In this document: positions 1 through 64,000 of the stretch, in pieces | Numbering within the stretch: the first letter of the stretch is position 1 | How the letters are laid out: the number at the start of each line of letters is the position of its first letter | NCBI RefSeq assembly: GCF_046105845.1 | Contig: NZ_CP151004.1 | Length of the DNA stretch: 64,000 nt | Reading direction: 5' to 3' (one strand) | Origin: Escherichia coli | GTDB taxonomy: Bacteria > Pseudomonadota > Gammaproteobacteria > Enterobacterales > Enterobacteriaceae | Made by a program: the position numbers and the translations under genes | Notes under the pieces: generated by a model | Seen by the model: the letters and a program-made list of their open reading frames with translations, nothing else | Databases searched by the model: none | Told to the model about the DNA's origin: nothing

Positions 1-19
1 CCAAAAATAAAGTCCACCG

Positions 20-220
20 TCAGGCAGCCTTGTTATTCTGTTCACCAAGTTCTCTGGCAATCATTGCCGTCGTTCGTATTGCCCATTTATCGACATATTT
101 CCCATTCTCCATTACAGGAAACATTTCTTCAGGCTTAACCATGCATTCCGATTGCAGCTTGCATCCATTGCATCGCTTGAATTGTCCACACCATTGATTT
201 TTATCAATAGTCGTAGTCAT
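20..220 (-). CDS. ral: Restriction alleviation protein Ral
   Basis: 66 aa translation (MTTTIDKNQWCGQFKRCNGCKLQSECMV...) recalled as near-identical to lambda Ral; sits downstream of N in the pL operon. Confidence 0.8.
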   Translation of the reverse strand: MTTTIDKNQWCGQFKRCNGCKLQSECMVKPEEMFPVMENGKYVDKWAIRTTAMIARELGEQNNKAA

Positions 221-352
221 AAGGATAGTCCTGGTATTGTTCCATCACATCCTGCGGATGCTCTTCGAACTCTTCAAATTCTTCTTCCATATATCACCTC
301 AAATAAGTGGTTTGCTGCCAAAACAATGAACCATCCGGAAATTCCAGATAGT

Positions 353-580
353 TCATAATTCACTCTTCAATACTTCCAACTTACTAATCGCCGATAGATA
401 TCCGCGCTGATAGGGCATCATCATTCCTTCGAGCTTGACACTTCTTAACTCCTTCCTGAGCAATTGTATTGCTTGATCAATAACCTCTGCCTTAGCGTCC
501 TTTATGGCTTGCTTGCGGGGCTTTGCTTTCTGCTTTGGCAGATTTCTCAAGCATGATGGAATGTATGTCTGATTCATCAC
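353..580 (-). CDS. Hypothetical small pL-operon protein (75 aa)
   Basis: ORF abutting the N stop on the same strand; basic, helical; no family recognised. Confidence 0.4.
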   Translation of the reverse strand: MMNQTYIPSCLRNLPKQKAKPRKQAIKDAKAEVIDQAIQLLRKELRSVKLEGMMMPYQRGYLSAISKLEVLKSEL

Positions 581-853
581 TTACCTCGCTGTCAGTTGTT
601 TTGATTTCCGATAGCCTGCCGCGTAAATAGCTACGTTTGGCAGGCAAATACTTCCACTGCATTCATCTGCCTTCTTGCAGCAAAGGCTTCCTAGTGATGC
701 TGCTTTGTCTGCTCTGACGCAACCAGAGAGCTTTAGCGCAATTTTTCGCGCCAGTGCTTCATTACTGCGTCGCTCGGCAATAAGTTCTGCTCTGCGAGCT
801 TTGTAGCGGCTTTTTGCCGTACCTTTGGATTCTTTCCAGACAATGGTTACCAT
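581..853 (-). CDS. N: Antitermination protein N (phi21-type arginine-rich motif)
   Basis: Contains GTAKSRYKARRAELIAERR, recalled as the phi21 N RNA-binding peptide; AAGGAG Shine-Dalgarno precedes the second ATG (853), so the 883 start in the ORF track is probably an extension. Confidence 0.8.
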   Translation of the reverse strand: MVTIVWKESKGTAKSRYKARRAELIAERRSNEALARKIALKLSGCVRADKAASLGSLCCKKADECSGSICLPNVAIYAAGYRKSKQLTAR

Positions 854-964
854 GATGGTCTCCTTTAAGTGGCTTTGGCGCATGACGCGTCGAGGTGCTT
901 ATCTTCTCGATCGCTGTCTTGCAGCTGCAATTCGCGCCATCCCCAAAACCACTCAAGTTCTGGT

Positions 965-1003
965 CTCAACGGTTAGGTTGAGAGTCCGTCGATGTTAAAG
1001 AGC
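965..1003 (-). promoter_or_regulatory. nutL: boxA (GCTCTTTAACA on minus strand, 993-1003) and boxB hairpin (965-984)
   Basis: boxA consensus read directly; perfect stem-loop TCTCAACGGTTAGGTTGAGA between pL and N. Confidence 0.65.
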
Positions 1004-1048
1004 CTGCCAATCTGTTCCGTTTGGCTTCCAGCGTCCTGCTGATGGCTT

Positions 1049-1110
1049 AAATTTAAGACTTCTTAATTTATTGGTCAAGTGCATTTTTGAAGAAAACTTA
1101 ATTTTATGGG
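1049..1110 (-). promoter_or_regulatory. pL promoter with OL operators (P22 c2-type half-sites TTAAGA...TCTTAA)
   Basis: Minus-strand -35 TTGACC (1073-1078) and -10 TAAATT (1050-1055) with 17 nt spacing; operator-like dyad ATTTAAGACTTCTTAATT overlaps. Confidence 0.6.
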
Positions 1111-1140
1111 CGTGAATTTAGTTTGCCTTTGATTTTTAAC

Positions 1141-1169
1141 GGGAAATAAAAAAGGGGCGAAAGCCCCTT
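1141..1169 (-). terminator. Rho-independent terminator downstream of repressor gene
   Basis: GC hairpin AAGGGGCGAAAGCCCCTT followed by U-run on minus strand. Confidence 0.6.
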
Positions 1170-1818
1170 AAGGAAGGTTTGCTAGCTTGGCATCAACGAC
1201 AACGCCAATGATTTTACAGTTCCCATTGATTTCAATCATTGGGTATTGTGGATTGAGTGGTTTCAGGAATTTTCTACCGGCATCAATAACTAACTTTTTG
1301 AATGTCGCCTCGTTTTCTCCTTCAAGTTTGGCGACTACCAGCTTTCCATTACGTGGTTCGACTTCTGGGTCGACGAGAATAATCATCCCCTCAGGAATAC
1401 TCAGTCCTGCCGGGGCAGTCATTGAATCGCCTTTAACGTCGAGCCAAAAAGAGTCTTCAGAACAATCTACCGTTGTGTCGTACCAGTTATCTATTGCACG
1501 CCTATGATATGGCTCTACAGCTTCCATCCAACATCCTGCGCTTACCCAACTAATTAGAGGATACGAACCTCTTGGATCATGCCTGCTGTGATAGGCAATG
1601 TTTGAAAGACTATCCTCTCCTTTCAACAGGTAATCAGGGGAGCACTGCAAAGCCTTGGCTAAGGCCAATAGGTTTTCGCCATTGGGCTCAGTTTCAGATC
1701 GCTCCCATTGGGAAATAGCAACATTAGACACGCCAACCATCTTGCCAAGGGCAGCCTGCCTAATCTTGAGTTCTTTTCTGCGAGCGCGAATACGCTCACC
1801 CATCAGTTGTGTATTCAT
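1168..1818 (-). CDS. c2: Prophage repressor, P22 C2-like (HTH plus LexA/S24-type C-terminal domain)
   Basis: 216 aa; N-terminus MNTQLMGERIRARRKELKIRQAALGKMVGVSNVAISQWERSE recalled as P22 c2; divergent from cro across an operator region. Confidence 0.92.
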   Translation of the reverse strand: MNTQLMGERIRARRKELKIRQAALGKMVGVSNVAISQWERSETEPNGENLLALAKALQCSPDYLLKGEDSLSNIAYHSRHDPRGSYPLISWVSAGCWMEAVEPYHRRAIDNWYDTTVDCSEDSFWLDVKGDSMTAPAGLSIPEGMIILVDPEVEPRNGKLVVAKLEGENEATFKKLVIDAGRKFLKPLNPQYPMIEINGNCKIIGVVVDAKLANLP

Positions 1819-1890
1819 AGTTAAGACATCTTAAATAAACTTGACTTAAGATTCCTTTGGTGGATAATTTAAGTGTTCTTTAATTTCGGA
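1819..1890. promoter_or_regulatory. OR operators with pR (rightward) and pRM (leftward) promoters
   Basis: Three operator-like dyads (AGTTAAGACATCTTAAAT, ACTTAAGATTCC..., ATTTAAGTGTTCTTTAAT); TTGACT (1841-1846) and GATAAT (1863-1868) 16 nt apart. Confidence 0.65.
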
Positions 1891-1898
1891 GCGAGTCT

Positions 1899-2084
1899 AT
1901 GTACAAAAAAGATGTTATTGACCACTTCGGAACCCAGCGTGCTGTTGCTAAAGCACTAGGCATTAGCGATGCAGCAGTCTCTCAGTGGAAAGAAGTTATC
2001 CCAGAGAAAGACGCCTATCGATTGGAAATCGTTACAGCTGGCGCCCTGAAGTATCAAGAAAGTGCTTACCGCCAAGCGGCATAA
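1899..2084 (+). CDS. cro: Cro repressor (P22-type)
   Basis: 61 aa MYKKDVIDHFGTQRAVAKALGISDAAVSQWKE..., HTH, first gene of the pR operon. Confidence 0.9.
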   Translation: MYKKDVIDHFGTQRAVAKALGISDAAVSQWKEVIPEKDAYRLEIVTAGALKYQESAYRQAA

Positions 2085-2121
2085 GCAAATTGCTCTTTAA
2101 CAGTTCTGGCCTTTCACCTCT
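2081..2121 (+). promoter_or_regulatory. nutR: boxA (TGCTCTTTAACA, 2081-2092) and boxB hairpin (2103-2121)
   Basis: boxA consensus directly after cro stop; stem-loop TTCACCTCTAACAGGGTGA. Confidence 0.65.
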
Positions 2122-2199
2122 AACAGGGTGAGCAAACATCAGCGGCAAATCCATTGGGTGTGCCGCTATAACTCAATATCAATATAGGAAAATTAACAA

Positions 2200-2496
2200 A
2201 TGGCACAAGCAAGCTACAGCAAGCCAACACAGCGAGAAATTGATCGCGCTGAAACTGATTTACTCATCAACCTGTCAACGCTTACCCAGCGCGGTCTGGC
2301 AAAGATGATTGGCTGTCATGAATCGAAGATAAGCAGAACGGACTGGAGATTTATTGCTTCGGTCTTGTGTGCTTTCGGAATGGCATCAGACATCAGTCCG
2401 ATTAGCAGGGCTTTTAAGTATGCATTGGATGGAATCGCAAAGAAAAAATCCCCGGCTGCCACCGAGGATTCTGAGCAAATTGATATGCAATTCTGA
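2200..2496 (+). CDS. c1: CII-type transcriptional activator (P22 C1-like)
   Basis: 98 aa with HTH; C-terminus KKKSPAATEDSEQIDMQF resembles lambda CII / P22 C1 tail; position after cro. Confidence 0.8.
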   Translation: MAQASYSKPTQREIDRAETDLLINLSTLTQRGLAKMIGCHESKISRTDWRFIASVLCAFGMASDISPISRAFKYALDGIAKKKSPAATEDSEQIDMQF

Positions 2497-2528
2497 GGTA
2501 ATTACTGGATCAATCCACAGGAGTAATT

Positions 2529-2687
2529 ATGACAAAACGTCGTAAGAAATACCAGGAAAAAGAAGAGATTCGACACCCTGATTCACCTGAGGGATTAGTG
2601 GTAGCCGCAGCAAATAACAGGGCGTTCGCAGAGCGCCTTGTTGGTGTTTACAGACTAGCCAAAGCAGGAGTGAAACATGGGCGTCGT
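2529..2687 (+). CDS. Small hypothetical ORF (52 aa, MTKRRKKYQEKEEIRHPDSPEG...) overlapping start of replication gene
   Basis: ATG ORF found by eye between c1 and gene 18; not in ORF track because under 60 aa. Confidence 0.3.
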
Positions 2688-3507
2688 TAAGTTAGCTGAT
2701 TACAGGCCTCAACTGGAGGTCGTGGAGCATCGCGTGGCAGAACTCGAAGATGGCTACACTCGGACTGCAAACACACTGTTAGAAGCCGCCATGCTTTCTG
2801 GGCTTACTCTACATCAGTTACTGATTGTTATGGCTGTGTGGCGCAAGACATACGGTTACAACAAAAAAATAGATTGGATCGGAAACGAACAGTTCGCTGA
2901 ACTCACTGGCATGGCACCAACCAAATGTTCTACCGCCAAAAACGAGCTTATCAGAATGGGAGTTCTCATTCAGGTGGGGCGTCAAGTTGGTATGAATACA
3001 AACATTTCCGAGTGGAAAACGAAAGTTAACGGATTCGGTAAAACATTTACCAATTCGGTAAAACAAACCTTCACCAAATCGGTAAAAAGCAATTTACCGA
3101 ATCAGTCAAACACAAAAGACAATATACAAAAGACAATAAATACAAATACCCCCTTACCCCCTAACGGGGGCGGCGATGGGCAGGTTAAACCTGAACGTCG
3201 CAAGGCAGAACGAATCGACTATGAATCCTTCCTGAACGCCTACAACACCGAAGTCGGTGACAGACTGCCACACGCTGTTGCGGTCAACGAGAAACGCAAA
3301 CGCCGCCTGAAGAAAATCATCCCGCAACTGAAAACGCCAAACGTGGACGGTTTCAGAGCGTATGTCAGGGCGTTTGTACATCAGGCCAAGCCGTTTTACT
3401 TCGGAGACAACGACACTGGCTGGACGGCAGATTTTGATTACCTGCTGAGGGAAGATTCGTTAACGGGAGTACGGGAAGGGAAGTTTGCAGACAGGGGGAT
3501 TGCATGA
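2677..3507 (+). CDS. Replication initiation protein (lambda O / P22 gene 18-like)
   Basis: 276 aa; N-terminal domain [30 protein letters not shown] matches the O-protein DNA-binding fold; followed by helicase. Confidence 0.85.
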
Positions 3508-4880
3508 GACAGGATATCGAAGCGAGCGTTATCGGTGGCCTGCTGATTGGTGGATTAACACCAACCGCCAGCGACGTTCTGGCAACGCTGGAGCCGGAAG
3601 CGTTTTCAATTCCGCTCTACCGGAAAGCCTTCGAGGTTATCCGCAAGCAGGCGAGAAACAGAAACCTAATCGACGCGCTGATGGTTGCAGAGGCGTGCGG
3701 AGAGGAGCATTTCACGTCAATCCTGATGACCAGCAAGAACTGCCCGAGTGCCGCAAACCTGAAGGGATATGCTGGAATGGTCGCGGATAACTATCACCGC
3801 CGTCTGGTGCTGGAAATCATGGACGAAATGCGTGAACCAATTCAGAGCGGAACCATCGACGCATCGAGTCAGGCGATGGACGAGCTGGTAAAGCGTCTTT
3901 CAGCCATCAGAAAGCCACGTGACGAGGTAAAACCTGTACGGTTAGGGGAAATCATCACCGACTACACTGACACGCTTGACAGGCGTCTGAGGAACGGAGA
4001 AGAGTCAGATACCCTGAAGACCGGAATCGAAGAACTTGATGCCATCACCGGAGGGATGAACGCGGAAGACCTGGTGATAATCGCTGCTCGTCCTGGTATG
4101 GGGAAAACCGAGCTGGCGCTGAAGATTGCCGAAGGCGTTGCAAGCCGCGTTATTCCTGGTTCTGACGTCCGGCGCGGGGTATTGATTTTCTCAATGGAAA
4201 TGAGCGCATTGCAGATTGCAGAGCGAAGCATTGCCAACGCCGGGAGGATGTCGGTTAGCGTACTGCGAAATCCTGCATCGATGGATGACGAAGGCTGGGC
4301 GCGTGTTGCTAACGGCATGAGTCAGCTTGCAGATTTGGATGTATGGGTAGTCGATGCCTCGCGGTTATCGGTAGAAGAAATTCGCTCAATCGCAGAGCGG
4401 CACAAACAGGAAAATCCAAACCTGTCACTCATCATGGCGGATTATCTTGGCCTGATTGAGAAGCCGAAAGCAGACCGCAACGACCTCGCAATTGCTCACA
4501 TCTCAGGAAGCCTGAAGGCGATGGCGAAAGACCTGAAAACGCCTGTTATCTCCCTAAGTCAGCTTTCGCGCGATGTTGAGAAGCGACCAAACAAACGCCC
4601 GACAAACGCAGATTTGCGTGATTCAGGAAGCATTGAGCAGGACGCAGACTCAATCATCATGCTCTATCGGGAAGCGGTATATGACGAGAACAGTAGCGCC
4701 GCGCCATTTGCTGAAATCATCGTGACGAAAAACCGTTTTGGCTCACTTGGTACGGTTTACCAGCGGTTCTGTAACGGACACTTTGTTGCATGTGACCAGG
4801 ATGAAGCCAGACAGATTTGCACAGCATCAAATGCACCTGCTGCGCGTGGCAGACGATATGCACAAGGGGCGGACGTATGA
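3504..4880 (+). CDS. Replicative DNA helicase, DnaB family (P22 gene 12-like)
   Basis: 458 aa; Walker A GMGKTE and DnaB C-terminal motifs; overlaps O-like gene stop. Confidence 0.9.
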
Positions 4881-4906
4881 CCATCTACATCACTGAGCTA
4901 ATAACA

Positions 4907-4938
4907 GGCCTGCTGGTAATCGCAGGCCTTTTTATTTG
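4907..4938 (+). terminator. Rho-independent terminator after helicase gene
   Basis: Hairpin AGGCCTGCTGGTAATCGCAGGCCT followed by TTTTATTT. Confidence 0.55.
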
Positions 4939-4953
4939 GGGGAGAGGGAAGTC

Positions 4954-5394
4954 ATGAAAAAACTAACCTTTGAAATTCGATCTCCAGCACATCAGCAAAA
5001 CGCTATTCACGCGGTACAGCAAATTCTTCCAGACCCAACCAAACCAATCGTAGTAACCATTCAGGAACGCAACCGCAGCTTAGACCAGAATCGAAAGCTT
5101 TGGGCTTGCCTTGGTGACGTCTCTCGTCAGGTTGAATGGCATGGTCGCTGGCTGGATGCAGAAAGCTGGAAGTGTGTGTTTACCGCAGCATTAAAGCAGC
5201 AGGACGTTGTTCCTAACCTTGCCGGGAATGGCTTTGTGGTAATAGGCCAGTCAACCAGCAGGATGCGTGTAGGCGAATTTGCGGAGCTATTAGAGCTTAT
5301 ACAGGCATTCGGTACAGAGCGTGGCGTTAAGTGGTCAGACGAAGCGCGACTGGCTCTGGAGTGGAAAGCAAGATGGGGAGACAGGGCGGCATGA
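4954..5394 (+). CDS. ninB: Recombination protein NinB
   Basis: 146 aa from [23 protein letters not shown]..., recalled as near-identical to lambda NinB. Confidence 0.9.
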
Positions 5395-5567
5395 GGCGAC
5401 AGCGACGAAGTATCACCGACATCATCTGCGAAAACTGCAAATACCTTCCAACGAAGCGCTCCAGAAATAAACGCAAGCCAATCCCAAAAGAATCTGACGT
5501 AAAAACCTTCAATTACACGGCTCACCTGTGGGATATCCGGTGGCTAAGACATCGTGCGAGGAAATGA
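5391..5567 (+). CDS. Small basic nin-region protein (NinE-like, 58 aa)
   Basis: ATG overlaps ninB stop (ATGA); [30 protein letters not shown]...; family assignment from memory only. Confidence 0.5.
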
Positions 5568-5648
5568 CAATGCTTTTAATTCAACTTGGATTTGGCCTTA
5601 GCATCAAAAAATGTCACATGTTTGGCGAGAAAGAGTCTCAACGAAAAA

Positions 5649-5971
5649 TGGTGCTTATCAAGTTGCCATTTATCAGTATTTGTTGGCTAAACAGGGAGGC
5701 CGCAAATTATTTGTCTACATGCGCCAGAGCAGCATTTAACGACCCTGAGTGGTTTGTAGAAAACCATCACGCTGTTCGTCAGGCAAAGAGAAAGGCCGAA
5801 ACGACATACATGAAGGCGTATCGAAAAGCATGGAAAGAACACCGCGATCGATACCAACAAGACATGGAAAAGCTTGAATCAGAAAACATGGAATTAAGAC
5901 GAAAGCTCGGTGAAGCAAAACGAGACATTGATGCTTACAAGCGACTTTTTAATGGTGAAAGCCATGCTTAG
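5649..5971 (+). CDS. Hypothetical nin-region protein, start uncertain (ORF track gives 5528)
   Basis: Open frame with coiled-coil C-terminus; true start codon not resolved. Confidence 0.35.
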
Positions 5972-6140
5972 TCCATCCCAATCTCTTCAATACCAGAAAG
6001 AAAGCGTCGAGCGGGCTTTAACGTGCGCTAACTGCGGTCAGAAGCTGCATGTGCTTGAAGTTCACGTGTGCTCCGATTGCTGCGCAGAACTGATGAGCGA
6101 TCCGAATAGCTCAATGTACGAGGAAGAAGACGATGAGTGA
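5964..6140 (+). CDS. ninF: NinF
   Basis: 58 aa MLSPSQSLQYQKESVERALTCANCGQKLHVLEVHVC..., recalled as lambda NinF. Confidence 0.8.
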   Translation: MLSPSQSLQYQKESVERALTCANCGQKLHVLEVHVCSDCCAELMSDPNSSMYEEEDDE

Positions 6141-6402
6141 TTTCGCTGAGCTTATTTCCTTCAAAAAAGACAGAGAAGAAATGCGGACTGAATCTGTCTA
6201 TTACGTTCAACACCGGAATAAACGCTCGGTGCTTGATCAGGAGTTGGTTATTACCGGAGACCTGGCATTCAGAACATATAAGGCCAGCATGGAAATGAAG
6301 GATTTCCCTAAATGTGGTTCTGAAAGAGAAGCCGCGTTAAAGCTGGCTGAGTGGATGCAGAGAATGGCTGCTGCAATTGAGAATTACTGGAGTGAACCAT
6401 AA
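6133..6402 (+). CDS. Hypothetical nin-region protein (89 aa)
   Basis: ORF overlapping ninF stop and ybcO-like start, i.e. translationally coupled. Confidence 0.55.
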   Translation: MSDFAELISFKKDREEMRTESVYYVQHRNKRSVLDQELVITGDLAFRTYKASMEMKDFPKCGSEREAALKLAEWMQRMAAAIENYWSEP

Positions 6403-6692
6403 TGGCTAACCTACGCAAAGAAGCGCGCGGCAGAGAATGCCAGGTACGTATTTACGGCATATGCAATGGCAATCCTGAAACTACAGTTCTGGCACATTAC
6501 CGGATGGCTGGAATTTGCGGAACGGGAATGAAACCTGACGACCTGATTGGCGCATGGGCTTGTAGCGCGTGTCACGATGAAATCGACCGACGCACCCATA
6601 ATCTCGACAACAAAGACGCCAGACTTTACCACCTCGAAGGTGTGATCAGGACGCAGGCGATACTGCTGAAGGAGGGGAAGATTAAGCCATGA
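6402..6692 (+). CDS. YbcO-like DUF1364 putative nuclease
   Basis: 96 aa MANLRKEARGRECQVRIYGICNGNPETTVLAH...ACSACHDEIDRR, resembles DLP12 YbcO. Confidence 0.8.
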   Translation: MANLRKEARGRECQVRIYGICNGNPETTVLAHYRMAGICGTGMKPDDLIGAWACSACHDEIDRRTHNLDNKDARLYHLEGVIRTQAILLKEGKIKP

Positions 6693-7051
6693 ACGAATAT
6701 CAGTTTGTGCTTCCTTACCCGCCGTCGGTGAACACCTACTGGCGAAGACGGGGAAGCCAATACTACATCAGCGATAAAGGCCAGAAATACCGAAAAGACG
6801 TTCAGCAAATTATCCGCCAACTCAAGTTAGACATTTTCACCAAATCACGACTCCGCATCAAAGTCATCGCAGACGTTCCAGACTCACGCCGCCGCGACCT
6901 CGATAACATCCTGAAAGGTTTACTCGACTCCCTTATCCACGCCGGATTTGCGGAAGACGACGAGCAATTCGATGACATTCGCGTAATTCGTGGTGTGAAA
7001 GTACCAGGTGGAAGGCTTGGAATAAAAATCACCGAACTGGAGAACGCATGA
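6689..7051 (+). CDS. rusA: Holliday junction resolvase RusA
   Basis: 120 aa with RusA motifs (YPPSVNTYW, DLDNILKGLLDSL). Confidence 0.9.
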   Translation: MNEYQFVLPYPPSVNTYWRRRGSQYYISDKGQKYRKDVQQIIRQLKLDIFTKSRLRIKVIADVPDSRRRDLDNILKGLLDSLIHAGFAEDDEQFDDIRVIRGVKVPGGRLGIKITELENA

Positions 7052-7236
7052 ACGCCACAATTCAAACGATACCAGAGCTTCTTATCCAGACACGAGGCAA
7101 TCAGACCGAAGTGGCAAGGATGCTTTCCTGCGCAAGAGGAACAGTGCTCAAGTACAACCGAGACAGCAAAGGCGAGCGTCATGTAATAGTTAACGGCGTC
7201 CTGATGGTCAAACAGGGCAAGAGGGGAAGACGATGA
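7048..7236 (+). CDS. ninH: NinH
   Basis: 62 aa ...GNQTEVARMLSCARGTVLKY..., resembles lambda NinH. Confidence 0.75.
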   Translation: MNATIQTIPELLIQTRGNQTEVARMLSCARGTVLKYNRDSKGERHVIVNGVLMVKQGKRGRR

Positions 7237-7856
7237 GACTCGAAAGCGTAGCTAAATTTCATTCGCCAAAAAGCCCGATGATGAGCGACTCACCACGGGC
7301 TACGGCTTCTGACTCTCTTTCCGGTACTGATGTGATGGCTGCTATGGGGATGGCACAATCACAGGCCGGATTCGGGATGGCTGCATTTTGCGGTAAGCAC
7401 GAACTCAGCCAGAACGACAAACAAAAGGCTATCAACTATCTGATGCAATTTGCACACAAGGTATCGGGGAAATACCGTGGTGTGGCAAAGCTCGAAGGAA
7501 ATACTAAGGCAAAGGTACTGCAAGTGCTCGCAATATTCGCTTATGCGGATTATTGCCGTAGTGCCGCGACGCCGGGTGCAAGATGCAGAGATTGCCACGG
7601 TACAGGCCGTGCGGTTGATATAGCCAAAACGGAGCAGTGGGGGAGAGTTGTTGAGAAAGAGTGCGGAAGATGCAAAGGTGTCGGCTATTCAAGAATGCCA
7701 GCAAGCGCCGCATATCGCGCTGTAACGATGCTAATCCCAAACCTTACCCAACCCACCTGGTCACGCACTGTTAAGCCGCTGTATGACGCTCTGGTGGTGC
7801 AATGCCACAAAGAAGAGTCAATCGCAGACAATATTTTGAATGCGGTCACACGTTAG
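7233..7856 (+). CDS. Q: Late-gene antiterminator Q (lambda-type)
   Basis: 207 aa, MRLESVAKFHSPKSPMMSDSPRATASD..., recalled as essentially lambda Q. Confidence 0.95.
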   Translation: MRLESVAKFHSPKSPMMSDSPRATASDSLSGTDVMAAMGMAQSQAGFGMAAFCGKHELSQNDKQKAINYLMQFAHKVSGKYRGVAKLEGNTKAKVLQVLAIFAYADYCRSAATPGARCRDCHGTGRAVDIAKTEQWGRVVEKECGRCKGVGYSRMPASAAYRAVTMLIPNLTQPTWSRTVKPLYDALVVQCHKEESIADNILNAVTR

Positions 7857-7898
7857 CAGTATGATTGCCACGGATGGCAACATATTAACGGCATGATA

Positions 7899-7940
7899 TT
7901 GACTTATTGAATAAAATTGGGTAAATTTGACTCAACGATG
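7899..7940 (+). promoter_or_regulatory. Late promoter pR' with qut region
   Basis: TTGACT (7899-7904), 17 nt spacer, TAAATT (7922-7927), as in lambda pR'. Confidence 0.75.
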
Positions 7941-7963
7941 GATAAATGCACTCGTTAAATAAA

Positions 7964-7992
7964 GCCCTGAGTTAATAGCTCGGGGCTTTTTG
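7964..7992 (+). terminator. Rho-independent terminator just downstream of pR' (candidate tR')
   Basis: Hairpin GCCCTGAGTTAATAGCTCGGGGC followed by TTTTT. Confidence 0.6.
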
Positions 7993-8134
7993 CGTTTTAA
8001 ACACGACCTTTCTGAAAGCACATCAAACCAAATACCAGACAGACAAAAATAATCACCTTATCCGCTGTGGCTACGGTGCGGTGTGCTTTGCATAAAAGAA
8101 AACCAGCTCAATGGCTGGCTTCGTGAAAGCGGGT

Positions 8135-8170
8135 GGCAAGAGGTTGCGCTAACAACCTCCTGCCGTTTTG
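8135..8170 (+). terminator. Second hairpin plus U-run in late leader
   Basis: 12-bp stem GGCAAGAGGTTG/CAACCTCCTGCC (one mismatch) followed by GTTTTG. Confidence 0.45.
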
Positions 8171-8289
8171 CCCGTGCATATCGGTCACGAACAAATCTGA
8201 TTACTAAACACAGTAGCCTGGATTTGTTCTATCAGTAACCGACCTTATTCCTAATTAAATAGAGCAAATCCCCTTATTGGGGGTAAGAC

Positions 8290-8613
8290 ATGAAGATGCC
8301 AGAAAAACATGACCTGTTAGCCGCCATTCTCGCGGCAAAGGAACAAGGCATCGGGGCAATCCTTGCGTTTGCAATGGCGTACCTTCGCGGCAGATATAAT
8401 GGCGGTGCGTTTACAAAAACAGTAATCGACGCAACGATGTGCGCCATTATCGCCTGGTTCATTCGTGACCTTCTCGACTTAGCAGGACTAAGTAGCAATC
8501 TCGCTTATATAACGAGCGTGTTCATCGGCTACATCGGTACTGACTCGATTGGTTCGCTTATCAAACGCTTCGCTGCTAAAAAAGCCGGAGTAGAAGATGG
8601 TGGAAATCAATAA
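8290..8613 (+). CDS. S: Holin S (class I, dual-start M1/M3)
   Basis: 107 aa [20 protein letters not shown]..., recalled as lambda S. Confidence 0.95.
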
Positions 8614-9073
8614 TCAACGTAAGGCGTTCCTCGATATGCTGGCGTGGTCAGAGGGAACAGATAACGGACGACAGAAAACCAGAAATCATGGTTATGACGT
8701 CATTGTTGGCGGAGAGCTATTCACTGATTACTCCGATCACCCTCGCAAACTTGTCACGCTAAATCCAAAACTCAAATCAACAGCAGCCGGGCGCTATCAG
8801 CTTCTTTCCCGTTGGTGGGATGCCTACCGTAAGCAGCTTGGCCTGAAAGACTTCTCTCCCAAAAGCCAGGACGCTGTTGCGCTGCAGCAGATTAAGGAAC
8901 GTGGCGCTTTGCCGATGATTGATCGCGGTGATATTCGTCAGGCTATCGACCGTTGCAGCAATATCTGGGCTTCACTGCCGGGCGCTGGCTATGGCCAGTT
9001 CGAGCATAAGGCTGACAGCCTGATTGCAAAATTCAAAGAAGTTGGCGGAACGGTCAGAGAGATTGAGGTATGA
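8597..9073 (+). CDS. R: Endolysin R (lytic transglycosylase)
   Basis: 158 aa [24 protein letters not shown]..., recalled as lambda R. Confidence 0.95.
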
Positions 9074-9537
9074 GCAGAGTAACCGCGATTATCTCAGCTC
9101 TGGTTATCTGCATCATCGTTTGCCTGTCATGGGCTGTTAATCATTACCGTGATAACGCCATCGCCTACAAAGAACAGCGTGATAAAAAAGTCAGTGAGCT
9201 GAAGCAGGCGACCGCCACCATTACTGACATGCAGCAACGCCAGCGTGCTGCTGATGCACTCGATGCTAAATACACGAAGGAGTTAGCTGATGCGAAAGCT
9301 GAAAATGATGCTCTTCGGCGCAAGCTTGATAATGGTGGCAGGGTGCTCGTCAAAGGAAAATGCCCTGTGCCATCCTCAGCCGAAACCTCCGGCGCCTCCG
9401 GCATGGGCAATGATGCCACCGTCGAACTCTCTCCAGTTGCTGGACGAAACGTTCTCGGTGTCCGGGACGGAATTATCCGCGACCAAACAGCACTGAGAAC
9501 GCTTCAGGAATACATCAGGACGCAATGCCTTCGATGA
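9070..9537 (+). CDS. Rz: Inner-membrane spanin Rz
   Basis: 155 aa, N-terminal TM helix then coiled coil; follows R. Confidence 0.9.
9290..9496 (+). CDS. Rz1: Outer-membrane lipoprotein spanin Rz1, embedded in +1 frame of Rz
   Basis: [21 protein letters not shown] lipobox, proline-rich; wholly inside Rz. Confidence 0.75.
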
Positions 9538-9711
9538 TAGCGATAATTTTACTCATCATCCTTCACATCTGGCTCTGTAGACAGGGTGGTGAACACTTCT
9601 GGAGTGAATCCAGATTAAACATCTCATTGCTGATGCTTGATATTGAGCATCTGGCGCGCGGTAAGGGGCTGCGTTGAGATAAGAGCCAGTCATTACAAAT
9701 ACCAGGATTTA

Positions 9712-9736
9712 GCCTCGCATTTGCGGGGCTTTTTTA
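9712..9736 (+). terminator. Rho-independent terminator after lysis cassette
   Basis: Hairpin GCCTCGCATTTGCGGGGC followed by TTTTTT. Confidence 0.6.
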
Positions 9737-9880
9737 CATCTGCAGTAAACCGCGCATCGCAGCGCGTAACAATCCCGAGTCTTTCAGAAAGCTGAGCCTG
9801 AGAACTGCCGTATATGGTGGCGACCATCTCGGGGCGGCTTTTCTGTGCGAACAGGCTCATCTTTCTAAAAGGTAAACGCT

Positions 9881-10366
9881 ATGAATAACTTTGTTGAAAT
9901 TACCTCAAGAATTGGTCGCATGTACCAAGATTTTCTTATAAGTGGAAAGGGGTCTGGCGACATCATAGAGGAAATTGACAAGCTAAGTGCAGAGCTGAGA
10001 AGGAATGGGTGTGTTAATTCTATCTTTTTTGAAACTTTGCTAAAGCAAGGCTTCATGTTTGACATGATTAATTACAACAAAGTCGCACCCAGTGCTTCGC
10101 AAAAATCATATGTGTACGTTCTGCATGCTGAAGATAGTGGGCTAACAAAAATAGGGTTTAGTCGCAGGGTTAATAAACGAATTTCAGAGATATCTCGCAT
10201 GAGTGGTGGGAAGCTAAATCTAATTGCAAAGATTCCGGCCGATAGAGAGCTTGAAACCAAATTGCACCAAAAATATTACAACTATAGGTCGCACGGGGAG
10301 TGGTTTAGTCTCAATCGTTGTCATTTGAAAGAGCTAAAAGAAATGCCTGGTAACGAACTGAAATAA
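9881..10366 (+). CDS. T5orf172 / GIY-YIG-like domain protein (161 aa), accessory gene
   Basis: C-terminal half has YVYVL...TKIGFS...R...E...EWF pattern typical of T5orf172 (GIY-YIG superfamily); AT-rich; flanked by terminators. Confidence 0.65.
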   Translation: MNNFVEITSRIGRMYQDFLISGKGSGDIIEEIDKLSAELRRNGCVNSIFFETLLKQGFMFDMINYNKVAPSASQKSYVYVLHAEDSGLTKIGFSRRVNKRISEISRMSGGKLNLIAKIPADRELETKLHQKYYNYRSHGEWFSLNRCHLKELKEMPGNELK

Positions 10367-10542
10367 TCCCCGGACTCACTAATTAACGGCAGTACAGCGA
10401 AACGACCCAAGCCAGTAAGTGGGGAAATAACACTGGCAGCCACTGAAAGATGAACCTCCTGCCTTATGGCAAAAAAGATTCTTTGTGGCGGCGGACTGAT
10501 GGAAGGACATCCTAATTTCAGCCAAACATTGAAGGAGTTGTT

Positions 10543-10614
10543 ATGTCAGCAGAAGGTTTCAATAACCCATCAAAATTCCGGGATGAGTGGGATAGCAGCG
10601 TAAAGAGTAAGTGA
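10543..10614 (+). CDS. Possible 23-aa small peptide (MSAEGFNNPSKFRDEWDSSVKSK)
   Basis: ATG preceded by AAGGAG at optimal spacing inside a 350-bp gap; too short to assess otherwise. Confidence 0.2.
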   Translation: MSAEGFNNPSKFRDEWDSSVKSK

Positions 10615-10719
10615 TGCCATCACAAAAGCCATTCCCTACAGAGTGGCTTTGATAATGGCTTATACCCTACACGGGATAACTTAACTGATATCCCTTTTAA
10701 CGGATAAACGGAGCCAACA

Positions 10720-10962
10720 ATGGCAGAGATTATTCCCATGACTGAAGAACAGAAATTCCAGTTAGAGATTTACAAACTGGTCATGAACCAGAACGCAGCC
10801 GCAGAAGAAGCATTTCAGTTCATTGGCACTGACGAACTGAAGCTTGAGCTATTCAAAATTCACTTCCAGTCAGGCGGCGCTAATTCAGATATCACGACCC
10901 GCACTATCGAAGCGGTGCGTAAATCGAAGGAAGCGTTAGACCTGTTCACTACCGGAGCATGA
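10720..10962 (+). CDS. Hypothetical acidic protein (80 aa), accessory gene
   Basis: ATG with GGAG RBS; helical acidic product; followed by an ORF starting 2 nt after its stop. Confidence 0.55.
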   Translation: MAEIIPMTEEQKFQLEIYKLVMNQNAAAEEAFQFIGTDELKLELFKIHFQSGGANSDITTRTIEAVRKSKEALDLFTTGA

Positions 10963-10963
10963 T

Positions 10964-11143
10964 GTGAGCCGCGTAATCAATTTGGGTAAGGAGAAGAAAT
11001 TCCCAATTACTCAAGAGCTATACGAGAGGCTGGAAAGCGTCATCCATGATTACGATGGTGAAATCAGTTTATGCGAGGCGATTGGTACACTCGAATTGCT
11101 GAAGCAGTCACTGATTGAAGGCGCGAAAGAGTCCTTAACCTGA
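10964..11143 (+). CDS. Hypothetical small protein (59 aa, GTG start) coupled to upstream gene
   Basis: GTG ORF found by eye (VSRVINLGKEKKFPITQELYERLESVIHDYDG...), ends before a terminator. Confidence 0.4.
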   Translation: MSRVINLGKEKKFPITQELYERLESVIHDYDGEISLCEAIGTLELLKQSLIEGAKESLT

Positions 11144-11168
11144 AATAACGATTAAGTGAGATGAATAT

Positions 11169-11194
11169 GGCAGCACTCAACATGCTGCCTTTTA
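11169..11194. terminator. Bidirectional rho-independent terminator between convergent small-gene pairs
   Basis: Hairpin GGCAGCACTCAACATGCTGCC with T-run on plus strand and A-run upstream. Confidence 0.55.
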
Positions 11195-11206
11195 TCGTTG
11201 ATTAGT

Positions 11207-11446
11207 TTAACCGCGAGCTTCACGACCGTTTTCGTCTTCAGGCACACGGAAACGCCAGTACTTGTCTGGCTTAACCCAAACGACATCATTGCCACTATCA
11301 ACTCTAAATGCATTTATAACTTTGGTTGAAAGTACTTGGTTGCCATCTGCATTTTCTTTCAGGTGCTGCTCATTACCTGTCTTTATCAGGTAATCGACAA
11401 CATCTTGTTGATAAAGGCATCTGTCAGTTACTAATGCGGACATCAT
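11207..11446 (-). CDS. Hypothetical protein (79 aa), accessory gene
   Basis: ORF 44 bp downstream of the DUF2158 gene on the same strand. Confidence 0.45.
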   Translation of the reverse strand: MMSALVTDRCLYQQDVVDYLIKTGNEQHLKENADGNQVLSTKVINAFRVDSGNDVVWVKPDKYWRFRVPEDENGREARG

Positions 11447-11490
11447 CCACTTTGTTATATCAGCAACTTTTAAATGAGACGCGCTTGGGC

Positions 11491-11703
11491 TTATGGCTTT
11501 GGGTTTGTGTCCGTTAAAGACTCTTCAGCAAAGTGTCCTTTCTCAAGTTTTTTCCCTGCAAACCATTGGCATGTGTATGTTCCAGTAAAAGAACCTCCGT
11601 ATTCGTGGATTTCGTATACAGACATCTCAGGACCGCCTGATTTCAAATATACGGAATCGCCAATTTTAAATAACGCTTTTCTTACAGTTGAAGATTTGCT
11701 CAT
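11491..11703 (-). CDS. DUF2158 (YodC-like) small protein (70 aa)
   Basis: FKIGDSVYLKSGGPEMSV...CQWF pattern typical of YodC/DUF2158; AAGGTG RBS upstream. Confidence 0.6.
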   Translation of the reverse strand: MSKSSTVRKALFKIGDSVYLKSGGPEMSVYEIHEYGGSFTGTYTCQWFAGKKLEKGHFAEESLTDTNPKP

Positions 11704-11729
11704 AACTAATCACCTTCATAAGAGAAAAC

Positions 11730-12257
11730 ATGGCACTCACCGACAAGCAAGAGATGTTCTGTCGCGAGTACCTCATCGATTTAAATGCCACGCAAGCGGC
11801 TATTCGGGCGGGGTACAGCGCAAAGACAGCTAACCGTACCGCATCCGAAAACCTGTCAAAACCTGACATCAAGTTAAGAATCTCCGAACTGAAAGCGCAA
11901 CGCAATGATCTTGTTGGTATTAATGCAGAATATGTACTTAACCGCCTTATTGAAATCGACCAGATGGATGTGCTCGACATTCTCCTGCAAAACGGTGAGT
12001 TAAAGCCCATTAAAGACTGGCCTAAGGTATGGCGCACAACGCTATCAGGAATGGATGTCGTGGAGATGGTATCCGCAGATAGTGCCGCACTTCTGAAGAA
12101 AATCAAATGGCCTGATAAGGTCAAAAACCTCGAACTTCTTGGTAAGCATGTTTCCGTTCAGGCATTTAAAGAACAAGCTTCTCACGAGCTAACCGGTAAA
12201 GACGGCGGCGCAATCCAGATTGAAACATCACCGATGAGCACTCTATTCGGAAAATGA
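11730..12257 (+). CDS. Terminase small subunit
   Basis: 175 aa; N-terminal HTH (DKQEMFCREYLIDLNATQAAIRAGYS); directly upstream of large terminase. Confidence 0.85.
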   Translation: MALTDKQEMFCREYLIDLNATQAAIRAGYSAKTANRTASENLSKPDIKLRISELKAQRNDLVGINAEYVLNRLIEIDQMDVLDILLQNGELKPIKDWPKVWRTTLSGMDVVEMVSADSAALLKKIKWPDKVKNLELLGKHVSVQAFKEQASHELTGKDGGAIQIETSPMSTLFGK

Positions 12258-13666
12258 CCTCGATTAATCCTATCTTTGAACCGTTCATTGAGGCGCATCG
12301 CTACAAAGTCGCCAAAGGCGGTCGAGGTAGCGGTAAGTCATGGGCAATTGCGAGGCTGCTTGTTGAAGCGGCGCGCCGGCAGCCTGTGCGCATCCTCTGT
12401 GCTCGTGAACTGCAAAACAGTATCAGCGATTCGGTAATCCGGTTGCTTGAAGACACCATAGAGCGGGAAGGGTATTCGGCTGAGTTTGAAATTCAGCGTT
12501 CCATGATTCGTCATCTCGGAACGAATGCCGAATTCATGTTCTACGGCATCAAAAACAACCCGACAAAGATTAAATCGCTCGAAGGTATTGATATCTGCTG
12601 GGTGGAGGAAGCGGAAGCGGTAACGAAGGAATCGTGGGATATCCTGATACCAACCATCCGTAAGCCGTTCTCTGAAATATGGGTAAGCTTCAACCCGAAA
12701 AACATCCTCGACGATACCTATCAGCGATTCGTCGTAAACCCTCCTGATGATATTTGTCTGCTGACGGTGAACTACACCGACAACCCGCACTTTCCTGAAG
12801 TTCTCCGTCTGGAGATGGAAGAGTGTAAACGCAGAAATCCGACACTGTATCGTCACATCTGGCTTGGTGAGCCAGTAAGCGCAAGTGATATGGCAATCAT
12901 CAAACGTGAATGGCTTGAAGCCGCAACCGATGCGCACAAGAAACTCGGATGGAAAGCGAAAGGCGCTGTTGTCTCTGCGCATGACCCGTCAGATACAGGA
13001 CCAGATGCTAAAGGTTATGCATCGCGTCACGGTTCGGTAGTTAAGCGCATTGCCGAAGGTCTGCTGATGGACATCAACGAGGGTGCTGACTGGGCTACTT
13101 CGCTGGCGATTGAAGACGGCGCTGACCACTACCTGTGGGATGGTGATGGTGTTGGTGCTGGGCTACGCAGACAGACAACGGAAGCGTTCTCCGGCAAGAA
13201 AATCACCGCCACGATGTTCAAGGGCAGCGAATCGCCATTCGATGAAGATGCTCCGTATCAGGCCGGAGCATGGGCTGATGAAGTCGTACAGGGCGACAAC
13301 GTTCGCACTATTGGCGATGTATTCCGCAATAAGCGAGCGCAATTCTATTACGCGCTCGCTGACAGGCTGTATCTGACATATCGGGCGGTTGTTCACGGTG
13401 AGTATGCAGACCCCGACGACATGCTGAGTTTCGACAAAGAAGCGATAGGCGAGAAGATGCTGGAGAAGCTGTTTGCAGAACTGACGCAGATTCAGCGCAA
13501 ATTCAATAACAACGGGAAGCTGGAGCTAATGACTAAGGTCGAAATGAAGCAGAAGCTCGGCATTCCATCTCCTAACCTGGCTGATGCGCTAATGATGTGT
13601 ATGCATTGCCCGGCATTGGTCCGCGAAGAAACTGAAATATACGTTCCCTCATCCTCCGGTTGGTAA
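12254..13666 (+). CDS. Terminase large subunit
   Basis: 470 aa; Walker A GGRGSGKS; C-terminal nuclease domain. Confidence 0.95.
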   Translation: MTSINPIFEPFIEAHRYKVAKGGRGSGKSWAIARLLVEAARRQPVRILCARELQNSISDSVIRLLEDTIEREGYSAEFEIQRSMIRHLGTNAEFMFYGIKNNPTKIKSLEGIDICWVEEAEAVTKESWDILIPTIRKPFSEIWVSFNPKNILDDTYQRFVVNPPDDICLLTVNYTDNPHFPEVLRLEMEECKRRNPTLYRHIWLGEPVSASDMAIIKREWLEAATDAHKKLGWKAKGAVVSAHDPSDTGPDAKGYASRHGSVVKRIAEGLLMDINEGADWATSLAIEDGADHYLWDGDGVGAGLRRQTTEAFSGKKITATMFKGSESPFDEDAPYQAGAWADEVVQGDNVRTIGDVFRNKRAQFYYALADRLYLTYRAVVHGEYADPDDMLSFDKEAIGEKMLEKLFAELTQIQRKFNNNGKLELMTKVEMKQKLGIPSPNLADALMMCMHCPALVREETEIYVPSSSGW

Positions 13667-13668
13667 AC

Positions 13669-15795
13669 ATGGCTGAGACATTAGAGAAAAAACATGAGCG
13701 GATCATGCTCAGGTTTGACCGCGCCTATTCTCCACAGCAGGAAGTGCGCGAAAAGTGCATTGAAGCTACGAGGTTTGCTCGTGTCCCCGGAGGTCAATGG
13801 GAAGGAGCAACGGCGGCTGGAACTAAGCTTGATGAGCAGTTCGAGAAGTATCCTAAGTTTGAAATCAATAAGGTAGCAACTGAACTTAACCGCATCATTG
13901 CAGAATACCGCAATAACAGAATCACCGTTAAGTTTCGTCCTGGTGACAGAGAGGCAAGCGAAGAGTTAGCCAATAAATTAAATGGTCTGTTCCGTGCTGA
14001 CTACGAAGAAACTGATGGCGGTGAGGCTTGCGATAATGCATTTGACGACGCTGCTACTGGTGGTTTCGGTTGCTTCCGTTTGACGTCGATGCTGGTCAAT
14101 GAATACGACCCCATGGACGATCGTCAGCGTATTGCTATTGAACCAATATACGACCCGTCGCGCTCTGTGTGGTTTGACCCTGACGCTAAGAAGTACGACA
14201 AATCTGACGCGTTGTGGGCGTTCTGCATGTATTCGTTGTCACCTGAAAAATATGAGGCTGAATACGGAAAGAAACCTCCTGCTTCTCTGGATGTAACGTC
14301 TATGACCAGTTGGGAATATGACTGGTTTGATGCAGATGTTATTTACATAGCGAAGTATTACGAAGTTCGTAAAGAGTCTGTTGACGTCATCAGTTATCGA
14401 CATCCAATCACTGGAGAGATTGCAACATACGACAGTGATCAGGTTGAAGATATTGAAGATGAACTGGCAATAGCTGGATTTCAGGAAGTGGCAAGGCGCT
14501 CAGTGAAGCGCCGTCGTGTGTATGTATCCGTAGTGGATGGTGATGGTTTCCTTGAGAAACCTCGACGTATTCCTGGTGAGCATATCCCCCTCATCCCGGT
14601 TTATGGAAAACGCTGGTTCATTGATGACATTGAGCGTGTCGAAGGACATATTGCAAAAGCAATGGATCCACAGCGTTTGTATAACCTTCAGGTATCAATG
14701 CTGGCTGATACTGCAGCGCAAGACCCCGGTCAGATCCCTATAGTTGGCATGGAGCAAATTCGTGGACTTGAGAAGCACTGGGAGGCTCGCAACAAGAAAC
14801 GCCCAGCGTTCTTGCCGTTGCGCGAAGTGAGAGATAAATCTGGCAACATTATCGCTGGAGCTACCCCGGCAGGATATACACAGCCTGCGGTTATGAATCA
14901 GGCATTGGCTGCATTACTACAGCAAACCAGTGCTGATATTCAGGAGGTTACAGGCGGCAGTCAGGCCATGCAGCAGATGCCAAGTAATATTGCTCAGGAA
15001 ACGGTTAACAACTTGATGAACAGAGCAGATATGGCTTCGTTTATCTATCTGGACAATATGGCGAAAAGTCTTAAACGCGCTGGTGAAGTATGGCTGTCAA
15101 TGGCGCGTGAAGTGTACGGTTCAGAGCGTGAAGTGCGCATCGTTAACGAAGATGGAAGTGATGATATCGCTGTCCTGAGCGCACAGGTTGTTGACAGGCA
15201 AACAGGGGCTGTTGTTGCGTTAAATGACCTTTCTGTCGGTCGATACGATGTGACGGTTGATGTTGGACCAAGCTACACAGCACGACGTGATGCAACGGTT
15301 TCTGTACTGACAAATGTCCTTAGCTCTATGCTTCCAACAGACCCAATGCGCCCGGCAATTCAGGGTATTATTCTGGACAATATCGATGGCGAAGGCCTTG
15401 ATGACTTCAAAGAGTACAACCGAAACCAACTGCTGATATCTGGTATTGCAAAACCACGCAATGAGAAAGAGCAGCAGATTGTTCAACAGGCGCAAATGGC
15501 AGCACAAAGCCAGCCAAATCCTGAAATGGTTCTCGCTCAGGCGCAAATGGTAGCAGCGCAGGCAGAAGCGCAAAAAGCAACTAACGAAACCGCTCAAACT
15601 CAAATCAAAGCATTTACTGCCCAGCAGGATGCGATGGAGAGTCAGGCAAACACTGTCTATAAACTGGCTCAAGCCAGAAACATCGATGACAAAGCAGTGA
15701 TGGAGGCAATACGCCTTCTGAAAGATGTCGCCGAGTCACAACAACAGCAATTCCAGTCACCACCACAGTCACCGGCAGACTTAATGCCGAGTTAA
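13669..15795 (+). CDS. Portal protein (P22 gp1 / Sf6 gp3-like)
   Basis: About 708 aa; motif AGEHIPLIPVYG resembles P22 portal; ORF-track start at 13660 is a TTG extension, ATG at 13669 preferred. Confidence 0.9.
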   Translation: MAETLEKKHERIMLRFDRAYSPQQEVREKCIEATRFARVPGGQWEGATAAGTKLDEQFEKYPKFEINKVATELNRIIAEYRNNRITVKFRPGDREASEELANKLNGLFRADYEETDGGEACDNAFDDAATGGFGCFRLTSMLVNEYDPMDDRQRIAIEPIYDPSRSVWFDPDAKKYDKSDALWAFCMYSLSPEKYEAEYGKKPPASLDVTSMTSWEYDWFDADVIYIAKYYEVRKESVDVISYRHPITGEIATYDSDQVEDIEDELAIAGFQEVARRSVKRRRVYVSVVDGDGFLEKPRRIPGEHIPLIPVYGKRWFIDDIERVEGHIAKAMDPQRLYNLQVSMLADTAAQDPGQIPIVGMEQIRGLEKHWEARNKKRPAFLPLREVRDKSGNIIAGATPAGYTQPAVMNQALAALLQQTSADIQEVTGGSQAMQQMPSNIAQETVNNLMNRADMASFIYLDNMAKSLKRAGEVWLSMAREVYGSEREVRIVNEDGSDDIAVLSAQVVDRQTGAVVALNDLSVGRYDVTVDVGPSYTARRDATVSVLTNVLSSMLPTDPMRPAIQGIILDNIDGEGLDDFKEYNRNQLLISGIAKPRNEKEQQIVQQAQMAAQSQPNPEMVLAQAQMVAAQAEAQKATNETAQTQIKAFTAQQDAMESQANTVYKLAQARNIDDKAVMEAIRLLKDVAESQQQQFQSPPQSPADLMPS

Positions 15796-15808
15796 CCAGG
15801 AGTAATCA

Positions 15809-16693
15809 ATGGAAAACGAACTGATCATCGACGGTCAGGTTATTGACCTGTCTGAAACACAGGAAAATGCAGAAGAAACCATCATCCAAACAGAGTCACA
15901 GCCTGAGAATGAAAGCCAGGATGACAACGGAAAAGAGATGGCAACTGATCCTGAAAAAACCGAAGAGACACCAGAAGATTACGCCTTGCGTATTGGTGAT
16001 GAAGAAATTCAGCTTAACGCTGACGATGATGATCACATTGACGGGCAGCCTGCACCGCAATGGGTGAAAGATCTTCGCAAAGGCTTCAAAGAAACACAGA
16101 AAGAAAACCGTGAGTTGCGCCGCCAGCTTGAGGAAGCATTAGCCAAGCCTGCGGAACATCAGCAACCACAACCAGACGCTATTCCACCAAAACCGACTCT
16201 TGAGTCGTGTGATTATGACGAACAGGCGTTTGAACAGGCATTGACTGATTGGCATGAGAAAAAAGGCCGTGTCGAACAGCAGCAGCAACAAAAACTACGT
16301 CAGCAACAGGAATACCAACAGCGTTTCCAGCAAAGGGTAGAAGCGCATAAACAACGGGCAGCCAAACTTCCTGTGAAAGATTATCAGGAAATGGAGGCCA
16401 TTGTTCTTAGTGAGCTACCACCAATTCAGCAGGAAATCATCATTCACTGTGCAGATGAAGGCTCTGAACTACTCGCCTATGGCTTAGGTAAGAGCCAGCA
16501 ATTACGCCAGCGTGTAGCCGCTGAGACAGATCCAATTCGCGCAGCATTCCTCTTGGGGCAGATTAGCAAACAGGTAAGCCTTGCTCCAAAACCAAAGAAA
16601 GCCATCAAGCCAGAGCCGGAAGTACGTGGTGGCGGTGCTGATGCGAAACAAGACGAATTCAACAAATTATGCCCCGGCGCAAAAATCGAATAA
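15809..16693 (+). CDS. Scaffolding protein
   Basis: 294 aa, acidic, Q/E-rich coiled coil; between portal and coat. Confidence 0.8.
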   Translation: MENELIIDGQVIDLSETQENAEETIIQTESQPENESQDDNGKEMATDPEKTEETPEDYALRIGDEEIQLNADDDDHIDGQPAPQWVKDLRKGFKETQKENRELRRQLEEALAKPAEHQQPQPDAIPPKPTLESCDYDEQAFEQALTDWHEKKGRVEQQQQQKLRQQQEYQQRFQQRVEAHKQRAAKLPVKDYQEMEAIVLSELPPIQQEIIIHCADEGSELLAYGLGKSQQLRQRVAAETDPIRAAFLLGQISKQVSLAPKPKKAIKPEPEVRGGGADAKQDEFNKLCPGAKIE

Positions 16694-16704
16694 GGAAAAG
16701 ATAA

Positions 16705-17976
16705 ATGCCTAACAATCTCGACAGTAACGTCAGTCAAATCGTTCTGAAAAAATTCCTTCCGGGTTTTATGTCAGATTTAGTTCTGGCGAAAACCGTAGAC
16801 CGTCAGTTGCTGGCAGGTGAAATCAACTCCAGCACTGGCGATAGCGTTAGCTTTAAACGTCCGCATCAATTCTCATCCCTCCGTACTCCAACTGGTGATA
16901 TTTCAGGGCAAAATAAAAACAACCTGATCTCAGGTAAAGCTACTGGGCGTGTAGGTAACTACATCACTGTTGCTGTTGAATATCAGCAACTGGAGGAAGC
17001 GATCAAGCTTAACCAACTGGAAGAAATTCTCGCGCCGGTTCGCCAGCGAATCGTTACCGACCTTGAAACAGAGCTTGCTCACTTCATGATGAATAACGGT
17101 GCGTTGTCACTTGGTAGCCCCAATACTCCAATCACCAAATGGTCTGATGTTGCGCAGACGGCATCTTTCCTGAAAGACCTCGGCGTTAATGAAGGTGAAA
17201 ACTATGCTGTAATGGATCCATGGTCTGCACAGCGACTTGCTGATGCGCAGACTGGTTTGCACGCTTCAGATCAATTGGTTCGTACTGCATGGGAGAATGC
17301 ACAGATCCCGACCAATTTTGGCGGCATTCGCGCACTGATGTCTAATGGGCTTGCCTCTCGTACTCAGGGGGCATTTGGCGGAACACTGACAGTCAAAACA
17401 CAGCCAACTGTTACCTATAACGCAGTTAAAGACTCATACCAGTTCACTGTAACATTGACCGGAGCGACAACCAGCGTTACAGGTTTCCTGAAAGCTGGTG
17501 ATCAGGTTAAATTCACCAATACCTACTGGCTGCAACAGCAGACCAAACAGGCGTTGTATAACGGAGCCACACCAATTAGCTTCACTGCAACGGTTACTGC
17601 TGATGCTGATTCAGACGGCAGTGGCGATGTGACGGTTACGCTTTCTGGTGTTCCGATTTATGACACTACAAACCCGCAGTACAACTCTGTAAGTCGTCAG
17701 GTAGCGGCAGGCGATGCCGTATCTGTAGTAGGCACTGCTAGCCAGACAATGAAGCCAAACCTGTTCTATAACAAGTTCTTCTGTGGACTTGGCTCTATCC
17801 CACTGCCGAAACTGCACAGTATTGATTCTGCTGTTGCAACATATGAAGGTTTCTCCATCCGCGTACATAAATACGCAGATGGCGATGCCAACGTGCAAAA
17901 AATGCGCTTTGACTTACTGCCTGCATATGTGTGCTTTAACCCTCACATGGGCGGTCAGTTCTTCGGTAATCCGTAA
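16705..17976 (+). CDS. Major coat protein (Sf6/P22 gp5-like)
   Basis: 423 aa; position and size match the Sf6-type coat. Confidence 0.9.
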   Translation: MPNNLDSNVSQIVLKKFLPGFMSDLVLAKTVDRQLLAGEINSSTGDSVSFKRPHQFSSLRTPTGDISGQNKNNLISGKATGRVGNYITVAVEYQQLEEAIKLNQLEEILAPVRQRIVTDLETELAHFMMNNGALSLGSPNTPITKWSDVAQTASFLKDLGVNEGENYAVMDPWSAQRLADAQTGLHASDQLVRTAWENAQIPTNFGGIRALMSNGLASRTQGAFGGTLTVKTQPTVTYNAVKDSYQFTVTLTGATTSVTGFLKAGDQVKFTNTYWLQQQTKQALYNGATPISFTATVTADADSDGSGDVTVTLSGVPIYDTTNPQYNSVSRQVAAGDAVSVVGTASQTMKPNLFYNKFFCGLGSIPLPKLHSIDSAVATYEGFSIRVHKYADGDANVQKMRFDLLPAYVCFNPHMGGQFFGNP

Positions 17977-17980
17977 TAAC

Positions 17981-18003
17981 AAGGGGCTTACGCCCCTTTT
18001 ATG
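17981..18003 (+). terminator. Rho-independent terminator after coat gene
   Basis: Hairpin AGGGGCTTACGCCCCT followed by TTTTATGTTTT. Confidence 0.6.
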
Positions 18004-18018
18004 TTTTAAGGAAACAAT

Positions 18019-18204
18019 ATGGATCGCATGAGTGTATTCCTTGCCGCAGATAACGAATCCGGGCATGTACAGGCCGTTATCGCAGAAAAAGACTTCCAGT
18101 TTTTCGAAAAGTTGGGCTTTGTTGCCTCAGTTGATGAATTGAAACCGACCAGTAAGCGAGGTCGTAAGGCGGCAGACAATGGCAACAGTACTGACAAAGG
18201 GTGA
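18019..18204 (+). CDS. Small hypothetical protein (61 aa) between coat and gp4-like genes
   Basis: ORF after coat terminator, overlapping start of next gene. Confidence 0.4.
   Translation: MDRMSVFLAADNESGHVQAVIAEKDFQFFEKLGFVASVDELKPTSKRGRKAADNGNSTDKG

Positions 18205-64000: not shown

Follow-up and report, generated by a model that had tools for sequence, protein, structure and literature searches.

At the left edge of the window, by which we mean the whole 64,000-nucleotide stretch of Escherichia coli DNA analysed here (contig NZ_CP151004.1), lie the ral gene and the genes and control elements upstream of it:

20..220, minus strand: ral coding sequence, lambda-type restriction alleviation / modification enhancement protein, 66 amino acids (ORF list, BLASTP against lambda, Pfam, PHROG, NCBI)
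204..290, minus strand: orf28 homologue, 28 amino acids, MEEEFEEFEEHPQDVMEQYQDYPYDYDY (DNA alignment with lambda and phage 21; PHROG 16060, E 7e-19)
326..356, minus strand: candidate intrinsic terminator, a 14-bp hairpin followed by the U-run UUGUUUUGG (terminator scan, RNA fold)
353..580, minus strand: 75-amino-acid ORF, PHROG 5305 'unknown function', E 5e-37 (ORF list, PHROG)
581..853, minus strand: N antiterminator (Pfam PF25694 N_peptide, E 4e-16; start as in RefSeq BL12)
964..1003, minus strand: nutL, with boxB hairpin 964..983 TCTCAACCTAACCGTTGAGA and boxA 996..1003 GCTCTTTA (transferred from the phage 21 annotation via alignment)
1043..1132, minus strand: pL including its operators, -35 TTGACC 1078..1073, -10 TAAATT 1055..1050, start at about 1043 (promoter scan)
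1051..1068, 1086..1103 and 1115..1132, minus strand: OL1, OL2 and OL3 (phage 21 annotation mapped via alignment)
1168..1818, minus strand: cI repressor, LexA family, imm21 type (Pfam HTH_3 and Peptidase_S24; comparison with phage 21)

Identity of the ral gene

Ral is a textbook accessory gene of phage lambda. The ORF list gives an intact 66-codon frame on the minus strand of the window, running from an ATG at 220 to a TGA at 20 with the stop codon included, and its translated product is MTTTIDKNQWCGQFKRCNGCKLQSECMVKPEEMFPVMENGKYVDKWAIRTTAMIARELGEQNNKAA. The first-pass annotation had placed a lambda-type Ral at 20-220, and these coordinates are exactly those of the ORF with its stop. Aligned by BLASTP with lambda Ral (NP_040622, locus lambdap46, the reference product being taken from NC_001416 34087..34287), the window protein shows 64/66 identities and 66/66 positives (E 5e-50). 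Alignment over the full length of lambda Ral had been named at the outset as the point on which the assignment could fail, and all 66 residues are aligned without a gap. The two protein differences are D39N and K60E, and alignment of the DNA with lambda and phage 21 shows 5 differences from lambda in 201 nt, of which three are synonymous and two non-synonymous. In addition, residues 1-66 align with the complete 66-position profile of Pfam PF11058 ('Antirestriction protein Ral') at 157.1 bits (E 8e-47; gathering score, 25 bits), and PHROG 1055 ('restriction alleviation ral') matches with E 1e-47; among NCBIfam models, none matches Ral or orf28. At the level of sequence, the Ral match in 20..220 is far beyond chance. 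The overlapping ORFs at 30..197 (plus), 112..207 (minus) and 152..358 (plus) are presumably shadow frames.

The exact 66-residue protein is already held by NCBI and UniRef as 'antirestriction Ral family protein [Escherichia coli]', is present on 15 contigs of public E. coli assemblies, and falls in a 90%-identity cluster of 884 members. Relatives of Ral are encoded in 117 records of the phage collection and form two groups, one from lambda and E. coli at 95-97% identity and one from Salmonella P22-like phages at about 73-77%. The exact allele is absent from the phage records searched, where the best match reaches 97%. On these identities, the window allele is a member of the lambda/E. coli subgroup. 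The Ral of P22 and the Salmonella Lederbergvirus phages belongs to the same family and occupies the same pL-operon place in a P22-like genome, but, as a member of the second group, it is much less similar to the window protein.

Organization of the pL operon

The ral gene lies 360 nt downstream of N on the same strand, and its first 17 nt are shared with orf28, the same overlap as in lambda, where orf28 occupies 34271..34357. The window gene therefore shares with lambda ral the product length of 66 residues, 97% identity, four cysteines, the orf28 overlap, the strand and the place downstream of N. Lambda differs in having sieB between N and orf28/ral, where the window prophage has the 75-residue ORF and the hairpin. 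Another close counterpart of this DNA is found in phage 21 and lambda imm21, whose ral ('restriction inhibitor', UMO75463) and orf28 are nearly identical to those of the window at the nucleotide level. Across pL, OL, nutL, cI and the first 64 residues of N, phage 21 is 97-100% identical to the window: cI and the phage 21 cI frame agree at 216/216 residues, nutL, pL and OL1-3 show about 99% identity with the elements annotated in phage 21 (one mismatch in the stretch), and N is identical to phage 21 N at 62 of its first 64 residues, including the arginine-rich motif GTAKSRYKARRAELIAERR. Phage 21, however, is without the insertion of the 75-residue ORF and hairpin, and the C-terminus of its N differs from that in the window. 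The longest ORF for N would begin at 883 on the minus strand. We also observe that the N gene (581..883, minus strand) has an internal mosaic joint, its last 26 residues (…LPNVAIYAAGYRKSKQLTAR) being of another lineage than phage 21.

The module of N, 75-residue ORF, orf28 and ral is also present in phage phi296 and in the lambda-site prophage of E. coli BL12. The 75-residue ORF is annotated as hypothetical in both, and it has no Pfam or NCBIfam match. It occupies a known 'accessory region' that is often home to counter-defence genes. We considered whether this ORF or orf28 might be an accessory gene tested by Silas et al., and rejected the idea on finding neither among their sequences; orf184 of that study, which shares the accessory region with ral and triggers gop-beta-cII, is an unrelated protein of 107 residues.

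The hairpin at 326..356 folds on the minus strand with -23.3 kcal/mol (z -3.9) and sits in a tL1-like position between the 75-residue ORF, whose stop codon it overlaps, and orf28/ral. It is a candidate tL1-like terminator, predicted from consensus-type features, that would make expression of orf28 and ral dependent on N. Its sequence is 100% identical in both relatives that carry it (the BL12 prophage and phi296), and the comparison is therefore without covariation information.

The promoter scan finds no further promoter-like site between pL and ral. Given this result and the shared strand of ral, N, nutL and pL/OL, ral is a gene of the pL operon, as had been proposed at first reading. The window begins 19 nt beyond the ral stop codon, and the remainder of the operon extends past its left edge. 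Within this layout, ral would be transcribed leftward from pL through N, the 75-residue ORF and the candidate terminator. In the lysogen, cI would repress pL, and ral expression would then need both inactivation of cI and antitermination by N, as on infection or induction. Because the imm21 repressor would act on pL, and because N and a terminator-like hairpin lie upstream, we expect ral to be expressed on infection or induction and not constitutively.

The carrier prophage and its host junction

The features of the window that place ral in its larger context, or that were noted alongside it, are the following:

9881..10366, plus strand: MUG113/T5orf172-domain ORF, 161 amino acids, between the lysis genes and the small terminase
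25785..27704, plus strand: P22-type immI-like region, upstream of the tailspike
30204..31382, minus strand: acyltransferase, 392 amino acids (Acyl_transf_3; PHROG 'O-acetyltransferase'), between tailspike and integrase
31699..32892: tyrosine integrase, 397 amino acids (Arm-DNA-bind_3, Phage_int_M and Phage_integrase domains)
33018..33092: tRNA-Arg(CCT) gene argW, directly adjoining the integrase
35328..36575, minus strand: 415-amino-acid ORF in the host flank between mlaA and fadL, strongly matched by PHROG 29678 (unknown function)

Rightward from cro follow cII, replication proteins (with a DnaB-like helicase), nin genes, Q, lysis genes, terminase, portal and coat, and after the coat gene come ejection proteins, an Ant/Arc immI region and the tailspike (27805..30144). 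In blocks, these genes are 95-97% identical to HK620, Sf6 and their relatives. Integrase and argW mark the right prophage boundary. The integrase stands beside the tailspike end because the HK620 attP core lies upstream of int. Beyond argW, the window continues with the E. coli core genes yfdC, mlaA, fadL, fadIJ, sixA, a fimbrial operon, mnmC and fabB, a host segment that matches E. coli chromosomes at 98.5% identity. There is no second copy or fragment of the argW 3' end within the window, and the left prophage boundary therefore lies outside it. By sequence comparison, the element carrying ral is a P22-like prophage of the HK620/Sf6 kind that has an immunity region of the phage 21 type and sits at argW in the E. 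coli chromosome, and the description of the gene as prophage-encoded holds, since the P22-like genome ends at integrase and argW and gives way to core genes. The carrier, a P22-like podovirus with imm21, is itself a difference from lambda. Among the genes examined in the window, no hsd locus was seen, so that this host may lack a target for Ral.

Several other genes in this stretch deserve mention in their own right. The 161-residue ORF at 9881..10366 is possibly a mobile or accessory nuclease-like gene. The immI-like region, in which the Ant anti-repressor (26760..27704, plus strand) has Bro-N and P22_AR_C domains and for which Arc-family genes stand at the equivalent place in the relative VCSW5, appears as a second immunity layer within the argW prophage. 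The ORF at 30204..31382 was at one stage a candidate integrase, an assignment that we rejected when Pfam and PHROG identified an acyltransferase; it may encode an O-antigen acetylase for serotype conversion, comparable to oac of Sf6, and the prophage of strain VCSW5, though otherwise similar, does not have it. On the host side, the 415-residue ORF has no Pfam domain, and in E. coli VCSW5 it carries the annotation 'hypothetical'.

Conservation in the Ral family and the status of the allele

A database search returned 76 relatives of Ral, every one with a Ral domain, and their named sources are enterobacterial (Escherichia, Salmonella, Citrobacter, Kluyvera, Cronobacter, Proteus, Pantoea and Erwinia). 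Conservation was read from an alignment of 23 full-length family members. In the pattern C-x5-C-x2-C-x5-C, C11 and C17 are invariant and C20 and C26 nearly so, and W46, R49-T50-T51, M53-I54 and E57-L58 are likewise invariant or nearly invariant. The window protein keeps all 15 invariant columns together with C20 and C26. Natural members have D or N at position 39 and vary at position 60, and D39N and K60E therefore lie within the normal variation of the family.

These observations bear on the possibility that the window gene is a member of the Ral family that is inert or altered here, either because D39N and K60E inactivate the protein or change its specificity or because the gene is never expressed. 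Such a reading could draw on the absence of this exact allele from the phage records and on the fact that Ral phenotypes are sometimes weak, with little or no gain having been seen in recombineering with EcoKI-sensitive DNA (PMC9410887). The ORF is intact, however, with most of its nucleotide changes being synonymous; asparagine 39 is found in several natural homologues, and none of the conserved columns is lost. Moreover, the exact protein recurs on the 15 E. coli contigs, and the upstream expression signals are the near-identical ones of phage 21. The retention of the conserved positions and the repeated occurrence of the identical protein make loss of activity or a change of target unlikely, and we regard the inert reading as very improbable compared with that of a functional lambda-type ral.

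A phmmer search of the PDB finds no sequence relative of Ral even at E 10. The AF2 model, built from the 23-sequence alignment, is of moderate quality (pLDDT 71, falling to about 50-55 over the cysteine region) and shows a Cys-rich N-terminus of ill-defined structure, followed by a beta-hairpin (36-43) and, at the C-terminal end, a long helix (45-65). Foldseek comparison of this model with the PDB gives nothing better than E 5.8. Because the moderate model has no PDB fold match, we draw no fold-based mechanism for Ral. The cysteine pattern is possibly a metal-binding knuckle. A further variant of the functional reading is that the D39N/K60E allele, in its P22-like prophage of a wild E. coli lineage, has shifted targets, for example a type I family other than IA, or, relatedly, that the cysteine motif forms a zinc knuckle that docks on HsdM. 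We consider this variant a shade less probable even than an inert allele, although docking of a zinc knuckle on HsdM would, if true, be a structural mechanism not yet described.

Relation to other anti-restriction proteins

A functional analogue of Ral is Lar/RalR of the Rac prophage, which is also small and Cys-rich, is encoded in the early-left region of a lambdoid prophage, and is reported to alleviate type IA restriction. RalR is, in addition, described as a DNase toxin whose antitoxin is an sRNA (PMC4041452), raising the question of whether Ral might act in the same way, as a small DNase toxin paired with an antisense sRNA in a type I toxin-antitoxin system. The shared phenotype and composition are consistent with this idea, as is a short common motif, CNGC...W..RTT, found by BLASTP (9/37 identities, E 0.034). 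This 24% identity over 37 residues agrees with the 24% quoted in PMC4041452. RalR, however, belongs to a different Pfam family, PF14354 (Lar_restr_allev), and in a Pfam scan 0/23 Ral sequences match that profile even at E 10. Profile-profile comparison with hhalign gives a probability of 11% over 11 columns, both alignments being shallow, and we have rejected homology between Ral and Lar/RalR as unsupported by these searches. No ralA-like feature is known or annotated beside ral in lambda or phage 21. Moreover, Ral set off no cell death or toxicity in any strain of the ECOR screen (bioRxiv 10.1101/2023.04.06.535777). An action like that of RalR is therefore, in our judgment, the least probable of the alternatives weighed here, its likelihood being very low.

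Ocr of T7 and ArdA of plasmids and transposons are, like Ral, anti-restriction proteins directed against type I restriction-modification. Both are acidic mimics of DNA; they block the enzyme and set off certain abortive-infection systems (PMC3874165; bioRxiv 10.1101/2023.04.06.535777), in contrast to the absence of toxicity seen with Ral in the ECOR screen. Ral is no DNA mimic and instead enhances methylation (PMC3874165).

Predicted action of Ral

The mechanism of lambda Ral is described in two reviews (PMC3874165, PMC12707154), which cite Zabeau 1980, Loenen & Murray 1986 and Kelleher 1991. Methyltransferases of the type IA systems, such as M.EcoKI, are maintenance enzymes, and Ral makes them de novo enzymes. 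Survival of unmodified lambda rises 800-fold within a minute of ral induction, a speed that suggests a direct protein-protein effect, and Ral sensitivity and the maintenance property map together to an N-terminal domain of HsdM of about 150 residues. Type IB (EcoAI) and type IC (EcoR124I) enzymes are unresponsive to Ral (PMC3874165, PMC12707154). In a separate study, a Ral identical to that of lambda was a hit in a screen that sensitised MG1655 to lambda infection (bioRxiv 10.1101/2023.04.06.535777).

We conclude that 20..220 on the minus strand is most probably (roughly 0.93) a functional orthologue of lambda ral, carried by a P22-like argW prophage with imm21 and acting by the mechanism transferred from lambda. 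By this analogy, the protein would target type IA restriction-modification enzymes of the EcoKI/EcoBI family and would turn HsdM2S from a maintenance into a de novo methyltransferase, and the same analogy suggests direct contact of Ral with HsdM. Unmodified sites on incoming or newly replicated DNA would then be methylated without cleavage being triggered, and the outcome would be restriction alleviation together with modification enhancement. The effect would be limited to hosts with a type IA system. The suggestion of the first-pass annotation that the gene could alter host restriction behaviour can accordingly be retained for conditions in which pL is derepressed and N is made, and for type IA systems only (PMC12707154, PMC3874165), but not as a constitutive property of the lysogen.

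Significance

The gene is an ordinary, already catalogued copy of lambda ral in its canonical place, and there is nothing novel about it. The importance of the locus goes little past its correct annotation, the exact protein being already named in public databases, and it provides no special handle on the structural basis of Ral action. For the biology of this strain, what the locus means is that the prophage at argW brings with it a counter-defence gene, one that would be able to help unmodified DNA survive type IA restriction when the phage infects or is induced.

Follow-up and report, generated by a model that had tools for sequence, protein, structure and literature searches.

The question raised by this locus is whether the early control region at positions 884-2199 of the window, i.e., the stretch of 64,000 nucleotides of Escherichia coli DNA analyzed here, represents a new hybrid of two phages or a module which is already known. 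The initial annotation had proposed a hybrid: a phi21-type N gene and phi21-type nut hairpins around a P22-type repressor and its operators, with recombination junctions immediately around the immunity gene. The sequence comparisons presented below point to a different answer. Positions 581-2536 almost certainly constitute the canonical imm21 immunity and early-control module of coliphage 21, residing in a P22-like E. coli prophage. The arrangement is already known from phage 21 and is not a new hybrid; the data hold nothing that contradicts the imm21 assignment.

When the region was aligned with phi21 and P22 it proved to be colinear with a single known phage, and this applies to phage 21 as well as to HK629. 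Between 884 and 2199 the window differs from phage 21 (OL657228.1) at 4 of 1316 nt and from HK629 at 2 of 1316 nt. The central part, 989-2102, has a single difference from phage 21 in 1114 nt, and the larger interval 662-2400 has 8 in 1739 nt. Blastn gave one colinear HSP per phage, spanning 662-2536 with phage 21 and 581-2707 with HK629, each at 98.3%. Further matches are found in mEp235 (662-2538, 99.1%), Kapi1 (662-2492, 98.6%), and E. coli BL12 (1-2536, 98.7%). Taken together, the region is matched colinearly at 98-99.7% by phage 21, HK629, mEp235, Kapi1 and a large number of E. coli prophages. Of 5426 complete E. coli genomes, 346 carry at least 80% of window 500-2250. The departures from phage 21 are small and concern the C-terminal 26 residues of N, the final loop base of the nutR boxB, and cII at its 3' end. 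The OL657228.1 record annotates nutL, boxA-L, pL, OL1-3, OR1-3, boxA-R, nutR, tR1, and pRE, and these positions map onto the features of the window (Table 1). For nut sites, operators and promoters, the annotation of the phage 21 genome can be carried over directly.

Table 1. Features of the immunity and early-control region and its neighbors, in window coordinates.
Feature	Position	Strand	Basis and remarks
ral-like restriction-alleviation gene, 66 aa	20..220	-	ORF list; matching phage 21 CDS annotated 'restriction inhibitor'
Small ORF, 74-75 aa, just downstream of N	353..580	-	ORF list; 'hypothetical protein' in E. coli BL12
N antiterminator gene, 90 aa plus stop	581..853	-	Alignments with phage 21, HK629, and P22 N/gp24
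Mosaic joint within N	661/662		HSP ends and 50-nt identity profile; right side phage 21-like, left side HK629-like with P22-like N tail
Structured PL leader, long hairpin between nutL and N ribosome-binding site	865..955	-	RNA fold
nutL boxB hairpin, stem UCUCAAC/GUUGAGA, loop CUAACC	964..983	-	Fold; identical to phage 21 stem_loop 'nutL'
nutL boxA GCTCTTTAACA	993..1003	-	Pattern search, phage 21 boxA-L annotation; left limit of P22 homology (989)
Left operators	OL1 1051-1068, OL2 1086-1103, OL3 ~1115-1132		Pattern search and phage 21 annotation
PL promoter	-35 TTGACC 1078-1073, -10 TAAATT 1055-1050	-	Promoter scan
Terminator-like (intrinsic) hairpin, directly 3' of repressor gene	1152..1169	-	Terminator scan; phage 21 terminator at the same place
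Immunity repressor, 216 aa, HTH_3 and self-cleaving S24 peptidase domain	1168..1818	-	Identity, Pfam, structures
Right operators	OR3 1819-1836, OR2 1844-1861, OR1 1867-1884		Pattern search
PRM, divergent	within 1819..1884		Placed by homology with P22 annotation
PR promoter	-35 TTGACT 1841-1846, -10 GATAAT 1863-1868		Promoter scan
cro, 61 aa	1899..2084	+	Pfam P22_Cro, 96.9 bits
nutR boxA GCTCTTTAACA	2092..2102	+	Phage 21 boxA-R annotation; right limit of homology with P22 (2102) and with JEP4/CUS-3 (2104)
nutR boxB hairpin, stem UCACCU/GGGUGA, loop CUAACA	2114..2131	+	Fold and alignments
cII-type activator gene, 98 aa	2200..2496	+	Pfam Phage_CII, 114 bits
CII site/PRE, TTGC-N6-TTGC	2209-2222	-	Read from the sequence; equivalent to phage 21 CII site and pRE
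oop-type terminator hairpin, antisense to cII 3' end	2445..2472	-	Terminator scan; oop annotated equivalently in HK629 and P22
Right mosaic joint versus phage 21	2536/2537		HSP ends, identity profile, Pfam Phage_rep_O; replication genes beyond are P22 18/12-like, not lambda O/P-like

The initial annotation correctly described repressor, Cro and operators as P22-like: the repressor shares 94% of its amino acids with P22 C2, Cro 98% with P22 Cro, and the operators are nearly identical. Evidently, its author took the phi21 repressor to be unlike that of P22. However, the phage 21 repressor ORF and Kapi1 CI each show 100% identity to the window repressor, and phage 21 Cro shows 100% identity to that of the window. 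Therefore, the supposedly P22-type parts are native to phage 21, and the region is not a recombinant of 21 and P22; phage 21 itself possesses the arrangement which had been read as a hybrid. The repressor domains are recognizable by Pfam (HTH_3, 61.8 bits; Peptidase_S24, 106 bits), and its translation displays the Ala94-Gly95 cleavage site, Ser132 (GDSM), and Lys174/175 (FKKL). Structural matches are to the N-terminal domain of P22 C2 (1ADR/2R1J) and to the C-terminal domain of lambda cI. The exact repressor sequence is present on at least 1000 public contigs.

A search of the whole window with the operator pattern AnTnAAG-N4-CTTnAnT returned 6 matches, 5 of which are located in the OL and OR control regions; these five operators were placed by pattern, OL3 by homology. 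The OL region differs from phage 21 at one position, C at 1126 within OL3 versus T, and has 92% mean column identity when P22 is included. The OR region is identical to that of phage 21 and differs from P22 at 4 of 86 nt. The near-identity to the P22 operators suggests the same operator specificity. A lysogen would presumably be immune to imm21 phages, as the repressor shows no difference from that of phage 21 and the operators hardly any. Genetic work reportedly showed that phage 21 and P22 immC share repressor specificity. An explicit statement to this effect was not found in the open-access literature, and our claim of a shared repressor type is based on sequence identity. The start of the PL transcript is placed at about position 1043 by homology with the 'transcription start pL' of phage 21.

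The N gene starts with the ATG at 853, preceded by the Shine-Dalgarno sequence AAGGAG at 860-865, where the phage 21 record annotates an RBS at the equivalent position. The phage 21 annotation does not use the longer N ORF that begins at 883. The arginine-rich motif of phi21 N (GTAKSRYKARRAELIAERR), which the initial annotation had recognized, is indeed present at the N-terminus. Residues 8-29 (ESKGTAKSRYKARRAELIAERR) match, at 100% identity, the 22-residue phi21 N peptide whose structure was solved together with boxB RNA (PDB entry 1NYB, chain A). The Pfam N_peptide match scores 60.6 bits (cut-off 27.9). Over residues 1-57 there is no difference from phage 21 N, and residues 1 to ~64, i.e., the arginine-rich motif and a central segment, are of the phage 21 type. 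Residues ~65-90 form a C-terminal tail of the P22 gp24 type, GSICLPNVAIYAAGYRKSKQLTAR, the last 24 of which resemble the gp24 C-terminus. The lambda/21-type C-terminal tail (...RIYYSKPRSEMGVTCVGRQKIKLGSKPLI), which is found in lambda, 434, CUS-3 and others, is absent from the window N when aligned with phage 21 N. On the basis of these alignments the window N is to be viewed as a 21/P22-type chimera of a design identical to that of HK629 N, with which it shares 98% of its amino acids. The exact N protein occurs on 98 public contigs. The PL leader (1045 to 845) has a fold of -71.3 kcal/mol (z = -4.4), equalled by none of 200 shuffles.

The N tail is combined with at least two types of arginine-rich motif and boxB, and all four combinations are realized, in the window and HK629, in phage 21, in JEP4, and in CUS-3. 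It seems improbable to us that the swappable tail constitutes a functional specificity module, e.g., one matched to a phage partner or to a particular RNA polymerase contact. If it did, the free reassortment of tails with motif/boxB types would reflect selection and not neutral mosaicism. An exchange of N/gp24 tails between otherwise near-identical proteins has already been remarked upon for P22 and phage L (PMC8022706); a tail module would therefore only extend known observations.

Both nut sites had been reported in the initial annotation as boxA followed by a boxB hairpin with a CUAAC loop, and both were found at those places. On the transcribed strand boxA (GCTCTTTAA) lies 9-11 nt upstream of each boxB. 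For nutL the boxB fold has an energy of -8.0 kcal/mol (z = -5.6), which none of 200 shuffles equalled; for nutR the values are -7.4 kcal/mol and z = -2.3, with 6 of 200 shuffles as good. The two stems are unlike in sequence, yet each pairs around the same loop. In its stem nutR does not differ from phage 21; the last loop base (2125) is A in the window and in HK629, whereas phage 21, Kapi1, and E. coli BL12 have C there. A linkage of this CUAACA variant to the P22-type N tail was considered and rejected, as E. coli BL12 has a P22-type tail together with CUAACC. Exact boxA copies occur only twice in the 64 kb window, both at the nut sites. The count alone is not significant (two or more matches in 20 of 100 shuffles); the boxA sites are meaningful through strand and position downstream of PL and PR. 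A scan of the whole window at Rfam gathering thresholds returned only sar RNA and one tRNA, and no family covers the nut sites. The boxB elements were therefore judged by folding and comparison.

Where, then, are the mosaic joints? The initial annotation placed them right around the immunity gene. This holds for the homology between 21 and P22, which in blastn is confined to 989-2102 (83.5% DNA identity) and breaks at boxA-L and boxA-R. This boundary is real but old, and it is met again in JEP4 and CUS-3, where homology ends at 2104. The claim does not hold for the joints specific to the window, which by alignment map within N (~661/662) and past cII (~2536). At the N joint the phage 21 HSP begins at 662 and the HK629 HSP continues to 581; the 3' end of P22 gene 24 matches 580-643 at 76.6%. 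On the left, window 1-322, with the ral-like gene, is again common to phage 21 (blastn, 96.6%), and window 323-661, which contains the small ORF downstream of N, is missing from phage 21, with 84 nt in its place. At the right joint the phage 21 HSP ends at 2536, the HK629 match runs to 2707, and a P22 HSP covers 2707-3600 at 81%. The independent reassortment of N-boxB and repressor-operator specificity pairs by exchange at short conserved sequences such as boxA is real, and its traces are clearly visible here. It is a classical result and not new; the work credited with lambdoid module reassortment is reportedly that of Franklin (1985, J Mol Biol 181:75). In this context the 'boundary sequence' concept should be mentioned (Clark et al., 2001; Susskind & Botstein, 1978; as cited in PMC3029335).

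Could a P22 cassette consisting of c2, cro and operators nevertheless have been inserted between phi21 N/nutL and phi21 nutR, with new junctions created here? The restriction of P22 homology to a block bounded by two boxA elements would fit, and so would a phi21-type N and boxB next to a repressor and Cro which are 94-98% identical to P22. We consider this highly improbable, however: phage 21 has exactly the same layout with only one difference throughout this block, colinearity with a single known phage is demonstrated, and the limited DNA identity of the block to P22 excludes a recent P22 origin. A laboratory origin of the reference phage 21, by recombination with P22 DNA, is likewise unlikely, because hundreds of wild E. 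coli genomes show the same arrangement.

A laboratory imm21 construct, engineered or contaminating, in place of a natural prophage can hardly be entertained. Lambda DE3, lambda imm21, and lambda h434 imm21 do match 1-2536 at 98.0-98.1%, yet these matches share the gap (323-661) and the right end (2536) of phage 21, and the N tail of the window is unlike that of imm21. Further, the flanking replication genes are of the P22 18/12 type, the virion genes of the HK620/Sf6 type, and the element ends at argW beside chromosomal yfdC. Neither lambda O/P, nor T7 RNA polymerase/lacUV5, nor lambda late genes are adjacent to the region, and it is present at 99.2-99.6% in wild E. coli of duck, pig and human origin. 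Many E. coli prophages are cryptic, and one may ask whether the window harbors a decayed remnant with a control circuit that no longer works. We hold this to be quite improbable: N, repressor, cro, cII and the O-like gene each have an intact reading frame that matches its family over the full length, phages 21 and Kapi1, both viable, encode the very same repressor and Cro, no change is seen in the operators or the nut sites, and the prophage retains replication, lysis, head, tail and immI genes. The window copy of the imm21 module is thus probably active, judged by its intact and identical sequences.

The carrier prophage is P22-like, of the HK620/Sf6/Kapi1 type. Its virion genes resemble those of HK620, Sf6 and Kapi1, it carries sar RNA, and the integrase adjoins a tRNA-Arg(CCT) gene, with the element ending at the argW tRNA gene. 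The small ORF downstream of N has no Pfam match. The 3' end of cII (2401-2536) has 27 differences from phage 21 in 136 nt. The label of an imm21-type immunity and antitermination module in a P22-like argW prophage is justified; the significance beyond a correct annotation is little.

Transferring the biology of lambda, P22 and phage 21 to the identities, domains, hairpins, operators and promoter-like sites found in the module, the switch may be expected to operate as follows. In the lysogen the 216-aa repressor would occupy its 18-bp operators, three each at OL and OR, turn off PL and PR, and also regulate its own PRM. SOS-activated RecA would trigger self-cleavage by the S24 domain at Ala94-Gly95. 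Upon induction the PL transcript would comprise nutL followed by N, and the PR transcript cro, nutR, and cII. The arginine-rich motif of N is predicted to bind the CUAAC(C/A)-loop boxB hairpins. N, together with host Nus factors at boxA, would then render RNA polymerase terminator-resistant, permitting expression of the delayed-early genes. Cro would later lower early transcription. CII would activate PRE within its own 5' end and thereby establish lysogeny, presumably countered by the oop antisense RNA.

The closest relative is phage 21 (imm21; OL657228.1), whose module lambda imm21 and lambda DE3 carry as well. The order N-nutL-PL/OL-repressor-OR/PR-cro-nutR-cII is the same, repressor, Cro and nutL are identical, and the operators are identical except for the one OL3 base at 1126. 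Differences are the N tail, which is lambda-type in phage 21 and P22 gp24-type in the window, the additional 74-aa ORF of the window between N and ral, a nutR loop ending in A instead of C, the diverged 3' end of cII, and replication genes of the lambda O/P type in phage 21 versus the P22 18/12 type. HK629, classified as a Lambdavirus, shares the chimeric N and the CUAACA nutR loop with the window but has other neighbors left of N and right of 2707. Kapi1 is a P22-like podovirus, as is the window prophage, and has an identical repressor; its N tail is of a third type. The mEp235 match stops at 662, as does that of phage 21, and in its record a sequence resembling the phage 21 N tail lies some 490 nt left of the matched block. 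P22 immC (c2, cro, OL, OR, with gene 24 and nut sites) possesses the same architecture and a conserved boxA. In contrast, the arginine-rich motif of its N and both boxB hairpins are unrelated to those of the window, with GACAA-type pentaloops in place of CUAAC(C/A) hexaloops, and P22 c1 and the window cII are dissimilar. The lambda N/nut system follows the same logic: boxA, a spacer and boxB downstream of PL and PR, and a small basic N with an N-terminal arginine-rich motif. The sequences of the arginine-rich motif and boxB differ between lambda and the window, and therefore specificity differs; the lambda-type N tail is present in phage 21 but not in the window N.

The control region at 884-2199, initially annotated as a phi21/P22 hybrid, is by sequence imm21, the immunity and early-control module of coliphage 21. 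Megablast against phage genomes returned 98-99% identity to phage 21, lambda imm21, lambda DE3, HK629, mEp235, phiv205-1, and Kapi1. In blastn one colinear HSP with phage 21 (OL657228.1) spans 662-2536 (98.3%), and a single HSP with HK629 spans 581-2707 (98.3%). Each of several known phages is thus colinear with the region, and the hybrid reading is not supported. Against P22, blastn matched nothing beyond 989-2102 (83.5%), ral, the final 64 nt of gene 24, and the replication genes. Multiple alignment over 884-2199 shows four differences from phage 21 (at 922, 1126, 2125, and 2189) and two from HK629; within 989-2102 there is 1 difference to phage 21 versus 187 to P22. The phage 21 record (published in PMC9119081) annotates nutL, boxA-L, the pL start, OL1-3, three right operators, boxA-R, nutR, tR1, and the CII site/pRE. 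Shifted by 1245, these annotations fall on window features located independently, which, together with the colinear match and the identity of repressor and Cro, identifies the module. The module is a known one. Of 5426 complete E. coli genomes, 346 contain 80% or more of 500-2250, with identity reaching 99.6% in the best match. According to sequence reading and ORF list, the layout of 1-3600 is that of a classical lambdoid early region.

Features of the early region and of the downstream prophage and chromosome (window coordinates)
Feature	Position	Strand	Remarks
ral-like gene	20-220	minus	ORF list
Small ORF, 74-75 aa	353-580	minus	ORF list; no Pfam match
N gene	853-581	minus	ORF list; start by phage 21 annotation and AAGGAG at 860-865, favoured over a possible start at 883
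nutL	boxA 1003-993, boxB 983-964	minus	
PL and left operators	1050-1132		
Terminator	1169-1152	minus	
Repressor gene	1818-1168	minus	216 aa
Right operators and PR	1819-1884		
cro	1899-2084	plus	
nutR	boxA 2092-2102, boxB 2114-2131	plus	
cII	2200-2496	plus	
53-aa ORF	2529-2690	plus	no Pfam match; also in HK629
O-like replication gene	2677-3507	plus	
DnaB-like helicase gene	3504-4880	plus	
Mnt	26254-26505	minus	
sar antisense RNA	26758-26824	minus	Rfam 71.6 bits
Arc	ends 26757	plus	
Ant	26760-27704	plus	
Acyl_transf_3 acyltransferase gene	30204-31382	minus	possible O-antigen modifier
Integrase gene	31699-32892	minus	
tRNA-Arg(CCT)	33018-33092	minus	
yfdC-like chromosomal gene	33168-34100	minus	formate/nitrite-transporter family

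The likeness to P22 is real. Identity to the P22 proteins is 94% for the repressor (versus C2) and 98% for Cro, and the operators align near-identically with those of P22; five of six matches of an operator pattern search of the window lie within the two control regions. Yet the repressor ORF and Cro of phage 21 are 100% identical to the window proteins, i.e., the supposedly P22-type repressor, Cro, and operators are native phage 21 components. The close kinship of phage 21 and P22 immC in these parts goes back to genetics and sequencing of the 1970s-80s. An explicit statement of this kinship was not found in the open-access literature, and the claim therefore rests here on sequence comparison. 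The phage 21 record (OL657228.1, 2413-3063) annotates the repressor with 573 nt (190 aa). The ORF extends upstream to 216 aa, colinear with P22 C2 from residue 1 onward; the start codon of the record was therefore probably placed too far downstream.

The N head and the nut sites are of the 21 type, as initially annotated. Residues 8-29 of N match, residue for residue, the phi21 N peptide of PDB 1NYB, a solved complex with boxB RNA, and the protein passes the Pfam N_peptide cut-off. Both boxB hairpins fold with 6-7 bp stems and six-base loops, CUAACC in nutL (z = -5.6) and CUAACA in nutR (z = -2.3). The stem sequences differ yet are paired and the loops are alike, a pattern commonly taken as internal support for a functional hairpin. 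In the 64 kb, exact copies of GCTCTTTAACA occur only twice, as the two boxA elements; both lie on the strand that is transcribed, 9-11 nt before the respective boxB. The last nutR loop base is A in the window versus C in phage 21; the loop (2120-2125) reads CUAACA also in HK629 and CUAACC in phage 21, Kapi1, and E. coli BL12. Among the phages and prophages compared no linkage of the CUAACA variant to N tail type was found. The PL leader (865-955, minus), between nutL and the N ribosome-binding site, forms a long hairpin. Folding of 1045->845 gave z = -4.4, the minimum-free-energy structure pairing the N Shine-Dalgarno region with boxA. The phage 21 leader is near-identical. The window leader recalls the N leader of lambda, which is structured and RNase III-processed.

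Further departures from phage 21 are found in and next to N and after cII. Within N a mosaic joint is situated at about 661/662: up to about residue 64 the protein is of the 21 type, and the last 26 residues (...CSGSICLPNVAIYAAGYRKSKQLTAR) resemble the C-terminus of gp24, the P22 counterpart of N (GSVLLPGVALYAAGHRKSKQITAR). In contrast, the tail of the phage 21 protein is of the lambda type (...GRQKIKLGSKPLI), as in lambda, 434, HK97, and CUS-3. The same chimera is present in HK629 and many E. coli prophages, the exact 90-aa protein on 98 public contigs. Among eight phages/prophages the N head co-varies with boxB. In the same set heads and tails are freely exchanged, two of each being found in all four pairings; Kapi1 has a third tail type. 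An N/gp24 tail exchange was noted between P22 and phage L (PMC8022706). Next to N, 323-661 stands in for 84 nt of phage 21 (blastn). This segment, absent from phage 21, contains the small ORF and, after it, a strong terminator-like hairpin of 14 bp (356-326, minus). The right joint is at about 2536, after cII, with P22 18/12-type replication genes instead of lambda-type O/P. Just before it, the cII 3' end and oop region (2401-2536) has 27 differences in 136 nt versus phage 21, the rest of the module being far closer. The HK629 record calls its copy of the 53-aa ORF similar to HK97 gp53. The O-like gene, too, is mosaic: in 50-nt windows its 5' part (about 2707-3150) shows 82-100% likeness to P22 gene 18. 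The stretch 3130-3600 shares 96% identity with Kapi1, CUS-3, and JEP4, and is much less P22-like at 3151-3500.

The other genes of the prophage resemble those of HK620, Sf6, and Kapi1. A second immunity region of P22 type (immI), with mnt, arc, ant, and sar RNA, is located at 26.25-27.7 kb (26254-27704); thus, the prophage joins an imm21-type immC to a P22-type immI. The succession of acyltransferase, integrase, tRNA-Arg(CCT), and yfdC-like gene indicates integration at argW. From gene content and this order, the window comprises the right two-thirds of a P22-like argW prophage and about 31 kb of E. coli chromosome.

The recombination junctions initially proposed around the immunity gene survive as module boundaries between 21-type and P22 genomes, but not as marks of a new hybrid. 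Aligned with both phages, the block shared by 21 and P22 extends from boxA of nutL to boxA of nutR, phage 21 being colinear throughout; outside it the N/boxB specificity determinants are unrelated. Homology to JEP4 and CUS-3 likewise stops at 2104, at boxA-R. Their repressors are 97% identical to that of the window, yet they carry a different N arginine-rich motif, NARNRRRARRQAQREQ, with matching different boxB hairpins, CCCGCCGAAATGCGGG. The latter are located at both nut sites, at 1016 and 2107 in the JEP4 sequence (L005) and at 1251 and 2343 in that of CUS-3 (L006). Because the break recurs at boxA while the repressor is kept with another N/boxB, boxA behaves as a conserved linker at which N-boxB and repressor-operator pairs reassort, a known picture, reportedly set out by Franklin (1985). 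The CUS-3 record labels its N-cI spacer 'boundary sequence', and a passage of PMC3029335 cites Clark et al. (2001) and Susskind & Botstein (1978) for this idea. The 83.5% DNA identity to P22 marks the 21-P22 exchange as an old event that is not peculiar to this element. What the window shows directly are the sequence identities, domains, hairpins, and sites. By analogy, the module would work as a standard lambdoid switch, in which repression, RecA-dependent cleavage, N/Nus antitermination, and the actions of Cro and CII should proceed as established for lambda, P22, and phage 21.

Follow-up and report, generated by a model that had tools for sequence, protein, structure and literature searches.

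Positions 4954-7236 of the window (the whole 64,000-nucleotide stretch of Escherichia coli DNA that was analysed) are very probably an ordinary delayed-early ninR block of a P22-like (lambdoid) prophage, located at tRNA-Arg(CCU) in the E. coli chromosome. We assign the block to lambdoid ninR because of the Pfam, PHROG and PDB matches of its genes, the prophage context and the shared gene order. Read from the sequence, it consists of a conserved backbone (ninB/orf, ninE, ninF, the ybcO-like gene with rusA, ninH and Q) and three exchange slots that fall exactly at gene boundaries. The block is already known in kind: it is a textbook mosaic nin region whose genes all fall in catalogued families (Pfam in the case of the backbone; PHROG 1511 and 1258 for the two hypothetical genes, ORF133 and ORF89).

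Features of the block and its borders:
2677-3507, + strand, O-like gene, an upstream replication gene
3504-4880, + strand, DnaB-type helicase gene, directly upstream of tR2 and ninB
4906-4937, + strand, predicted tR2-type intrinsic terminator (terminator scan)
4954-5394, + strand, ninB/orf, recombination mediator, 146 aa (PF05772, 183 bits, cut-off 23.8; phrog_72)
5391-5567, + strand, ninE, 58 aa (PF05322, E=1.7e-43; phrog_288)
5570-5971, + strand, ORF133, conserved hypothetical protein, 133 aa (phrog_1511, E=6.9e-80, full length)
5964-6140, + strand, ninF, 58 aa (PF05810, E=1.4e-13; phrog_672)
6133-6402, + strand, ORF89, conserved hypothetical protein (phrog_1258, E=5.7e-38)
6402-6692, + strand, ybcO-like DUF1364 protein, 96 aa, predicted His-Me finger (HNH-type) nuclease (PF07102, E=2.8e-44; phrog_131)
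6689-7051, + strand, rusA, putative Holliday-junction resolvase, 120 aa (PF05866, 62 bits, cut-off 22.8; phrog_34)
7048-7236, + strand, ninH, putative Fis-like HTH DNA-binding protein, 62 aa (PF06322, E=2e-24; weak HTH_8/Fis similarity)
7233-7856, + strand, Q antiterminator gene, last of the probably coupled chain (PF03589, E=9.3e-57)

Setting, expression and backbone genes

The block lies between the replication genes, the last of which encodes the DnaB-type helicase, and the Q antiterminator gene, with every gene on the plus strand; it holds, in order, ninB/orf, ninE, ORF133, ninF, ORF89, the ybcO-like DUF1364 gene, rusA and ninH, and its matches to PF05772, PF05322, PF05810, PF06322 and PF05866 all exceed the gathering scores. 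N, cI, cII, O and the helicase gene form the upstream context, and Q, pR' and lysis genes the downstream context; the rest of the prophage comprises P22-type morphogenesis genes, immI with sar RNA, an integrase and the tRNA-Arg gene, and the host flank is E. coli fadIJ (99% identity). Annotated records of phages ECP1, HK97 and mEp235, and of many E. coli prophages, show the genes in this order too, which excludes a chance pattern; together with the family matches, this order bears out the earlier note, which had called the arrangement normal for lambdoid phages. The synteny of orf, ninD/E/F and rap/rusA has been described (PMC4118853). The exact combination of cassettes occurred as one contiguous stretch in none of the 5426 complete E. 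coli genomes (best coverage 91%); such an outcome is to be expected where a region is mosaic, and it leaves the identification intact. An Rfam scan at the gathering threshold gave no RNA element between 4.9 and 7.3 kb, and two antisense reading frames (5127-5525 and 6802-7182) were dismissed, since they lie opposite well-supported genes.

A predicted tR2-type terminator, whose stem AGGCCTGC / GCAGGCCT leads into a T run, separates the helicase gene from ninB, an interval bridged only by an unannotated 26-codon reading frame. The hairpin and T run (4906-4937) are identical to those between ren and ninB in lambda, and the terminator overall is almost identical; the name tR2 is that of the lambda terminator. 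Between ninB and Q there are nine junctions, whose spacing varies between an overlap of 8 nt and a gap of 2 nt; they include the types ATGA, ATGCTTAG and TAATG. The genes of this chain are probably translationally coupled, because each start overlaps or abuts the preceding stop. By analogy with lambda, transcription from pR would pass the terminator only under N antitermination, and would then continue across nine closely spaced genes into Q. In the literature the nin region is described as delayed-early, as polar on Q and as dispensable, the last shown for lambda only (PMC10695390).

Every gene named in the earlier note is present, at or near the position assigned to it, as Pfam and PDB matches indicate; its grouping of three nuclease-type recombination genes does not hold, as only RusA comes from a biochemically established nuclease family. 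RusA of the window aligns with K-12 RusA (PDB 1Q8R, E=2.8e-26) without gaps over residues 1-119 at 44% identity, and keeps D70, D72, K76 and D91, of which D70, D72 and D91 are presumably the acidic catalytic residues. Judged by sequence, the rusA product is a RusA-family Holliday-junction resolvase, and it would resolve Holliday junctions. NinB is identical to the crystallised lambda Orf at 146 of 146 residues (PDB 1PC6), and the 14 nucleotide differences from lambda ninB are all synonymous. The block had been said to begin at 4936; the nin region is indeed there, but the true ninB start is the ATG at 4954, and 4936 is a mechanical TTG start of the reading frame. [quoted passage not shown] The YbcO-like protein combines the DUF1364 family match (PF07102, 149.5 bits, cut-off 29.9; PDB 3G27, E=3.5e-40) with zinc-binding cysteines and the conserved beta-hairpin histidine, and it is 71% identical to DLP12 YbcO, with C13, C21, H32, C54, C57 and H58 kept. 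The nuclease role of YbcO/DUF1364 is a bioinformatic prediction only (PMC4999995, PMC5714182), under which the protein would act as a His-Me finger nuclease.

The small reading frames number five (NinE, ORF133, NinF, ORF89 and NinH), not the four of unknown role counted earlier; ORF133 and ORF89 are indeed hypothetical, but 5391-5567 belongs to the named family NinE (PF05322), and NinH should not have been listed among them, as the lambda protein is described as a dimeric Fis-like factor with DNA-binding and DNA-bending activity (PMC7166090). By analogy with lambda NinH, NinH of the window may act as a Fis-like DNA bender. The ninE start overlaps the ninB stop via ATGA, and the ninF start overlaps the ORF133 stop through the 8-nt ATGCTTAG. 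NinF carries a CxxC...CxxC zinc-ribbon-like motif. Its gene most likely starts at 5964; positions 1-58 of 58 of phrog_672 align to residues 12-69 of a longer gene call, ECP1 and MB50 carry the 177-nt call, and some PGAP records start ninF at 5931. From position 7223 onward, Q shares 97% DNA identity with lambda.

Exchange slots at gene boundaries

Mosaic junctions fall at 5394, 5565/5963 and 6144/6399. The slot between ninB and ninE is empty here and holds Dam or NinC elsewhere; the slot between ninE and ninF holds ORF133 (cassette borders 5565 and 5963) and elsewhere P22-type NinX or nothing; and the slot between ninF and the ybcO-like gene holds ORF89 (cassette borders 6144 and 6399) and elsewhere a Roi/KilAC antirepressor. 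These three exact cassette-exchange slots illustrate lambdoid mosaicism at gene boundaries. The block is otherwise of little discovery value, its practical use being a clean gene map with corrected starts.

In near-identical regions each slot carries unrelated alternatives (Dam, NinC or cytosine methyltransferases; NinX or ORF133; Roi/KilAC or ORF89), and the GC contents of the two cassettes (0.42 and 0.44) lie below those of their neighbours (0.47-0.53). Such a pattern would suit an accessory hotspot for swapping counter-defence or host-takeover cassettes (anti-restriction, anti-abortive-infection) that stand outside the recombination machinery; we consider it unlikely that ORF133, ORF89 and the other slot occupants are genes of this kind. 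Distant ORF133 homologues, in PY54 and on a metagenomic contig, directly follow a Lar-like restriction-alleviation gene (PF14354, 29.7 and 31.6 bits, cut-off 28.6) and lie two or three genes upstream of a Dam methylase; ORF89 relatives adjoin Dam, and in a P1-like phage they are surrounded by accessory genes of the ea type. However, this argument is guilt by association only, with no match to a characterised anti-defence protein, a solved structure or a PADLOC model, and no paper was found that assigns a function to NinX. Among the matches listed for NinX in the literature, only nickel-nitrogen (NiNx) chemistry appeared. NinX as a DUF2829/Tad2-type sponge, which would turn its position into an anti-defence slot, was rejected: NinX matches PF10765 only, and no linking paper was found. 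A PADLOC scan of all small nin reading frames gave noise only (LmuB, E=0.007, 12.9 bits; Cas12f, E=0.067).

The two hypothetical genes

The patterns of conservation mark ORF133 and ORF89 as genuine conserved accessory phage genes under purifying selection. Neither falls in a Pfam family, several database entries are frameshifted or truncated, and a first reading could not fix the starts, all of which would be compatible with reading frames that are open by chance in spacer DNA separating true nin genes. However, the PHROG matches are full-length; length and start are kept in E. coli, Salmonella, Klebsiella, Citrobacter, Yersinia, Cronobacter, Yokenella and Rahnella; most substitutions hit the third base of a codon, and pN is much lower than pS; Shine-Dalgarno motifs are properly spaced and stop/start overlaps precise; and the AF2 models are confident. 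A chance origin is vanishingly improbable, and we regard it as effectively refuted.

The starts, which the earlier note had called uncertain, resolve to 5570 and 6133. We place the ORF133 start at 5570, instead of the ~5649 proposed there, because residues 1-133 align to positions 1-133 of 133 of phrog_1511, the N-terminus MLLIQxGFGLS is conserved across genera, and a GAGG lies 8 nt upstream. The view that these two are the least-characterised genes stands: profile searches matched phrog_1511 and phrog_1258 and no Pfam family, and scans of both proteins with NCBIfam, PHROGs, PADLOC and Pfam gave only PHROG families without functional annotation and sub-threshold noise. Conservation of both genes in related nin regions was looked for and found. 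A literature search with their protein accessions and PHROG numbers found nothing. Both genes are easily testable, and they are found in Stx, P22-like Salmonella and N15-like phages.

ORF133 was found in 381 of the 5426 E. coli genomes and in 58 phage records; Stx phages, P22-like phages of Salmonella and PY54 of Yersinia (~41% identity) are among the phage carriers. The dN/dS of ORF133 against the homologue of Salmonella phage SE1 is 0.16, and its protein identity to the ECP1 copy is 90%. Pfam scans of the single sequence and of the 31-member alignment gave nothing above a family's cut-off, only sub-threshold coiled-coil noise, and sequence and profile searches gave no significant match among solved structures. 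The AF2 model (pLDDT 80.6, pTM 0.37; shallow alignment of 31 sequences, Enterobacterales only) predicts that residues 1-57 form a small beta/alpha N-domain, followed by a conserved basic helix with the motif FNDPxWFxxNHHAVRQAKRKA and then a ~50-residue coiled coil, with a family-wide a/d heptad at residues 78-127. ORF133 as a bZIP DNA binder was tried and rejected: in place of the basic motif N-x2-A-A-x2-[CS]-R with its fixed-spacing zipper and a significant profile match, it has N65-H-H-A-V-R-Q-A-K73, with the first heptad position 16 residues after the Asn (18 in bZIP); profile matches to C/EBP, Max and GCN4 chains are insignificant (E 0.8-4) and were judged compositional, and the bZIP Pfam family is absent among the matches listed. 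The resemblance to bZIP is one of architecture only. ORF133 as a diverged NinX was likewise discarded, with a BLASTP E of 22 against NinX of E. coli MB50 and PF10765 matched by none of the 31 family members at E<=1. Our best guess from the model, held with low confidence, is a coiled-coil dimer that may offer its basic helix and beta/alpha domain to DNA or a host protein.

ORF89 was found in 147 of the 5426 E. coli genomes and in 37 phage records, and a profile search returned 67 cluster representatives; N15 gp44 is among its distant relatives. Its Cronobacter homologue is located between ninF and ninG (pN 0.20, pS 0.77 against ORF89), and the ECP1 copy is 99% identical in protein. The family shares the motif DFPxxxSxxEAALKLAxWxxR. 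Pfam scans, single and alignment-wide, gave no match, and sequence and profile searches among solved structures gave none that was significant. The AF2 model (pLDDT 82.9; shallow alignment of 13 sequences, Enterobacterales only) predicts four beta strands and one C-terminal helix. In the comparison with PUR/Whirly-like ssDNA binders, the Pur-alpha match does not surpass those to dozens of unrelated sheet-plus-helix proteins. A HicB-like identity was dropped, as no search supported it. Our best guess for ORF133 and ORF89 alike, drawn from the models and of low confidence, is that they may be small non-enzymatic binding proteins; on this view we tentatively picture ORF89 as a single-domain binding module of four strands plus a helix. 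Both ORF133 and ORF89 start with four strands and a helix, and a common origin was considered and rejected (hhalign probability 0.7%).

Two further readings of these genes bear on their roles. The cassettes sit inside the chain between orf and ybcO-rusA and are probably linked to it in translation, and what directly follows ORF89 is the resolvase gene, in the window (ybcO-rusA) as well as in Cronobacter and in some E. coli prophages (ninG), as might be seen if one or both products were accessory subunits of the phage recombination/repair module, physically associated with Orf, the YbcO-like nuclease or RusA. However, in HK97, lambda, DLP12 and mEp235 at least one of the two cassettes is absent, yet orf and a resolvase are present; ORF89 relatives outside nin lie without a nearby resolvase (N15, the P1-like phage, contigs upstream of terminase genes); and the Pur-alpha match is unspecific, Foldseek with the ORF89 model giving nothing at E<=0.001. 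A subunit role is, in our judgement, quite improbable. It would be equally bold to propose that ORF133 (phrog_1511) is a new dimeric phage regulator or counter-defence factor and ORF89 the founder of a widespread, unrecognised family of phage binding modules, and we doubt it strongly; under that proposal ORF133 could join its small beta/alpha domain to a bZIP-like basic helix (NHHAVRQAKRKA) on the ~50-residue coiled coil and could be swapped with NinX by phages in a dedicated accessory slot.

Comparison with known nin regions

In lambda, ninR (from ninB through ninI, with P/ren on one side and Q on the other) has the same position, the same tR2 hairpin ahead and the same overlapping chain as the block of the window, with a NinB protein that is 100% identical and with ninE, most of ninF and Q at 92-97% DNA identity. 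It differs in that ninC and ninD lie between ninB and ninE, nothing lies between ninE and ninF, ninG/rap replaces ORF89, ybcO and rusA, ninH is another allele, and ninI is extra. The K-12 cryptic prophage DLP12 and phage 82 have the order ybcN, ninE, ybcO, rusA, ylcG, quuD. They resemble the block in an Orf-family gene upstream of ninE and in ybcO and rusA (YbcO 71% and RusA 44% identical, with the presumed catalytic acidic residues aligned), whereas in DLP12 the Orf homologue YbcN is divergent, NinE matches over 36 residues only (50% identity), Q is different, and ninF, ORF133, ORF89 and ninH are missing.

HK97 (and HK022) have the order ninB, Dam, ninE, ninF, roi, gp66 (DUF1364), rusA, ninH, Q, and in HK97 the common backbone of ninB, ninE, ninF, DUF1364, rusA, ninH and Q is 96-98% identical in DNA; the differences are Dam between ninB and ninE, the empty slot between ninE and ninF, and Roi instead of ORF89. 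P22 carries NinX (PF10765) between ninE and ninF, exactly the slot filled by ORF133 here, with the same flanks (left, GAGGAAATGACAATG; right, ATGCTTAG), whereas NinX itself is unrelated to ORF133. The closest single record is ECP1 (NC_049926; 94% query coverage, 97% identity); it differs by a Dam methylase between ninB and ninE and by another helicase gene upstream, and otherwise has the same order as the block described here: ninB, ninE, ORF133, ninF, ORF89, DUF1364, rusA, ninH and Q.

Gene map of the nin block

The lambdoid early-gene region between the DnaB-type helicase gene and Q (the nin block, 4954-7236, + strand) forms, through Q, a single uninterrupted + strand gene chain in our map, which draws on a mechanical ORF list, Pfam, NCBIfam and PHROG scans, and reading of the raw sequence:

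Genes from ninB through Q
4954-5394, +, ninB/orf, 146 aa, PF05772
5391-5567, +, ninE, 58 aa, PF05322
5570-5971, +, ORF133, hypothetical protein, 133 aa, phrog_1511
5964-6140, +, ninF, 58 aa, PF05810
6133-6402, +, ORF89, hypothetical protein, 89 aa, phrog_1258
6402-6692, +, ybcO-like DUF1364 gene, 96 aa, PF07102
6689-7051, +, rusA, 120 aa, PF05866
7048-7236, +, ninH, 62 aa, PF06322
7233-7856, +, Q, 207 aa, PF03589

Neighbouring genes in this chain overlap by up to 8 nt or are separated by no more than 2 nt, and these junctions match the classical description of lambda ninR as a “chain of interlinked genes”, as quoted from a paper cited in PMC10695390. Two starts proposed in the earlier note needed revision: 4936 is simply where the mechanical ORF has its first TTG, whereas ninB truly starts at 4954, and ORF133 begins not at ~5649 but at the conserved start 5570, with GAGG 8 nt upstream; an in-frame ATG at 5564 was rejected because its spacing to GAGG is too short. 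The ninF start is most likely 5964, where the PHROG 672 alignment begins and on which the ECP1 and MB50 gene calls agree; ORF133-type cassettes and those encoding NinX (a P22-type protein, PF10765) both run into ATGCTTAG at this start.

A predicted intrinsic terminator immediately upstream of ninB (4906-4937), which we take to be tR2, has a hairpin and T run identical to those between ren and ninB in lambda. A 26-codon ORF (4877-4957, +) traverses this hairpin, with ATGA overlaps joining it to the helicase stop and to the ninB start. In lambda the same ORF comes after ren, and in ECP1, whose record annotates it under the mislabel “NinB protein”, and mEp235 it comes after other helicase alleles; HK97, with a different hairpin, still has an ORF at this place (gp56). 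The 26-codon ORF could be translated as a coupling bridge, encode a small membrane peptide or exist only as a side effect of the terminator sequence. A promoter-like site (6377-6403, +; TTGAGA, 15-nt spacer, CATAAT) lies at the ORF89 3′ end, just before the ybcO-like start; it is absent from the list of our promoter scan, which demands a 16-18 nt spacer, and the equivalent site is annotated as a consensus-like promoter in the mEp235 GenBank record.

Backbone proteins and the two hypothetical genes

The earlier note's description of three nuclease-type genes is overstated, because of the three proteins only RusA belongs to an established nuclease family; the YbcO-like protein is a predicted nuclease, and NinB is not one. 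RusA aligns with K-12 RusA without gaps (44% identity) and keeps D70, D72, K76 and D91. For the YbcO-like protein, PDB 3G27 is a match (E=3.5e-40), and DLP12 YbcO shares 71% identity and every cysteine and histidine; its role as a nuclease is only predicted, from structure and bioinformatics (PMC4999995, PMC5714182). NinB is identical at 146/146 residues to crystallised lambda Orf (PDB 1PC6), the 14 nucleotide differences from lambda ninB all being synonymous, and Orf is a recombination mediator that binds ssDNA and SSB, not a nuclease (PMC4118853). In lambda, NinH forms a Fis-like homodimer with DNA-binding and DNA-bending activity (PMC7166090).

ORF133 and ORF89 are both genes, and both belong to catalogued families of unknown function. 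The profile searches suggested in the earlier note assigned them to phrog_1511 and phrog_1258, respectively, and both recur across phages and E. coli genomes, contrary to the lack of conservation that the note would have taken as a refutation. ORF133 matches its family end to end; its relatives (~95 cluster representatives, nearly all assigned to Enterobacterales: E. coli, Salmonella, Klebsiella, Citrobacter, Yersinia) conserve N-terminus and length; and the gene turns up in 381 of 5426 E. coli genomes and 58 phage records, including VT1-Sakai, H-19B, HK629/630, mEpX2, Salmonella P22-like phages and Yersinia PY54, with a dN/dS of 0.16 against phage SE1. ORF89 occurs in 147 of the 5426 genomes and in 37 phage records; a profile search of 1.84 billion cluster representatives returned 67 relatives, which share the motif DFPxxxSxxEAALKLAxWxxR, and N15 gp44 belongs to the family. 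In comparison with a Cronobacter homologue, ORF89 has pN 0.20 and pS 0.77, the latter saturated. Neither family is related to the other, nor ORF133 to NinX.

No library scanned (Pfam, NCBIfam and PADLOC, with alignment-wide Pfam) returned a function for either protein. The AF2 model of ORF133 (pLDDT 80.6) places four short strands and a helix in residues 1-57, then a short helix, then a helix spanning 67-127, at the start of which the invariant block FNDPxWFxxNHHAVRQAKRKA is located. An a/d heptad that spans residues 78-127 throughout the family suggests a coiled coil in ORF133, with dimerisation probable. Its motif N-x2-A-V-R-x-A-K looks like the basic region of a bZIP protein; we nevertheless rejected bZIP membership, as the register is two residues off, no bZIP Pfam family is among the matches listed, and profile matches to C/EBP, Max and GCN4 in the PDB have E ~1. 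The resemblance is an architectural lead only.

Distant relatives of both families are located in early accessory regions of temperate phages. PY54-type ORF133 homologues have a Lar-like restriction-alleviation gene before them (PF14354 score just over the cut-off) and a Dam methylase after, as at L016 1567-2411 (phage PY54) and L007 3639-4399; in these N15/PY54-like phages the homologue lies directly 3′ of the Lar-like gene and upstream of Dam methylase and DinI. Some ORF89 relatives have ninG downstream instead of ybcO-rusA, and others lie far from any resolvase gene. By guilt by association, these contexts would point mildly towards host takeover or counter-defence rather than a dedicated part in recombination.

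The surrounding prophage

The window holds a P22-like lambdoid prophage. Upstream of the nin block lie N, a cI-type repressor, cII, an O-type initiator and the DnaB-type helicase; Q is followed by a pR′-like promoter, a 6S-type terminator and lysis genes; and farther downstream come P22-type terminase and tailspike genes, mnt/arc/ant and sar RNA. The prophage ends with an integrase adjoining tRNA-Arg(CCU), and the chromosomal flank is E. coli fadIJ (99% identity).

Further features of the prophage
3041-3146, +, short tandem repeats (periods 24 and 14 nt) within the O-type replication gene, probably iterons of the replication origin
7899-7998, +, putative late promoter (7899-7927; TTGACT, 17-nt spacer, TAAATT) with strong 6S-RNA-type terminator (stem 7961-7989, T run), as expected downstream of Q
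9881-11703, moron-like cluster between Rz and the small terminase gene, comprising the next four entries
9881-10366, T5orf172/MUG113 (GIY-YIG-like) protein
10720-10962, DUF2560 protein
11207-11446, -, DUF6953, paired with DUF2158
11491-11703, -, DUF2158, paired with DUF6953
25370-27704, interval including the P22-type immI region and the next six entries
25370-25699, -, 109-aa coiled-coil or membrane ORF near immI
25785-26237, lipoprotein-like ORF preceding immI, lipobox-like LSGC
26254-26505, -, mnt
26533-26757, +, arc
26758-26824, -, sar RNA
26760-27704, +, ant
30204-31382, -, Acyl_transf_3 family gene between tailspike and integrase; may be an O-antigen acetyltransferase moron
31699-32892, -, integrase
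33018-33092, -, tRNA-Arg(CCU), prophage boundary

P22 carries superinfection-exclusion genes at the position held here by the lipoprotein-like and 109-aa ORFs.

Exchange slots and known nin regions

In pairwise BLAST and a multiple alignment, the mosaic junctions coincide exactly with gene boundaries, and side-by-side reading of HK97, mEp235, lambda, DLP12 and several E. coli prophages distinguishes three slots at which cassettes swap:

Cassette slots
ninB/ninE, 5394, empty here; elsewhere Dam (ECP1, HK97, APEC AN-25) or NinC and NinD (lambda)
ninE/ninF, 5565-5963, ORF133 here; NinX in E. coli MB50 with identical flanks, empty in lambda, HK97 and mEp235
ninF/ybcO, 6144-6399, ORF89 here; Roi or KilAC antirepressor in HK97 and E. 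coli 2017.17.01CC

The G+C content is 0.42 for ORF133 (5570-5971) and 0.44 for ORF89 (6133-6402), compared with 0.47-0.53 for adjoining backbone genes; such low values would fit horizontal exchange of both. Of the 5426 complete E. coli genomes, not one has the exact cassette combination as a contiguous stretch (best coverage 91%), which is ordinary mosaic variation. The closest record is phage ECP1, covering 94% of the query at 97% identity. With its coordinates corrected, the earlier observation stands; its reading of a normal lambdoid arrangement was right, and the region is already known in kind.

Follow-up and report, generated by a model that had tools for sequence, protein, structure and literature searches.

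The late leader analyzed here is very probably a P22-type version of the lambdoid late antitermination cassette, carried in an HK620/P22-like prophage. The window in which it lies is a stretch of 64,000 nt of Escherichia coli DNA (contig NZ_CP151004.1, assembly GCF_046105845.1), and the leader occupies the interval between the antiterminator gene Q and the holin gene S. This reading was built on sequence identities, colinearity with P22, predicted structures with their conservation, and prevalence among phages and genomes, all of which were observed directly, and the sequence holds nothing against it. A late control region of the P22 type is already known: it is annotated in P22 and is common in E. 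coli and Salmonella phages. The features of the region are as follows:

Positions 7233–7856, plus strand: Q, lambda-type late antiterminator (207 aa; Pfam PF03589 Antiterm, 189.6 bits)
Positions 7899–7927, plus strand: late promoter pR' (−35 hexamer TTGACT at 7899–7904, 17 nt, −10 hexamer TAAATT at 7922–7927)
Positions 7927–7956, plus strand: initial transcribed region (−35-like TTGACT at 7927–7932; AACGAT at 7934–7939; +1 at A7934 by homology)
Positions 7961–7998, plus strand: tR' / t late, predicted intrinsic terminator (scan match, fold, and P22 homology)
Positions 8009–8096, plus strand: predicted conserved stem-loop in the P22-type spacer (module 7997–8120; RNAalifold, 9 sequences)
Positions 8089–8122, minus strand: terminator-like hairpin (scan match and fold; 8103–8107/8114–8118, then UUUUCUUUU)
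Positions 8120–8191, plus strand: predicted three-tier stem-loop (RNAalifold consensus of 13 distinct versions)
Positions 8220–8283, plus strand: predicted long-range helix and small hairpin upstream of the S ribosome-binding site (RNAalifold, 13 sequences)
Positions 8290–8613, plus strand: S holin, first late gene, with a dual start (ATG AAG ATG) (open reading frame; Pfam PF05106, 103.8 bits)
Positions 9070–9537: Rz

The window carries an HK620/P22-like prophage, and its first 24 kb matched HK620 and related podoviruses at 95–97%. The late leader follows the last early-right gene and precedes the lysis genes. The Q protein has 205 of its 207 residues identical to those of lambda Q, and its gene ends at 7856, 42 bp upstream of the −35 hexamer. 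The DNA of the S holin gene is 99% identical to lambda S and 91% identical to the P22 holin gene. The open reading frame at 8597–9073, which is in the endolysin position, matched no Pfam family. Several other observations were made in the surrounding prophage. The P22 immI/ant antisense RNA sar was found at 26758–26824 on the minus strand (Rfam RF00262, 71.6 bits), which marks the prophage as P22-like. A tRNA-Arg (anticodon CCT) at 33018–33092 on the minus strand adjoins a 397-codon minus-strand open reading frame at 31699–32892; these are probably the prophage attachment site and integrase. Directly after Rz, the segment from 9600 to 11200 has a low GC content (40–44%, compared with ~50% in the flanks) and contains a MUG113/T5orf172-domain open reading frame (9881–10366) and a DUF2560 open reading frame (10720–10962). 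It resembles an insertion of accessory (moron-like) genes that separates the lysis genes from the packaging genes.

The original prediction had recognized pR' by its hexamers TTGACT and TAAATT, 17 nt apart, and alignment with lambda bore this out. From the −35 hexamer to +8 the promoter is identical to that of lambda, one base differs between the Q stop codon and the promoter, and 19 of the first 23 transcribed positions are the same. We identified pR' because of this base-for-base identity and the annotated P late of P22, and not because of a consensus match. A consensus promoter scan of 3 kb returned 4 sites compared with 2.9 expected from shuffled sequence, which is chance level; the counts from the promoter and terminator consensus scans, neither of which exceeded the shuffled expectation, were kept out of the evidence. 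The two hexamers flank the Q-binding element, and the records of P22, HK140, and Emek label the homologous stretch as promoter and qut. By homology with lambda (position 44587) and with the annotated P22 start (37887), the transcript would begin at A7934.

The sigma-70-dependent pause element is made up of the −10-like AACGAT (+1 to +6) and the TTGACT one base upstream of it, and positions 7927–7939 are the same as in lambda. The roles of these elements are known from work on lambda pR' and from Yin et al. 2022, and a pause at +16/+17 (7949/7950) is expected by analogy. From +9 to +17 there are four substitutions relative to lambda, followed by CTCGTT at +18 to +23 in both sequences; the four substitutions could shift the position or the strength of the pause. 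A separate promoter-like site (TTGAAT, 18 nt, TATGAT) was seen at 7836–7865, across the Q stop codon and ~70 nt upstream of the pR' start. Its second hexamer is CATGAT in lambda (C to T at 7860), and sites of this kind are expected by chance in the scan.

A hairpin terminator had been predicted to start ~30 nt after the transcription start, and it was found there: the hairpin plus U-run at 7961–7998 spans +28 to +65. The hairpin itself (7961–7989) has 13 pairs, 6 of them G-C, and is followed by TTTTTGCGTTTT; its G-C core (7964–7971/7979–7986) is extended by A-U pairs, and U5-GCG-U4 continues to 7998. Folding of +1 to +67 gave −23.3 kcal/mol (z = −4.3), a value that none of 200 shuffles reached. 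This hairpin was the sole plus-strand terminator-like site in the 3-kb scan. The P22 annotation (NC_002371.2) places "P late or PR'" at 37852–37880 with a qut-like site, the 5' nucleotide of the RNA at 37887, "t late or tR'", antiterminated by the gene 23 protein, at 37917–37945, and gene 13 at 38244 (+358). The hairpin in the window is 92% identical to the P22 "t late or tR'" and lies at an equal distance from +1, and the Emek record annotates the same terminator.

Terminator variants were folded one by one, as a MAFFT alignment did not place the ST104 and ES18 inner stems correctly. Pairing was kept through three inner stems (GAG/CUC in the window, GCA/UGC in ST104 and ES18, and CGCGG/CCGUG in the viral contig L020), and all three alleles continue with CUUUU(U)GCGUUU, also behind the other Q type of ST104 and ES18. 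We identified the first hairpin as the putative tR' because of its position and homology with the P22 t late, the strength of its fold, the pairing kept through three stems, and the P22 and lambda literature. In that literature, P22 gp23 and lambda Q are interchangeable (PMC8022706), and the part of PMC7547250 that cites Roberts et al. 1976 describes P22, like lambda, 21, 82, and phi80, as having a short antitermination-regulated late RNA. The earlier suggestion that this variant makes a shorter 6S-like RNA gained support, in that with the first terminator at the position of the P22 "t late or tR'", a Q-independent RNA of ~58–65 nt is expected by analogy from pR'-tR'.

The distance from +1 to the S ATG (8290) is 356 nt, compared with 599 nt in lambda and 357 nt in P22. 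The interval had been put at ~360 bp and thought to be shorter than its lambda equivalent; both statements were correct, and the difference from lambda is 243 nt. Alignment with lambda stops at +24 and restarts at ~8119; because the interval is not colinear with that of lambda, the observation stands. The flanks (7857–7956 and 8119–8289) are 96–100% identical to lambda. Between them, 7958–8120 is a separate module that is 69–92% identical to P22 and has no lambda counterpart at the BLAST level. It stands in place of two lambda segments (+24 to +200 and +201 to +430) and matches P22, epsilon34, Emek, HK97, HK022, and HK/mEp phages. The modules align with P22 in the same order and with no large indels (tR' 92%, spacer 69%, pre-S block 75%, and holin 91%). 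Between the E. coli and Salmonella versions, +1 to +63 is 92–100% conserved and the spacer ~70%. The leader is a mosaic in these alignments, with Q, pR', and the pause region as in lambda, a short terminator and a 124-bp spacer as in P22, HK97, and HK022, and a pre-S block as in lambda.

The modules were also found in other combinations. IMG/VR contigs containing an exact 29-mer across the pR' −10 hexamer and the pause element were taken (n = 29), and their leaders were painted with the window and lambda modules. The short terminator came first in 20 of them and the lambda 6S body in 7; in the remaining 2 (L020 and L032), a third early hairpin stands at the same place (GCCCCGCGG...CCGUGGGGC), with an unrelated leader of ~760 nt. 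Recombinants were of several kinds. Contigs L023 and L031 have the short terminator and then the lambda spacer, and L017 has the lambda 6S body and then a short-type hairpin at +279 to +307. In L021 the short terminator is followed by a ~600-nt insert (+64 to +667), and in L027 and L030 unrelated sequence is joined to the short terminator at the U-run. Phages ST104 (L036, 880–1212) and ES18 (L006, 880–1206) have another Q type and late promoter, yet share sequence with the window from the 3' half of the terminator onward, through the U-run and the spacer to the pre-holin block; the shared 3' half points to a recombination joint inside the terminator hairpin. As judged from these junctions, the leader is assembled from exchangeable modules that meet in the pause region and in the terminator. 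The short-type segment, at least 80% covered, was present in 260 of 5,426 complete E. coli genomes and in 88 phage records. With the same coverage, the lambda-type segment was present in 217 of the 5,426 genomes (the top-listed matches being mostly laboratory strains) and in 21 phage records.

Beyond tR', the leader is predicted to be a conserved, highly structured 5' UTR. The fold of the whole 377-nt leader had z = −6.05 relative to shuffles. An Rfam search of the leader returned nothing near a gathering score; the best matches were generic terminator-like ones (E 0.8–3.8). A second strong hairpin had been proposed at 8135–8170 as a terminator. The hairpin is present (8135–8146/8153–8164, followed by GTTTT at 8165–8169; z = −2.4, with 6 of 200 shuffles as good) and lies in a block that is 98% identical to lambda 45017–45185, the lambda copy being at 45031–45060; a role as a dedicated terminator is unlikely. 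It has a tail of four U only, which falls short of the T-run criterion of the terminator scan, and no conserved U-tract of ~7–9 nt after a G+C-rich hairpin was found at 8135–8169.

In the consensus structure the second hairpin forms the apex of the three-tier stem-loop at 8120–8191. The outer helix pairs 8120–8126 with 8185–8191 (UUCGUGA/UCACGAA), the middle helix pairs 8129–8134 with 8170–8175 (GCGGGU/GCCCGU) across the U-run, and GUUUU (8165–8169) is an internal loop. P22-type versions have a CG to UA change in the middle helix and a UA to CG change in the apex. In P22, epsilon34, and ES18 the GUUUU tail is replaced by UGAUCU or UGAUUU, and the stem and enclosing helix are kept. Across the helices 98.7% of the cells were paired, compared with 38–49% when the partners were slid; all compensatory changes fall on a single clade split and give modest support. 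Because the helix across the U-run covaries, selection appears to act on the long stem-loop and not on a terminator, and the second hairpin is probably the tip of a conserved leader stem-loop rather than a dedicated terminator. The UUCGUGA at 8120–8126 can pair either with CACGA at 8002–8006 or with UCACGAA at 8185–8191, and the three stretches are nearly invariant; an alternative pairing of 8120–8126 is possible. The lambda late leader reportedly contains RNase III sites.

Two further predicted structures lie on either side of this stem-loop. The one at 8009–8096, in the spacer, contains five base pairs in which both partners differ between versions of the E. coli type and of the P22 type (Salmonella); this covariation is effectively one clade split, and gives modest support for the helix. 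Upstream of the S ribosome-binding site, the long-range helix 8220–8229/8262–8271 is invariant in the 13 sequences, and the small hairpin next to it (CCCC at 8270–8273 and GGGG at 8280–8283) has one compensatory pair. The small hairpin would correspond to the "sdi" element that controls the S107/S105 starts in lambda. On the minus strand, the terminator-like hairpin at 8089–8122 reads GAAGCCAGCCATTGAGCTGG, then TTTTCTTTTAT; on the plus strand, AAAAGAAAA (8094–8102) precedes the hairpin at 8103–8118. P22, epsilon34, ST104, and ES18 retain both the A-run and the hairpin, in a spacer that is otherwise only ~70% identical. A consensus scan found no minus-strand promoter-like site within 1 kb downstream of this hairpin.

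The pause, Q loading, termination, and read-through proposed for this P22-type cassette are taken from the lambda and P22 literature. By that analogy, pR' would fire constitutively, and RNA polymerase would pause at ~+16/+17 with sigma-70 held on AACGAT. Without Q, the polymerase would stop at the hairpin and U-run (+28 to +65) and release an RNA of ~60 nt, which would be the functional equivalent of the 194-nt 6S RNA of lambda. Q made from the early right operon would bind between the −35 and −10 hexamers and load with NusA onto the paused polymerase, and the Q nozzle on the RNA exit channel would block hairpin formation. The Q-loaded polymerase would then pass tR' and all later hairpins into S, R, Rz, and the structural genes. 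Both the nozzle and the indifference of the Q-loaded polymerase to later hairpins were described by Yin et al. 2022. It had been considered unclear which terminator Q reads through; the answer is straightforward: it would read through all of them, the first hairpin being the regulatory tR' and all later ones being ignored by the Q-loaded polymerase.

Compared with the P22 late region (gene 23, P late, qut, t late, and gene 13), the order and distances in the window are alike and the Q family is the same; in both, the terminator extends from +28/+31 to ~+59 and the holin starts at +357/+358. The differences are in the pre-S block and S, which in the window are of the lambda type (98–99%) and not of the P22 type, in the terminator loop (UUAAUA in the window and UUUAACC in P22), and in the second hairpin, whose P22 version is without a U-run. 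The window shares with the lambda cassette, in identical or nearly identical form, Q (99%), the site that Q binds, both pause elements (−35-like and −10-like), S, and the final 170 nt of the leader. In contrast, the terminator hairpin of lambda is farther downstream (+135 to +189) and differs in sequence, the lambda 6S RNA is 194 nt long, and the window lacks both the lambda 6S body (+24 to +134) and the LPR2 region that binds Hfq (+230 to +264). The lambda 6S body and tR' (+24 to +194) had no BLAST match in the window leader, and the 6S probe target was absent at up to 8 mismatches; the LPR2 probe, which mapped to lambda 44816–44850 (+230 to +264), had no target in the window at up to 8 mismatches.

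Small RNAs have been found in two of these systems. In lambda, 6S and the 63-nt LPR2, which is just downstream of tR', are Hfq-bound (bioRxiv 10.1101/2024.10.31.621285; Silverman et al. 2024), and LPR2 is in the position where the window has the 8009–8096 stem-loop. The 6S RNA was seen in the lysogenic state, and the promoter is constitutive in lysogens (bioRxiv 10.1101/2024.10.31.621285). A location of PreS upstream of S was rejected: the same paper puts PreS/LPR1 in the early left operon and has only LPR2 and 6S in the late leader. In Stx phages, the pR'-tR' transcript is processed to StxS, an Hfq-dependent regulator (Sy et al. 2020, PMC7547250). The likeness to the window is that of a short constitutive RNA from an antitermination-controlled late promoter, ended at tR'. 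StxS differs in having another Q and promoter and no sequence similarity, and in being cut by RNase E from a 258-nt primary transcript; Hfq binding and targets were demonstrated for StxS, whereas the RNA in the window is a prediction. Phages 82 and 21, which were set apart by their descriptions, have unrelated Q families (PF06323 and PF06530) and different binding sites and pause positions.

Four other explanations of the leader or its parts were weighed. The short leader could be a lambda leader with an internal deletion, as the original prediction had also suggested. The lambda-identical flanks and the 243-nt shortfall fit such an event, but the 163 bp at 7958–8120 do not, being absent from lambda at the BLAST level and homologous to P22, epsilon34, ST104, and ES18. 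After a deletion, lambda sequence would be expected to flank the junction, not another terminator and a conserved structured spacer, and the short form is no rarer than the lambda form. A deletion is effectively ruled out by the P22-type module that replaces two lambda segments and by the mixed-module recombinants (L023, L031, L017, and L027), and we regard it as highly improbable. The second hairpin (8135–8164 plus GUUUU) could be a real back-up terminator, so that tandem terminators would catch read-through in the absence of Q. Its G+C-rich stem of 12 positions, followed by UUUU, and the same sequence at lambda 45031–45060 favor this idea, and Luk and Szybalski reportedly described tandem terminators of the lambda late operon in 1983. 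The short tail described above argues against it, as do the P22, epsilon34, and ES18 versions, which keep the stem with compensatory changes but have UGAUCU or UGAUUU as the tail, and the enclosing helix, which pairs across the U-run and covaries. A literature search for additional lambda late terminators (Luk and Szybalski) found nothing. We consider a back-up terminator unlikely. It is scarcely credible that the leader encodes a small protein. A 51-codon GTG open reading frame is present at 8083–8238 and is annotated as "hypothetical protein" in HK140, mEp234, ECP1, and Sf101, but a 5-nt insertion breaks it in leaders of the mEp043/mEp213 type, P22 and epsilon34 lack it at that position, it has no Pfam match, and it overlaps helices with RNA-type compensatory changes; it is probably a mis-annotation. 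An epsilon34 "gp63"-type open reading frame was likewise rejected as coding, being not conserved across alleles.

The remaining explanation is compatible with the P22-type cassette and concerns the ~60-nt pR'-tR' RNA (7934 to ~7995), which could be a constitutive, Hfq-binding, trans-acting sRNA of lysogens like StxS. The predicted RNA has a mostly unpaired or weakly paired A/U-rich 5' region, a terminator hairpin, and a U-tail, features that are generic to any terminated leader. The activity of the promoter in lambda lysogens, the presence of 6S RNA in the lysogenic state, and the binding of Hfq by StxS and lambda 6S are in its favor, as is the high conservation of +1 to +63 relative to the spacer. 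However, that conservation is equally well explained by Q loading, terminator function, or a recent exchange of the Q-pR' block. The RNA has no sequence similarity to StxS, lambda 6S, or LPR2, and its complementarity within the 64-kb window was limited to a chance-level 10-mer. A search of the literature on the P22 transcriptome and small RNAs found no report of such an sRNA role. We judge this explanation to be quite unlikely. A related possibility is that the structured spacer (8009–8118) is processed into a stable RNA, as is lambda LPR2.

As a P22-type version of the lambdoid cassette, the leader in the window is the textbook late switch in the form annotated for P22, and it matters little as a discovery. 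Its meaning lies in how the lambda leader is to be viewed: several alleles exist, the 194-nt 6S leader of lambda is not the commoner one, and with a lambda-type Q, termination at ~+60 would be the norm. The late leader is a recombination hot spot with at least four exchangeable modules. Because 6S and LPR2 are without a counterpart here, any role of leader sRNAs needs separate study for the P22-type allele. If the sRNA explanation were true, it would extend to Salmonella lysogens of P22 and to the prophages found in ~5% of complete E. coli genomes.

Follow-up and report, generated by a model that had tools for sequence, protein, structure and literature searches.

What does a small, putatively DNA-cutting protein do for a temperate phage, and why is it encoded where closely related phages carry unrelated genes? 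The question arises from an ORF in a 64,000-nucleotide stretch of Escherichia coli DNA (assembly GCF_046105845.1, contig NZ_CP151004.1), hereafter called the window. The ORF (9881-10366; this and all other features lie on the plus strand unless stated otherwise) starts with ATG, ends with TAA, and encodes 161 residues. An AAGG resembling a Shine-Dalgarno sequence lies about 9 nt 5' of the ATG at 9881. The whole protein matches phrog_4284 (E 1.4e-75) and is 100% identical to gp68 of Salmonella phage epsilon34, g341c gp64, and a protein of phage NM-3. This is a genuine intact gene of a P22-like prophage. It is of an ordinary accessory type, one of several interchangeable genes found between the lysis and the DNA-packaging genes.

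The gene is present in 57 of the 5426 complete E. coli genomes, always in one copy per genome, and 56 of these 57 carriers have a full-length copy with at least 99% identity. Together with the identical phage proteins, this conservation far exceeds what chance would yield. The exact sequence of the window does not occur in this collection, where the closest match to the flanks of the gene is NCTC9104, which has Rha at the corresponding position. The distribution is sporadic among close relatives: epsilon34, g341c, NM-3, and the 57 E. coli genomes have the gene, and sister phages have other genes in its place. A comparison with a homologue that is 62% identical gave a pN of 0.27 and a pS of 0.72, but a proper dN/dS is not computable because synonymous sites are saturated (pS 0.70-0.89).

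The two domains of the protein

The first-pass annotation had placed the C-terminal part of the protein in the T5orf172 branch of the GIY-YIG superfamily, behind a separate N-terminal domain of about 65 residues, and had called for a Pfam search and an alignment of the catalytic residues. Both were carried out, and the assignment is backed by profiles, structure, and residues. The C-terminal domain (aa 77-154; 10109-10342) is basic (pI 9.7), with the order beta-beta-alpha-beta-alpha-beta-alpha. It matches the Pfam profiles MUG113 (PF13455; aa 90-154, E 7.5e-13) and T5orf172 (PF10544; aa 77-154, E 1.7e-9), and all 110 of the nearest relatives that we analysed match these profiles as well. The predicted model has a GIY-YIG-type alpha/beta core, and GIY-YIG nucleases (SLX1, I-TevI) rank first in a structure search with the high-confidence model of this domain; Foldseek with the full-length model returned nothing below E 0.3 in the PDB. 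The canonical GIY-YIG profile PF01541 does not match the protein in the Pfam search and is reached by only 2 of the 110 relatives at E≤0.001. The NCBIfam search gave no match. Judged by its sequence, the protein belongs to the GIY-YIG superfamily and not to the PF01541 family.

The motifs previously singled out (YVYVL, TKIGFS, a conserved R and E, EWF) are all found, and they belong to the motif set of T5orf172: vY..., K-I-G, R, E-x-x-L-H, and G-E-W-F. The alignment shows that the family-invariant set is intact. Y79 (10115-10117), K90 (10148-10150), G92, R100 (10178-10180), E125 (10253-10255), H129 (10265-10267), and W141 are invariant among 103-110 relatives, and E140 (10298-10300) and F142 are kept in more than 98% of them, so that the segments K90-I91-G92 and E140-W141-F142 are invariant or nearly so. 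The gene is no degraded relic because its catalytic-type residues are intact, which makes the suggestion that it is a decayed remnant of a homing endonuclease unlikely. Canonical GIY-YIG enzymes (I-TevI 1ln0, SLX1, UvrC, Eco29kI) have Y-I-G and a C-terminal Asn, whereas this protein has K-I-G and, instead of the Asn, the invariant G-E-W-F. The replacement of the second Tyr by K90, and E140 at the position of the Asn, are normal for T5orf172. Because of these replacements, the nuclease chemistry is extrapolated from one characterised enzyme.

This enzyme is the origin-directed nuclease Odn (Gp88) of phage ICP1, which also has a C-terminal T5orf172 domain (PMC8263062). Its residues Y127, K138, G140, R148, E180, H184, and W199 correspond to Y79, K90, G92, R100, E125, H129, and W141, even if the two proteins share only 31% identity over 58 aa. 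The mutation E180A, at the position aligned with E125, abolishes the cleavage by Odn in vitro and in vivo (PMC8263062). By analogy, the T5orf172/MUG113 domain studied here would cut DNA by Mg2+-dependent GIY-YIG chemistry involving Y79, R100, and E125. Both proteins are phage-encoded and have an N-terminal domain of the targeting type before the nuclease domain, and Odn acts in a conflict between genetic elements. They differ in other respects. The N-terminal domain of Odn is a RepA_N-like DNA-binding domain taken from the PLE satellite, whereas that of the 161-residue protein is a helical bundle. Odn is encoded by a lytic Vibrio phage behind its own annotated promoter, whereas the gene in the window lies in a late operon of a temperate phage.

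The N-terminal domain (aa 1-68; 9881-10084) is modelled with high confidence (AF2 pLDDT 95) as a bundle of three long helices (3-21, 25-41, 47-68) and is acidic (pI 5.2). It had been described as an unrecognised domain of about 65 residues. This holds for Pfam and NCBIfam, which have no match in the first ~70 residues, and its structural matches are only generic helical bundles. Yet the domain can be placed: aa 5-59 align with HkbL of HK620 (33% identity over 55 aa, E 9e-11, BLASTP), phrog_875 matches aa 2-60 (1.4e-6), and, conversely, HkbL matches phrog_4284 (4.3e-6). On this sequence evidence, the domain is a homologue of the HkbL/phrog_875 family. The members of this family, such as HK620 HkbL and HK97 p61, are 77-85 aa long and stand alone; instead of the nuclease domain they have a tail that is short and very basic. 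They occur in the same slot after Rz and in the same tail-gene islands, always directly behind a KilA-N or antirepressor gene. Word-indexed searches for homologues, made with the domain alone and with a profile of 13 N-terminal domains, recovered nothing but a truncated copy of this gene. A similarity of aa 17-56 to pentatricopeptide repeats of designer proteins (phmmer against PDB sequences) was rejected as an artefact, as its total was summed over eight identical repeats, each with an i-Evalue above 200.

Neither the Pfam and NCBIfam searches nor the structure search revealed a zinc finger, a helix-turn-helix, or another recognisable DNA-binding domain in the 161 residues. Since the N-terminal domain is in addition acidic and generic, sequence-specific targeting is left unexplained. 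This domain is most likely to be an oligomerisation or partner-docking module that would not itself read DNA.

Position in the late operon

The gene lies 3' of a Q-like late-gene antiterminator (7233-7856), which is 99% identical to epsilon34 gp62, an 'antitermination protein' (tblastn). The Q-like gene is followed by a region (7858-8171) that includes a short first late ORF and is 82% identical to the epsilon34 segment with the annotated PR' and qut (blastn). Then comes the lysis cassette (8290-9537), identified from the ORF list and by homology to the lysis genes of epsilon34, Sf6, and HK620, with the holin (8290-8613), the lysozyme (8597-9073), and Rz (9070-9537), in which Rz1 is embedded (9290-9496). 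Rz is followed by a conserved 50-aa ORF (9525-9677) of the Sf6 gp65/epsilon34 gp67 family, annotated in epsilon34, Sf6, and Sf101 (phrog_11822, E 2.4e-37). Downstream, the conserved neighbour is a DUF2560 gene of the HK620 hkbM family (10720-10962; phrog_571, E 2.3e-41, and annotations in related phages), and terS lies about 1.3 kb from the gene.

We looked for the signals that would make the gene its own transcription unit bracketed by terminators, as had been proposed. Upstream, the terminator scan identified an intrinsic terminator at 9711-9736 (AGCCTCGC-ATTT-GCGGGGCT followed by T6). In epsilon34 and HK106 the annotation has a rho-independent terminator at the homologous site, and the element is kept in all eight aligned phages. 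A second, weaker terminator-like hairpin is found at 9807-9838, with a U-run at 9839-9845. The downstream half of the bracket is missing: no convincing plus-strand terminator occurs between the stop codon and the gene at 10720. No upstream promoter scores above a 7/12 match to sigma-70, and the gene has neither the promoter of its own (on sigma-70 models) nor the downstream terminator that are expected of a moron. The order Rz, terminator, gene is also found in HK106, where the homologue is only 31% identical. The arrangement of these elements indicates that the gene is part of the Q-antiterminated late operon, and for this reason a transcription unit of its own is not supported. It would be transcribed late in lytic growth, by read-through of the terminator. 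It may also be expressed in the lysogen, since the promoter scan used sigma-70 consensus models only.

Between the terminator and the ATG lies a conserved, structured leader of 144 nt (9737-9880) that includes the hairpin and the AAGG, and that is common to all the genes found at this position. It is 98% identical in Sf101, before Rha, 93% identical in HK620, before KilA-N, and 84% identical in HK106, where it lies 5' of the divergent homologue. The fold of the leader has a z-score of -2.8, with a consensus structure that shows little covariation, and a scan of 9000-12000 with Rfam gave nothing meaningful. A 55-aa ORF on the minus strand (9693-9860) overlaps the leader; it has no PHROG match, is unannotated in related records, and was discarded as spurious.

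These observations bear on the possibility that the protein is a moron made by the prophage in the lysogen, a defence or superinfection-exclusion nuclease that degrades the DNA of incoming phages. We hold this to be very improbable. The segment between terminator and ATG, in which no promoter was found, is the same highly structured leader that precedes the Rha and KilA-N alleles. The protein has no significant match to an established defence family in PADLOC-DB, in which only the candidates PDC-S57 (E 4e-4) and PDC-M64B (E 0.034) were hit, and we see no cognate partner for immunity or modification.

The position just 5' of the packaging genes of pac phages, and next to a packaging-associated HNH gene in HK106, would also suit a structure-specific endonuclease. 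Before headful packaging or in its course, such an enzyme would trim the branched intermediates of replication or recombination, in the manner of T4 endonuclease VII and T7 endonuclease I. The best structural matches are to SLX1, a nuclease of branched DNA, and an enzyme that is not sequence specific could do without a DNA-reading domain, in keeping with the lack of such a domain here. We nevertheless give such a role even less credence than defence in the lysogen.

A replaceable cassette at a mosaic junction

The gene is a cassette (9886-10363) that is replaced with ORF precision after Rz. Homology with Sf101 and HK620 reaches the ATGAA (9885) and restarts at 10364/10377. The slot is occupied by Rha in Sf101 (gp63) and in E. 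coli NCTC9104, and by KilA-N (HkbK) plus hkbL in HK620, all preceded by the same terminator, leader, ribosome site, and start codon. These proteins are unrelated to the one studied here: they have a winged-helix Rha or KilA-N DNA-binding domain plus an antirepressor-like C-terminal domain, and lack a nuclease domain. The right flank of the slot (10364-10511), which includes the last ~22 nt of rha from the Rha-carrying phages, is 95-97% identical in Sf101, HK620, Huey, Sf6, HK106, HK97, and NCTC9104, whatever the occupant.

It is followed by a second, smaller variable slot (10512-10640), where homology stops at 10511/10516 and restarts at 10615-10641 in all comparisons. In the window this slot has a remnant of 23 codons (10544-10615) with its own RBS; other genomes have DUF551, a Gp49-family gene, or two small ORFs. 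Directly 5' of the DUF2560 gene, the annotation of epsilon34 has a sequence 'similar to the N-terminus of ST64T orf118', which, judged by annotation, may correspond to the remnant.

A near-identical block of about 1 kb (9500-10511) is shared by Salmonella phages and by E. coli prophages with strongly diverged Rz genes. Such a pattern could be produced by a homing endonuclease, strictly defined and encoded by a free-standing gene, which would cut the cassette-less allele of related phages (Rha, KilA-N, a slot left empty, or a conserved gene nearby) and would spread, in co-infected cells or upon prophage induction, as repair converts the cut allele. In ICP1, in T5-like phages, and in further phages, T5orf172 genes have been proposed to encode homing endonucleases; most often they are located close to terminase genes (35% of neighbourhoods) and at the borders of genetic exchange (PMC10448857). 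The nuclease family is the same here, as are the proximity to the terminase (1.3 kb 5' of terS, at a mosaic junction), the recombination boundaries, and the modular, shuffled architecture, with an N-terminal targeting domain before a C-terminal T5orf172 as in Odn and the ICP1 homing endonucleases. The intact catalytic-type residues and the sporadic distribution at one site among close relatives are also expected under homing.

Other features of the locus argue against it, and we regard homing as unlikely. CapR/DUF723/DUF4397 zinc-finger domains are found, as repeats, in 87% of the surveyed T5orf172 homing endonucleases, which occur in several copies per genome (PMC10448857), whereas the protein in the window has neither these nor any other recognisable DNA-binding domain and is encoded once in every genome. 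The counterpart of CapR in these endonucleases is their DNA-binding domain alone, and CapR is not a domesticated T5orf172. The slot is not a site of presence or absence, as it holds functional alternative genes, and the borders of the block are discrete and the same in all genomes examined (9885, 10364, 10511). Finally, carriers differ from one another by about 6 mismatches in the 385 bp of the flanks and from a Rha-carrying phage by 5-6. Since this identity is about the same in the two comparisons, no gradient of co-conversion is visible, in a small sample of nine loci.

Antirepressor-type neighbours and proposed function

The relatives of the gene point to a recurrent association with antirepressor-type genes. 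In HK620, HK97, and Klebsiella phage RAH1, the HkbL-like gene has a KilA-N or antirepressor gene as its immediate neighbour. Among the 11 contexts of genes encoding the fusion of the two domains, four adjoin Bro-N, KilA-N, or Rha genes, and six, including the window, are in the post-lysis slot, which in P22-like and HK97-like phages is alternatively occupied by Rha or KilA-N. In two of the contexts, a fusion gene shares its operon, which is under Arc-like repressors, with antirepressor-like genes of the Bro-N and Rha types. In the window itself no KilA-N or Rha partner is adjacent, and there is only a distant Bro-N Ant gene (26760-27704).

The shared operons, and the fact that Rha and KilA-N genes take the place of this gene ORF for ORF after the same leader and ATG, could mean that the protein is a non-catalytic regulator of the antirepressor class, which uses the T5orf172 fold only to bind DNA or protein and is equivalent to the Rha and KilA-N proteins that it replaces. 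T5orf172 first drew attention as a partner of Bro-N/KilA-N, with DNA binding predicted by association, and I-TevI doubles as a repressor. We consider such a regulator distinctly unlikely, as the full family-invariant set is kept, including the glutamate that is essential for cleavage by Odn. Besides, a shared slot does not imply a shared function, and the neighbouring slot has unrelated genes.

We tentatively favour, with somewhat less than even confidence, the view that the small two-domain protein serves its P22-like temperate phage as an accessory endonuclease, which would be expressed late and used in conflicts between phages. Its adversaries would be phages that are co-resident or that co-infect the cell, as well as other mobile elements, and it may work as part of an accessory network of Bro-N, KilA-N, and Rha genes of the antirepressor type. 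Several considerations count against this endonuclease: its conserved residues would be kept equally under a purely DNA-binding function, its chemistry is extrapolated from Odn, the prophage has no adjacent KilA-N or Rha partner, and the protein has no recognisable DNA-binding domain that would account for sequence-specific targeting. A bolder version of this reading, improbable enough to be offered as speculation, makes the HkbL-like bundle a docking adaptor. It would join effector modules (the T5orf172 nuclease here, a basic tail elsewhere) to Bro-N/KilA-N/Rha DNA-binding proteins in trans, in a split, mix-and-match system of targeting plus nuclease for phage-versus-phage warfare.

To our knowledge, few T5orf172 proteins have been studied, all from the Vibrio phage ICP1. 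Small enzymes of this GIY-YIG-like type, predicted to cut DNA, are poorly studied. Yet T5orf172 proteins abound, with 5717 cluster representatives that match the 161-residue protein at E≤0.001. The gene provides a tractable example from E. coli and Salmonella, in the classic phages epsilon34 and HK106. The natural, near-isogenic alternatives in an ORF-precise slot (Rha, KilA-N plus HkbL) lend themselves to experiments on competition and homing. The homology of the N-terminal domain with HkbL, together with the antirepressor-type genes that recur next to the family, offers a concrete, testable handle on what the Bro-N/KilA-N/Rha/T5orf172 network does for temperate phages. If the protein is simply another accessory nuclease, the practical gain would be that about 1% of E. 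coli genomes can be annotated better. If the bundle does act as an adaptor, this would be the first mechanistic role for the long-unexplained Rha/KilA-N/T5orf172 network of widespread lambdoid accessory genes.

Sequence and catalytic-type residues of the T5orf172 gene

The P22-like (Lederbergvirus-type) prophage of the window carries a gene for an intact and conserved phage GIY-YIG domain of the T5orf172 type, joined to an HkbL-like helical bundle, and this gene is an exchangeable cassette of the late operon. The first-pass annotation had placed it correctly, at 9881-10366 on the plus strand: it starts with an ATG at 9881, ends with a TAA at 10366, encodes 161 aa, and has a Shine-Dalgarno-like AAGG about 9 nt 5' of the start. 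It is a real gene. The proposed T5orf172 affiliation was borne out by Pfam, where the protein matches MUG113 (PF13455, residues 90-154, E = 7.5e-13) and T5orf172 (PF10544, residues 77-154, E = 1.7e-9). A search with PF01541 gave no match, and one of NCBIfam returned no model. The protein belongs to the T5orf172/MUG113 family by every criterion that could be tested and lies outside the canonical GIY-YIG family PF01541. Along its whole length it also matches phrog_4284, whose function is unassigned (E = 1.4e-75).

Proteins with 100% identity are encoded by the Salmonella phage epsilon34 (gp68), by g341c (gp64), and by phage NM-3 (one protein). The DNA of the gene is found in 57 of 5426 complete E. 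coli genomes, always chromosomal and in single copy, with at least 99% identity in 56 of them; RefSeq names these copies 'GIY-YIG nuclease family protein'. The protein entered public records with the epsilon34 genome, sequenced in 2008. Neither gene 68 nor gp68 comes up in the paper on that genome, and a full-text literature search for 'T5orf172' retrieved no study of the protein or its close relatives.

A search across all representative proteins identified 5717 relatives (E ≤ 0.001). In alignments of the 103-110 closest ones, Y79, K90, G92, R100, E125, H129, and W141 are invariant, and I91, R136, G139, E140, and F142 nearly so. A family profile also found weak matches in two GIY-YIG proteins, 1zg2 and T4 endonuclease II, in their Y...G...R segment. 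Unlike canonical GIY-YIG enzymes, the protein has a lysine (K-I-G) for the second tyrosine, and G-E-W-F replaces the terminal Asn; the two together are the T5orf172 signature. To our knowledge, the only T5orf172 nuclease characterised biochemically is Odn (Gp88) of the Vibrio phage ICP1. Odn cleaves PLE origins, and the E180A change, at a glutamate picked because it aligns with E75 of I-TevI, abolishes its activity both in vitro and in vivo (PMC8263062). In our alignment, E180 occupies the invariant column of E125, while Y127, K138, G140, R148, H184, and W199 of Odn align with Y79, K90, G92, R100, H129, and W141. With its catalytic-type residues thus intact, the gene is not a decayed relic.

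Decay of the gene does occur, but it is rare. One of the 57 E. coli carriers has a truncated copy: that of VTB97584v (1501-2022 of its locus) lost the C-terminus at an inserted head-spike-fibre gene. A metagenomic protein (P0005) runs from the first ~108 aa straight into a DUF2560 domain, a fusion implying that a deletion crossed the right flank.

Probable expression from the late operon

Upstream of the gene are a Q-type antiterminator (7233-7856, 99% identical to epsilon34 gp62), the homologue of the epsilon34 PR'/qut region (7858-8171), holin (8290-8613), lysozyme (8597-9073), Rz/Rz1 (9070-9537), and a conserved 50-aa ORF (9525-9677), followed by an intrinsic terminator (9711-9736) and a 144-nt leader. 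Downstream are a DUF2560 gene (10720-10962), a 59-aa ORF, two minus-strand genes, terS (at 11730), and terL (at 12254). This order places the T5orf172 gene inside the late operon; its GC content is 41%, against 48-50% for the lysis genes. In lambdoid phages, RNA polymerase modified by Q and starting at PR' passes terminators. In HK106, an HK97-like phage, the order Rz, terminator, gene is annotated for a homologue with 31% identity.

The gene had been described as bracketed by terminators and as its own transcription unit, which is only half right. The upstream terminator is clear, and a second, weaker terminator-like hairpin with a U-run lies at 9807-9838, but no convincing plus-strand terminator was found between the end of the gene and 10720, and a scan for sigma-70-like promoters from the terminator to the ATG gave none above 7/12. 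These data favour read-through from the late operon over autonomous expression. With no such promoter, and with no match to an established defence system in PADLOC, a defence nuclease expressed in the lysogen is highly improbable.

The leader (9737-9880) is untranslated and is kept across phages before Rha, KilA-N, or T5orf172. Its fold is more stable than those of shuffled sequences (z = -2.8), with weak support from covariation, and includes the hairpin at 9807-9838 with its U-run and a long helix ending just 5' of the ribosome-binding site. A vaguely HTH-like 55-aa ORF over the terminator and leader (9693-9860, minus strand) is probably spurious, with no match in PHROG and no annotation in related phage records.

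The two minus-strand genes (11207-11446 and 11491-11703) are antisense to the late operon, 5' of terS, and may be a moron pair. A plus-strand terminator-like hairpin lies just upstream of them (11169-11189). Their homologues in the E. coli genome NCTC9104 are annotated as DUF6953 and YodC families (phrog_10782 and phrog_3261).

An ORF-precise exchangeable slot

Pairwise comparisons delimit the T5orf172 gene as a cassette exact to the ORF. Homology on the left with Sf101, which carries Rha in this slot, and with HK620, which carries hkbK (KilA-N) and hkbL, takes in the terminator and the leader as far as ATGAA (window 9885). On the right it restarts at 10364 in Sf101 and NCTC9104 (also with Rha), and at 10376-10386 in HK620, Huey, Sf6, HK97, and HK106. 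The flanks are 95-98% identical regardless of the occupant. Neither is the leader variant tied to it: E. coli E41 has an HK620-type leader before the T5orf172 gene. The HK106 leader is still 84% conserved 5' of a homologue with only 31% protein identity. This three-way allelism between the T5orf172 gene, Rha, and KilA-N with HkbL is modestly new. The occupants are themselves domain-shuffled: HK620 hkbK (981-1478 of its locus) and Sf101 Rha (983-1525) share a related C-terminal domain (phrog_10441, or 'anti-repressor' phrog_20738) and differ in their N-terminal DNA-binding domains.

A second small variable slot (10512-10640) directly follows the conserved right flank. It holds a remnant ORF of 23 codons with its own RBS (10544-10615) in the window, and DUF551, a Gp49-family gene, or two small ORFs in other carriers. 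The Gp49-family gene is labelled 'anti-CRISPR' in phage Huey, and immediately 5' of its DUF2560 gene epsilon34 has an annotated stretch, 'similar to the N-terminus of ST64T orf118', that may correspond to the remnant.

The block nearly identical to epsilon34 and E. coli 13KWH46 spans ~9500-10511, borders on a strongly diverged Rz region, and has discrete boundaries common to the compared genomes. In 385 bp of left flank, carriers differ from each other at ~6 positions and from Rha phages at 5-6; in 148 bp of right flank, carriers and Rha phages differ at 5-6, slightly more than the ~2-3 between carriers. Flank mismatches and boundaries give no specific support to cleavage-driven co-conversion, and the pattern looks like ordinary lambdoid module exchange via conserved flanks. 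A strict homing endonuclease is accordingly unlikely: this co-conversion signature is absent from the nine loci compared, the protein has no recognisable DNA-reading domain, the gene is single-copy, and the alternative alleles of the slot are functional. Two testable criteria of homing-endonuclease membership came out against it.

Antirepressor-type neighbours and possible function

The predicted structure of residues 1-68 has three long helices (3-21, 25-41, and 47-68), and this domain is acidic (pI 5.2), whereas the C-terminal one is basic (pI 9.7). Structure searches returned only generic helical bundles; a similarity to designer PPR proteins was rejected as an artefact of summing over repeats. 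Residues 2-60 match phrog_875, a family of small stand-alone phage proteins typified by the 85-aa HkbL of HK620 (E = 1.4e-6). HkbL in turn matches phrog_4284 (E = 4.3e-6) and is 33% identical to the window protein across 55 residues (E = 9e-11). After the bundle, HkbL has a short and highly basic tail, the window protein the basic nuclease domain. The homology of the N-terminal domain to HkbL is also modestly new. We found HkbL-like genes in 57 phage records (HK620, HK97, HK022, mEp, Stx, and Klebsiella phages). Those inspected (HK620 hkbK-hkbL, HK97 p60-p61, and ORF56-ORF57 of Klebsiella phage RAH1) directly adjoin an upstream KilA-N/'antirepressor' gene or share 4 nt with it.

Two-domain homologues are 27-62% identical, and all 11 contexts, including the window, are phage. 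Six lie after lysis and before terminase genes (the window/epsilon34 group, L007, L013, HK106, L026, and possibly L028). Two are islands between tail-assembly-chaperone and tape-measure genes, with Arc-like repressors and Bro-N/Rha/KilA-N genes: L010 (Arc, Arc, Bro-N, a 72-aa ORF, pRha, the homologue, whose start overlaps the pRha stop by ATGA, and a superinfection-immunity gene) and L009 (the homologue, KilA-N/P63C, Arc, Arc, Bro-N). Two others adjoin Ant-type Bro-N genes (L029, and L031 with a start/stop overlap), and one is beside a giant DarB-like protein (L006). An antirepressor-type gene is directly adjacent in four of the 11 contexts, five to six others are in the slot, and P22-like and HK97-like phages alternatively fill the slot with antirepressor-type genes. 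Genes of the stand-alone HkbL family share both locations and these neighbours. An older observation, that T5orf172 is found together with Bro-N and KilA-N domains, fits this picture. In L026, the phage of a distant homologue, a HicA/HicB toxin-antitoxin pair on the opposite strand (3018-3652) separates the lysis genes from the T5orf172-family gene, another case of accessory genes gathering at this junction.

The window prophage itself has only one gene of this type, a distant Bro-N Ant gene (26760-27704, 314 aa) in an immI-like region (26250-27704). It is preceded by small ORFs that may be Mnt/Arc-like (26254-26505, minus strand; 26533-26757, plus strand) and followed by a 779-aa ORF, probably the tailspike (27805-30144). 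The sole tRNA gene of the window, tRNA-Arg(CCT) (33018-33092, minus strand), may mark the prophage attachment site or end; argW is an integration site of Sf6-type phages.

Slot equivalence with Rha and KilA-N and the operon partners would suit a non-catalytic, antirepressor-like regulator, a distinctly unlikely role for a protein that keeps the full catalytic set. There is a slim chance that the bundle docks the nuclease onto Bro-N/KilA-N/Rha proteins, which would give DNA targeting in trans. To a branched-DNA nuclease for packaging we give very little credence. T5orf172 homing endonucleases, for which a role in conflict has been proposed, cluster near terminase genes and recombination boundaries (PMC10448857). 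We tentatively suggest that the protein may likewise be an active endonuclease dependent on Mg2+, produced in the late phase of lytic growth and directed against other phages or mobile elements, a role shown for Odn and proposed for these enzymes.

Follow-up and report, generated by a model that had tools for sequence, protein, structure and literature searches.

The unannotated interval at 10367-10719 (353 bp) of the window, the whole 64,000-nucleotide stretch of Escherichia coli DNA analyzed here, is likely to be an accessory-cassette junction of a lambdoid late operon in a P22-like prophage, and the 23-codon open reading frame (ORF) within it is likely to be translated into a late micro-protein, probably one that acts in trans. 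The interval has a T5orf172 gene on its left, whose product is 98.6% identical to epsilon34 gp68, and a DUF2560 gene (P22 orf80) on its right. The first-pass annotation gave the size of the gap, the ORF at 10543-10614 and an AAGGAG 5 nt before its ATG, all of which agree with the coordinates and the sequence. Its premise of a non-coding gap was wrong, because 72 nt of the gap encode protein and there is protein-level selection on the 23-codon frame. Singling out this ORF, preceded by a Shine-Dalgarno (SD) sequence, as the feature worth following was the right choice; the ORF is conserved as a protein across genera.

Judged from alignments, the gap is a mosaic of four pieces: segment (a), the ORF cassette, a two-tier hairpin and the orf80 leader. 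These pieces, their parts, the flanking genes and the other ORFs over the gap are as follows.

9881-10366, + strand: T5orf172/MUG113 (GIY-YIG-like) accessory gene, 161 aa, the upstream flank (Pfam: PF10544, 39 bits; PF13455, 50 bits)
10386-10511, + strand: segment (a), a conserved leader/junction module (163 phage records, 90-98% identity, about 95%)
10409-10441, + strand: Proteo-phage-1-like core with loop AAGCCAGTAAGTG and tail GAAATAACACTGGCAGCC (cmscan with RF03044, pattern match)
10450-10515, + strand: 21-codon ORF that aligns to P22 orf25 as its homologue, probably not a gene
10466-10603, + strand: 45-codon ORF in the frame of the ST64T/L/SE1 'orf118' N-terminus and of Emek orf53, probably spurious
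10512-10615, + strand: cassette of about 103 bp carrying the micro-gene (blastn, junction classes, alignment to P22 and epsilon34)
10532-10537, + strand: Shine-Dalgarno AAGGAG, 5 nt upstream of the ATG at 10543
10543-10614, + strand: 23-codon micro-gene, product MSAEGFNNPSKFRDEWDSSVKSK (tblastn, profile searches, pN/pS, intact copies)
10616-10659, + strand: two-tier hairpin, with outer stem 10616-10620/10655-10659, inner stem 10625-10634/10641-10650 and loop 10635-10640
10651-10719, + strand: conserved orf80 leader, with GATAATGGCTTATACC at 10651-10666 (alignment with P22 and epsilon34)
10720-10962, + strand: DUF2560 gene (P22 orf80 homologue), 80 aa, the downstream flank (Pfam: PF10834, 147.7 bits)

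The accessory-gene slot between T5orf172 and orf80

The gap is a site already known in lambdoid late operons as a hot spot for accessory genes. In P22, the orf25-orf80 moron hot spot is the pid locus, and related phages have already been noted to carry either no insert or a different insert there (Cenens et al. 2013, PMC3573128). The P22 locus occupies the same slot as the gap, past the lysis genes and a rha-type/T5orf172 gene and before orf80, and its flanks are homologous. The inserts, however, are different. Alignment shows that the window lacks the P22 insert of about 600 bp, which carries a minus-strand 86-aa ORF together with a promoter and terminator of its own; the point of insertion corresponds to about 10707 on window coordinates. 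The window instead has a 103-bp + strand cassette without a promoter, located about 190 bp further to the left, and the 23-aa peptide that it encodes is unrelated to P22 pid.

The cassette is missing in P22 and epsilon34, where the site is otherwise collinear, and is found in HK544, Emek and 113 complete E. coli genomes. By blastn, the whole gap is matched at 97-99% identity in these 113 of the 5,426 complete E. coli genomes, and a paralogue or partial match occurs in 223 of the 5,426; sequence conservation in related prophages, which the first-pass annotation had set beforehand as a test, was therefore found. Elsewhere the same slot holds a Gp49-family gene, a 71-aa gene, a 57-aa gene or nothing, the alternative cassettes sitting after the 3' end of segment (a). 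Segment (a) is itself probably non-coding. Among the 163 phage records (85 distinct variants in the alignment) it follows rha, KilA-N or T5orf172 genes, and its junctions in other phages include at least six different ones on the left and five on the right. The micro-gene family is sited on the coding strand of the lambdoid late region, between lysis and terminase genes, and the terminase types differ; the sole exception to this placement is Cronobacter ES2, in which the micro-gene lies between Q and the holin gene. The genes next after the family members are orf80, HNH, IS3, three kinds of small terminase, KilA-N and LysA.

Three existing annotations overlap segment (a), namely P22 orf25, ST64T/L/SE1 orf118 and Emek orf53, the last of which also overlaps the cassette. 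All lie in reading frames other than that of the micro-gene and are without coding support, and none recognizes the 23-codon frame. The 21-codon orf25-like ORF has an A-run that varies from 5 to 8 A among homologues, with shifts of frame, and its ATG is a GTG in one of them; no SD convincing by sequence was found for it. In the 45-codon ORF, the ATG is replaced by AAG in some homologues and the A-run again varies in length. This ORF has no Pfam match, and it overlaps the 23-codon ORF, in whose frame the coding signal falls. The orf118 of ST64T/L/SE1 is an orf80 homologue lengthened by 38 codons at its 5' end, where a change of GATAATGG to GACAATGG has opened the frame.

The 23-codon micro-gene and its product

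On the evidence of its substitution pattern and its retention, the 23-codon ORF qualifies as a genuine micro-gene that codes for protein and is under purifying selection across at least six enterobacterial genera. Homologues occur across phages of E. coli, Salmonella, Proteus, Providencia, Enterobacter and Cronobacter. Using tblastn and inspection of the loci, we identified 23-codon homologues with an SD in phages APC_JM3.2 and EC.P3, in the Proteus phages Brookers and Pm34 and in Providencia, and variants of 27-47 aa in Enterobacter, Cronobacter and Providencia phages. A purine-rich SD, 4-8 nt before the start, is likewise present in every divergent homologue. IMG/VR contains 314 relatives. 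A profile search of 5.8 billion proteins, built with a 47-aa relative as its first sequence, returned 42 small hypothetical proteins (E 3e-11 to 7e-5), and an exhaustive search of 1.84 billion representatives returned 29 clusters, which comprise only small proteins or miscalled/fused starts. The micro-gene is annotated neither in RefSeq nor in any phage record checked, including HK544, Emek, APC_JM3.2 and Pm34.

The SD and start pattern is not enriched in the window as such (three occurrences of AAGGAG-N4-8-ATG versus 2.25 expected from shuffles). One of the other two occurrences is the Rz1 start at 9290.

Selection is seen in the reading frame that ends at the TGA at 10612-10614. For 18 distinct DNA versions, the core has a pN/pS of 0.23 versus 0.92 and 1.57 when the frame is shifted in either way, a pairwise estimate to which about 8-10 peptide types contribute; since many of the counted copies are close relatives, these statistics draw on a modest number of independent lineages. 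Synonymous sites are close to saturation (pS 0.76) with amino acids retained, and entropy is highest at third codon positions (1.11), followed by first (0.53) and second (0.24). All four nucleotide variants found within peptide types are synonymous, including CGG to AGG, and two E. coli paralogues are identical at only 51 of 72 nt yet keep the core peptide. The ORF is intact in all 115 places found by blastn. A stop at codon 24 occurs in at least four lineages with different C-termini (SSVKSK, KQAEGK, KSIPKE and KSIPKK), each with its own SD.

The product is predicted to be a soluble 23-aa peptide with one helix. The family shares the core motif [QE]GF[DN]NPxKFR[DE]EWD, and the window peptide matches, in a gap-free alignment, the broader pattern [QE]-G-[FS]-x-[NK]-P-x-x-F-R-x-[EQ]-[WL]-D, which describes products of 23-47 aa. 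Across 39-47 aligned sequences, positions G5, P9, F12, R13 and D17 show little or no variation, and the last five residues of the peptide differ by context. An AF2 model of a 47-aa relative, made from a shallow alignment, places a helix at residues 9-25, with pLDDT of 75-84 over the first 20 residues and a mean of 69.5. On this model, conserved residues 1-18 would form a short loop (xxQGFDN) and then an amphipathic helix from Pro9, in which F12 and W16 would be one helical turn apart.

Sequence searches of Pfam, NCBIfam, PHROGs and PDB with the peptide and the family gave nothing above threshold, and literature searches on the peptide motif and on DUF2740 returned no papers. DUF2740 (PF10872) is the sole protein family with any signal, all of it sub-threshold: 28 of the 47 micro-protein members match profile positions 19-32, and the matching part is their conserved core. 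The window peptide scores 13.2 bits (E = 0.075), the members score about 13 bits with 0.016 as the best E-value, and the gathering cut-off is 27 bits, so the micro-proteins are not members. A guess that E. coli YdaG belongs to DUF2740 was wrong; YdaG matches UBA-like domains.

RNA elements on either side of the cassette

The segment at 10616-10659, beginning 1 nt past the micro-gene stop, appears to be a conserved + strand RNA hairpin supported by compensatory changes. The comparison covers 36 distinct variants, whose 3' outer arm was set by the search pattern and whose three stem types stand for few independent events. Of their cells, 93.6% are paired, versus 31-53% with the partner slid, and four pairs are changed on both sides (AU/GC, AU/GC, GC/CG/AU and UA/CG). 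Read on the + strand, the hairpin has 68 G.U pairs, versus 11 on the minus strand. We rejected the hairpin as an intrinsic terminator: it has no U-tract, the stem is followed by TTATACCC (TCACTTAC on the minus strand), and it is absent from the terminator scan. In HK97 and HK544, the hairpin is present on both sides of segment (a).

To the right, the exact 16-mer GATAATGGCTTATACC of the orf80 leader recurs in 120+ IMG/VR stretches. The leader also contains a small hairpin, GGGATA/TATCCC at 10673-10694, followed by TTTT, and the orf80 SD GGAG at 10710-10713. Folded as a whole, the gap is marginally below shuffles on the + strand (z = -1.84), and has a z-score of -3.1 on the minus strand.

To the left, the core of segment (a) may be related, in reduced form, to the Proteo-phage-1 RNA motif (RF03044), reportedly presented by Weinberg et al. 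in 2017 as a candidate sRNA. The RF03044 model scores 17.3 bits at 10392-10441 (E = 1 in a 401-nt search; gathering score 42), compared with 72-81 bits for bona fide RF03044 RNAs. A relaxed Proteo-phage-1 pattern matches once in the window and not at all by chance (100 shuffles). Relative to the model, the P1 stem is deleted (24 model positions missing) and all that is left of the P2 stem is CCC/GGG, but the sequences of the P2 loop (AAGCCGGuuAGUG) and 3' tail (AAaAACaCCGGCAGCC) are present at 10409-10441. With a score below gathering, and with the two-hairpin architecture missing (P1 with an internal stem, P2 of 5 bp), full membership was rejected. The resemblance lies in the hairpin-2 loop AAGCCnGnnAGUG and 3' tail AAAnAACAcnGGCAGCC, the most conserved blocks of the motif, and in a shared setting in Proteobacteria phages, often soon after an intrinsic terminator ending TTTTTTATTGCC. 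The positions differ: the one bona fide example viewed in its context, L231 (81 bits), follows NinG and then a gene of 181 aa, close to where the late region starts, whereas the window core comes after the lysis genes. In two of four bona fide matches, tRNA genes adjoin the motif. The divergent phages ES18 and S135, in which segment (a) is matched over its first 47 nt only, show no Proteo-phage-1 match. We do not claim a pseudoknot between loop GCCAG and tail CUGGC (consensus GCCGG/CCGGC), because 43 loci hold the mismatched combination GCCAG/CCGGC. An Rfam scan of the gap and 3.5 kb around it found nothing at gathering score, matches to mir-458, SNORD125 and Yar_1 were dismissed as chance, and the literature on DUF2560 and Proteo-phage-1 offered nothing useful. 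The earlier suggestion of a small or structured RNA is supported in part, by the covarying hairpin and by the sub-threshold likeness of 10409-10441 to Proteo-phage-1 RNA.

Expression model and alternative readings

In the reading we favor, the junction would sit between a lysis module with its accessory gene and an orf80/terminase module, and the conserved left module and right hairpin would provide a constant frame between which small gene cassettes are swapped. The micro-gene would travel on its cassette of about 103 bp together with its own SD. The cassette has no sigma-70-type promoter or intrinsic terminator in the scan, and the terminator-like sites listed within the gap are weak only; transcription would probably occur within the + strand late mRNA, with independent translation. 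The peptide would most likely act in trans on a partner conserved across Enterobacterales hosts or lambdoid phages, which is the least certain step of the model. It appears to be dispensable, because P22 and epsilon34 are without it. Since the neighboring genes vary, a trans-acting late micro-protein is more likely than a leader peptide.

A leader peptide had been proposed in the first-pass annotation. In such a cis-acting role, which we consider unlikely, translating the 23 codons would remodel the hairpin at 10616-10659 and control the downstream late mRNA, possibly with a nascent-peptide effect, the targets being mRNA processing, stability or translation, including those of orf80 and the terminase genes. 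TnaC (24 aa) and other arrest peptides are of comparable length and conserved at the amino-acid level, and they likewise come from SD-preceded short ORFs in operons, with a stop codon beside an RNA hairpin; the micro-gene stop lies 1 nt ahead of a covarying one. The position of the stop in other lineages could also mean a cis role. The ORF of Enterobacter-type variants runs into the 5' arm of an intrinsic terminator, Proteus and Providencia phages have a hairpin no more than 5 nt past the stop, and at more than 30 loci the micro-gene ends 4-7 nt before the small-terminase start, its last codons GAAGGGAAA supplying the terminase SD. However, the same peptide family precedes different genes at spacings from 4 to about 390 nt, and P22, epsilon34 and many other phages have the hairpin and surrounding leader but lack the ORF. 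Between the conserved residues (4-18) and the stop lie anywhere from 6 to 29 codons, with unconserved C-terminal residues, and the orf80 SD, about 50 nt beyond the hairpin, is not sequestered by it. Unlike TnaC-type peptides, the micro-gene has neither a constant downstream gene nor a fixed motif-to-stop distance, shows no recognizable alternative-hairpin or Rho-site logic, and belongs to a family that moves as an independent cassette. No alternative RNA pairing of the ORF with the window hairpin was found, and overlap of terminator and ORF is confined to the Enterobacter-type variants. We give slightly less weight still to the idea that the cassette frame is an RNA-level boundary system for interchangeable late accessory cassettes, with the peptide translation-coupled to it, in which the signals would delimit, process or stabilize cassettes, for example as RNase III-type processing/stabilizer sites.

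Other explanations are much less probable. That the ORF is what remains of the N-terminus of a once longer gene, for instance one like the 46-47-aa form of Proteus and Providencia, carried passively in a recombination junction, would fit the existence of those longer relatives and of other remnants at this place (orf80 truncated in HK97 and HK544, besides the frames of orf25 and 'orf118'), but is very improbable given the strong purifying selection, the lack of a single broken copy among 115 and the recurrent codon-24 stop with different C-termini and separate SDs. A promoter for the downstream pair, orf80 and an orf59c-like gene, was also suggested earlier and is similarly hard to credit. GATAAT at 10651-10656 resembles a -10 hexamer, and internal promoters have been reported in the BTP1 late operon by a transcriptome paper that gives no description of this interval (PMC7067206). 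Our scan of 9500-11500, however, found no sigma-70-like site versus 3.4 expected by chance, 16-18 nt ahead of GATAAT no hexamer is acceptable as a -35 element, and GATAAT itself belongs to the 3' arm region of the covarying hairpin. The least probable reading, to which we attach almost no weight, is that an RNA or DNA element is conserved, for instance part of an sRNA or a protein-binding site, and that the open frame is incidental. The neighboring hairpin, the Proteo-phage-1-like core and the minus-strand fold point in that direction; no Rfam family matches the cassette, and the concentration of substitutions at third codon positions, the retention of amino acids at near-saturated synonymous sites, a pattern absent in the shifted frames, and the shared core peptide of the diverged E. 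coli paralogues all argue against it.

We regard the importance of these findings as moderate, because the general understanding of lambdoid phages is unchanged. A relative of the orphan Proteo-phage-1 RNA can now be placed, as a putative one, in the well-studied phages P22, HK97 and HK022, and a covarying hairpin is recognized at a classic mosaic junction. Three annotations are corrected: orf118 is orf80 extended by a leader that reads open, and coding support is lacking for both orf25 and orf53. Genes of this size are routinely missed, and because the 23-codon micro-gene is widespread and selected, it is a tractable candidate for a late phage micro-protein with a host-conserved partner.

Mosaic structure of the gap

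The late region of the window belongs to a P22-like (Lederbergvirus-type) prophage, and epsilon34, g341c, Sf101, Sf6, HK620 and P22 are its closest sequenced relatives across this stretch.

Late-region features of the window
8290-8613, holin
8597-9073, endolysin
9070-9537, Rz/Rz1
9711-9730 (+), post-lysis intrinsic terminator AGCCTCGCATTTGCGGGGCTTTTTT
9881-10366, T5orf172/MUG113-domain gene
10367-10719, gap
10386-10511, segment (a), conserved left piece of the gap
10512-10615, micro-gene cassette of about 103 bp, holding exactly the Shine-Dalgarno (SD) sequence and the 23-codon ORF
10616-10659, two-tier hairpin
From GATAATGGCTTATACC, conserved orf80 leader
10720-10962, DUF2560 gene, homologue of P22 orf80
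10964-11143, orf59c-like gene
11730-12257, small terminase (Terminase_2)
12254-13666, large terminase (Terminase_3)

The gap, put at about 350 bp in the first-pass annotation, measures 353 bp. Alignment with P22, epsilon34 and many other loci splits it into four pieces: segment (a), the cassette, the hairpin and the orf80 leader. The cassette is missing from P22 and epsilon34, and is found in the HK97-like phage HK544, Salmonella phage Emek and 113 E. coli genomes. The first-pass annotation had named a lack of conservation in related prophages as a finding that would count against its idea, and conservation is clear: in those 113 genomes the gap is present in its entirety at 97-99% identity, and 2,564 of 5,426 complete E. 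coli genomes contain some part of it. Segment (a) travels more widely, at 90-98% identity in 163 phage records that include P22, BTP1, epsilon34, Sf6, HK620, HK97, HK022, HK544, mEp phages and one Stx2a phage. It is preceded by different genes (rha, KilA-N or T5orf172) and has at least six different left and at least five different right junctions.

The gap occupies the same genomic slot as the published P22 moron hot spot: the orf25-orf80 interval is a moron site at which related phages have no insert or a different one (Cenens et al., PMC3573128). The insertion point of the P22 pid moron lies further right than the cassette, at about 10707, and pid has the opposite orientation. What adjoins segment (a) on its right differs in other phages: some have a Gp49-family gene, some a 71-aa gene, some a 57-aa gene followed by a terminator, and some no insert. 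The micro-gene is one of a set of interchangeable cassettes, with a conserved RNA-like boundary element on either side.

Elsewhere in the late region, the orf59c-like gene is separated from the small terminase by a minus-strand pair encoding DUF6953 (79 aa, 11207-11446) and DUF2158 (70 aa, 11491-11703) proteins; a terminator-like site precedes it on the + strand (11169-11189), and the pair looks like a second late-region moron on the opposite strand. A 50-codon ORF (9525-9677, +) overlaps the end of Rz, is followed by the terminator at 9711-9730 and corresponds in position to epsilon34 gp67, there annotated as similar to Sf6 gene 65; a Pfam search gave no match to it. In HK97 (1118-1540 of its locus) and HK544 (957-1510), only the first ~27 codons of orf80 are kept, joined to an HNH endonuclease region.

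A conserved micro-gene in the cassette

The first-pass annotation described an SD sequence and a 23-codon ORF, and both are present: AAGGAG at 10532-10537 is followed after five bases by ATG at 10543, in a frame closed by TGA at 10612-10614. As a translation signal, however, the motif alone is not evidence, since the window has three occurrences of AAGGAG-N4-8-ATG where 2.25 would be expected by chance, and the reality of the ORF therefore had to be decided by cross-genome comparison. Judged by that comparison, it is a genuine, widespread, unannotated micro-gene, and the earlier label of the gap as non-coding is wrong. By tblastn, the 23-aa peptide has identical counterparts in HK544 and Emek and divergent ones in other phages.

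Divergent homologues of the micro-peptide
MATQGFDNPSKFRDEWDKQAEGK, 23 aa: APC_JM3.2, E212 (tblastn only), EC.P3
MAVEGSDNPVKFREELDKSIPKK, 23 aa: Proteus phage Brookers
MAAQGFDNPTQFREELDKSIPKE, 23 aa: Proteus phage Pm34 and a Lederbergvirus labelled "Salmonella phage MS2 LVA"
MATQGFDKPEQFREELDKSIPKE, 23 aa: Providencia phage PSTNGR2lys
Variants of 27 aa: Enterobacter and Cronobacter phages
Variant of 47 aa: Providencia phage PSTCR8lys

In every homologous copy whose locus was read, a purine-rich SD lies 4-8 nt ahead of the ORF. Against 5.8 billion proteins, a profile search gave 42 small proteins annotated as 'hypothetical' (E-values 3e-11 to 7e-5); HMMER, run exhaustively on 1.84 billion representatives, gave 29 clusters, all consisting of small proteins or of evident fusions or miscalled starts; and IMG/VR holds 314 relatives. 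Among 18 distinct DNA versions, pN/pS for the core is 0.23, with synonymous sites near saturation (pS 0.76), compared with 0.92 and 1.57 in the two shifted frames; entropy is 0.53 at codon position 1, 0.24 at position 2 and 1.11 at position 3. The three nucleotide variants within the window type all leave the peptide unchanged, even the one at a first codon position (CGG to AGG), and the single variant within the paralogous JM3.2 type (named after APC_JM3.2) is likewise synonymous. No broken copies were seen: the ORF is intact at 115 of 115 blastn places in the comparison loci.

The frame is not annotated by RefSeq PGAP or in the phage records checked; Emek 'orf53' and Pm34 gp6 were excluded as annotations of it, being in different reading frames. 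The peptide has no match in Pfam, NCBIfam, PHROG families or solved structures, nor in the literature by string searches with its motif. The sole signal, to DUF2740, is consistent (28 of 47 members of the micro-peptide family) but sub-threshold, with a best E-value of 0.016 and scores near 13 bits where the cut-off is 27. Two database proteins of 105 and 70 aa (P0044, P0034) show the micro-peptide fused to DUF2560, with orf80 reading on into it, or to a P22 gp7-like glycine-rich segment (PF25688); such fusions are probably stop-codon losses or assembly artefacts.

RNA-like boundary elements

Covariation across homologues, proposed as a check in the first-pass annotation, revealed compensated pairs in the hairpin among 36 distinct versions taken upstream of the exact 16-mer that opens the orf80 leader. 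Three stem types share identical column pairing (AAAGCCAYT/AGTGGCTTT, AAGCCCAyc/gGTGGGCTT and GRGRYCAtt/agTGGYCTC), and four pairs have changes on both sides, the three types representing few independent events. Paired cells amount to 93.6%, versus 31-53% with the partner slid, the 3' outer arm being fixed by the search pattern; RNAalifold recovers the two-tier structure independently. The + strand has more G.U cells than the - strand (68 versus 11) and higher overall pairing (93.6% versus 84.3%), so that the hairpin is most likely read in the + strand late mRNA. An intrinsic terminator is ruled out by the absence of a U-tract. In many phages the hairpin comes straight after a post-lysis or post-cassette terminator (...GCTTTTTTATTGCCATYAC...), and HK97 and HK544 have two copies, one on either side of segment (a). 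A putative role in processing or stabilizing the transcript is plausible.

Annotated ORFs over segment (a) fared poorly. The 'orf118' of ST64T, L and SE1 does not look like a gene of its own: its final 80 residues are an orf80 homologue with orf80's own SD, and its 38-codon 5' extension through the conserved leader is open only through a change of the GATAATGG stop to GACAATGG. The copies in phage L (1291-1647 of its locus) and SE1 (1281-1637), equivalent to the window from 10466, keep the internal orf80 SD and ATG, and the annotation is probably too long. P22 orf25 (21 codons, window 10450-10515) and the orf118/orf53 frame (10466-10603) are unlikely genes: both span an A-run whose length in homologues ranges from 5 to 8 A, and start codons are lost in some homologues (ATG to AAG or GTG).

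Within segment (a), 10409-10441 matches the most conserved blocks of Proteo-phage-1 RNA (Rfam RF03044), namely loop AAGCCnGnnAGUG and tail AAAnAACAcnGGCAGCC, and 100 window shuffles gave no chance match to a relaxed pattern. The covariance model scores the element at 17.3 bits, below the gathering score of 42; the P1 hairpin is missing and P2 is down to three pairs. By sequence and model score, it thus appears as a cut-down relative of this RNA and not a member. The full consensus pattern occurs in 58 retrieved IMG/VR loci, of which we scanned five: four are bona fide members at 72-81 bits (L231, 2667-2745; L241; L254; L228), and the fifth (L242) falls below threshold and lacks P1 as the window does. 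In many of the 58 the motif comes just after an intrinsic terminator ending TTTTTTATTGCC; tRNA genes adjoin it in two of the four bona fide matches (L241, L254), and in L231 it is preceded by NinG and by a 181-aa gene that occupies the Q position. These placements suggest that the motif belongs to the late-operon leader. An Enterobacter prophage (L020, 1565-1641) has a bona fide IsrJ RNA (RF01393, 60.8 bits versus a gathering score of 37) immediately after the gene for the Q antiterminator, a late-leader position.

Genomic contexts and proposed role

The micro-gene is always on the late region's coding strand, with differing neighbors.

Contexts of the micro-gene
Window type: between segment (a) and hairpin; upstream of an orf80, HNH, IS3 or Terminase_2 gene
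JM3.2 type: directly after orf80; 4-7 nt upstream of two unrelated small-terminase genes
Proteus and Providencia phages: after the post-lysis terminator
Proteus prophages: upstream of KilA-N and GpA-type terminase
Cronobacter ES2: between Q and the holin gene

One IMG/VR phage (L046) has both paralogues, 350 bp apart (4001-4072 and 4420-4491), before and after orf80. In another (L077, 4001-4072), a chimera with a window-type N-terminus and JM3.2-type C-terminus joins segment (a) directly to a terminase gene. Together they argue that the micro-gene is itself a homology patch for recombination. The terminator type seen at 9711-9730 recurs in Proteus, Providencia and Enterobacter phages, where it overlaps the micro-gene or stands immediately before it.

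Residues 1-18 of the peptide are conserved and the C-terminal tail varies with context; in the JM3.2 type, the final codons GAAGGGAAA also serve as the terminase-gene SD. Providencia and Proteus variants of 46-47 aa (L018, 1501-1644; L021, 4001-4141) have a Lys/Pro-rich extension ending PPPKKP (PPKKP in PSTCR8lys), with no counterpart in the 23-aa forms. An AF2 model of a 47-aa relative has one helix from Pro9 to residue 25, with pLDDT 75-84 across the first 20 residues. Read from sequence, the peptide has neither signal sequence nor hydrophobic segment.

A leader peptide would account for several details: the stop codon lies one base ahead of the hairpin, the reading frame of Enterobacter-type variants runs on into an intrinsic terminator's 5' arm, a hairpin follows within 5 nt in Proteus and Providencia copies, and the JM3.2-type ORF adjoins the terminase start. 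We nevertheless consider this reading improbable, as the downstream gene is never constant across the family, the distance from conserved motif to stop varies from 6 to 29 codons, hairpin and leader are retained where the ORF is missing, and the orf80 SD lies outside the hairpin. The hairpin that closely follows the micro-gene in Pm34 is a terminator on the minus strand; it forms the end of an RprA-like match below threshold (L013, 1568-1664, -; 37 bits versus a gathering score of 70), which hints at a convergent small transcript.

Independence from neighbors, the conserved N-terminal motif and dispensability in P22 and epsilon34 instead point to a trans-acting accessory micro-protein. A promoter/terminator scan found no such sequences belonging to the cassette itself, which suggests that the micro-gene would be expressed from the Q-dependent late transcript. 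Its product may bind a partner common to Enterobacterales hosts or lambdoid phages. As a small accessory gene located where phage mosaics join, the micro-gene is of a kind already known and does not constitute a new system. Its interest is moderate and comes from its conservation, the low cost of testing it and its having been overlooked by current annotation.
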